A DNA stretch of 64,000 nucleotides from Negaprion brevirostris. Lineage: Eukaryota. Position numbers and translations under genes: made by a program. Below are positions 1 through 64,000 of this stretch, piece by piece. Where the stretch lies: NCBI GenBank assembly GCA_030324005.1, contig JARDVH010000128.1:32447619-32511618 (forward strand), in the 5' to 3' direction. Every line of letters starts with the position of its first letter. Position 1 is the stretch's first letter. The notes beneath the pieces were generated by a model. The model was not told where the DNA came from, ran no database searches, and worked only from the letters and a program-made list of their open reading frames with translations.

Positions 1-10484: not shown

Positions 10485-11340
10485 AACTGTAGAAAAGTTA
10501 CATTGCAGAAAGATGCCATTTAGCCCATTCTGTGCTCTGGTCTAAAAAGAGAAAAAAATGAGCCACCTATTTTAATCCCACTTTCCAGCATTTGTTGTCT
10601 TGCAGATTACAGCACTTTAGATGCAGATCCAGATACCTTTAACATGAGTTCAGCATTTCAGCCTCAATGACCAATTTAGGCAGAAAATTTCAGATGCTCA
10701 CAACCTTGAGTGAAAAGGTTTTTCATCATGTCTCCTCTAATCCTTCTACCAAGCACCTTTAATCTATGCTCCCTGGTAATTGACCTCTCAGATAGGGAAA
10801 CAAGTCTGTCCTGTGTACTCTGGCTAGGTCCCTCATAATTTTGTACACATCAATTAGGTCTCCCTTTAGGCTCCTCTGTACTAAGAAAAGCGGCCCTTGC
10901 CTATCTAGTCTCTCCTTGTAGTTGCAATTTTCAACTGGCAACAATCTTGTAAATCTCCTTTGTACTTTTCAAGAGCAGTTATGTCCTTCCTATAGTGTGG
11001 TGACCAGCAATGTACACGACTCCCAACTGTGATCTAACCAGTCCTTTATGGAGTTCCATCGTTATATCCCTGCTTTTATATTCAATATCTCTCCCAATAG
11101 AGTAAAGCATTCTATATTCTTTCTTGACCACATTGTCTACCTGTGCTGCCACCTTTCAGGACTTGTGGGTATACACTCTAGGATTTCCCACTTCCTCAAT
11201 CCTTCTCAATATCTTTCCATTTATTGAATATTCCCTCGCTTTGTTTGCCTTCCCCAAATGCATTACCTTACTTTTCCAGATTGAATTCTGTTTGTCACTT
11301 CTCTCCCCACTCAACAAAACCATTGACATCATTCTGGATT
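10485..11340 (-). mobile_element. CR1 LINE fragment
   Basis: Remnants YKERLDRQG..LKGDLIDVYKIMR and KSKVMHLGKANKAREYSING. Confidence 0.8.
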
Positions 11341-12079
11341 CAACAGCGATCACAATCAGCTACACAGCCATTTTTATCTTTGGTGTTTATGGCAACTCCA
11401 GGATGCCTCACTAAATTAACAGTCAATGCATTAACATGGCATAGCAAGATCCCAAAAGAAAAACCTATCTGTTTTGTGATGTTGACTGAGAGAAAAATAG
11501 CCAGGACGCTGGTCTTCTTGGAAATTGTGTGATAGTAAAGATCTGTGATGCATACCCATGAGAGCAGTCAGGGCCTGGGTTTAATCCCCTCACCCAAAAT
11601 ACGGGTTACAACTTTATTTATACTTAATTGGTGGTAAAATGCTTTGGGACATTTTGGGAAATTGTGAAAGGTGCTATATAAATTCAATTTTTTAACACCA
11701 AAGGAAACCCTTCTGGCAGTGCCAATAATAATAGTGANNNNNNNNNNNNNNNNNNNNNNNNNNNNNNNNNNNNNNNNNNNNNNNNNNNNNNNNNNNNNNN
11801 NNNNNNNNNNNNNNNNNNNNNNNNNNNNNNNNNNNNNNNNNNNNNNNNNNNNNNNNNNNNNNNNNNNNNNNNNNNNNNNNNNNNNNNNNNNNNNNNNNNN
11901 NNGACAAGTTCCATTAATTTGCTGCTTACAGTAATGTATTTGGGGGTAGCAGTAAGCATTGCACTGGTCTTTTATTTAAGTGCAGCTCAACAACACTTGA
12001 GGCTGTTGTTGCTCCTGTTTATGTTCAGATACAGGCTGGCTGTGGGAGGGTATGAAATGTTCTCGCTGGAGTCGTGTGT

Positions 12080-12431
12080 ACGTGCAATGAAGCTAGCGCG
12101 CTGTGGAGTGAGTACATTTGCTGAAGCCAAGCCCCCTCACTGGGCGGGACAGCAGCCGTGTGAGTGATGAGGGGACGTTTGAATGTATCTCCCTGCCTTC
12201 CGAGTCAACTTGCAAGCAGACCCTCTTTGACAGTAGGCGTTCAAGTATTTGGGGATTTAATGAAACTGCCCAGTCTTTTGCATCAGCTGCATTTGCTTGT
12301 CGGGTTCTAAGGCGGAGTTAAGTGATTGTCGCTTTCAAATCTGCTGCCACGTTGTCGGCTGCTTTTGTATCAAGTTATTATTTGCGGATTTTTTTGGTCG
12401 ATTGCAACCGCCTTTGGAAGCGGTGTATTGA
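12080..12431 (+). promoter_or_regulatory. EEF2K: Probable EEF2K promoter and non-coding exon 1
   Basis: A locally CpG-enriched unique region with a GGGCGGGA box at about 12142, ending in a strong donor TGA|GTAAGT at 12431/12432. Human EEF2K has a non-coding first exon. The TSS cannot be determined. Confidence 0.5.
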
Positions 12432-15011
12432 GTAAGTATACAATATGGACGTAATCTATCGTGCAATGCATAAACAGGTTTGGGTATTATCTCTGCACTA
12501 TGAACAAGGGTATAGGATATGCAAACAAAATAATCACCAGTTTCTTGCACATGCCATAGTACCACTGAAGCAAAATTTTATTCAAAAATAGGGAGTAGTG
12601 AAACATTTCAAACAGGCAGCAATTCTTGGCTTGGCGTTTAAAGCCTGCACCAAGTGGTACCAGCTTTAAAAACAGGAATAGCATTTGTCACTTGTATTTA
12701 AGTATGATATTACAAATACATTTGCGATTTGTGTTTATGTTGCGTTTCAGTATTAGTTACTAGTTAGGCAGAGGTATTTAGTTTGTCAAAAAGTTGAGAG
12801 GAGACTTGATGCAACTCCTTTGGGGCTGCAATATGGTTGTAAACAGGTTACCTCATTCCGATAGCCAGTATAAAACTAGAGAGTGTGTAATAAAACTGGT
12901 AATCTCGCAAATAGATCTCGCACCACTCCCAAGTATTTATCTGGCTTGGAATACACCCCTTTCAGAGTATTGTTATTGATTAACTGCATGAGAAAGGAGT
13001 TGCAGAATGTCTGACAGAAACTTAAGTGGAGTATTTGAAATAGAAATTAGAAGGCTAAAACATGAGGTGAAATTGAAGAAAATAGAAGTTATATTTAATT
13101 ATTTCATCTATGTAATTCAGTTATGAATGGAGTATTCAATGCTGAAGGCAACATTAAGTTGTTGCCTGGCTTCTGTTGCACAGACAAATATCCTTGAAGA
13201 ATTTTGAAGATAACGTTGCAAGAATGTCTGTTGGTGAATGTGGGTAAAGACTCATCCTAACTCGAAATTTAGCTCTATTCTCTCACCATGGATGCTGTCA
13301 GATCTGCTGAGATTTTGCAGCATTTTTCTTTTTTTTTGTTTCAAATTTCAGCATCCACAGTATTTTCCTTTTATAATATGAACAAAACCCTAGGGTCTGA
13401 ATGCCTATATCCTGGGGTGCTGAGATCAGAAATAAATCCTATTCCTGTAGCAGCTTTCATTACCTCAATGCTCTGCGGTAGTTTGCAGCCATTCAGGAGA
13501 CTACAGCAGCCAGTTTACATGCAGCTTGGTCCCGTAAACACTGATACATTAATTAACTAGATAATCTGTTTTTGTTTTGGATGGTTGAAGGATAATATGA
13601 CATCCACCTGAGAGGGTACATGGGACCTTAAAATCTCATATGAAGGTCATTGCTTCTGACAGAGGAGCCCTCTCTCAGTCTACACTGTGGTGCTGGGTTA
13701 GATTACATGCTTATGTTACTGGAGTGGGGCTTGAACACACAACTTCCTGACTGCAATAAGAGTGCTATGATTGAAACATACGTGACACCTCTCTCTTTGG
13801 AACAGCTCCATAGAGACAATTTGTGGGGCACTATATACTGTCGTAAGAACATAGCTGGCATCCAGTAATGTTCGAGTATAGGAAATGGACAAACATTGTA
13901 CCAATATACTTTAAAGGTAGAACAGATATAATGCAGGAAGTAATAGGCCATTTGACTNNNNNNNNNNNNNNNNNNNNNNNNNNNNNNNNNNNNNNNNNNN
14001 NNNNNNNNNNNNNNNNNNNNNNNNNNNNNNNNNNNNNNNNNNNNNNNNNNNNNNNNNATATTCCTTTGAAAAGAAAAGTATCTTTAACGTGCCTTTTTTC
14101 TTATCTCTCCCATGATGACCCTGATGTTTGGGATTGATTACTGATTTCCAATTTTAATGAATTAATGTGTGTGGTTTGTGTCATTTACCACAAGGAGTTA
14201 ATGCAACTGTTATTTTTAACAGCTAAGGTGATCATTTTTAACAGCAAAGGAGCTACTTTCGAAAGGCCTGACAGCATTGAGGGAGGTCATTCTGCCCATT
14301 GTGTCTGTACCGGCCCTTTTAAAAGTGCTATCCACTTAGACCCATTCCACCTCTTTACCTATCACTCTGCACGACTTTCTTTTCGAAACACATATCCAGT
14401 TTTCATTTGAACTTTCATATGAATCTTCTTCCGCTGTTCTTTTATCAATAAATCACATAGAAAATGGATACGCCATTCAGCCCTTCAAGCCTGTTCCGCC
14501 ATTCATTTTGATCATTGTGGATTATCAGATTTAATATCCTGATCCAGCCTACCCCTCTTTAGCCCCAAGAGCTATATATAATTTCTCCTTGAAATTGCAT
14601 AGCATTTTGGCATCAACTACTTTCTGTCCTGGCGAATTCCAGCGATTCACCATCCTCTGAGATTATTATAACTTACTGCGTAAGATCATATTCTCACCTC
14701 CCTCTCATTCTTTTCTCAATTCTCTGGGAAGCAAGAGGCACAGTTACCAGAGAGCTCCTTTTACATGGAAGTAACTCCATATGCTAATTTAGGTATTTGC
14801 GATTGGTCATTTTACTATGTTCTGATTAGTAAAACATTGTTTCGGGGATAAAACCTACTCTGTTTGGAAAGTGATCATTTGAACTGTCCAAGAATTCTGT
14901 TTGAAGTAAGAATGAGGCCAAGAGTGCTGAAACAACTGACCCAACTAACATCAACCGACCAAAACGTCACTGCAGGAGTTCTTCAGAGTAGTGTCCTACG
15001 CCCAACTGTCT

Positions 15012-15865
15012 TTTGATTTGATTTGATTTATTATTGTCACGTGTTAACATCCAGTGAAAAGTATTGTTTCTTGTGCACTATACAGACAAAACATTCCGTT
15101 CGTAGAGAAGGAAACGAGAGATTGAAGAATGTAGTGTTACGGTCAGGGTGTAGAAAAAGATCAACTTAATGCAAGGTAATTCCATTCAAATGTCTGACAG
15201 CAGCAGGGAAGAAGCTGCACTTGAGTCAGTTAGTGCATGCCCTCAGACTTTTGTATCTTTTTCCTGAAGGAAGAAGGTGGAAGAGAGAATGTCCTGGATA
15301 TGTGGGGTCCTTAATTATTCTAGCTGCTTTGCTGAGGCAGCGGGAAGTGTAGACAGAGTCAATGGATGGAAGGCTGGTTTGTATGATGGATTGGACTACA
15401 TTTATGACCTTTTGTAGTTCCTTGCAGTCTTGGGCAGAACGTGAGCCAAAGTAAGCTGTGATACAACCAGAAAGAATGCTTTCTATGGTGCATTTGGATA
15501 AGTTGGTGAGAGTCATAGCTGACGTGCCGAATTCCCTTAGTCTTCTGAGAAAGTAGAGGCTTGGTGAGCTTTCTTAATTATAGTGTCGGCATGGGGGGAC
15601 CAAGACAGGATGCTGGTGATCTGGACACCTAAAAACTTGAAGCACTCGACCCTTTCTACTTTGTCCCCATTGATGTAGACATGGGCATGTTCTCCTTTAC
15701 ACTTCCTGAAGTCGATGACAATCTCAGTTAGTTTTCGACTTCCTGAGGTTGATGACTATCTTCTTTGTTCTATTGACATTGAAAGAGAGATTATTGTCAT
15801 CAAACCAGTTCACCAGATTCTCTATCTCTTTCCTGTACCCCATCTTGTCATTGTTTGAGATCCAA
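15012..15865 (-). mobile_element. Rex1/Babar-like LINE 3' fragment
   Basis: Remnant CTIESILSGCITAYFG..IIKDPTYPGHSLFHLLPSGKRYKSLR, with an (ATCAA)n tail at about 15012-15030. Confidence 0.8.
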
Positions 15866-16828
15866 CCCATTAACATGCAAATTGGTTTTATGTTGTCAGA
15901 GATTCTGGAGAACTGCTCCACATCATAGGTGATATTTCAGGTGCTGCTGACTACATACTGCCTTTACCGTGTTGGCGATGAAGGCAAAACCTACTGCTCC
16001 TTGACACCAGTTCTTCCGCTATCCACTATACAGTCAGGGTGATTGTGACGACTTCTCCCGAATGCTGCTTGGTGAAGTCTCTGCAGCCTTGCTGAATGTT
16101 GTTCTCTGGTTTCTCTCTGGAGGGGTTCTTCCTCTACCCACTATACAGTTGAGGAAGTGGCTTCAAAAAACATCTTTAAAGTTTTCTTGTAGTAGCTGAG
16201 TGCTTCATTCTGTAATGAGAAGTTCCAGAAATTCAAAATATGCTCTCTGTTTGGGACATTTGCAAGCTGGAGCATCACTAGGTTCTTAATGTACTTTATT
16301 GATTTATAGCTGCACCTCTTTACTCCCTCAGTCACGTATTGAGGCTTCTGCCAGCTGTCACCCAGCCTCACTGGTTTCAGTTAACAAGTTTTGATTATTC
16401 AGCAAACTGGACTGTCCTGCCCTTCTGGGAGGAGTAGGTTGTGTGATAGAGAGCAGCATGTAAGGGAAGGTAAAAATAAAAGAATACAGTTGTTACATTA
16501 ACAGATGGATCCGGAATTAATTTAATATGTCTGTGATTGGATGATGATTGGAAAAAGAGCATGTGTAAATATTTTGACTATTCCTCCCAAAGAACCAGAA
16601 ATTAAAACAAAAGAGTAACTGTATAACACATGCAAACTTTAAACAAAAACATACATGCACTCACTGAAACTTTTAAGGTCTTAACATTGTACTTTCTAGC
16701 TTTTTTTTTGAGAAGTTCAAAAAATTGACTGTGTTGCAAATGGATGCTGAGACAATCTGTTTACTTTGTAACAGGTGAACCTACTTTGCAAAACAAAGCT
16801 GCAAGACTGGGGACATTAACAGTTAATT

Positions 16829-17041
16829 ATGGCAGAGGACGATCTGATCTTTGCCATAGAAGGAGTTGGCAATGGAAATAGAGATTTGAGAGAAGATAGT
16901 GATGATGATGAACAGTACCTGATTTGCTCCATTACGGATTATGATGACCATAAACCAATTAAGATCTGCAACCACAATTTTATGAAGAACAATTTTTGTG
17001 AAACCTCCAGCTCCCCTAGAAAATCATCTTTTAATGTTAAG
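16829..17041 (+). CDS. EEF2K: Eukaryotic elongation factor 2 kinase, coding exon 1 (exon starts at 16775)
   Basis: MAEDDLIFAIEG..DSDDDEQYLICSITD..SSPRKSSFNVK resembles human MADEDLIFRLEG..DSDDEEGYFICPITD..SFHFK. Acceptor ACAG at 16774, donor AAG|GTATGG. Confidence 0.95.
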
Positions 17042-19904
17042 GTATGGTTTGTTGATTTCTCGTTTTTGCTTTTTTTTTCTCACCCCTGACTGGTACATTC
17101 CATGCATGATTACTAAAATATATTGCTTGTGGTATTAAAAAGCATTTACTGCAATCAATGAGAGCCTTGTACGAGTATTTGCAAAGGTTTATACCATTGT
17201 AAACAACCATGTTGTAACCTGCAAGGCTATGGACCAGGTGTTGAAAAATGGGATTAAAATAAGTGGCTGGACCATTTTTGGTCTTTTCTGGTCAGCACAG
17301 ACATGAAGGACTGAATGTCCTCTTTCTTCACTTTTCTATGATTCTGTGGTTCAATGTTTTCATTTATTGCAGCAAATGTGTTTTAGTAATGTGGCATTTG
17401 CAATATTTTTTCATATAGGATGGGTGGATTGGCCATTATAGATTGCACCTTAGTGTCTAGGAGGATTAGCAGGATAAATACATGGGGTTCTGGGGATAGG
17501 GCTAGGGTGGGATTGTTTTCAGTGCAGGCTTGATGGACCGAATGGTCTCCTGCACTGTAGGGTTCCTGTGATTCTATGAAGAACTGAGACTTTATTGTAT
17601 ATTATGCTCGTTTTGGTTCCTTGCAATTGCAAAGATTAGAGAACATTCATTTTAATGAGCTTGATATCCAGGTTTAGGTGTTTACAGGTAGGCCTGTCAG
17701 TAATTAGGGGAGATAGTGGCAGTGTGATAATGTCACTGGACTAATAGGAGAACTGGACTAAGCTGATGCTTATGGGATAGAGGTCCAAATCACACTGTGG
17801 CAGCTAGTGGAATTTAAATTCAGTAAATAAATCTGGAATATAAAGCTAGTTCAGTAATGGTGCCCATTACAACAGTTGTTGCAAGAACCCATTTTGTTTA
17901 CTAATGTCCTTTAGGGAAGGAAATCTGCCATCCTCACCAAGTCTGAGCAATTCTAGACTCTCAGTTAAGTGTTTAACTCTTAACACCCCCTTCAAAATGG
18001 CTTAGCAAGCCACTCACTAAAGCTAGTGATGCCCAAACACTGTAAAAGAATAAACAAAAATAATTTTTTTGTTGGAGTTGATGAGTTTAGTTGTACTGTA
18101 TCCTAAGCAAGAAATTGCACTGTAGGGTATTATTAAGAAACACTTGTATGGAATTCCTTTTTTTTAGAAGACACCAACATACTTGAAGTAAATTCATAAG
18201 TTAGTAGCAAAGGAATTTCATTTTACAAAAGAATGTTAGCTTTTGTTACTAATATCACGCAGTGGGATTTCAATCTGCATTCCTCCAGATGAGTTTATTA
18301 TGGGTTTGAGGATTTGGCAATGGTGAGCATGTGTGTTTTGTGAAAACTAATGGATAGGTTTGCTGGTAATTTAGGGATCTTGGGTTTTCAGAAATACAAC
18401 AATGGGAAGAAGACCCATCTGTTGCTTTAAAATAAAATGAGAATTTTGGGTTATTTTCCTCAAATTGTGTTCTAACTTCCAAACTCACTATATTGGGAAC
18501 TGCCTCAAAGATGCACTGAGGACACCCACCCAGAAGTGCAAATTTCCTCATGGCAATTGCCCAGCACTGGGAACCATCTGAAAATGCAATTTAAATCGCA
18601 AACCGTTTTGGATAGTTCCAACTGAGTTACATCAATAGCTACAAGAATTAGAATCACTTAACTATTGGGAAAGCATTGCACAGACCCACACCAACTTCCT
18701 GTGGGACTTCCCAGTCCCCTAAGCAGCTGCACGCCCTGATGGGGAATCACCAACCCATGAATTTTGCCCACTCCTACAGAGCATCCACCTCCCTCCCAGC
18801 TAGTGCCATAGGAAAGGGGCCAGGGCCTCCTTGCATCCAACAGAATGGCGGTTGACACGAGGCCCCATGAGTGCACTATACTGCCTGGCTTTTGCCGATC
18901 CTGCGTTGGAAGATCAGCCGAGATACCATTGAAATATGTTTGAAGTAAAAAACAAGGAGTGGAGTGTTAATTCAACTTTGATTGCCACTCTGAGCAAGTT
19001 CAGGCCCATGGTTAACAAAAAAGAATCCATGTTGTCAAATGGGACTTGGTCTTATTTTTCACATTGAAATAACAGGTTTTTGTAAGAAACAATTGCTTAT
19101 GTATTTTTCAATACAGTGGCATATTTCCTTCAAGATTTGTTTTTCAGCAGCTAGTTATTTCAGGAGTATTAGAATAATGCTTTGTTTTTGCAATAATACT
19201 GTTCCTTAGGCAATCCAGCATCTAAATAGTGCTATATTGCTTAAGCAGTATCTGCACCAGTATCTACTGATGACACTTTAATCTCTGCAGTCTTGACATT
19301 TATTTTACAGCTTGTTTGTTAGGGAAATTTTATTGATGCATACATCTGCCATGTTTATGTCAGTTGATAGTTGTCTCGGGAATTAACATAAGACTTCTAG
19401 TTATCTGTTCTTGTGAGATGCAACAGACCAAGGTCTGTAAACAAAGGGGAACCAACGCTGAAGACACCCAACTTGTCAGAAATATTTCAGAAGATTTCAA
19501 ATCTTAGAACAGATGAAAAAATAGGAGTACCCCATTTTAACCCTAAAATATAAGAATGTTTCTAAAATACTGAAAACATTTATCCATGTTTACATGTATA
19601 TTTATATATCATTTTTTAATCGCCTCACTATGAGCTCAGAAAAATAACTTGACAAAATTATTGCATTTTGTCCAGTAATCAGTCAATTAACTCTTCTGGC
19701 CCAGGATCATTTAAAAACAAGAATAATCTTTCAATAGTTTTGGCTGAATGAACCGAGGATATGGATGGGCACTTTTTCATCAGATATGATTAATGAGACA
19801 TGACCAAGCAAGAGATAGCACTTTTGTTTCCATTAAGAATTGCCTATAATTGTTTTTTTTAGTAAATTTTTGTATTTCTAAATTATCTTTCATGTATTCT
19901 TCAG

Positions 19905-19952
19905 AATCACCAGACCCCTCCTAAGTTTGGCTCATTAACTGACCGCGGTCGG
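19905..19952 (+). CDS. EEF2K: Candidate 48-nt cassette exon of EEF2K (NHQTPPKFGSLTDRGR)
   Basis: Acceptor TTTCATGTATTCTTCAG and donor CGG|GTAGGT. Phase 0-0 matches the flanking exons, with no stop. Prediction only. Confidence 0.5.
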
Positions 19953-20399
19953 GTAGGTCTTATATCTATAATCATTTCACTGCGTAATCTGCAGTTACGC
20001 TGCCCTGCTCCAGTCCTTTTTATCTTGCGGTGTATGTTTCCCTGCATGTCCTTGTAAATTTTCTTTTAATGACACATTTAATTCTGGTCTTAATTCTTGC
20101 CATGATTGAATCAAGACTCATCTCACTTTCCTGCAGCTCAACATTCTAGAAAACTCCTTACCTCTCTTGAGCTTTTCCTTCCTTCCACAGACTTAAACCT
20201 CAGCATCTCTCTCCTTCTTTAAGATTCTATTTAAAACCATGCTTTGTGACTAAGTTTTTGTTACCTGTTCTAATATCACTTTTTATGTGGTTTAGTGAAA
20301 ATTTTATTTAATGCTCTGTGCAATGTTTTGCTTTCTGTAAATATATATTGTTATTGTTTTCAAGATTAGAAATCCAAACTTGACATCACCTATCACTTG

Positions 20400-21158
20400 T
20401 CTGATTTGATTTGATTTATTGTCACATGTAGGGTGGCACATTGATTAGCACTGCTGCCTCACAGTGCCAGGGACCTGGGTTCAATTCCTGGCTTGGGTCA
20501 CTGTCTGTGCGGAGTTTGCACTTCTTCCCCATGTCCCTAAAGATGTGTGGGTTAGGTGGATTGGCCATGATAAATTGCCCCTTAGTGTCAAGGGGACTAG
20601 CTAGGGTAAATGCATTGGATTTTGGGGATAAGGACCTGGGTGTGAGCGAAGGATTGTGGTCGGTACAGACTCGATGGGCCGAATGGCCTCCTTCTGCACA
20701 GTAGGATTCTATGATTGTGTTTTATTTGTATACAGAGAAAAGTTTTTTTTTTCTTCACTGTACACAGACAAAAGCATACCATTCATAGAGAAGGAAAGGA
20801 GTGAGTGCAGAATGTAATATATGTCATAGCCAGGGTGTTTAAAAAAAAGATCAATTTATGCGAGGTAGGTCCATTCAAAAGCCTGATGGCGGCAGGAAAG
20901 AAGCTATTTTTGAGTCGGTTGGTATGTGCCCTCTGGCTTTTGTATCTTTTTCCCAACGGAAGAAGGTGGAAGGGAGTACGTGTGGGGTGCGTAGAGTCCT
21001 TGATTATGCTGGCTGCTTTTCCGAGGCAGTGGAAAGTATAGGCAGAGTCAGTGGACAGGAGGCTAGTTTGACTGGTGGACTGAGTTTTGTTCACGACTCT
21101 TTGTAGTTTATTGCAGTCTTGGACAGAGCAGGAGCCATACCAAGCTGTGATACAACTG
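20400..21158 (-). mobile_element. Rex1/Babar-like LINE 3' fragment with a + strand HE1 SINE (about 20431-20715) nested in its tail
   Basis: Remnant IIKDSTHPTRTPFHLLPLGKRYKSQRAHTNRLKNSFFP and an (ATCAA)n tail near 20402. The SINE has a tRNA-like head TTAGCACTGCTGCCTCACAG..GGGTTCAATTCC. Confidence 0.8.
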
Positions 21159-21493
21159 TTCCTGATTGCACATAATTCGTCACATAAAAAAAAATTGTCT
21201 CTTAGTCATAATGACCGCTTGCAGCAGTTAAACATTTTCATAAACCTTGCCTGAAGCCAGCATTTACTCTGTGTATTTTGGGTATGGTAGATAAGCAGAC
21301 ACTTGAATGGAGTTGTTTATTTATGAGTTCGCTCGCACCACAAGTATAGTCAAAGGTCACAAGATTTGAACATTACAGTGTTGCAAATGGTATGTTAGAG
21401 TGAGGATGTTCTGTGCTTCTTCATTTGAAATAAGGCCAATGATACAGAGTGTGATGCCTCCAGAATGCAGTTGAAATATTTTCCCTTAAGTTT

Positions 21494-21798
21494 TCAATCA
21501 CTAAAACCATAGAGGTTTGCCCTTGGCATTTCAGGGCTTACATAACATCCATGGCAGTAACGGTCTTGCATGTCCGGTGTAGGTGACCGAGTCCCAAATG
21601 ATGTTCTACGAGAAAACCTTCAGGACTCTGCGGGTTTCTTCGTAGATGAGGCCTAAAATGCGCTTAATGTCCCCCACGCCGAGCGAGCCGACGGATAACA
21701 GGCTGAATTATTCCCTCGATATTATAGCGGAGAACTTTCCGGTGCCATTTAGCACCGCCCTTCCCAAGACCTTTCCCACCTTTACCGCTACCAGACAT
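21494..21798 (-). pseudogene. Histone H4 retropseudogene in an EEF2K intron
   Basis: The minus strand reads [98 protein letters not shown], with frameshifts and stops. A 15-bp TSD, CAGAATGCAGTTGAA, lies at 21461-21475 and 21809-21823. Confidence 0.95.
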
Positions 21799-24700
21799 CC
21801 TACCCTCACAGAATGCAGTTGAAGCCAGCTGTGGCTTTACTTTTAGCCTGGCTGCTTAAAAACAATAGACTGATTTATAACACTGTTGGAAGTGTATACT
21901 ATTAAATGTCTTCAGAGGGAAATTAGAGATTTAGTTTGGAGAAAATTGGTGCCTGCCACCTTTAGATTCAGAGCAATATTCACTACTCCTGGTTGTCATC
22001 TAATGATTCCTTTTCTCCTTTCACCTGCCCAGAAAACAACTCAAATAGACATTGAATAAAGAACAGAGCGAGGGCTCAAAAATGGTGATATGTTTGTTGT
22101 CTTTAATTTCTTATAGGCTCGTGGAGAAAAAGCTAGAGCCAGGAGATCTGTCCCCAGAAGGACAAAACAGTCCGGACTGCTATTCTTGTCTCATTTTACT
22201 GATGTTCCATTTTAAAGTACACATGACCAGTTCAGACCAGTATTCTTATTTGCCCATTTTACTGTTTTTTCCCTTTTGTCAGAGTTGCTGCATTTAGGAA
22301 ATGTCAGCAGGCGGGGGAAGCAAAAGAAAACGATCTTGAACATACGAACGTAGTATCCCCCTATTGTGTACAATAAAAGCAGAAGTAGAAACCACAAGGT
22401 TGTTTTCAGTGTATTCTTTGAAAGTCCTGATGTAGCAGCACAGGGTACATTTAGTGCAGTTCTCTGGCTACTTACTCTAGCTATATATGGGCAGATATGC
22501 AGTTCCATTTACCTTTGCAGTTGTGTTTTTGGACAGTTTAAAAAGGTGAGAGACGGGTGTTTATCTGAAGATTTACCACATCACAATGTTTTGCACCAGA
22601 ATTGAAGAATCCGATGCCCTGTTTCTATCTAGTAACAGTCCTAAATTAGTATCCATTTTCTGTGGCATCATATTCATCCTGTTTATATTGCAGGGTGAGT
22701 TCTGTAGAATCAGCAACAGTAAATGCAACAGAATCACATTTGTTACTTCACCATGTGGAAACAGAGGTCCCGCATTGTTAGAGCTAGGCCTGCTGAATCG
22801 ATGTAAAGACTTATTGATCTGATCACTGAGCAGAGGTGCACTTGTGTGCCAGTACTTCAAATTATATTGCTATACCTCTCACTGTGGCTCTGCTTTCCCT
22901 TAAAAGGCCTCTTGTGTGCTGAATCGTGGTGCACAGGCTTCAATATTTTCTGAATTTGTGATCTCTATCTGAAGGAGAAGAGCAGGAGGTGACCTATCAT
23001 GACCTATCTCGAAGTTCTTCTCCAAGATGCATGCCATCCTGACTTGGAACTATGTTGCCAGTTCTTCAATGTCACTCGGTCAAAACCCTGGATTTCTCCC
23101 CTAATAGGATGGTGGCAGTGTCTACACAATAGGGAGTGCAGTATTTCAAGAAGGTGGTTCCCCAGCACATTCTCAAAAGTAGTTGGGGTTGAACAATAAA
23201 GGTTGACGTTTCTAGCAAGTCAACGTTGTGAATGATTTTTTTAAGAAAATTGCACTGGAATTGAGATAGTTTGATGTATCTGCATGCTAATCTGCATCGT
23301 GATACGAGCTTGCAAAAATATATGCAAACATTCAGAAGCTAAGGACAAGGGTGAAGGTACAGCACTGATTTTCACATGTATGCAGACCACATCCAGCTGT
23401 GTCTTACCATTATTTCTCTTGACGCCTCAGCTGTTGCCGTATTATCAGATAGGAGAAGGAAAAATATCCTCCAATCAAATATTGAGAAAACTAAATCTAG
23501 TGGGGTAAATCTTCTGATCCTGCCGCTGCGTGAATTGTCATGAGCAGGAAGGACAACTTCTCAGACCATTGAAAGGGTCATTGACTTTGGGCAGAAATAT
23601 CAGGTCCCAGGGCAGATGTAACTGAGATATCCTGCCCATTGTTTTTAGCCCCTGCTCCAGAATCCATTTCTTAGCTGCCAACTCCATTCCTCTCCTTGAG
23701 AACAGTCAGAGATTAAGCCAGTTTGTTTGCAGCCTTGATGTCATATTTGATTCCGAGATAAGCTTCTGATGTCTTATTCATGCCATCACTAAGACTACCT
23801 ATTTTCACTGCTGTAGTATTACCTGATTTCACCCTATTTCATAGAATATAGAACATTACAGCGCAGAACAGGCCCTTTGGCCCACGATGTTGCGCCGACC
23901 AGTTAAAAAGCAATGACCCTCTAANNNNNNNNNNNNNNNNNNNNNNNNNNNNNNNNNNNNNNNNNNNNNNNNNNNNNNNNNNNNNNNNNNNNNNNNNNNN
24001 NNNNNNNNNNNNNNNNNNNNNNNNNNNNNNNNNNNNNNNNNNNNNNNNNNNNNNNNNNNNNNNNNNNNNNNNNNNNNNNNNNNNNNNNNNNNNNNNNNNN
24101 NNNNNNNNNNNNNNNNNNNNNNNNNNNNNNNNNNNNNNNNNNNNNNNNNNNNNNNNNNNNNNNNNNNNNNNNNNNNNNNNNNNNNNNNNNNNNNNNNNNN
24201 NNNNNNNNNNNNNNNNNNNNNNNNNNNNNNNNNNNNNNNNNNNNNNNNNNNNNNNNNNNNNNNNNNNNNNNNNNNNNNNNNNNNNNNNNNNNNNNNNNNN
24301 NNNNNNNNNNNNNNNNNNNNNNNNNNNNNNNNNNNNNNNNNNNNNNNNNNNNNNNNNNNNNNNNNNNNNNNNNNNNNNNNNNNNNNNNNNNNNNNNNNNN
24401 NNNNNNNNNNNNNNNNNNNNNNNNNNNNNNNNNNNNNNNNNNNNNNNNNNNNNNNNNNNNNNNNNNNNNNNNNNNNNNNNNNNNNNNNNNNNNNNNNNNN
24501 NNNNNNNNNNNNNNNNNNNNNNNNNNNNNNNNNNNNNNNNNNNNNNNNNNNNNNNNNNNNNNNNNNNNNNNNNNNNNNNNNNNNNNNNNNNNNNNNNNNN
24601 NNNNNNNNNNNNNNNNNNNNNNNNNNNNNNNNNNNNNNNNNNNNNNNNNNNNNNNNNNNNNNNNNNNNNNNNNNNNNNNNNNNNNNNNNNNNNNNNNNNN

Positions 24701-26926
24701 NNNNNNNNNNNNNNNNNNNNNNNNNNNNNNNNNNNNNNNNNNNNNNNNNNNNNNNNNNNNNNNNNNNNNNNNNNNNNNNNNNNNNNNNNNNNNNNNNNNN
24801 NNNTTGAGGGAACTTGCTGTATGCAAATTGACTGCTACATTTCTGATATGGTAACAGTGGTTACACTTTAAAAAATACTTTATTGACTGTGAAGTTTTTT
24901 GGGAAGTTTTTGAAGGCACGTATAAATGCAACTTCCTTCTTTCTCTTTTATGCTTTAAGCAGCACTGTTGGGAATCAGTGACATTCATGTCTTCTCCTGT
25001 ACCTCCTCTGATAGTGTCCTTGCTACTGCTCAAACATGCTCCATTTTGAATGGTACAACAGGAAATACAGTAGATAGTAGAAATACTCCGCAGGTCCAGC
25101 AGCCCATATGGAAAGAGAAATAGATTCATAATTTGTCAGAACTGATGATGGGTAATTGAGAGTGATCGATTTGAAATGTTAACTCAGTTTCTCTCTCCAC
25201 AGATGCTGTTAGGTCTACTGAGTATTTTTAGCATTTTTTGTTTCCTGTGGTTATAGTTCCTTGTCTTGAAGACTCAGTCAAGTCTCTTTGTTTACAGAAC
25301 TCTGAGATATCTGAAGGGCATTCAGCTCTGCAGCTTCCTGCGCCCAACCTTGGCTTGTGCAACAACAGAATCTATTAGTTCCATTTCTTTCTATATATGA
25401 TTCCCTTTTATTGTTCCCAGAGGTTAATACTGATGTGTTGTATTTTTACTTCCAACGTAATATTTCAGGTTAGCTATTTTCACATGACACTAGATCTTAA
25501 ACTGACTAGAAAAAGTTCAAACAATGTTTTAATTGAAATTGTTAAGATTACAACAAATGAAATTTTTCAAAAAATCATAACTTGACATAGCAGTTTTTAA
25601 AAGAAACATAAGTGCAATCTGCTATCTCAGCGATGATTAACTTTAACACCTATTCTTGTGGTTGCTATTTGACCTCTTTTGCAAATGGGGCATTTAAAAC
25701 GAGCATTGTTTGTTGTCGGGTTCAAGTGTAGTATAGATCAGTTCAGAATATTAATGTGATCCAGAGTGCACATTGCTGTCGTGTCAATGTGCCACAAAGA
25801 GGTGCTTTGGATTCTGTGCCTACGTGTGTGCAATTTGCTGAACCAGTCTGTTCAATTTTAACAATTATGAGATTAAATGTTTACTGCAATTTATATATTA
25901 TGACCAGAGGGAAGATTAGTAACAAAAACAGAAAATTCTGGAAGTACTCAGTAGGTCAGGTAGCATCTGTGGATGGAGGAACAGAATTAACGTTTCAGAT
26001 TGATGACCTTTCAATAGAATTCTGTTCTTGGCTGGTGACCTGGTGCTACTTATTGTAATAAAATCAGCTGTGGTGGAAACTAACATGAAAAGCAAATATT
26101 GCATCTAATTAGACATACCTGAATACTCTCTGCAGGAAAGCAATGTCTGCTCACCTTAGTGGGTTCAGTGAACTGGGTTTGTAAAGGATTTGGAAGAGTT
26201 TTTATTAGAGTGCAAATGGGCTGTGGTAGATTATTGACTTATTTGTTGTACTTATTTTTATAACAGGGTAAATGGAAGAAATAGTTTGGTATCACGTACA
26301 TATGGGACATCTGAAAAATACAGATTCCTTTTGCACTGCCCATTGAAGTACAAGAACAAATTCACATTTGTTGTACCATTCTTTTTAATGGTAAAATTAT
26401 CTTATTCAGCAGTGGGAACTGATAAGTGGAAAAAGATGTCTAGATACTAAGCTTTATTATTTTAACTAATATTATGCTTTATAAAATTAATTCTGAAATT
26501 TTTAGATTGGAACAAGCTGAAATAATATTTTCCTTTTAACACTTAACAATCTTCTCAAATCCCATTTTAAGTTTCTTGTTGCACAGTAATCAAAGAATGA
26601 ATCGTGTGTCTGTGGAAGAGCATACGAAAAAGAAGCACAATTAGACCATTGTACTTGTGTGCCCTGAATATTCATTGCTTTTTAACACCGTGGTATTAGT
26701 GAACCTTTGCCTCTTTCTTTTTAAAATGAACCCTTGTAACAAATAATTACGTACCATTGGAGCAACTGTCTTGGATGCCATCTATGGCTCTGATAATAGT
26801 TCATTGGTTTATAAATGTGAAAGTTGTTTAACTAGAAAAGCCTAAATAGAATGCTTATATGAATTAAATGCAGAGTTAGCACCAGACCTTTAGTAAGGCA
26901 ACTGATTTATTTTGTCTGTTTTGCAG

Positions 26927-27027
26927 GAGGCTTGGAGACATGCATTGGAAAAAGCTAAACACATACCTGATCCTTGGGCAGAATTCCATCTGGAAGAAAT
27001 TGAGACCGAGTCTGCAACTCGTTACAG
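26927..27027 (+). CDS. EEF2K: EEF2K coding exon 2 (calmodulin-binding region)
   Basis: EAWRHALEKAKHIPDPWAEFHLEEIETESATRY(R); 101 nt with AG/GT boundaries. Confidence 0.97.
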
Positions 27028-30000
27028 GTCTATATTTCTTGTAACTTTAGTTGCATCATTTGATTCCTGAAAGTCTGAAATATGAGTCTCAAATTAAAAT
27101 GAAACTTTGTGAGGAACAAAATTTAATGCACAGTAAACATGATTCAGAATAGAATTACATTCTGTTGAAGTTGAGGATCAACAGGAAGTCTGCCTGAGTA
27201 TTTTTTTCCTAAATGCTGTACATTATACTGTGCCAAAACATAAATTCAGCGTGTTAATGTCCGTAGAATTTTTCAACTGCTGTACAGAAATAAGGCAGAA
27301 AGTGAAGGAATTTCCTATATAAAGGGCAGAATTTTTCATTTTCCTTGGACCCAATATTGTTGTAATTGTAGGAAGATTGGTTTGTGGTATTGTTTGATAT
27401 CAAACGCATCTGTCCTGNNNNNNNNNNNNNNNNNNNNNNNNNNNNNNNNNNNNNNNNNNNNNNNNNNNNNNNNNNNNNNNNNNNNNNNNNNNNNNNNNNN
27501 NNNNNNNNNNNNNNNNNNNNNNNNNNNNNNNNNNNNNNNNNNNNNNNNNNNNNNNNNNNNNNNNNNNNNNNNNNNNNNNNNNNNNNNNNNNNNNNNNNNN
27601 NNNNNNNNNNNNNNGACTATGTGTTTCTGTGCAGAGACAGCTTATATCCTTATCGAGTAATGTTTGGGATACTACGGTTGTCCTTAGTGTTTAGCTAGGG
27701 AGAGAAAACATCAGGCAAAATATTCTGACCACTATCCAGTGACCCCTGTGTTGGAAAGTGAGGTGGGTGAGGTTAGCATCAGACTGAGATGTGATGCTCT
27801 TCACCTGTCAGTAACCTACCAGTTCACTGAATAGGCTATTGCATGAAAATGGTCACTTGTTCAAAGTAGCAGAGTCAACCACTACCTGTGAAACTACTCC
27901 AAAATGGGTCATAGTCATTATAGAATTATACAGTATAGAAGGAGGACGGTTAGCTCATTGTACCTGTCCCAATTCTCTGAAAGAGCTATCAAATTAGACC
28001 CACACCTGCTATTCCTTCCCCTTAATCCTGTAGTTTTTCTTTATTTTTCAAGTATTAATCTAATTCCCATTCACAAGTAACTAGTGAGTCTGTTTCCACC
28101 GCTCTTTCAGGCAGTGCATTCAAAATCATAACAACTCAATACATAATATTTTTTTCTCCCTACCAGGCCTTTTTTTGTAATTTCTTTTATATCTGTGTTC
28201 CCAGGTTACTGACCTTCCCTACAGTGGAAACAGATTTTTTATATCTATTTTGTCAAAGCTGTTCATGATTTTGAACAATTCTTTTCAAACTCTGCTTAAA
28301 CTTCTCTGCTCTAGTAAATCTCCTCTGCACCTTTTCTAAAGTTTTGATGCTTACCAAAGAGAAAGAAAGCTTCTAGGAGTTAACTTATTTCCATTAATAT
28401 TGTACACTAACTACCAAAGGAGTTTTAGCTAAAAGATTCATTTCCTGTTTGGTGTTTTAGATTATTTGAAGTTTCTGTGCTGTTTTAAAACCTTGCTTGG
28501 ACCTCTTCGCTAATTAAGAACCAGACTGAAGAGTTGTGTATGTGAGAGGGCAATCTTTAAAGAGGAATATTATAAACAGGCATCAGTAACACTAGCCTGA
28601 GTATTGCAAAGTTACATCATTGCAGTATGTTCAAGATTTATTATTGAACCATGGCTTTTAGCCAGCTTAATCAAACTTGCAATACTGCAATTCATGGGAA
28701 ACTCTGGGAGCTAAACAATCATGTTTGTATATGAGGGTACACCCTTTTAATTAAAAGTATCCAGTAATGACTGTGTTTTTAATTAATAATGCCTGCATAT
28801 TATTGGTACACAGCATCGCAGTAGTGCCAATGAGATCTGTTGCAGACTAAAGTATGTCGCTGCTATGAATGTATTTTTTTTCTATGTGTGAGCCAAAATT
28901 AGACCAGTCAGTTTCTGCTGAAAATAGAAGTTCGAGTAAGCATGGTTGTCGAATTCTTCAAAACTTTTTATTGTAGGAAAATAATAATCTATGGACCTGA
29001 TTATCAAAAAAGGCCACCTTGCTACTCTCACTTTGCTTAAGGGGTTATAGGATGTGTTTCTTGAACAATGGGTAAAAGTGTCTGCAATATTTAACAATTG
29101 CTTTGGCAGTTTAAAATGTCAGGGAGGGTAGGGAGTTATTTTGATAGCAGCTGTTACTTTCCCAGGCTGTAAAAAATATTGTCTGCAAATAATGGAGGTT
29201 TCTTTTTGGAGGGTGCAGTTATATTGGAAAATTGAGATCCCTTCTGCCTCACCTCACTTTCTTCCTTCAAATTGATTGTTTTATTTTCTCCAGTATTATA
29301 CCCAAGTGACTATATGTGTTCTCTTGGACACTGTGATTCATGAAGGACATCACAGCAAAGCCTAATGCTATTCTCATCTGACATTCAACACATGAGCCCT
29401 TTCCAACTAGGAGTCACTCAGTGTTGGGAACCCTGGCTGCTTTTCCTTTCCAGTCCAGAAATGCTCAGGCCAATTATAGCACGCCTAAGGTCTGGCTAAA
29501 CTGACATCAGTTAATTTAACATCAGTGCCGTAACGAGGAACTTCTGATCTGGAAGGCTCGTTATCACAACAGAAGGTGTCAATAATCACTGAACGATTAA
29601 GAAAACTGTAGAATTAAATACATTTCTCAACTTTGGATATATCTTCTGTAATTTTACCCTCTTTTCCTGTAGTATTTCTTGGTCAGTGTTGACACACAGC
29701 TTAATTCCAGGTACCTACCATGGCCAGCCTTAATCTGCGAATAACAACGTTAAAAATACCTCCAAGGCTAAAGGCTACTAGCTATTTGTTCTAAAAGTTG
29801 GATTAAGTTGTAATATGTTCCTGATCCCGACTGGTTTCAGGATTTTTATGTTCATGAGTCCAACATTTTTTCTGACTCTTTGATAGAGAGAAGCAGTTGG
29901 CTGCAATCGAGATGTTGAAACTTATCCATGGCAGTCTGAAACAACAGATAATTCTCCCAGAGGGCATTTGTAGATACTATGGAGTGAGAAACTATGTTCC

Positions 30001-30778
30001 ATTTACACAGCATGGCTGGTAGGAATTACACTTCAGAAACCGTCAGCTGTTGGCAGTTCCACTGGTCACTCCCTAGACAGTAACACATCAGTGGTCATCT
30101 TATCAGACATCCTGTTCCGAAAAACCATAACAAAGGGATGATCCATAAGTTCTTAATCAATTGCTAAGGTCTTCTGAGAAGGTAAGGCAGAGTGTAGGGA
30201 AGCCTAGCCTGAGAAGCAAGCTGACGATTTGCAGAGCAGTCCTTGATCTGATTCGGTTTTGGAATTGACTAAAATGAGTTGCACCATCGTATTGGGTAGT
30301 GTGGGCAAATCCTCAGTGTAGGAAATATGGGATCAATTTAGCTATGGGAGTGTCCAACACTGTAATGATTTGATTCTTTATTAGAGCTACTTTTGGCAAC
30401 ATAGAAATTCCACTTGTTGCATTTTACAGCTAACTAGGTGGTCTCAAGGATTGAATTGCCTTTCCTACACTGCAGAGTGGCTACAGTTTGAGAGACCCTA
30501 AAAGATGCTATATAAATGCAAGTTTTCTTTGTATTATTATTTGGATTTGCTAAATCTAATTGGGTGAATTTAATTCACTTGACCTGAAAAAGAAATGACT
30601 TTCCTGAAGGGAGTGAAAACTACTTTCCCCATGTTCACTGCTGCCATGCGCTAGCCACCAGTGTATCAGTGATGTCCCACCCTCCACCTGAGGGAGGGAT
30701 CAGGTATATAGAAATTGGGTGTGATGAACTCATTTAGAATTCAAATAATCCCCTTGCTTGATATTTCTGTGTCACTAG

Positions 30779-30839
30779 GTACAACGCTATTTCAGGAAAA
30801 TGGGTAGAAGATGAAGTATTCATGAAAATGGCACAACAG
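30779..30839 (+). CDS. EEF2K: EEF2K coding exon 3
   Basis: YNAISGKWVEDEVFMKMAQQ; 61 nt; TAG acceptor, GTAATT donor. Confidence 0.96.
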
Positions 30840-31154
30840 GTAATTACATCACGACTGTAAATCTTTTTATACTGTTTCACACAGTAATGTTGTTTTGGAT
30901 GTTGCGGTTAGGTGTTTTGCTTGTCTGCTATCTGCATCCTGTATCGTTAATCCAATGAGAATGTAGGCACGAGACATGGACCTGGCCACTGCCATTGCCA
31001 GTTCTCAGCTGTGTTAGAAAAGTTGAATTAATCTGCTGTGCAACAGCTACTTACCTATCCCTGAGCCCAGCAAATACTAAAGAGGAAAGAACACATCTCC
31101 AGAACTTGCCAAGCAACCTGCACGTCTGGGACATGTAGAGATGTGTTTCTTGTT

Positions 31155-31600
31155 TGGCCTTTGCTCAGTGCTAGCAATTTCATATCTGAGTCAGAAGGTC
31201 ATATGTTTCAGGCCCACTCCAGAAAGCAAGGCCTCTGCAGTACTGATGGAATACTACACTGCTGAAAGGTCAGTACAGAGGGAAATAGTGTTGTTGGAGG
31301 TGGATTCAATTGAATGTGATGTTAAACCAAGGTCCCCATCTGCACTGTCAGATGTATAAGATCTCAGAGCACCATTCAAAGTAGAGCAGGGGAAATTCTC
31401 GCTGGTATTGTGGTCAGTATTTATCCCTCAATTAACATCACGAGAAAACAGATTTGTCATTGTGACGCCTTGCTGTTTGCAAATTCACTGTCATGTTTCA
31501 ATATATTACAATGGTGACTGCAATTCAGAAGTATTCGGTTGGTGCTAAAGTACTTTGAAGATTCTGACATGATGATAGGCATTATATAATGCAAGTTTGA
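31155..31600 (+). mobile_element. Deu-domain SINE (SacSINE1-like)
   Basis: Decayed tRNA head, a central GATGTTAAACCAAGG..GAGCAGGGG..TATTTATCCCTCAA segment, and an L2-like tail ATATAATGCAAGTTT. Related copies lie at about 37815-38235 and 62120-62510 (+), and 13560-13790 and 57290-57810 (-). Confidence 0.65.
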
Positions 31601-34373
31601 TTTTTTTTATGATCAGACATAAAATATGTTATAATAAATGGTTTAGAAAAGTGTGGGTTGTACCTCGAGCTGCACAGTGAACGTTCATGAGTGTAGCACA
31701 CTTATGTACACTACGTTGTCACTTAAGGCTGTGGATGTGTTGCTGACAACAACAGCTTTGTGAGACAACTTTACGTGAATCATAGAAACTCATAGGAATC
31801 AATGCTGAAGCCAGAATTAGGTTTCTTCAGACATTTCATGCCCAGAAAAACCAATGTATGAGTTGATGTATTGTACCATCCATCTGCAGCACCTTGCACT
31901 CTTAGTTCAAATAGCTTGCAAAACAAAATACATTTATTGAATATGGTAGAAAAACAAATACATTGAAATTAGATAACATCGTCACCCAAACAAGTCTCTA
32001 GTATCAATTCATCTGTCTCTCATCACAGCACCCCTGAAACCCAGTTCAGCTTCTTGCTTGCTTTCCTTTCTCTCTCTCTTCCTTCACCTGCTCGGCAATT
32101 CCCTCTTGTTCTGCTCGGTCGCTCTCCCTGAAGTCTGGACCTCTTCTTGACAGTCTGCAGATGGAGCTGGGAATGGTGCGGGTCATGCTCCCCGCCCTAG
32201 GTTATTAACACTTCATTACTTGGTGGGTGGCCAGCAGCTTCCTATCCCTGCCGTGCTCCTGCAACTTGGGCCTTGTTCTTTCCCCACACCCTGGGCCTCT
32301 AGTGATAACAGTGATGGCTGGTTCAGATTGCAGTCTGGTGGGGTAGAGGAATGTTGGCCCAAGCATGGGCAACTTAAAACTATCAATGACAACATAAATC
32401 AGGAAAAAGTCTCAAAGGTTAAACCATGTTTAAGTGAAACGGCGTTAAATAACATAAAGTGAGGACTCGCTGTAGAAAGATTCTTCAGCATTTTTAATTA
32501 AGTCACAGATTAGCCTAATCTTTAGTGTGTATTGCCATGTATGTTCTACACAAAAGCATCATTCAACCTGTTATGACTCAGTGCATCTCCTGCATTGAAG
32601 AGTTTACCCTTGCTGTCCAACGTGTAATTGTGAGACAAGCTAACCTGGGGTTGTAACAATGAAAGCATCCTGTGTATACTGAACACGGTCATTTTGTATA
32701 TGCCTCCAGCATCAGCTGTATTCCACATCTTTCAGCAGATAGAGCGCTGAATATTCCAGTGAGAAAAGGCCAATTGTCAACCAACAAACTGCTTTCGTTT
32801 GCATTTGAAGAAACCAGAAAATGGTTTTAGTGAAATTCAGTCTGATTCCTTGTGCAACATAAATTATGCAAACTGAGCAAACCTATCCTCCTGAGTGCAG
32901 ATCTCCTGCTGGTTACCTACAACTAGACTCAAATAAATGAGATCACTTCAACATTACACATATGAGTATCATTTGAATATATTAACTAAAATGATTTGGT
33001 ATGCATGAATTCAAATTCTATCAGCATCTAATCACAGCTATTGGGTTAAATACTCTCTTCTAAATAGGCATTTGTGACCCATTGTATGTTGGAATATGTA
33101 ACAACACAGGCAGGGAGATGACAGTGCAGACCACATTGGGCAAAAATATTTAATTAAAGTTTATTTATTAGTGGCACAAGTAGGCTAACATTGACACTGT
33201 TATGAAGCTACAAAGCTACTGTGAAAATCTCCTAGTCTCCTAGTTCAGGTACATTGAGAGGGAATGGCCGATGCAACTAACTGGCATGTCTTTTGGACTG
33301 TCAGGGGAAACCAGAGCACCTGGAGGAAACCCACGTAGACACGGGGAGAATGTGCAGTTAGTCGCGGTACAACAAGGTTTTAGTCACATGCAGTTCTTTT
33401 AGTAAATGACACCTTACACACAATTCAGGTAAAAATGCTTCATATCTATACTTATTTAAACATTGATCACAATTTAGTTTGGAACTTTGCAGCCTTTTTC
33501 TTTCACCAAAGTTTGGAATTTTGGTGTGAATTTATCAGGCACAGCACTACTTCATGCAGCTTATAGATTTTGCCCAGCAGTTGTGAGCAAATTCTTGACT
33601 TCATCAGAGTGATTACTCAGTAAGTTGCCTCACACAGATGACCTGGAACAGCCCATCTGCCCATCCAAGGACACTTTGCATACAAATGTATGAACTATCA
33701 GCAGGAGCAAGCCATTCGGCCCTTCAAGCCTGCACTGGCAATCAATAAGATCATGGCAGATATGACTGTAACCTTCTTGACCACCACCAGTGACCTTTCA
33801 CCCCTTCTTTGTCAAGTTGTTGAAAACTTGAAAGACACTGGGCCCAATTTTACCATTTTCATTCTAAGTGCTGAATCTGGGCACAATTCAGGTCCAACTT
33901 GGAAATCTGCTTTCAGGTGTTCCCATACGTACTTAGCCTGAAAAAAAATCACGAATCTGAATTGCACTGTGGGCGGGACTTATAGTGCTCGAAATGATCG
34001 GAACTCTGAACTGCGTACGCACAGCGAGGAAAATATTTGAAAATCGCACCGCTATCACATCGCTCCCGGACTGCAAAAAGCAGATAAAGCAGCCCTGGAG
34101 TGATGGTCCCCACAGACGTCACCCCACAACATAACNNNNNNNNNNNNNNNNNNNNNNNNNNNNNNNNNNNNNNNNNNNNNNNNNNNNNNNNNNNNNNNNN
34201 NNNNNNNNNNNNNNNNNNNNNNNNNNNNNNNNNNNAAAAGCAAAGGGAAAGCTTGTGAAAGCTTCTTAAGAAATAAGCATTTGACGTTCATTGTACTTCC
34301 TTCTCCTTTTAATAAAGTTTTAGAGAAATTACTTGCTTGAGCGTAAATAAAGAAATTCATGTTTCCCTTTCAG

Positions 34374-34411
34374 CCTTTTGGTCGAGGCGCAATGCGGGAA
34401 TGTTACAGAAC
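34374..34411 (+). CDS. EEF2K: EEF2K coding exon 4 (Gly-rich loop)
   Basis: PFGRGAMRECYR(T); 38 nt; CAG acceptor, GTAAGT donor. Confidence 0.97.
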
Positions 34412-36285
34412 GTAAGTTTTATACGTTTGTTGTGCCATTGAGTAGTTGGTGTAGATCAGAGTGGGCACAGTGTCCTGGGATTCTGAGTGATGAAGTAAAG
34501 CTGTACATTCCTCACTTCAGTTTGCTGTGGATGTATATTTATCATATGCAATGGGGGAGATAGTAGTATGGTGGTAATGTCGCCAGAGGTCCAGATTAAT
34601 GTCTTGGGGACATAGATTAAAATTCAATTCATAAAATCTGGAATTAAAAGTGAGCCTTGGTAACAGTGATCATTAAAACATTGTCAATTGTCCTAAAACT
34701 CATCTTGTTCACTAATGTCCTTTAAAGGAAAAAAATCTGCCATCCTTACCCAGGCTGGTCTCCCTGCAACTCCAGACCCAAGCTTTGTGGGTGACTCTCA
34801 GCTGCCTTCTGAAATGGTCTAGCAAGCCACTCAATTAAAGGGAAATCAGCGATGGGCAACAAATGCTGACCTTGTCAATGACATTCACATTCCATGAAAG
34901 AATTAAATGAAATTGTTTTTCTTGTGTAGTGAGGAGACAACACCTTTCTCCTAGTAGAATGCAAATAATGATAGTAGACTTAAGAGGTTAAGGGGGATGG
35001 TGTAGATTAAATTTAACTTCCCTGCCTCCCAGTAACAAGACCTAATAGAGGATGTTATACAGAACACTTTATAAAAACAATTCAGTTGGAATTTCCTGTC
35101 TGTTCTCACCAGTGGGATCGTATGGTCCCACTGAGGGTGAACACAGGGTTTTCCAGTGACAGAGGTGCATAAAATGGGAAAATGGTGGGCCACCTTTGTG
35201 AAACATGTGATGGAGATGTGTGGAAAATTCTGTCCTTGATTTTGTTTCCAGAGAGAATTTTGCATGGCTTCTGTGATTTGGTCATTAGCTGGTCTGACAC
35301 TGAATTGCACAGGCCAGGTAAACTGTTTGCTAACAAACCAAAGCTGGGATAGTGGCATGGCTATTACAGTCATACTCATTTCCCTGGCTAATCGAATACG
35401 AGGGGTCAGGGCTCCAGTTTGTGATTGCTGCTTACTCTCGCCCCTTGCAAGAAAGATATCCAACACACACACACACTGGAGCTGTGTTAGTTAGGATACA
35501 GGAAGTGTTGGGAAACTGGTTAATAGTTGGTGGATGTGATAACTGATTACTTTTATTTTTAAGAACATTTTTCTCATTCAGGATTCATGGAGTCCCAAAA
35601 CTTTTGCAGCATTGGTGGAGGAGATTTTGCTCATTCCTCCAGGAGAATGTGTCTGCCTAAAATAGTTCTCCATTTAGTCACCTTCCTCCATGACTTCCCT
35701 CGACGCTATTATATGTCCCTTTTAATATTGTTTATTTTAAAATCCAGTCAATGAGGATTTATTTTAAATTATTATAGCTGTGTGGTATCTGGGATTTATC
35801 CCTTGTTAGTAGATTAAATGGGTTGCTGACATTTCCAAAATTTGCAGACATGAAGCAGGACATTTCACAAAATTAGTGTCTTTGTAAGCATGCAGTATTA
35901 ATTTACAGTCTGGTCATAGCACTGTGATACTACATGCTTCTAAACCAACAGTAGAAACATGTAGACGATCTCTAGAATTCTCAGGCAGTGGATTCTAAAC
36001 TTTGCAGTCACCTCTGCACTTTTAATATATGGACTGAAATTTTAGCCTTTTGTTTATTTGGGTTGAATTATTTTTAAATAATTTGTGCATTAAATCATTG
36101 CATATACTGTCTTAATTTTGCTTTACTACTGGATTGTAGATTATACTGAGTATTGGAAGTTGCTAAGTGCCACCCTAATTGTCTTTATTCATAAATGAGG
36201 TTTGCCCATGCATGTTGTAGCTGGGATTGCTAACGTGCTTATTGGGTAAGGAAATTTAGTTTCCACTCTGATGACACATTGTTGA

Positions 36286-36833
36286 ACACAGTAAGAAGTC
36301 TCACAATACCAGGTTAAAGTCCAACCGGTTTATTTGATAGTAAACCCACAAGCTTTCAGTGTTTTCCCCTTCGTCAAGTGAGTGGAGAGTTCTGGTCTCA
36401 AACAGAGCATATAAAAGGCACACACAGNNNNNNNNNNNNNNNNNNNNNNNNNNNNNNNNNNNNNNNNNNNNNNNNNNNNNNNNNNNNNNNNNNNNNNNNN
36501 NNNNNNNNNNNNNNNNNNNNNNNNNNNNNNNNNNNNNNNNNNNNNNNNNNNNNNNNNNNNNNNNNNNNNNNNNNNNNNNNNNNNNNNNNNNNNNNNNNNN
36601 NNNNNNNNTCTAAACGCCCCTCTAGTTGCCTGACCCGGGCCCTCAAGCGCTGCAACTCTAAACACTTAACACAGATGTGGACCTTTGGGAGACGTGATGC
36701 CTCCAAGAACTCCCACATGTGGCACCTAACAATTACTATCAATTTACTATCAAATAAACTGATTGGACTTTAGCCTGGTGTTGTGAGACTTCTTGCTGTG
36801 TTTACCCCAGTCCAATGCCAGCATCTCCACACC
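36286..36833. mobile_element. Penelope-derived element with inverted pLTR ends, a 15-bp TSD and an internal CR1 ORF1 fragment
   Basis: 36286-36344 is an inverted repeat of about 36743-36801. The TSD ATGACACATTGTTGA lies at 36271-36285 and 36834-36848. Minus strand 36610-36725 reads CHMWEFLEASRLPKVHICVKCLELQRLRARVRQLEGRL, resembling the CR1 ORF1 Zn-finger/Leu-zipper region. Confidence 0.8.
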
Positions 36834-37174
36834 ATGACACATTGTTGAGACAGATTCTTGATTAATGGTCATTTGAACCAGATACTGGACCATAATCTTC
36901 ATCTGTAGAACCATGCGTCACAGTGGTCAAAGGTTTCAGCAGAGATACAAAGGTGTGTGGAGGAAATTAGTGAGAGATGATTATGGAGAGCAAGGGAACT
37001 TATCCTAAAAAGTGATAGAAAGGTACCTTCGGTGGGAGAAATTGGGGGCGGAATATGTCATATTTAGGAAATAGCTCCTGAGAAATCAGTGTGAAAAAGG
37101 AAAGTGCCAAATTATCTTAATTGCAGATTAGTTGTACCAGAGACTACATTTTGACACTTCTCTTTTTAAATCAG

Positions 37175-37346
37175 GAAGAAGCTTTCGAATTTCACACGTC
37201 ACCAGCAGTGGAAATCTGCCTCCAATTATGTAGCAAAGCGCTATATAGATTCTGTGGATCGCAATGTGTATTTTGAGGATGTTCGACTTCAAATGGAAGC
37301 AAAGCTCTGGGGAGAAGAGTACAACAGGCACAAACCTCCAAAACAG
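37175..37346 (+). CDS. EEF2K: EEF2K coding exon 5 (alpha-kinase domain, catalytic Lys)
   Basis: KKLSNFTRHQQWKSASNYVAKRYIDSVDRNVYFEDVRLQMEAKLWGEEYNRHKPPKQ; 172 nt. Confidence 0.98.
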
Positions 37347-38415
37347 GTGAAGTAATAGACTCTGGGACAGTCGGTTAGACAATTCAGATTCCTTATATTG
37401 TGAATTCTGAAGATAGGAATAGCAAGAAGCCATTCAGCTCCTGTAGCTGTTCCACCATTTCGTTTGATCATGGCTGACCTTTATCTTGACTGTAATCTGC
37501 TCTGGTTCTGCAATTCACACTAACTAGGGTGAGATATTCTTTGAGAGTTAGTGCAGATTGGGCTGAATGGCTTCCTTTTGCAGTGTAGGGATTTTGTGGA
37601 ATTTGTGTCAAAATCTGGTGTTTGAAAATTAGCAGGAGTGCAGCCAATAAAAGTTGGCAATGTCTACATTCTGCTTTAGTATGTATTTTTGGTAGTCTTC
37701 TATCTTTGCTCCTCTTTAACTCTTGCTGTGAAGACTGGCTCATGGTTGTAATGCCCTCGCTCAAAGGCTCAAGTGGCCTAATAATGATCACTATCTTGAC
37801 TTACACTATGTTAACCATGGCTCACTGTATAGCATGCTCACCCGTGAAACTGAAGGCTGTGGGTTCAAGTCCTATTATCTAAACACAAGATCTCGGGCCC
37901 ACACACCAGGTGCAATACTGAATGAGTGCTGCAGTATTAGAGGTGCCATCTTTTGGGTGAGATGTTAAACTGAGGCTCCTGTTTCCATCTTTGGATGTGA
38001 AAAATCCCATTGTGGTGTTTTGAGGAAGAGCAGGGGTGTTCTCCCACGTGTCCATGCCAGTATTTATCCTTCAGCCAATGTTGCTGATTTATCTGATCAT
38101 GTATCTCATTGCTGTTTGTGGGACTTTGCTGTGTGCAAGTTGGCTGCCATATTTCCTGCAAATATTTCAAAAAGTACTTCATAGCTTGTTAAGCTCTTTG
38201 GGAATTCTGAAAAGTGATATTTAATTATAGGCCTTTTTTCCTTTGCACAGAAAGCATACCCCAAACTGAGCCAGTCTTTCCAAGAGAAGTTGGGATGGGC
38301 GGCATGGACGCAGGCAGCATCTCTAACTGAAAATACTACAAATATAAAAGCAATCACTCCTGAACTTATTTGGCAATGTTCTCATTTCAAGTGTTTATTT
38401 TGTCCTTTATGACAG

Positions 38416-38565
38416 GTTGACATTATGCAGATGTGTATTTTGGAGATGAAAGACAGGCCTGGAAAGCCTCTGTACCACTTGGAACATTATATAGAGGGTA
38501 AATACATCAAATACAACTCCAACTCTGGCTTTGTAAGGGATGAAAATTTCCGCCTTACTCCACAG
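38416..38565 (+). CDS. EEF2K: EEF2K coding exon 6
   Basis: VDIMQMCILEMKDRPGKPLYHLEHYIEGKYIKYNSNSGFVRDENFRLTPQ; 150 nt. Confidence 0.98.
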
Positions 38566-39069
38566 GTAAGTAATAGATTGGGGATAATGCGGAATAGATC
38601 ATGCCCTAATCAGACATTTCTAGATCAGCAGTTCCAACCAGGTAGATCTTTATTTGTACTGCTGAATTGAAACCTGAAATTTCCCGACCCGAAAAGAGGT
38701 CTGTGTGTGTGTAGAATTGGACTATTTTCAAAAGATGTTTTGCAGTCCCATGGGACTGGAGGAAAGAAAATTGTTGCCTTAAGTTTAAGGTCATTCTCAA
38801 AGGGCAGATGTCTATTATGAAACTTCTAAATGGCATGCTATCCCACTGAGTTTTTAAATATTCATTTTTCTCAAGATTTAATCTGCCTATTTTAAAAAGG
38901 AGTCCTTTTGTGCATGTGTTTTCTGTAATAAGTTTAATTTGCAAAATCTGTGGCCAAATATTATCTCGGTGCCTGTGATAAGCATGTATGCTTTGAACTG
39001 TGAATCACCCTTCCACTAAAATCAAATTAATTAACAAGTCTTTCCTTTGACCTTACCATATAATTACAG

Positions 39070-39202
39070 GCATTTAGTCATTTCACTTTTGAACGCTCTG
39101 CACACCAGTTGATTGTTGTTGACATCCAGGGAGTGGGAGATTTGTACACAGATCCTCAGATTCATACGTTTGGTGGCACAGACTTTGGAGATGGCAATTT
39201 GG
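39070..39202 (+). CDS. EEF2K: EEF2K coding exon 7 (catalytic Asp)
   Basis: AFSHFTFERSAHQLIVVDIQGVGDLYTDPQIHTFGGTDFGDGNL(G); 133 nt. Confidence 0.98.
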
Positions 39203-39938
39203 GTAATGTTTCTTTATAAACTAGTGGCATCTGTAATTACGCCATTCCTTCACTTACTCAGTTATTTAAACATATAGACATGTTGAGATAAGAGTTTAGG
39301 ATAAAAGGGAAGTCAAGCTATCTCTTTTACAAAGCACTGGTTTGCCCACAGCTGGTGTATTGCCTTTAATTATGGGCATCACATATCAGAAACAATGTCG
39401 AGGCCTTGCAGAGGGTACAGAAGAGATTTATCAGATTAAGGACATACTAATCAGGAGCATTTGGCCCTTCAAACTTAACCTGCCATTCAAGAAAATAATA
39501 GTACCAGAGATGAGGGACTTCAGTTGTATGGAGAGACTAGAGAGGCTGCTATGGTAATCCTTAGACAGCAAAGCTGAAAGGGAGATTTGACAGAGATGTT
39601 CAAAATTATGGTTGGTGTGACCCCCATAACTCATCCACATTGATTCATGGGTAGTGAATAATGGTGTGCTATTGACTGTGAGGCTTACCTCCTCTCTCAT
39701 CCCACGGGCGCTGAGGCAGATTGCGTCATTTTCACTGCTGTTCCAGTGGAATGATTTAACTCAGCACAGATTGAGGAACCCAGCCTAGGTATTTTCTGAT
39801 CGGTTTAGCTCAGCACTGTACTACATGGTGCACTGACCCATTGAACCATAAGATGGTTCACAGTATGATGTCCTGAGGTAAGCAATAGTGTGGTTATTTT
39901 TGGAGATGGGTATACTGATTCTGCACTTTTCACTACAG

Positions 39939-40066
39939 GTGTGCGAGGAATGGCCTTGTTTTTTCATTCTCATGCCTGCAACAGTATATGTAAGAAAATG
40001 GGACTTACACCATTTGATATATCTCCTAAAGAAAAGGAAACATTGGAACATGCACAGAATCTACTG
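39939..40066 (+). CDS. EEF2K: EEF2K coding exon 8 (Zn-binding HxCxxxC)
   Basis: VRGMALFFHSHACNSICKKMGLTPFDISPKEKETLEHAQNLL; 128 nt. Confidence 0.97.
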
Positions 40067-41780
40067 GTTAGTGCTCTACGTAGTTTGTGTTTCTCTCCAT
40101 TCCTGCCTGGGAGGTGATGACTTGTGCTAGATGGCAGTTGTGGTATCTGATCAAGTGACTCTTTTTTCTTGATGAAAGATCCCAGACTGTGAGCATTAAC
40201 TGTTGACGGCATGACAATCCTGACAGCCCCACACAGAGCACTTTCAAATGGCCAGGGCACCAGCAGATCAGGTTTATTTTGTTCCCTCTAGTTTGGGGCA
40301 TTGAACATTCTACTGACGTCTCCAAATAATCTAACTCAGCTCACCTTGAAAAATAGACCTCTGTCTGTATTGTTCAGCATCACGTTGATGGTGGTTTTAT
40401 CTTGAAAGAAGAAAGCATTGGACCTAGATGGCTGAAGGCATGGCTGCCAGTAATGGGAAAAGGAGATGTACACACTAGGGGAGGGGGACGGTTCTCCCAT
40501 CTTGGCGTGCAGGTTTTTTGGCACGCAGGGTGGGAGAATAGTGTGTTGGCCATTTTGCGGGATTCGTGCATGCATTCCTGATGCGTGTGGACTCCGGTCT
40601 CCCAGCCAGAGAACAGGTGCAGTCAGGACTGCGCTGGAAACCAGCGGGAAGAGAGGTAAGTGATTTAAATCTATTCTTCATGTACTTTAAATGTGATTAT
40701 CGGGCCCGGCACAGAACTCTCCAGGCCTGATAGCATCTCCCAACCATGCCAGGAGTATTTCGCTCTGGTGGGGTTTAGAGTAGCTCCCCATATGGGGATA
40801 ATTAGCGGGAAACCCCACCAGAGTGAAGGGGGGGAAGGGGCCCATGGGGGTTTGGGTGGCGGGAGGGTAGGTGCCCTGGTACTACCCTGGGGGCAAAGTA
40901 CCCATGTCCAGGGGCAACCTTGGCATTGCCCACTAGGAAAGACCTAGAGGGCAAGGCCTTGGGGCAAGTGGGTGGGACCGAGGAGTGGTGGGCCAAGAGG
41001 AAGAACCTATTGTGGGTGGGCTCTGACCTGAGAATGCTTGTGGGGGCTGCACAACAGTGACCTCTGCTATGCACAGAGCGTGGGTTCGGGTCTGAATGCC
41101 ATTGAAAAACAAGTGTAATTTACACCAGTTTTCTTGCCAGTTCAGCACTTTTGGAAGAATTGTCCTTTTGATTTCAGAATCATAAGAATGGAAAGTTCTG
41201 GGATGACAAATTTGTAGGACTGGAGGAGGTAACAGAGATGGGGATGGGCTGAGGCTATAGAGGGATTTGCACAGAAACATGAAATTTGATATTGGAAGTG
41301 TTGAAGAGGAAAAGTGGTTTGGAGGGGACAAGCTGCCGAAGGCCTAATGAAGCTGGCAGAGACGTGATGCTGGGTGAGTATGGGGGCTACGTATGGGTTG
41401 GTATAGCGTGGGTTAGAGAAGCAGAGTTTTGACTGAACTACGTTTTGTGGAGGGTGGACATTACAAGTTAGACCAGAAGAGTATTCAAATAGTTGAGTCT
41501 GGAAGTGACAGAAATGGTTAGCAACAAACATAGCAGGAGTGGAGACTGGTGTTGCTGTGGAGTCAACACTAAGATGCCTGGGTGAGAAAGTTAACCTGCA
41601 AATGATCCTAAATAAGAAAAATATACACTGCGTGAAGTAATACTGGGCATGAGATTAGTGGAACTCTGATTAGTAAAATGTTCTTCAACCTTCTTGATGT
41701 ACATTTTGTTTTTATTCCTCATTTATGTACAAATGGATGCGCCTCTTTGAATAAATAAATATCTGTCTTCCTTGAATCAG

Positions 41781-41991
41781 AAAACAGCCAAAACTGTCAT
41801 TCGAGGAACGGAGGAAGTCTGTGGGAGCACTCGAGTGAGGACCATTTCTGGCTCAAGACCTCCAATTCTGACACGACTCTCCGAGACCTCTACAGATGAA
41901 AATATGAGCGACAGCAATTTTGACTCGCTCCCCTGCTCCCCATCATCTTGGTGGAGTCTTAAGGAAGACGTGTTGGGAAAATCTCCAATGG
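41781..41991 (+). CDS. EEF2K: EEF2K coding exon 9 (regulatory loop)
   Basis: KTAKTVIRGTEEVCGSTRVRTISGSRPPILTRLSETSTDENMSDSNFDSLPCSPSS..KSPM; 211 nt, with a phase-1 donor G|GTAGAT. Confidence 0.93.
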
Positions 41992-42544
41992 GTAGATTCC
42001 ATCTTCTTCCATTGACTTTGTTAAAGCATAGCATGGGTGGTTTGGGCTAATTTTATTGGGTTCGGGTATCAAAAAGTGTAGAGTAAAATGCAAGTAAATG
42101 AAATCAGTAATGACCTAATTGACTGGCAAAATAAACTAAAGGGGCTGAATGGCCTGGGCTTATCCCTATGCATCTCATATTTAGACGAGTAGCTGCCAAC
42201 AGGCAGGAGATTAAGTGTTTTCACATTGAAAGTGGCCATTTCTGTTTCAAAATCCTTATTCAAAGGAGGTAGTTCTTTTAATAATGTACCAATTTAAGGA
42301 AGACAAATTGCGTATGAGCTCTGATTCCTCCCCCCCGCTTCACCCCCATATTTTGCCACCTTTCCCTCTCCCTATCTCCTTGCTTGACATTCCTGTCATC
42401 CTTCTCTTGCTTAGAATTTGACACAGCCAATTTATTTTTAGTACATGGGTTTGTTCGAATTTTTTTGCAAGAGTGTTTTGTTTTCTCTGATTATGTCAAG
42501 ATGCTCCAAGTAATCTGTAGCACCCAGTTTCTTCTTTCTTCTAG

Positions 42545-42612
42545 GTTGGACGTTCTTCAGTGAAGTTGATAATCTGGTTGATGAGCACAGTGATTCATCG
42601 GCTGAGAGACGG
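42545..42612 (+). CDS. EEF2K: EEF2K coding exon 10
   Basis: (G)WTFFSEVDNLVDEHSDSSAERR resembles human WPVFSDLDNMASRDHD; 68 nt; donor CGG|GTAAGA. Confidence 0.9.
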
Positions 42613-43729
42613 GTAAGATCAGACATAAATTGGGGTTGTTCTAATTTGCAGTTTTGCATGTAATATTCTGTTTTGTAGAGCTGACTTCTGGTATATCTGT
42701 AATGTATGGGATTAGTATACACAATAACGTGACCTCTGCTTCTGCCTTTCTATTTCTTTTATTTATCTGCCATCCTAATTAATGATATGTTAAGGTATAT
42801 TTTTCATGCCCATACATTATCCATTTGATATAGTGCCGAAAGCAATTCAATGCATCCAAAGGAAAGTAAATAGCCGAAGAATTGTTTCCAATCAGGCATT
42901 ATCCACGTTCAGTTAGAATGATAAGACTAATCTCTACCTTATCCCATCCTCACCAGTGAGTTTTTTAAAAATCAGGTTCACATATCAGTTTAGCTTTTTT
43001 ACTGTATTTGGATCAGAAAGTAATTCAGATTTTTTTGACATCCACATTTTGTGCTCACTGTGTTTCCTGCCAATTCAATATAACCTCACAAGATGGCCAC
43101 CGACACCCACGTGTGCATTCACATTGGGCTGTGTTTGTGCAGAGATCCAATGATGTCACTGTTGGAGCCTGCAACCTGAAACTCAATGAGAGAAGGAGGC
43201 AGAGTAAGGAGGGGCAATTTGGTTTGACACTCACAACAATCTACAACCCACTTACATTACATNNNNNNNNNNGCACAGTGTGGGAGAGCGCAGCCTCCAT
43301 AGCACAGAATTTTACATGTTACATAGTGGAACAGAGTTTTGAAACACTGATCAACATGATTGCAGTAAAATATCTCACAAGGAAACAGTCCTACTTTCCC
43401 TGCCTGCAAACCCTTCTAGTGCCCTGTAAAAGGAGTTTCCAGAAGTCATTACTGTTAGTCCAGGGTAGAAATTCACAACTTTCTCCCTACTGCCAAGGAC
43501 AATGATGACCACATGTCCTGCACATTGCCCCCTTTAAAGATGGTAACCATTAACCTGGGCTTGCTATCAACATGCCATTGCACACGCACAGTGTTGACAG
43601 CAAACACAGCCTTTTGTGCTATCTCAAAATACAGTTTAATTTCCTCTTTGACATCTATTTTGCTTTGTAACATAATTACTTCAGACTACCTGAGCCTGCT
43701 TTGTAACAGTTCTCCTATTCTGCTGTCAG

Positions 43730-43804
43730 ATGTCAGAAAATGGTGGTGACAGTGGATGTCCCAGTGAGCGGAGGAGTGAATTGGAAGGAGAGTTTGCAGA
43801 TCGG
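43730..43804 (+). CDS. EEF2K: EEF2K coding exon 11 (beta-TrCP degron)
   Basis: MSENGGDSGCPSERRSELEGEFADR resembles human ESENSGDSGYPSEKR; 75 nt. Confidence 0.92.
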
Positions 43805-44814
43805 GTAATGAGCAACTTTCCATAATAAAAGATAACAAAAGGGTTAGGTACAATAAATGTAAAGAATGTGTTCCTAGTGGTGAGGATGTCCAAAATTGGG
43901 TGGCATAAATATAAGATAGTCACAGTATATCCCAATGGGGAATTCAGGAGAAACTTCTTTACTCAGGGAGTGGTGAGATTGAGGAATTCACTACCACAGG
44001 GAGCAGCTAGAGCAAATAACATAGATGCATTTAAGGGAAAGCTAGATATACATGCAAGGGAGAAAAGGATAGAAAGTTATACTAATAGTGAGATGAAGAG
44101 AGGTGAGAGGAGGACTGTGTGGATCACAAGCACTGGCACAGACCCACTGGACTGAATGGCCTGTTCTTGTACTGTGGACATTGTATAACAATGTAATCCC
44201 TTGTGTATCCACATTGTCTGTCCTTTCAACAGGGTCTCCCCCATCCCACCTTGTGATAATTATGCTACAGAATTTAAAAACTGCAAAGACAATCTATGAC
44301 TCTGTAAGACAAAAGGATTACAGTACTGTTGGCATATAGTGGAAATCTGGAACTGTCCCCAAAAAAGCTGTTGAAGCTCTGTGTCAAATTAAAAATCTCA
44401 AACTTGAGATTTGATGGACTTTAGTGAGCTAGGAGCGTTAAGGAAACAGCTTAGCTCTATGATACTCATCAAATTGGTGAAATGGACTAGAGGTGCTGAA
44501 TGTTCCTCATGTTCCAAACACCAGGAATCCATTGGTTGTTATTATTTATGCATNNNNNNNNNNNNNNNNNNNNNNNNNNNNNNNNNNNNNNNNNNNNNNN
44601 NNNNNNNNNNNNNNNNNNNNNNNNNNNNNNNNNNNNNTCTTATTGAATGGCGGGGCAGGCTCGAAGGGCTAGATGGCCTACTCCTGCTCCTATTTCTTAT
44701 GTTCTTATGTTGAATAGATAGAGAATATGTCCTATTAAGTTTCAGTTGCAACCTAATGTACTTGTAGAATCCTCTTATCATTGTTGTTTGTGTTTTTTTT
44801 ACAATTCTATTCAG

Positions 44815-44868
44815 ATGAATGCAAACATGCGAAGGTATTGCGAATCTGATGAAGACAGTATTCGAAGG
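44815..44868 (+). CDS. EEF2K: EEF2K coding exon 12
   Basis: MNANMRRYCESDEDSIRR resembles human NRKYESDEDS; 54 nt; donor AGG|GTATGT. Confidence 0.9.
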
Positions 44869-45035
44869 GTATGTAATGCAGTGTGCCACCAGAAGAGTTT
44901 ATTCATCTTTTCTGACTTTCAGGCCTCTTCCCTTGTATGATATGTCCTTTTGATAGATTGAATGTGAATATTTTTGTTGTAAGTTTTCTTTTTACTTCTT
45001 AATTCTGTTTCTTTACCTTATCGTTCTTCAATCAG

Positions 45036-45101
45036 GGAAATGCAAACCCCAATGTGTGCCAACCCTTAATCATCCTCAGACGCTGTCATAGGACTCAGCC
45101 G
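45036..45101 (+). CDS. EEF2K: Candidate 66-nt cassette exon of EEF2K (GNANPNVCQPLIILRRCHRTQP)
   Basis: A long pyrimidine tract ends in ATCAG. The exon is phase 0-0 with no stop and has a weak donor CCG|GTGATC. Two TGCATG motifs lie just downstream. Prediction only. Confidence 0.4.
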
Positions 45102-45903
45102 GTGATCATGCATGATTGCTTGGTCCTTGCATTTTATTGTGTTGTGTGCATTTTAATAATAATGCATGAAATATACAGATATGGTGCAGAGTAGGTATAA
45201 GCACTACTGTTTGCTGAGTAGGTATAAGCAGAACCAGGTGCTTTAGTAAACCATGCTGGTCAAGGAGCTCCCAGGTTTGATCTCCGGTCTGTAATGAGTT
45301 ACATGTTCTTAGCTTGAGTAGGAGATGGTATAACTGTTTCCACTCTAGGATCAGGGAGAGGTTAAACAGTCAGTGGTTAGTAGGGATTGCTTGTGAGTAG
45401 ATGCTATGTGAGTGCAGGGTTGTTTTTTATCACGTAGCCTTCTAACTCCCACTTCCATGTTCAAATATGAAATTACCAGGTGTCACAGCCACAGCTGGCC
45501 CCTGCAGAAGAGGGAGGAAGAAATTTGATGGATGCAGATATAATCCAAATAATTCCCTAAAATTACACCTGCATATTCTCGCTTGGCTATTGGACTCGCT
45601 CTGGAGCTTGTAGGGCCTAGACTTGAATCTGTGAAGGCAGAAGGTTCATCTAATGTCATGAATATGGAATAGCTGGCTTAAGCAGTTGAAAATTAAATGA
45701 TTTTATGCTGTGATTGCTGTTGCATATGTGATTTCAACAAAGGTCTGCAGTGCATAAGACACAATTTGTAAAGCAATCTGTATCCTAAATCTGATGAATG
45801 AATGCTTCACTATATGCAGATTGTCAGTGTGTAGGGTGATGTATTGTGTTGACAGAAATCCAAGGCCAGTGCATTTATGCATGCTATGATTCTTATCATT
45901 CAG

Positions 45904-46044
45904 GATCATCACAACGAAGACAAATGGAATCAATACCATACGTCCCGGGCTCACATGCATCGGCCTTCGTGCGTCGCATTTGAGGTGGAGCGACTAAATG
46001 CCATCAAGCAGGAAAAGAAAATAGGGAAATCCATACTGGGCAAG
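45904..46044 (+). CDS. EEF2K: EEF2K coding exon 13
   Basis: DHHNEDKWNQYHTSRAHMHRPSCVAFEVERLNAIKQEKKIGKSILGK; 141 nt; the S500-equivalent is retained. Confidence 0.95.
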
Positions 46045-46810
46045 GTATTTCTAACTGGGAATTTTCTTGTTTAAAGATTGAGGAGTCACAAACGGTGTAC
46101 TTTGCCCAGTTCAGTATGGTAACTTAGTACTTTGGCAACACAAGTTGATACAATACTGTTGTGCCAGTGCTAAGGACAGCGTTGTATTGATGCATACTAT
46201 TTGAGGGAGTAGTTACTGATTCTAGACCAACAACATGAAGCACAACATTGTATGCAAGGAGCTCAAGGAATGGAAATAGGATGCAATATGCCCCGATCAT
46301 ATGTCTCTTAGAGACCAGATGCTACAGTAGTACACTATTAGGATCTTCTTGCCTGTTATTCCTCTTGTTGTGGGCTGGATGAAGTCACTTTTACTTTGTA
46401 TTTCACCCTTTACCTTTGCTTCATTTCCATGGGACTATATTGGGGAGGTTGAGGATGATAGGTTAACTATCCTAACAGTCACTGTGTCTAACTGGAGGAT
46501 TATGAAAAGGAATGTGATTAACCTCAAGTGTGCACTATTATCTTCAGTTGTCTCTGCCTGCTACATTGTGCTAGGTTAGATTGTAATCACTTAGTCACTA
46601 TGTCCAAAATTGTACAGTTCAACTTGACTCAGATGACTTTTCCTTCCTCATGAGAATATGGGACAATTATAACTGCCATTGGCTGTTTGCTCGAACAATG
46701 CAGCATAACCAATCCCATTGCCCACTTTCTTCCCATTCGTTCTTGCTCCTCTCTGTTTGTCTTCTGTCTCGCTGTAGGTCGTAAGCTAACTAATTATATT
46801 TCCCATGCAG

Positions 46811-46999
46811 GTGCACTTGGCAATGGTACGTTATCATGAGGCTGGTCGATTCTGTGATAAACTGGAAGAATGGGATCGCAAGTCTGCAATCTTCCATCTT
46901 GAACATGCTGCTGTTTGTGGGGAACTGGAAGCAATTGTTGCTCTTGGCCTAATCTATTTGCAGTTGCCTCATCACATCTTAACAGATGTCACTGTAGAG
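46811..46999 (+). CDS. EEF2K: EEF2K coding exon 14 (SEL1-like repeats)
   Basis: VHLAMVRYHEAGRFCDKLEEWDRKSAIFHLEHAAVCGELEAIVALGLIYLQLPHHILTDVTVE; 189 nt. Confidence 0.97.
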
Positions 47000-48752
47000 G
47001 TATGATTGTTATTCTATCATCAAAGACATATTTATGACGCAGAATTATGCATTATATTTTCCACCGGAGTGATGAAATGGAGGATTCTGGTCATAAGCAT
47101 TGATTTTTAAAAATAGAAAATTGACTGCCGGGTCTTTTCATAGCTTAGAAGCTTATTTTTTCTGAGAATTCAATTTTAATCCAGTGTGGTTAGAATGTGG
47201 AGTGCACTACCTCAAGGAGTACTGATGCACTTAAGGAATAACATGAGTCGGAATGGAAAATGACAATGTAAAAAATCGTAACAAGAATAGGTCATCCCCT
47301 TTGAACTTGATTCTAAACCTTTGAATGAAGAATTTTTTCCTCATCTCCTGCCTAAATGATCGTCCCCTTATCCTGAGAATTCAGCCTCTATTTCTGGATC
47401 CTCTGTTCTAGGGAGAACAGCGTTTCAGTTTATAAGTTTCAATGAGAACACTTTTCATTCTTTTAAGTTCCAGAAAATATGGGCTCATACGTCAACCTAC
47501 TAATCCCAGGAATTAATGCACTAACTGTTGTTGCATCCCCTCTAAAGCAGGTTAGATAAAAAGACCAAATTTTACACAGTATTCCAGCTGTGGTCCCCCC
47601 AAAGCTCCATGTAATTCCATTGCAAGAATTCCTTATTCTTTTACACTGCAAACCCCTTGCATTAAAGCAATGCATCCAAAATGTTTCCTCAGTGTGACCA
47701 TGTTTATAATATCTCAGAGTTGACCCCAGAGTTCCGAAGATATAGGAGCAGTATTAGGTCATTTGGCCCATTGAGTCCACACTACCATTCAATCATGGCT
47801 GATATGCTCCTCATCCCCATTTTCCTGCCTTCTTCCCATAACCCTTTCAAACCATCGCCAACACCCCCTTAAATTTACTCACTGTACCAGCATCCACCAC
47901 ACTTTAGGATAACAAATTTTTGTGTCTGTAATGAAATCTTTCCAATGTTTTTGTTGTCTAGTGTAATATAGTTAATGTTTACTAAGCATTAGGATTTTTA
48001 AAAAAAGTTTGTCGTAGCTCATCACCTATTATGTATTTTAATCTAATTTCCCAATCTACCTTTGCCAACTCACACCTCAGGTACTTCTGTATTTAAACTT
48101 ACAACCCTAGTTTTGGAATAATCACATAGCTCTCGAACTCAATATGAAAATCCTGATCAGTCCTTCCCCAGGGATCCTTTACGAATTAACTCTGTATTGT
48201 TAGAGAATACTAGAACTAAAATAGCCTGTTCCCTAATTAGGTTTTTCAAAACCTAAAAGCAAAATACTGCAGTGCTGGAGATCTGAAATGAAAAAAAGTG
48301 CTGGAAAAACCCAGCAGGTCTAACGGCATCTGTGGAGAAAGGACCAACAGTTAATGTTTTGAGTCCAATATGAGTCTATTTCAGAAAATATTGTTTTAAC
48401 ACCTGTTTTGAGTGTTTTCCATGAACTCATCATCCAAGATACTTTTGCCAATTTGGTTTACTTCCACTGATCATTAAAGTCACACACACTTATTGCGTTA
48501 GTTTTGAATCATGTTCCTTTAATTTGCTGATTTATACTCTGTCCAACAGTATTATATACTGAAGGAGGCCTATTCTCTCGCACACAATAGATGGATGTGC
48601 TGATAAAGTGAGATGGGGAGTGGGAGGAGGCCCAAGTGGAACCTAAACACCAGCATGGACCTTTTGGACCTAGTTGCCTGTTTCTGTGTTTTAGACTCAA
48701 TGTAAGTTTGTACAAATCAGCAATTAAAATGAATCTATAACTCCATGAACAG

Positions 48753-48877
48753 GATACTCAACAGAACCGGCAGAGAGGCTTTGACTACTTGCTGATGGGT
48801 GCAGAAGCAGGAGATCGTCCATCCATGATTCTTGCGGCACGAGCCTTTGATAGTGGCATCAATCTGAGTCCCAACAG
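48753..48877 (+). CDS. EEF2K: EEF2K coding exon 15
   Basis: DTQQNRQRGFDYLLMGAEAGDRPSMILAARAFDSGINLSPN(R); 125 nt. Confidence 0.96.
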
Positions 48878-50029
48878 GTGCAGGATCTCTTGTACTATCT
48901 ATATTTTATTGCCGATAACTTTGTCATCTGTTTTTTGCAAGAAGTTGATTAATTGGAATAGAATGCAGTGAGGACAGAGACATTGCTACGCTTTGCAATG
49001 AATATTTCTCTGATTGAATGAGTCCTGTTACTTCTCATGTAGAGGGATTCTGAAAAGGAAAATTAATATTGAGTTTAACTAATGTTCATATACTCTGTTT
49101 GAGCATAATTAAATTATGTTTTTGTATTTGCTTGAAAGTTTAGGCATCGGTGGACCACTGACAGGATCAACTGTGTTGCATTACATTGTCAAATAGTTTG
49201 CCACCACTCTTATCTCTATTGCACATGAAAATTGGTCTCTTGAGTGAGATCCCTGAGAGTACAGTGCAATTATCTCTGAATAAATGAATGAAAGAGAAAG
49301 AGAATAACTGATGAAGTTTGGCCAGTAGTAAAACATGAAACAAAGTGGCGAGTACAACGAATAAAGACCTGATCAAAGAGATCGACCTTTAAAGCAAGCA
49401 TTGTCAATTTGTCAGAATCCAGGAAAGAAATGCTGATGAAGCCATTCTATAAAGTGCTGTAGTCAACAAGAGACATTGAACATTCTTTGTGCATCTGGAT
49501 TGGGAATTCTGTTAGAATTGCTCCTGCTCAGTAACCATAACTTTATTGAACGTACAATGGAAGCTCTGTGTATGTCGTAATTGTGTGAACTAGTTACTGC
49601 TTCACAGTCAGTGTCGTTCAGGCAGCTTCAAGAATATTCCCTGTCCTTGCATTATACTGTTGGGACAAATGTATATAAACAAAGTCACCTGGACTATAAA
49701 CAGTGTTTTGGCAGGGTGCTTGATTAATTTAGATATGGAGAATCTATTTATATGCTGCGTGGTTGCAGGACATAGAGTTCACATACTTCTTCCGTTTATC
49801 TGATTCTCTACTTGTACAAAATAAACAATTGGGAATGTAACCTAGTCTCCTCCCCAACTAGATAANNNNNNNNNNNNNNNNNNNNNNNNNNNNNNNNNNN
49901 NNNATTAAAGTTTATTTATTAGTCACAATTAAGGCTTACATTAACACTGCAATGAAGTTACTGTGAAATTCCCCTAATTGTTGTTATCTGTGAGACAGGA
50001 TGTTGATTTGTCAGGCCATACAGAATCAC

Positions 50030-50360
50030 ATACAATCATAGAGTCCCTACAATACAGAAGAGACCATTCAGCCCATTGCATCTGCACCAGCTGTCTGACA
50101 GTATTTAACCCAGGCCCTCTGCCTGCCCTATCCCTGCAACGCCACACATTTACCATGGCTAATCCCATCTAACCTACACATCTTGGGACACTAAAAGGCA
50201 ATTTAGCATAGCCAATCCACCTCACCTGAACCTCTTTGGACTCTGGAGGAAACCCACACAGACACAGGAAGAACATGCAAACTCAACACAAGACAAGTCT
50301 GGAATTGACCTGGGTCGCTGGGGCTGTGAGGCAGCAGTGCTAATCACTGTGCCACCATAC
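50030..50360 (-). mobile_element. HE1/V-SINE
   Basis: tRNA-derived head (reverse of GCTGTGAGGCAGCAGTGCTAATCACTGTGCCACC) and a CR1-derived tail. Similar copies lie at about 33153-33360, 51095-51345 and 17418-17580. Confidence 0.8.
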
Positions 50361-51393
50361 AGAGAGCTGACAGGAAAATTCAATCCTTTTCTCTCCCAAT
50401 GTCCATGTACTTAGCAGCTGAATCTGCTTACTAGCAATCAAAGCTGTAAACTTAGGCTGATTATGTTTTACCCATTCCCTAGCCCAGTGTCATTGCAGCA
50501 ATTCCTGACTACTAACTGCAGCCCTAGCTGAGATAACCCAATGATAGTTTGTTTAGCTTTATCTAGTGTCTTTAACATCTCAAACATAGTGGCAAAAATT
50601 GATACCAAAAGAAGATTTTCAGAGGGGTGACATCAAGTTTAAAAGTGGTGGATTTTAAGGACTATCTTAGAGGAGGAGGAGGAGAAATCAAGATCTGAGG
50701 GAGGGAATTCCAGAGCCTGAGCCTATGTAGATGAAGACATGGCCACCAATAATGAGGCAAAGGAAGCAAGAGATTTGCACAGTCTGAGTTGGAGAAGTGC
50801 AAGGATCTCAGAAGCTGAAGAAGGTTATAGAGTTGGGAAGAAGTGATGCCATGGAGGATCAGCACTCATTGGGCATCAAGTCTTTGAAAAGCTGGGATTG
50901 TCAGAGGATCTTAATTTGAGACCTATTGACCTTATAATGGTCAATTATGAGGGGGGCTTTGATGGAGAAAGTAACAAGAAACTGTTTCCATTGGTAAATG
51001 GGTCAGCAACCAGAGGCATTAGATTTAAAATAATTGTCAAAAGTGCTAGAGGGGAAATGAGAATTGTCATTTCAAACACAATGCTGTTAAGATAGAAACA
51101 TAGAAAGAATCAAGAAACCTAGTGCAGAAAGAGGCCATTCAGCCCATCAGGTCTGCACCGACCACAATTCCACCCAGGCCCTGTCCTCGTATTCATACAT
51201 ATTTACCCACTAATCCCTCTAACCTGTGCATCTCAGGACACTAAGGGGCAATTTAGCATGGCCAATCAACCTAACTCGCACATCTTTGGACTGTGGGAGG
51301 AAACCAGAGCACCCAGAGGAAACCCACACAGACACAGGGAGAGTGTCAGCCTTCTCATCCCTGTGTAAATGTAGCAGCTTTTTCCCATTGCAG

Positions 51394-51572
51394 GACTCAA
51401 GACTGGAAGGAAGCTTTACATTGGTATACTGCTGCTCTGAACATGACTGATTACGATGAAGGTGGAGAATACGATGGCACCGGGGACGAGCCTAAGTATT
51501 GCCTCCTTGCTCGAAAAGCCGAGATCTACATGACAGGAGGGTTTGGTGTGGAGCCAGACCCACAGACAGCAG
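51394..51572 (+). CDS. EEF2K: EEF2K coding exon 16
   Basis: TQDWKEALHWYTAALNMTDYDEGGEYDGTGDEPKYCLLARKAEIYMTGGFGVEPDPQTA(G); 179 nt. Confidence 0.97.
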
Positions 51573-52334
51573 GTAGGATAAATGTATCAACATTCACAAA
51601 GTGAACAAGAAATAATCCAAAATGGCCACAGTCTGGTTTTTAATATTTTTTAATGGGATATGTGTGTCGCTGGCAAGGCCAGCAACTGTTGCTCATCCCT
51701 AATTGCCCTTGAACTGAGTGACTTGCTAGGGCATTCAGAGGGCAGTTAAGAATGAACCACATTACAGTGGACCTGGAGTCATGTAGGCTAGAACTGAGGA
51801 TGACAGATTTCCTTCTCTGAAGGGCATTACTGAACCAGATGGGTTTTTACGACAATAATTGATAATTTCATGGCCACCATTACATAAGAACATAAGAAAT
51901 AGGAGCAGGAGTCGGCCATCTAGCCCCTCGAGCCTGCCCCGCCATTCAATAAAATCATGGCTGATCTGTCGTGGCTCAGTTCCACACTCCCACCCTCTCC
52001 CCATAACCCTTAATCCCCTCGCTTATCAAANNNNNNNNNNNNNNNNNNNNNNNNNNNNNNNNNNNNNNNNNNNNNNNNNNNNNNNNNNNNNNNNNNNNNN
52101 NNNNNNNNNNNNNNNNNNNNNNNNNNNNNNATTGGGACTAGCTTAGTGGTTAAAGAAAAAGAGCCGGCATAGACAAGTTGGGCTGAAGGGCCTGTTTCCA
52201 TGCTGTAAACCTCTATGACTCTACCGTGTTGCATATCTTGCCCTCAGTCACACTTTGTATCACGTCTGGAAACTGGCCTCTTGCTGAATGAAAGGTATCT
52301 TTGAAACTGTACCTAAGCAGCATTAACCAATAGC

Positions 52335-53010
52335 TTGAAAGTGGTCACAAGTAGACAGGGTGGTGAAGAAAGTGTTTAGCACACAGGCCTTCAACGGTCA
52401 GAGCACTGAGTACAGGTGTTGGGACACTATGTTACAGTTGTATTCATTATTGGTGAGGCCGCACTTCGACGTATTGTGTCTAATTTTGGTCACCCTGTTA
52501 TAGGAAAAACATCAATAAACTGAAAAGGGTGCGGAAAAGATTTACCAGGATGTTGCCAGGACTAGTGGGCCCACGTTATACAGGGCAGTTGGCCAGACTA
52601 GGACTTAATTTCTTGGAACGTAGGAGAATGAGGTCTATTGAGGTCTATAAAATCATGAGGGGCATCAATAGGATGAATACGTATTGGACAGAATTTTACA
52701 ACCTCGCTCGTCCCAAAACTACAAAATCCCACCCAAGGTCAATGGACCTTTCCACGTCCACCCCTCGCCCGGTCCAATTCCGCAGGATGGTAAAATTCTA
52801 TCCATAGTCTTTTTCCCAGGGTATGGGGATTGAAAACTAGAGGACATAGATTAAAGGTGAGAGGGAAGGGATTTAAAAGGGATCTGAGGATAACTTCTTC
52901 ATGCAGAGGGTGGCACGTGTATGGAATGAGCTGCTGGAGAAAGTAGTTGAGGCAAGTACAATAACAACACTGAAAAATCATTTGGATAAGTACGTGGATG
53001 GGAAAGGATT
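52335..53010 (+). mobile_element. CR1 LINE fragment interrupted by a ~120-bp MITE (52685-52804)
   Basis: Remnant RKRFTRMLPGL..LERRRMR..IEVYKIMRGI. The MITE TIRs are TGGACAGAATTTTAC and GTAAAATTCTATCCA. Confidence 0.8.
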
Positions 53011-53139
53011 AGCGGCTTAGAGACCCCTTTTAAAGGGCATCTGGACAAATACATGAATAGGATGGGAACAGAGGGATATGGTCCCCAGAAAGGTAGAAGG
53101 ACCTGTTCCTGTGTTGTAATTTTCTTTGTTCTTTATTGT

Positions 53140-54140
53140 AAATAGTTGCAGTCCCAGCACTAATCCCTGTGGAACCCCTCTGGTTATAGATTGCCAACCT
53201 AAAAAAGGCCCCCTTATCCCTACTGAGTTTCCTGCCCATCAGCCAAATCTCTGTCCATGCCAATATACTATTTCCAACGTCATGGGCTCTTATCACTGAA
53301 TCTTTCCTGTGGTATCTGGTCAAATAACTATTGGAAGTGGTTCCCCTCCATCCATTCTGGTTGAGACTTCCTTGAAAAATTCTAACAATTTCTCTTTCAA
53401 GAAGGCATACATACTGTGCTTGATTAGATTGATTTTCCAAATGTGCTATTACCTGTGTTACCAAATGTGCTATTATATGTGTTAATTGATTATAACATTT
53501 TTGTAACAATAGATGTTAGGCTCATTGGCCTGTAGTTACTTGCCTTATGCCTCTCCCTCTTTTTGAATAGGGATGTCACATTGGCAGATTGACAGTCCTC
53601 TGGTACTTCTCCAGAATCCAAGAATTTTTTGAAAATTACAACCAATACATCCAATATTTCTGTAGCTACATGTTTTAGGATCCCAGGATTCAAGCCATTA
53701 GGCACTTATCTGCTTTTAGTCCCATTAGTTCACCTAATACTAATTCTGTGGTGATGGTGATAGCACTTGGTTCCTCCCCTGTACTCTTTAGTATTAGTGG
53801 GATGTTTGAAGTATCCTCCACTTACAGATATTTTGCATCAGTCTTTAACTTCTCTGCCATTTCCTTGTCCCCAGATTCATTTTCCAAGGGGCCTATGTTC
53901 ACTTTGACCTCTCTCTTCCTTTATTCTATATTTAAATAAGCTTTTATTGCCAGTTTTGCTGTACATTCTTCACTAGTTTGCCCTTGTTTCTCTCTATTTT
54001 TAGTCTTCCTTTGCTGGGTACTGAAATTACGGCTATTACTGATTTTTGCTTCCTTTATATGTTTTTTTTCACTTCATTATTTAATTTCCTTGGTTAGCCC
54101 TGGTTGGTTTGTCCCCCTCTTTCTACCTCTTTACTGGGAT
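53140..54140 (-). mobile_element. Internally deleted CR1 LINE ORF2 fragments
   Basis: Remnant PNGLNPGILKHVATEILDVLVVIFKKFLDSGEVPEDCQSANVTSLFKK..NYRPMSLTSIVTKML. Confidence 0.8.
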
Positions 54141-54287
54141 AGGCGTTTCAATCAGGGAACAGTTGATGACGATGAATGTTGGTGTGGCACACGGAGCCAC
54201 TTATCTTTCTCATCAATTAAATTCACTAAGTCAATGTTTTACCTCTGACATGGTTTAACTTTGTGCTTTGCATGTTGCTTTGTTCAG

Positions 54288-54397
54288 GAGACCTTTTCAC
54301 AGAAGCAGCAGATGCAGCAATGGCGGACATGAAGGGCAGACTTGCCAATCAGTACTACGAGCGGGCAGAGGAGGCTTGGGGCATGATGGAGGAATAA
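54288..54397 (+). CDS. EEF2K: EEF2K last coding exon
   Basis: DLFTEAADAAMADMKGRLANQYYERAEEAWGMMEE*; TAA at 54395-54397. The summed CDS is 2148 nt, or 715 aa. Confidence 0.98.
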
Positions 54398-55959
54398 ACC
54401 TTTGACTTACACGCAGTTAATCTTCAAAGTCATCTTGGAAAAAGAAGTTATTGTTTACTAAATGTCAAATGTCTTCCTTTTGTACCTGTGCAGAATGCTT
54501 GGAACTTCTTTTCCTTTATTTTCACCATTGCATTGAATTCCTTTTGTGAATGGTCAGAATCAGTGCAAACTCGGGCTGAATAGCCTCCTTTTTGATTCTT
54601 GTAATGTAGGGGGTCTGTGTTAATCAGTATCAGCTGCCTGTGGTATTTTTGCAGGCGCTTGGTTGAGTTTAACAGTACTTTTTTATATTCTTTGAGATTG
54701 CTCAGGCTATTTGCAGAGAAAGTGGGATTTTATTATTATTATTGATCGTATCTGATTCTGCTCTTTTATGGTTATGAATTTAAGAAAAGCACCTTCATGC
54801 TGTCCCACTGTGTTATTCTTCACCGAAAGGAGACAACAATACAGCATATTCTGATACTTCAGTTATGTTTACAAAGTGTGCAAGGTGGGAGGTGAATGTG
54901 TGCAGGACAGTTACAAGTTAAAGGGGCACTGTCATTGCAAAAGCAAATTTATCGAATTGAGTTTGTTTATAAACGCACAACACAGTGACACATTTGACTG
55001 AATGGCCGTATTGTGTCACTAAGTTACAGGTGCCTCTAGTGCCTCTGGCTGTAGAGCAAAGAGGTTACAAAGTCCATGATGGACTTTACTGTCTCTCCAG
55101 ACCCCACTCTATGATGCTTAATATTTATATAGCTGTAACACAATGTAACAAAACATCTCAGTGCACTGTATATAATGAGTGATTTAAGATGCAATGATTG
55201 TAATGTATACAGTCATTTTGTGGCATCAATGTGTCTCTTTGATTTTGGTGCTATTGGTTCAGGGAAGAATGGTGGCTTTTCAAACAGTGCCAGAAGATCT
55301 TCATGAGGCAAAGACCTCAGTCTAACAATTCACCTGAAAATCTCCACCTAAGAACAAAAATGTCCCCAAAAAGGCCTTTAAAATCACCTAGCTTCAAGAG
55401 GTGCAAATTTCAGCAATGATGCAATGTTACAAAGATGGTTAAGGCAATTGGGCTATGTAAGACACTGAGGTTTCAATTCATTTTTCAATAACTGCTTGAT
55501 AAGCAAGTATTTTGCTCCATCCAAGAGCCCCATGCTACACACTATACCTAGTATGAAAACAATGTATTCACCTCTGCATGATCCTGGCTGTGCAACTGCA
55601 AATTCCATGTGTAACCTACAAACTGTCCCTTCCCAAGAAAGCATGAAGACTTTACTGAACAACTGAACAATCTATTTTTAGGAACAACTACTAACGCACA
55701 ACCAATTGGAATGTAGTCATGGGTCACTGGACCGATGGTAATGACAAAAGGCACTCTCTCTAGCCTCATAATTCAAGAAACGTTAGTTTAACTAATATTT
55801 TCTGTGAATTAAGTTGGTCTAGTGTTAATATCATAATCTTAGCTTGGCACCATTGATTGTACAGTAACTGCAGTGCATTTCTGCGAATCTGCAAGCACTT
55901 GCTGATAAAATTGAGATGGTTTACACAGTTTTTTGTGTAATTTGAATGTGTTGAGTAAA

Positions 55960-55965
55960 AATAAA
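55960..55965 (+). terminator. EEF2K: Probable EEF2K polyadenylation signal (3'UTR about 1.6 kb)
   Basis: AATAAA preceded by TGTA elements and followed by U-rich sequence. Confidence 0.6.
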
Positions 55966-56282
55966 ACTCTTTTTATTATTTTAAATCTCAGGATTCATTG
56001 AATTATTTAAATCTTGCTATTTGTTCTTAATAGTACCAAATTGACCAATCATGGGAATTTTCTAGGTTAACAGAAAATCTGGTTCTTGCAAATATGGATT
56101 CACACCAACAAACGGCACAAAAAGGTTATCTGAAAAATCAAGATGACACTATAGGGAAATTTTAGCCCACTGTAGTCAATTGTCAAGGTATATTTGACTA
56201 TCTTGCAAACCCATGACCTCCACCACATGGAANNNNNNNNNNNNNNNNNNNNNNNNNNNNNNNNNNNNNNNCTGTGTGTCTG

Positions 56283-56790
56283 TGTAATGCGAATCTCCGG
56301 CCGCCAGGGGACGTCTGTCATGCGGCTCTTCGACTGCCAGGGAAACTTAAAAAAACAGGAAATGCTGGACAAACCGGGCATGTTTGGCAGCATCTATCGA
56401 CAAGAAACCACGTGACTTCTACTGCACTGGTGTGGATAAAACACGGTCCTATAGCCACCAGGAGAACTTTGTTGATGTAATGCGGTCTTCCGGCCGCCAG
56501 CTAACTGTTCCGATGTAATGTGGTCCTCCTGCCGCCAGGTGACGGCTGGTGTAATGCGGTCTTCCGGCCGCCAGATGCCTGTGTGTGGGTGTAATTTGGT
56601 TCTCTGGCCGCCAGGTGACACTGTGTTGCGGTGTAATGCGGTCCTCCTGCCTCCAGGTGGCTCTGTGTTGCGATGGAATGCGGTCCTCCTGCCGCCAGGT
56701 GGCTCTGTGTTGCGATGTAATGCGGTCCTCCTGCCGCCAGGTGGCTCTGTGTTGCGATGTAATGCGGTCCTCCGGCCGCCAGGTGGCTCT
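56283..56790 (+). promoter_or_regulatory. Tandem array (~36-42-bp units, about 10 copies) of CTCF-like sites with an upstream motif
   Basis: The unit is GATGTAATGCGGTCCTCCTGCCGCCAGGTGGCTCTGTGTTGC, with an exact 42-bp period at 56588, 56630, 56672, 56714 and 56756. The core is GCCGCCAGGTGGC. Confidence 0.7.
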
Positions 56791-57280
56791 GTGCGCCGGG
56801 ATTGCTGTTATGAGTCGGGCCCACGTGTCGGCTTCATGGTTGCTGCTGGTTTCATCCATTTCGCCGGCACCACCTGAGGGAGCGGGTGGCTGGAGAGCGC
56901 GGTGAGTAGCGAGGCTCGAATCATGGGCCTGGCAGCCGTCAACAGCCTCGGCTCGGGTTGAGGCGGCTCTCTCTGCTGCTGCTGCTGCAGGTAACTGACC
57001 GCCTCTGTTTCTCACTCTCTCCGGTACAGGCCAGGACCCGGGAGCTCCAACCCCTGATGAGGCCGCTCCATCCCCATGGTGTAGGTGGTCAGCGCGGCCT
57101 GGACGCCAGGAGTGCCGCCCGGGCACCGGCATCAGGTAAAGCAGCAAGGGCCTGTGAGTGCGGAGGGAGCGGCTTTGGCTGCAGCAGCTTGTTGCCCTCT
57201 CATTGCATCAGATGGAGCTGAGGAGGGAGGGACTGACCAAGCTGTCAGCAAAGTCAGCAGCTTAGCAAGGTGAGGCCAGT
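56791..57280 (+). promoter_or_regulatory. POLR3E: CpG-rich POLR3E promoter and non-coding first exon
   Basis: CpG island with an E-box CACGTG (56822) and an E2F-like TTTCGCCG (56859). Candidate donors are GCG|GTGAGT (56901/56902) and CAG|GTAACT (56990/56991). Confidence 0.65.
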
Positions 57281-57453
57281 CACTGTGGGAATCCCAGCAG
57301 CCAGCACACACGGCAATGTGATAATAAACACAGCATAAGTTTTAACAATGTTGATTGAAGGATAAATATTGCCTGATATATCAGAGAGAACTTCCCTTCT
57401 TCAGATAATGTTCCAGCTGAGAGGGCACACTTTTGGAAGATGATGACTCCCAA

Positions 57454-57722
57454 CAGCGCTGACCCTCTGGCGGCGTGGCGCTCCCTCAGCGCTGACCCTC
57501 TGGCGGCGTGGCGCTCCCTCAGCGCTGACCCTCTGGCGGCGTGGCGCTCCCATTTTGACTGTATGGCAATATGGTGCTCCCTCAGTACTGACCCTCTGGC
57601 TGTGTGGCGCTCCCTCATTACTAACTGTCCAGCTGTGTGGCGCTCCCTCAGTACTGACCCTCTGGCTGTGTGGCGCTCCCTCGGCACTGATCCTTTGGCT
57701 GTGTGGTGCTCCCTCAATACTG
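57454..57722 (-). repeat. 33-bp minisatellite inside a minus-strand Deu-SINE
   Basis: About 8 units of CCCTCAGYRCTGACCCTCTGGCKGYGTGGCGCT, the reverse complement of the family at 1-402. Confidence 0.85.
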
Positions 57723-58529
57723 CATTAGGAATGCAAGCAAGTATTTTGTTCTCAGGTCTAGTCTGTGGAGTGGACTGTGAACCTGGGTATTCCTGATTTG
57801 GCTGAGAGTGTTGCCTCTCGCTGTCTAGTTATCTAATTGCCAAGAACAAAGCTTCTCTCCATTTCTGTCAACTCCTATTGCATGATTGTCATCTGTTTTC
57901 CCATTTTCAGACGCTGTTCAGTGCAGTCAGCCTACAATTAGTATACTTACTGCGTAATCCTAATCAGCTCTAACAACATAACACAGCTTCTAGCGCAGGC
58001 TTTTGTTAATTTGTTTGTAACATAATCGCTTGCCCTTCCCTCTTGTTTCTGGAGCTATTGTTAACATCAGTAAAATACATGGAGCTGCAGCAAGTTTAAC
58101 AGTCACAAATAAAAACATGAAAATGCTGGAAATACTCAACAGATCAGGCAGCATCTGTGAAGAGAAAGGAATTGATATTTCAGGTTGGTGACCTTTCTGA
58201 TGCTTCCTGACTTGCTGAGTATCACAGAATCTTTAACAGTGCAGAAGGGGGTCATTTGGCCTATCAAGTCTGTCCTGGTTCCTTGAAAGAGTACTCTACC
58301 CTGTCCCACCACCCTACCTTTTCCTCTTAACCTTGCACGTTCCTCCCTGTCAGTTAACAACCCAATTTCCTTTTGAACACCTCGTTCGAATCTGCCTCCA
58401 TCACAATCTCAGGATGTTCTTTCCAGACTCCAGCCATCCCCTGGGTGAAAATATTTCCCTCATTTTTACTATCATCACTTCACTTTTTTTTGGCCAACTA
58501 TTTTGAATTTGTGCCTTCTAATTCTTAGA

Positions 58530-59222
58530 AGTCATAGAATCTCTACAGTGCAGAAGGAGGCCATTTGGTCCATTGAGCATGCACTGACAATCCCACGTAA
58601 AACCACGTATTTATCCAGCTNNNNNNNNNNNNNNNNNNNNNNNNNNNNNNNNNNNNNNNNNNNNNNNNNNNNNNNNNNNNNNNNNNNNNNNNNNNNNNNN
58701 NNNNNNNNNNNNNNNNNNNNCTGACAATCCCACGTAACACCACGTATTTATCCAGCTAATCCCCCGACACTAAGGAGCAATTTAGCATGGCCAGTCACCC
58801 TAAGCTGCACATTAGGGATGGCACAATGGTTAGCACAGCTCCATCACAGCACCAGGGAACCAGTTCGATTCCTGGCTTGGGTCACTGTCGGTACAAAGTT
58901 TGCACATTCTCCCTGTGTCTCCGTGATTTCCTCCGGGTGCTCTGATATCCTCCCACAGTGCGGGTTAGGTGGATTGGCCATGCTGAATTTAGTGTCAGGG
59001 GCCTATCTAGGGTAAATGCATGGGTTATTGGGATTGTAGTCGGTGTTGACTTGATGGCCAAATGGCCTCCTGCACTGTAATGACCTTTGGAGTGTGGGAG
59101 GAAACTGGAGTAGCCGGAGGATGTGCAAACTCCACACAGGCAGTCACCCAGGGTTGGAATTGAACCTGGCTCCATGGCGCTGTGAGGCAGCAGTGCTAAC
59201 CACTGTACCACAGTGCCGCCCT
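58530..59222 (-). mobile_element. Minus-strand HE1 SINE with a plus-strand HE1 SINE (about 58815-59082) nested inside it
   Basis: The minus-strand head at 59090-59222 has A box TGGTACAGTGG and B box GGTTCAATTCC, and its tail is at 58530-58812. The inner copy begins GGGATGGCACAATGGTTAGCAC. Confidence 0.8.
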
Positions 59223-59667
59223 CATCACCAGTACTGAGATACTTGTTGCTCTCAAGTTGAAATTGTTTCTCATTATTTAACTTGCTCTGATCTCTCAGGA
59301 TGTTGAATACCTTGATCAAGTCTCCAGTGTTTCCATGTCAGATTTCTGCTATTGGCAGTGTGATTTTGTAATAATCACTGGCTATATGCTCTCTCTCACA
59401 AAAGTTTAAAGTGACAGTCAGATTGAACTAATGTTTTCTTTCTGTCAGTGACCATCCTATGTGAAATGAATTTGAGCTTGTATTTGTTGCCACTGACTAG
59501 CCCTAATCTGGCAGTAAGCTGCCAAGAAAGTTACAATGATTTTCTCTGTTGAAGGGTAAGGACTAGTTTCTTCTTGTCTGAACCCTAATTGACTTGAGAC
59601 ATTCATTATGAAGTTACCTAAAAAAGTTAAAACATTTTAGAGCTATAAGCTTCCTGAGTCATAAAAC

Positions 59668-60475
59668 CATTAGAGATAGGAACAGGAGTAGGCAGTTCAG
59701 CCCCTCAAGCCTGTTCCACCGTTCAATAGGATCAGAGCTGATCCGATATTCTTCATGTCCACTTACTTGTCCTTTGCCTATAACCCTTGATTCCTTTACT
59801 GATCAAAAATCAATTCATCTCAGACTTAAATATACACAAGGACTTTGCCCCCACAGCTCTCCTTGGCAAGGAGTTCCAAAGACACTCAACCTTCTGAGAG
59901 AGGAAATTCCTCCTCAGTTTTAAATTGGCACCCTTTATTCTGAGTCTGTCCTCTGGTCCTAGATTCCCCCATGAGGTGAAACATCCTCTCAGCATTTACG
60001 TTTCAAACTCCTTAAGAATCCTATATGTTTCAATGAGATCAGTCTCATTCTTCTCCAATCCAATGAGTCCCAAGTTGTTTAATCTTTCCTTGTAAGACAA
60101 TCCCACCAAACCAGAGATCATCCTAGTGAACTGCTCCCAAAAATAAATAATATCTTACCTTAAATAATGGGACCAAAGTGGCTCACAGTTCTCCAGATGT
60201 GGTATTACCAGTACTTTATACAGTTGCAGCAAGACTTCCCTTCTCTTACATACCAATCCCCCTTCATTGAAATAAGGGCCAACATTTTACTAGCCTTCCT
60301 GTTTACTTGCTGTACCTGTAACTTGGCTTTCTGTTTCATACAGAAGTACTCCCAAGTCCCTTTGTGTTGCAGCTTTCTGCGGGTTTTTTTCCATTTAAAT
60401 AATAATCTGTTCTTTTGTTATTCCTTCCAGAATGAACAACTTCACATTTGCCAAACTTTTGCCCACTTAACCTAT
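59668..60475 (-). mobile_element. CR1 LINE 3' fragment
   Basis: Remnant LRIKGANLKLRRNFLSQKVECLWNSLP, with the tail GGAACAGGAGTAGGCAGTTCAGCCC. Confidence 0.8.
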
Positions 60476-60699
60476 CAGAATCTCAATAAAGTCATCTTGG
60501 AATGATCATAGAAATAATAGGACATTTGCACTCAGCTTTTGGGGCTCAGTCTTTGAGCTTGTTCAAGGCAGGGATTGATGAATTTCTGGATAGGGGATAG
60601 TTTGGGAAGGTGATGTTGAGCTAAAAGCTGTGCTGGTATTGAATGGCAGAGTAGGCTTGAGGAGCCGAATGGCCTACTACTCCTCCTATTTCCCTATGT

Positions 60700-62010
60700 T
60701 CCAATGAAACACAGTCTGGATTAGACCTGGAATAGGAACAAGAGAGAGATTATTTACTCCAAGAGCAAGCTTCAATTAATATTTAGAAGTAACCATGACC
60801 ATTCATATATGCTTCATAGACTATGATAAAACATTCAATCATACCAATTCCAAGAGCTAGTAGATGTGTTGCTGAAATCTGACATTAACGGTAAAGATGT
60901 GAGATTTATCTGCAGCCTATATTGGGTCCAAATGTGAGCATCAAATTAAAAGATGGACAAACATTCATCTTTCAAATGAGGAGGGCAGCACCACAAGGCT
61001 GTGTACTATCAGGAAGATAACTGTCTGTATACAACACAGTCAGAACAGACCCTACAAATTATCATATAATTTATAAGTGATTTGATGTTGCAGAGTTAGA
61101 CAGAGTAGATTCAGAAAGAATGTTCCCAGTGGTGTGGGAGTCTAGAACTAGGGGTCATAGTTTCAGGATAAAGGGTAACCTTTTAGAACTGAGGTGAGAA
61201 GAAATTTCTTCACCCAGAGGATGGTGAATATGTGGAATTTGCTACCACAAAGTAGTTGAGGCCAAAATATTGTGTGATTTGAAGAAGAAATTAGATTTCG
61301 CTCTTGGGGTTAAAGGGATATGGGGGGGAAGGGGGATCAGGATATTGAATTCGATGGTCAGCCATGATCAAAATGAATGGCAGAGCAGGCCTGGAGGGCT
61401 GAATGGCCTACTCCTGTTTCTAAGTAAAATCTAGAAATTTGGAGTATGGATTGAGTATGGACCCCAAAAAGAAAAGAACAATGGTAGTCAGAGGGAATAC
61501 TTTAGAAGAAACTAGATTGAAGTGGGTAGTGTGACATTGGAATGAGTAGAAAAGTTTGGCTCCTTCATACAAATGAGAACAGAAGATGGTAGGTATGATG
61601 CCAAAGTCAGGAGGACAGAAATAGTCACAAGTAATTTTGTGCAGATGAAGGATGTGTATTAGAAGAAAATAGCAATGAAAAAATTCTTAAAACATTCTAC
61701 CCACTTTACTGTATTCCTCAGAAACCTGGACCATAAGTAATAGGGGCCTTTGTGATGTGGATGCTAAGACATATGTTTAAAATTCCAAACACTGATCATA
61801 AAACAAATAGAGGTGCTTGAAAATGCTAGAGCAAAGGAAATCTAGGAAATAAAATGTCACTCATTTGATCAGAGCTGCAGAGATCTCTGACAGTTGACAA
61901 AATGGAAGGCATTAGGTGTAGTTGGATGACGAATGTTACAGAGTTGTTGCAGACGGGTTACAGCGGCAGATGAGTGTGACGTACCATGATCTCCTGACAG
62001 AAGCAGCTAC
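60700..62010 (+). mobile_element. Old RTE-clade LINE fragments with a younger CR1 3' end (about 61090-61420) inserted
   Basis: Remnants CFIDYDKTF..LLKSDINGKDVRFICSLYW..APQGCVLS resemble RTE-type RT, and ETWT/AFVMWMLRHMFKIP resembles the RTE C-terminus. Confidence 0.6.
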
Positions 62011-63689
62011 CTGTCGCAGCAACAGAGCCCTCAAGTTAATTTACTGTTTCATTACTATGGCAGCATCCATAAAAAAATATTAAGGGCATGGTACTTGTCT
62101 AAAGCTCGCTGTCATCTGTGGCAGACTGGGTAGCACCCCCTCCTCAACAGGTCCCACTCCAGAAACTTCAGTGCACAATTCAGGCTGTCACCTGCAGCTC
62201 CAGTATTAAGGCAATGCTGCAGTATCAAAGGAGCTGTCTTTTGGATGAAACTTTAACAGAGACCTGGTCTGTGCTCTGAGGTAGATGCAAAAGATCCAGT
62301 GGTGCTATTTTGTACCCCTGTGTTTTGACCAATATTTATCCCTCACTCGGAGATAATCCCTGAAACAGGCGACCTGTTTGCTATTACATTGCTGTTGGTG
62401 GGATCTTACTGCATTACGTCAGTGACTACACTTCAAAAATATTTCATTGCCTGCGAAGCACTTGGAAATGTTCTGAGGAGGTGGGAAGCATGACAGAAAT
62501 GCAAGTCTTAAATAATGCTGTGCTGTTAACTCTGAAAGCTTTTGTTGGATTTATGTTGATAAGTGACCAGGAGTAGGTTCAAGAGGCCAAATCTCTCCTG
62601 CTTTTGTTACTGTGCTGCTGTTGACTAAAGGATCTGTGCAGAGGATGTTATGAGAGGTTACCAGGATATTGCCTAATGAGAGCAAGTACAGATGTGAAAG
62701 ATGAAGACTGTGGGCCCTTTTTCATTGCAAATTACAGATTGTTGTTGTAACAAATGCTTCAAATGATAAAAGGATGACTGAGAGCTATTTGGACATAAAC
62801 AGGCTGTTTCCAGAGGTCTAGAACACACGGCCATCAGTGTAAGATTTTAAACAGAGGACCGGAAAAACTTCAGATAGCGAGTGTGGAAGTCACTTCCAGG
62901 ATGAGTGAGGGAGAAACTGTCAATATTCCAGGTTAGATTTTGACAGGAAGATGAAGGAGAAGAGATTGAGAGTAGGCCGATGTGATTAGAGCTATTTATT
63001 TGGAGGGTGGATGCAGTGGCAAAACGACCAGTTTTTGTAACTACATTCTTTCTTGCTAAAGGAACAGTTACATCGTTATATTTGCTCAGGGTCTCTGGCG
63101 GATGGGCTGTATAATACTCAGCAGCTATAACATAAATTACAGGCACAAGCTACAGTTATAGAAATCAATTTTCACCCAGGAGGAGCCCCACTCTCAGGAT
63201 CCTCTCCATTCAGATGGACAGAAGCACGGTTCAACATCTGTAGGGAAAGACAGTGCTTCCTTTATACCACGTTGATGTCTGCCTAGTAATTGTGATTAAA
63301 TCCTGGTATGAATCGTGAGCCATGACCTAACCCCGTTGAGTGTGTTACTGATTGGACCAGGGCTAGCTTATGGAGGGAGGTATAGACCGAAAGACCCTTT
63401 CCGTTTTGTCCCAATGTATTTTGGTCATACGCCCACTCTGTCGAGGAGAAATTCAGACCCTGTTTTACTCCTCTAGATTCTTCATTGGATTAAAGGGGAG
63501 CAGACTGTTGAATGCCTTGTATTTCAGTGCCAGTATGATGTGTCTAGTTGATTTTTTTTTGTGACTGGGCTGAATATTGGGAATGGGGAATGTAGAGTTG
63601 GGGTACCCATTAATTTATCTTTAATATTTGAGGTTGCAAAGCCTGAGAGTGGAATCAAAAATCAGCCCAGCTGTCATTCTCATTGCAGC

Positions 63690-63725
63690 ATGGCAAGTGA
63701 AGAGGATGACCCAATCATACGGGAG
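63690..63725 (+). CDS. POLR3E: RNA polymerase III subunit RPC5, first coding exon (gene continues beyond the window)
   Basis: MASEEDDPIIRE resembles human MANEEDDPVVQE; 36 nt. Acceptor TTGCAG at 63688, donor GAG|GTAAGT. EEF2K-POLR3E adjacency is conserved vertebrate synteny. Confidence 0.92.
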
Positions 63726-64000
63726 GTAAGTGACTGTCAATGGAGGGGAGGGTGAAGGTGACTGCAAACACATCAGAAATTTGGTCCTTCATCACTGAGT
63801 TGGTCTGTTTATTTGTCTTTTCTTTTGAGCAATACACATGTTTACAAAATCTGCCCTTCCTTCTGTATCGCTCATTCAGTTTCCTCGTGTATGTTTTGAG
63901 TTATAGATGTAAATTTTTGAGTTGTTCCTTTATTGAGTAACGGTGTGCTGTGTTTAACTGCTGATTTGCATTGCTGCACTGGTGCACTATGTCCTGCTGC

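Follow-up and report, generated by a model that had tools for sequence, protein, structure and literature searches.

We describe a single-locus minisatellite in forward orientation in the proximal promoter of POLR3E, within a window of 64,000 nt of Negaprion brevirostris DNA (the whole stretch that was analysed; all coordinates are positions within it, on the forward strand). The reading that we favor, and to which we give about an even chance, is that one promoter CTCF site was copied in tandem and that the resulting row acts as a redundant CTCF landing pad, keeping this housekeeping promoter open and active. Judged by its motif, binding of CTCF to at least the proximal units is highly probable. 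The coordinates of the features are given in Table 1.

Units of the array and their place at the POLR3E promoter

The CTCF-like array consists of 11 co-oriented units on the + strand (56283-56787), which start, at the T of the upstream hexamer, at 56283, 56316, 56437, 56476, 56514, 56550, 56590, 56632, 56674, 56716, and 56758. The unit at 56437 was positioned via its core because its hexamer matches the consensus at 3/6 bases. An earlier note on this DNA, made from the sequence alone, had reported about ten co-oriented units: the tandem array is real and lies where it was placed, but the unit at 56316 had been missed. TRF detected a period of 42 with 7.9 copies (score 374) at 56474-56793, with additional copies further upstream.

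Each unit is a 30-base footprint (hexamer, 12 bases, and a 12-base core) followed by a linker of 3-12 bases. The start-to-start distances of successive units are 33, 121, 39, 38, 36, 40, 42, 42, 42, and 42 bases. A dispersed-repeat fragment at ~56347-56408 breaks the array between units 2 and 3, which are the ones 121 bases apart. The array units themselves match a single locus in the genome (in a search skipping common words), and a dispersed element or a transposon-spread CTCF site was rejected for this reason.

The distance from hexamer to core is constant across all units with both parts readable, and the length differences between units all fall inside the linkers (rough p 0.002). The exact spacer and varying linkers of the earlier note are thus confirmed. 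Its statement that nearly all units keep TGTAAT and a conserved GCCGCCAG needs tempering, with each of the two intact in 8/11 units; for TGTAAT, these include the most distal one.

The core CCnnnAGRKGGC is exact in four units, has one mismatch in four others, and is weaker in the remaining three. As had been claimed, the four promoter-nearest units carry the full core CCAGGTGGC; the other 7/11 cores depart from CCnnnAGRKGGC. The best cores are promoter-proximal and the distal ones weaker; among the five middle units, the hexamer is intact in 4/5 and the cores hold 5-8 of 11 consensus bases. Within the array, departures amount to 5/66 in the hexamer, 12/88 in the core, and 27/176 in the free bases (hexamer vs. 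free, p 0.14). Core positions 2-3 are a CpG in 8/11 units.

The 42-base period of the proximal units (56632-56787) corresponds to four turns of the helix at 10.5 bases each, which would put bound proteins on one face of the DNA; the agreement may be chance.

Table 1. Features of the array and of the flanking EEF2K and POLR3E genes (positions within the window)
Feature	Position	Strand	Details
EEF2K last coding exon	54285..54397	+	Translation; stop codon 54395-54397; RNA-like contigs of 4 runs join the upstream exon at 54285
EEF2K poly(A) signal AATAAA	55960..55965	+	323 bases before unit 1
Two distal units (56283, 56316)	56283..56345	+	33-base spacing, variant cores
Dispersed-repeat fragment, separate from the unit	56347..56408	.	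24 other genome places match this part only; many unrelated contigs pile up
CpG island	56351..57140	.	200-base windows, GC >= 0.5, CpG o/e >= 0.6; spans most of the array and POLR3E exons 1-2
Five middle units (56437, 56476, 56514, 56550, 56590)	56437..56619	+	Linkers of 6-12 bases
Four proximal units (56632, 56674, 56716, 56758)	56632..56787	+	42-base period, full CCnnnAGRKGGC core
POLR3E non-coding exon 1	56824..56901	+	GT-AG joint to 57030, RNA-like runs of three studies
POLR3E non-coding exon 2	57030..57269	+	Alternative donors 57135 and 57269; contig pieces and loose ends matching window 63635
POLR3E start-codon exon	63633..63725 (end approximate)	+	Start codon 63690; translation

The names of both genes hold. 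In a family search of the genome, alpha-kinase exons were found at 38410-39207 for EEF2K, and RPC5-family exons 10-34 kb beyond the window end, on the same strand, for POLR3E. A Pfam scan of five short exons gave just one sub-cutoff Sel1 match. The poly(A) signal that had been placed ~320 bp upstream of the array is there as well, and the interval between it and unit 1 holds a 39-N gap, 5 bases shorter in three relatives.

For transcript mapping, we picked four RNA-like runs from the 23 listed (that they are RNA is a guess), and read contig ends as approximate transcript ends. The RNA-like contigs of EEF2K end at 55950, 55951, and 55985 in three studies, and at 55759 in a run of the species itself. 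Since DNA contigs continue past the EEF2K end, the first three ends weakly hint that the AATAAA at 55960 is the signal used at the EEF2K 3′ end.

The RNA-like contigs of POLR3E have their 5′ ends at 56824, 56835, and 56838 (three studies), which is 37-51 bases past the end of the array and ~840 bases past the EEF2K RNA end. The last two cores are centred ~40-100 bases upstream of these contig ends, which approximate the start. Because the array lies mostly in the CpG island and ends so close to the RNA 5′ ends, we place it in the proximal promoter of POLR3E, in forward orientation.

This placement bears on the multi-site insulator that the earlier note had proposed. The array does lie between the EEF2K signal and POLR3E, but it is not a separate element, being inside the CpG island and proximal promoter. 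We consider it unlikely that it is mainly a boundary or roadblock keeping EEF2K read-through or chromatin off the POLR3E island, even with only ~840 bases between the RNA end of one gene and the RNA start of the other. In the available text of PMC12885311, enhancer blocking needs upstream-motif sites and 2-4 tandem copies, and IL3 insulator sites are reported to block read-through, both of which would suit such a role. However, the array abuts the start from inside the island rather than lying outside it, its cohesin-blocking ZF3 side points to POLR3E and not to EEF2K, and PRO-seq is reported to show Pol II passing promoter CTCF without stalling (bioRxiv 2021.10.30.465508, as available). This leaves the proposed read-through shield less well supported. 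A role as promoter-proximal activator and anchor fits the array better than a roadblock, because a forward array 37-51 bases before the POLR3E RNA ends has the geometry of CTCF-activated mouse housekeeping promoters.

Other observations concern the same interval. An E-box CACGTG at 56823-56828 lies on the POLR3E RNA 5′ ends, 35 bases past the last unit. One contig of the RNA-like run X18, with a depth of 2.4, spans 56632-56751, for which DNA carry-over, read-through, or antisense RNA are possible. RNA-like contig cover is absent from 55986-56631, to which we give no weight as evidence.

Two further candidates were rejected. Frames are open across the array, but they are translations of the repeat; the spliced RNA-like contigs begin downstream of the array, and POLR3E has its start codon at 63690, which argues against a coding repeat. 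For a structured RNA or tRNA in the array, ARAGORN found a tRNA at 4706-4789 only, and an Rfam search of 54000-64000 gave one sub-threshold match, outside the array.

The two-part CTCF motif and its spacing

According to the available part of PMC10287918, the CTCF consensus combines a core CCNNNAGGGGGCGC and an optimal upstream site TGCAATCCC with 5-6 nt between them, the longer form being slightly weaker. Cores of intermediate strength rely most on the upstream site, and methylation at core positions 2-3 reduces binding, an effect that the upstream site damps. We judged the cores by matching them to the consensus of this study and of PMC12885311 (as available), with some of the degenerate letters assumed. 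The upstream motif TGYAAT is present in 8/11 units, and unit bases 7-9 are unlike the published optimum.

We searched the genome (2.7 Gb) for pairs of hexamer and core at spacers of 5-18 (14 lengths), with a reversed-pattern control. With the strict core there were 34 matches, two of them inside the array and 32 outside. Those outside peaked at spacer 10 (n = 11) and spacer 11 (n = 7), which is 18/32 at 2/14 lengths (p 4e-8; reversed control, 0). The GAC-type core of the distal units, paired with the hexamer, gave 17 matches, three of them in the array, and 10/14 of the others were at spacers 10-11 (p 2e-6, or 7e-7 minus one N-containing row; reversed control, 1). The array spacer is 11, the longer of the two spacings favored genome-wide, and 5/33 strict two-part sites at spacers 10-11 in 2.7 Gb fall in this array of 500 bases. 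The core alone had 2398 matches genome-wide vs. 275 in the reversed control.

When one unit was base-shuffled and tandemised 200,000 times, the core appeared in 626 shuffles (0.3%), and the core together with the hexamer at the right distance in none. The motif patterns of the shuffle and genome tests were picked after the unit had been seen, but the unit has no bearing on the spacing peak, which comes from matches elsewhere in the genome. We also compared a proximal unit to the chicken HS4 probe as printed in the available text of PMC12885311, which gave 22/32 identities by eye and an equal two-part spacing. The earlier note had put the ungapped match to cHS4 FII at 23/32; its version of the probe departs from the printed one at a single base, which lowers the count by one.

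Three results, namely the genome-wide spacing test, the shuffle test, and the confinement of change to linkers, support reading the units as a predicted CTCF core (ZF3-7) plus upstream (ZF9-11) motif multiplied by tandem duplication, as the earlier note had proposed. It seems very improbable that the unit is instead read by another factor, or by none, and that its CTCF likeness is accidental. An E-box binder would find CAGGTG in 6/11 units, the free spacer bases are kept as well as the core, and the core by itself does turn up among the shuffles. An accidental likeness fits poorly with the genome-wide spacing peaks and with the fact that no shuffle had both a core and a hexamer at the CTCF spacing that this genome uses. 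It also fits poorly with a variant unit in X4 and X18, in which the core NNN bases vary and the hexamer, the spacing, and AGGTGGC are kept.

Change among relatives

The comparison with relatives draws on four DNA-like runs from the 23 listed, which include X3, X8, X4, and the best same-species run, X1. In X3 and X8, one contig each runs from the EEF2K 3′ end through the array to POLR3E exon 1, which makes an assembly artefact unlikely. Both carry 84 extra bases, that is, two more units (13 vs. 11) in the proximal block, with joints 56709 to 56632. The X4 version of the array is broken and rearranged. In X1, which is possibly the source sample, 56578-56701 is uncovered, with near-identical units collapsed, and the unit count of 11 rests on the assembly.

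Conservation of the array among these relatives is shallow, because they are just ~4% diverged. The differences considered are 40 of 93 substitutions and 12 of 31 indels; the listed X3 indels account for all of its gaps, and outside the dispersed repeat the list of its substitutions is apparently complete up to 56834. Among the differences listed between the window and X3, the footprint had 13/270 and the linker 14/81 (p 0.0006); with the doubly aligned part removed, the listed differences were 8/210 and 10/63 (p 0.002). The X3 indels listed include just one +1/-1 pair inside a footprint, with the spacing preserved.

At 56319, in a hexamer, all three relatives have the consensus base. X3 has the consensus base at five positions where the window departs from it (56319, 56463, 56501, 56652, and 56676) and itself departs from the consensus at core bases 56539, 56660, and 56661.

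The earlier note had looked to the orthologous interval for motif-specific conservation and copy-number variation, and had named substitutions spread evenly over motif and non-motif positions as evidence against its reading. In these close relatives, copy number does vary (the 84 bases of X3 and X8), but motif-specific conservation was not seen: contact and free bases inside the footprint differ from X3 at 6/126 vs. 7/144 (p 1.0, in one close relative and with low power). The differences concentrate in the linkers, yet they are even over contact and non-contact bases in the 30-base footprint. Conservation of contact bases would be a sign of selection, not of binding. Moreover, the footprint is not slower than the upstream flank (3.8-4.8% vs. 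2.3%, 9/383; p 0.31). The fast-changing part of the array is its linkers, and fast linkers are obtainable from unit shuffling alone. The geometry of the array is kept, with no support in these comparisons for selection on CTCF contacts.

These results are relevant to a simpler account, in which only the one or two start-nearest sites matter and the extra copies, bound or not, have no effect, being products of ordinary turnover in a GC-rich promoter minisatellite whose unit by chance included a CTCF site. We see this as a real possibility, though on the doubtful side. The lack of excess conservation at contact bases and of a slowdown relative to the flank agrees with it, as do the weaker distal cores and the variation of copy number and order between close relatives. 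Such copying also recurs, since TRF calls a repeat at 7/8 of the genomic loci that have two strict cores, and in voles DXPas34 is reported to have lost CTCF sites in one species (PMC3149622, in the part available). Turnover without effect is harder to reconcile with a spacing that stays fixed though linkers vary from 3 to 12 bases, and with a hexamer intact in 8/11 units up to the most distal, with the consensus restored in relatives at 56319 and 56676. Besides, the distal GAC-type core is a genome-wide two-part variant and not noise.

Proposed function and known systems

Returning to the CTCF landing pad that we prefer, the array would have formed when one promoter CTCF site was copied in tandem into a minisatellite, and CTCF would bind its units. 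The sites nearest the gene (the last one or two, ~40-100 bases ahead of the RNA 5′ ends) would keep nucleosomes away and help Pol II to load, and the weaker distal cores would still be bound thanks to the upstream motif. In CTCF structures, as given in the available text of PMC10484683, ZF1-7 span 21 bases counted from where the core begins, and ZF8-11 extend as far as 18 bases upstream. With this reach of ~39 bases, 11-finger CTCF molecules could sit head to tail on the 42-base units; the shorter units could presumably be filled only without ZF1-2 contacts. CpG at core positions 2-3 would make binding methylation-sensitive, an effect damped by the upstream motif.

A row of CTCF would also stop cohesin coming from the POLR3E side, and this boundary effect would likely be secondary, a by-product. 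In the available part of PMC12885311, tandem upstream-motif sites insulate best, on the ZF3 side, and by its orientation rule the ZF3 side of the array faces POLR3E.

The promoter geometry has precedents in the available text of several studies. In mouse cells, forward CTCF tightly upstream of the start (median ~79 bp) activates housekeeping genes, and CTCF depletion reduced just 29% of the promoters carrying strong forward or motif-less CTCF (PMC12695661). Polr3e was not found in the 10 supplement files of that study. Co-orientation of CTCF near the start is reported as a jawed-vertebrate trait, and in medaka and human the orientation of promoter sites did not separate expression levels (bioRxiv 2026.10.19.760054). 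Skate is reported to have ctcf, cohesin, and an orientation code (PMC10115646), and lamprey CTCF already binds the two-part motif (PMC5504073).

When the genome was searched for strict cores in co-oriented pairs, separated by 12-40 bases, 10 matches turned up at 8 loci, with none in the control and 0.03 expected. Tandem CTCF cores, as predicted from their motif, are thus recurrent but rare in this genome. The TRF repeats at 7/8 of these loci have periods of 32-42 bases, and the hexamer precedes every matching core in the POLR3E array only. Two of the other loci are CTCF-core minisatellites in CpG-rich patches without the upstream hexamer, with ~9 copies of 37 bases (L017:1490-1833, G000:C115) and ~7 copies of 32 bases (L016:1500-1759, G000:C106). 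Shorter tandem repeats of 33-41 bases with CCGCCAG-type cores occur at L014:1447-1613, L015:1452-1622, L022:1477-1567, and L023:810-882, and those of L014, L022, and L023 resemble one another.

Minisatellites of CTCF sites beside promoters are already known from mouse DXPas34, near the Tsix major promoter (PMC3149622, in the part available). By its predicted sites, the POLR3E array answers to the same description, with units some tens of bases long arranged head to tail, one site in each, and a copy number that differs among relatives. Both are CpG-rich minisatellites beside a promoter, with blocks or site numbers that vary among relatives. The DXPas34 monomers are 30-34 bases long with a CTCF site in each. 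Unlike DXPas34, the array here, known from sequence, has in each unit a predicted two-part motif at fixed spacing, belongs to a housekeeping gene for a Pol III subunit, and abuts the start upstream.

The forward promoter-proximal CTCF sites of PMC12695661 are also similar, in that the motif precedes the start of an essential housekeeping gene by a few tens of bases (the list includes Polr3a and Polr2c). They are described in its available text as single peaks, whereas the POLR3E array has 11 units in a row over 500 bases. Chicken HS4, IL3 +2.9 kb, and the engineered 2-4x tandem sites at Sox2 (PMC12885311, as available) are two-part insulator sites, and the array has the HS4 layout and spacing. 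At Sox2, strong insulation required tandem copies. The array differs in being natural, of variable copy number, and at a promoter, with its ZF3 side facing the gene. Finally, human simple tandem repeats co-bound by CTCF and BORIS (PMC5007689, in the part available) likewise form clustered sites, which here are predicted. A single unit of those repeats lacks a full cluster site and binding is staggered, whereas most units of the POLR3E array hold a whole 30-base two-part site.

We found no publication on the POLR3E array in the open-access literature, searched by titles and abstract openings. The array points to no new mechanism. It appears to be an unusually clean natural series of two-part CTCF sites, with fixed spacing, graded cores, and variable copy number at one promoter. 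If bound, it could tell whether the effects of tandem sites are additive, whether weak cores can be rescued by the upstream motif, and whether orientation separates promoter activation from insulation. So far, these questions of additivity, rescue, and orientation have mostly been studied with engineered repeats.

In the mouse, the Polr3e start is preceded by a tRNA-Leu gene occupied by Pol III, and intron 1 contains an antisense MIR that works as a roadblock (PMC5358760, in the part available); tRNA genes are reported to be able to block enhancers (PMC4584330, likewise). In contrast to mouse Polr3e, ARAGORN and Rfam found no tRNA in 54000-64000. From this single comparison, the slot before POLR3E may be taken by a CTCF array in some lineages and by a tRNA gene in others. 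A bolder view, which we think rather unlikely, is that cartilaginous fishes repeatedly multiply promoter CTCF sites into minisatellites. The array would then be a natural tandem insulator of the engineered type, at the spot of the mammalian Pol III-bound tRNA-Leu gene. Its copy number (11, and 13 in two relatives) would set how open and how walled off the promoter is, and core CpG methylation would act as the switch.

Elsewhere in the window, a tRNA-Leu(TAG) gene lies on the - strand at 4706-4789, upstream of the EEF2K exons and in a CpG-rich patch. The 5′ part of a second tRNA-Leu-like gene, on the + strand at ~5026-5062, is divergent from the first and breaks off at a gap of Ns. A related 33-base minisatellite, of a type common in sharks, forms two arrays on opposite strands, at 57454-57716 and 2-350.
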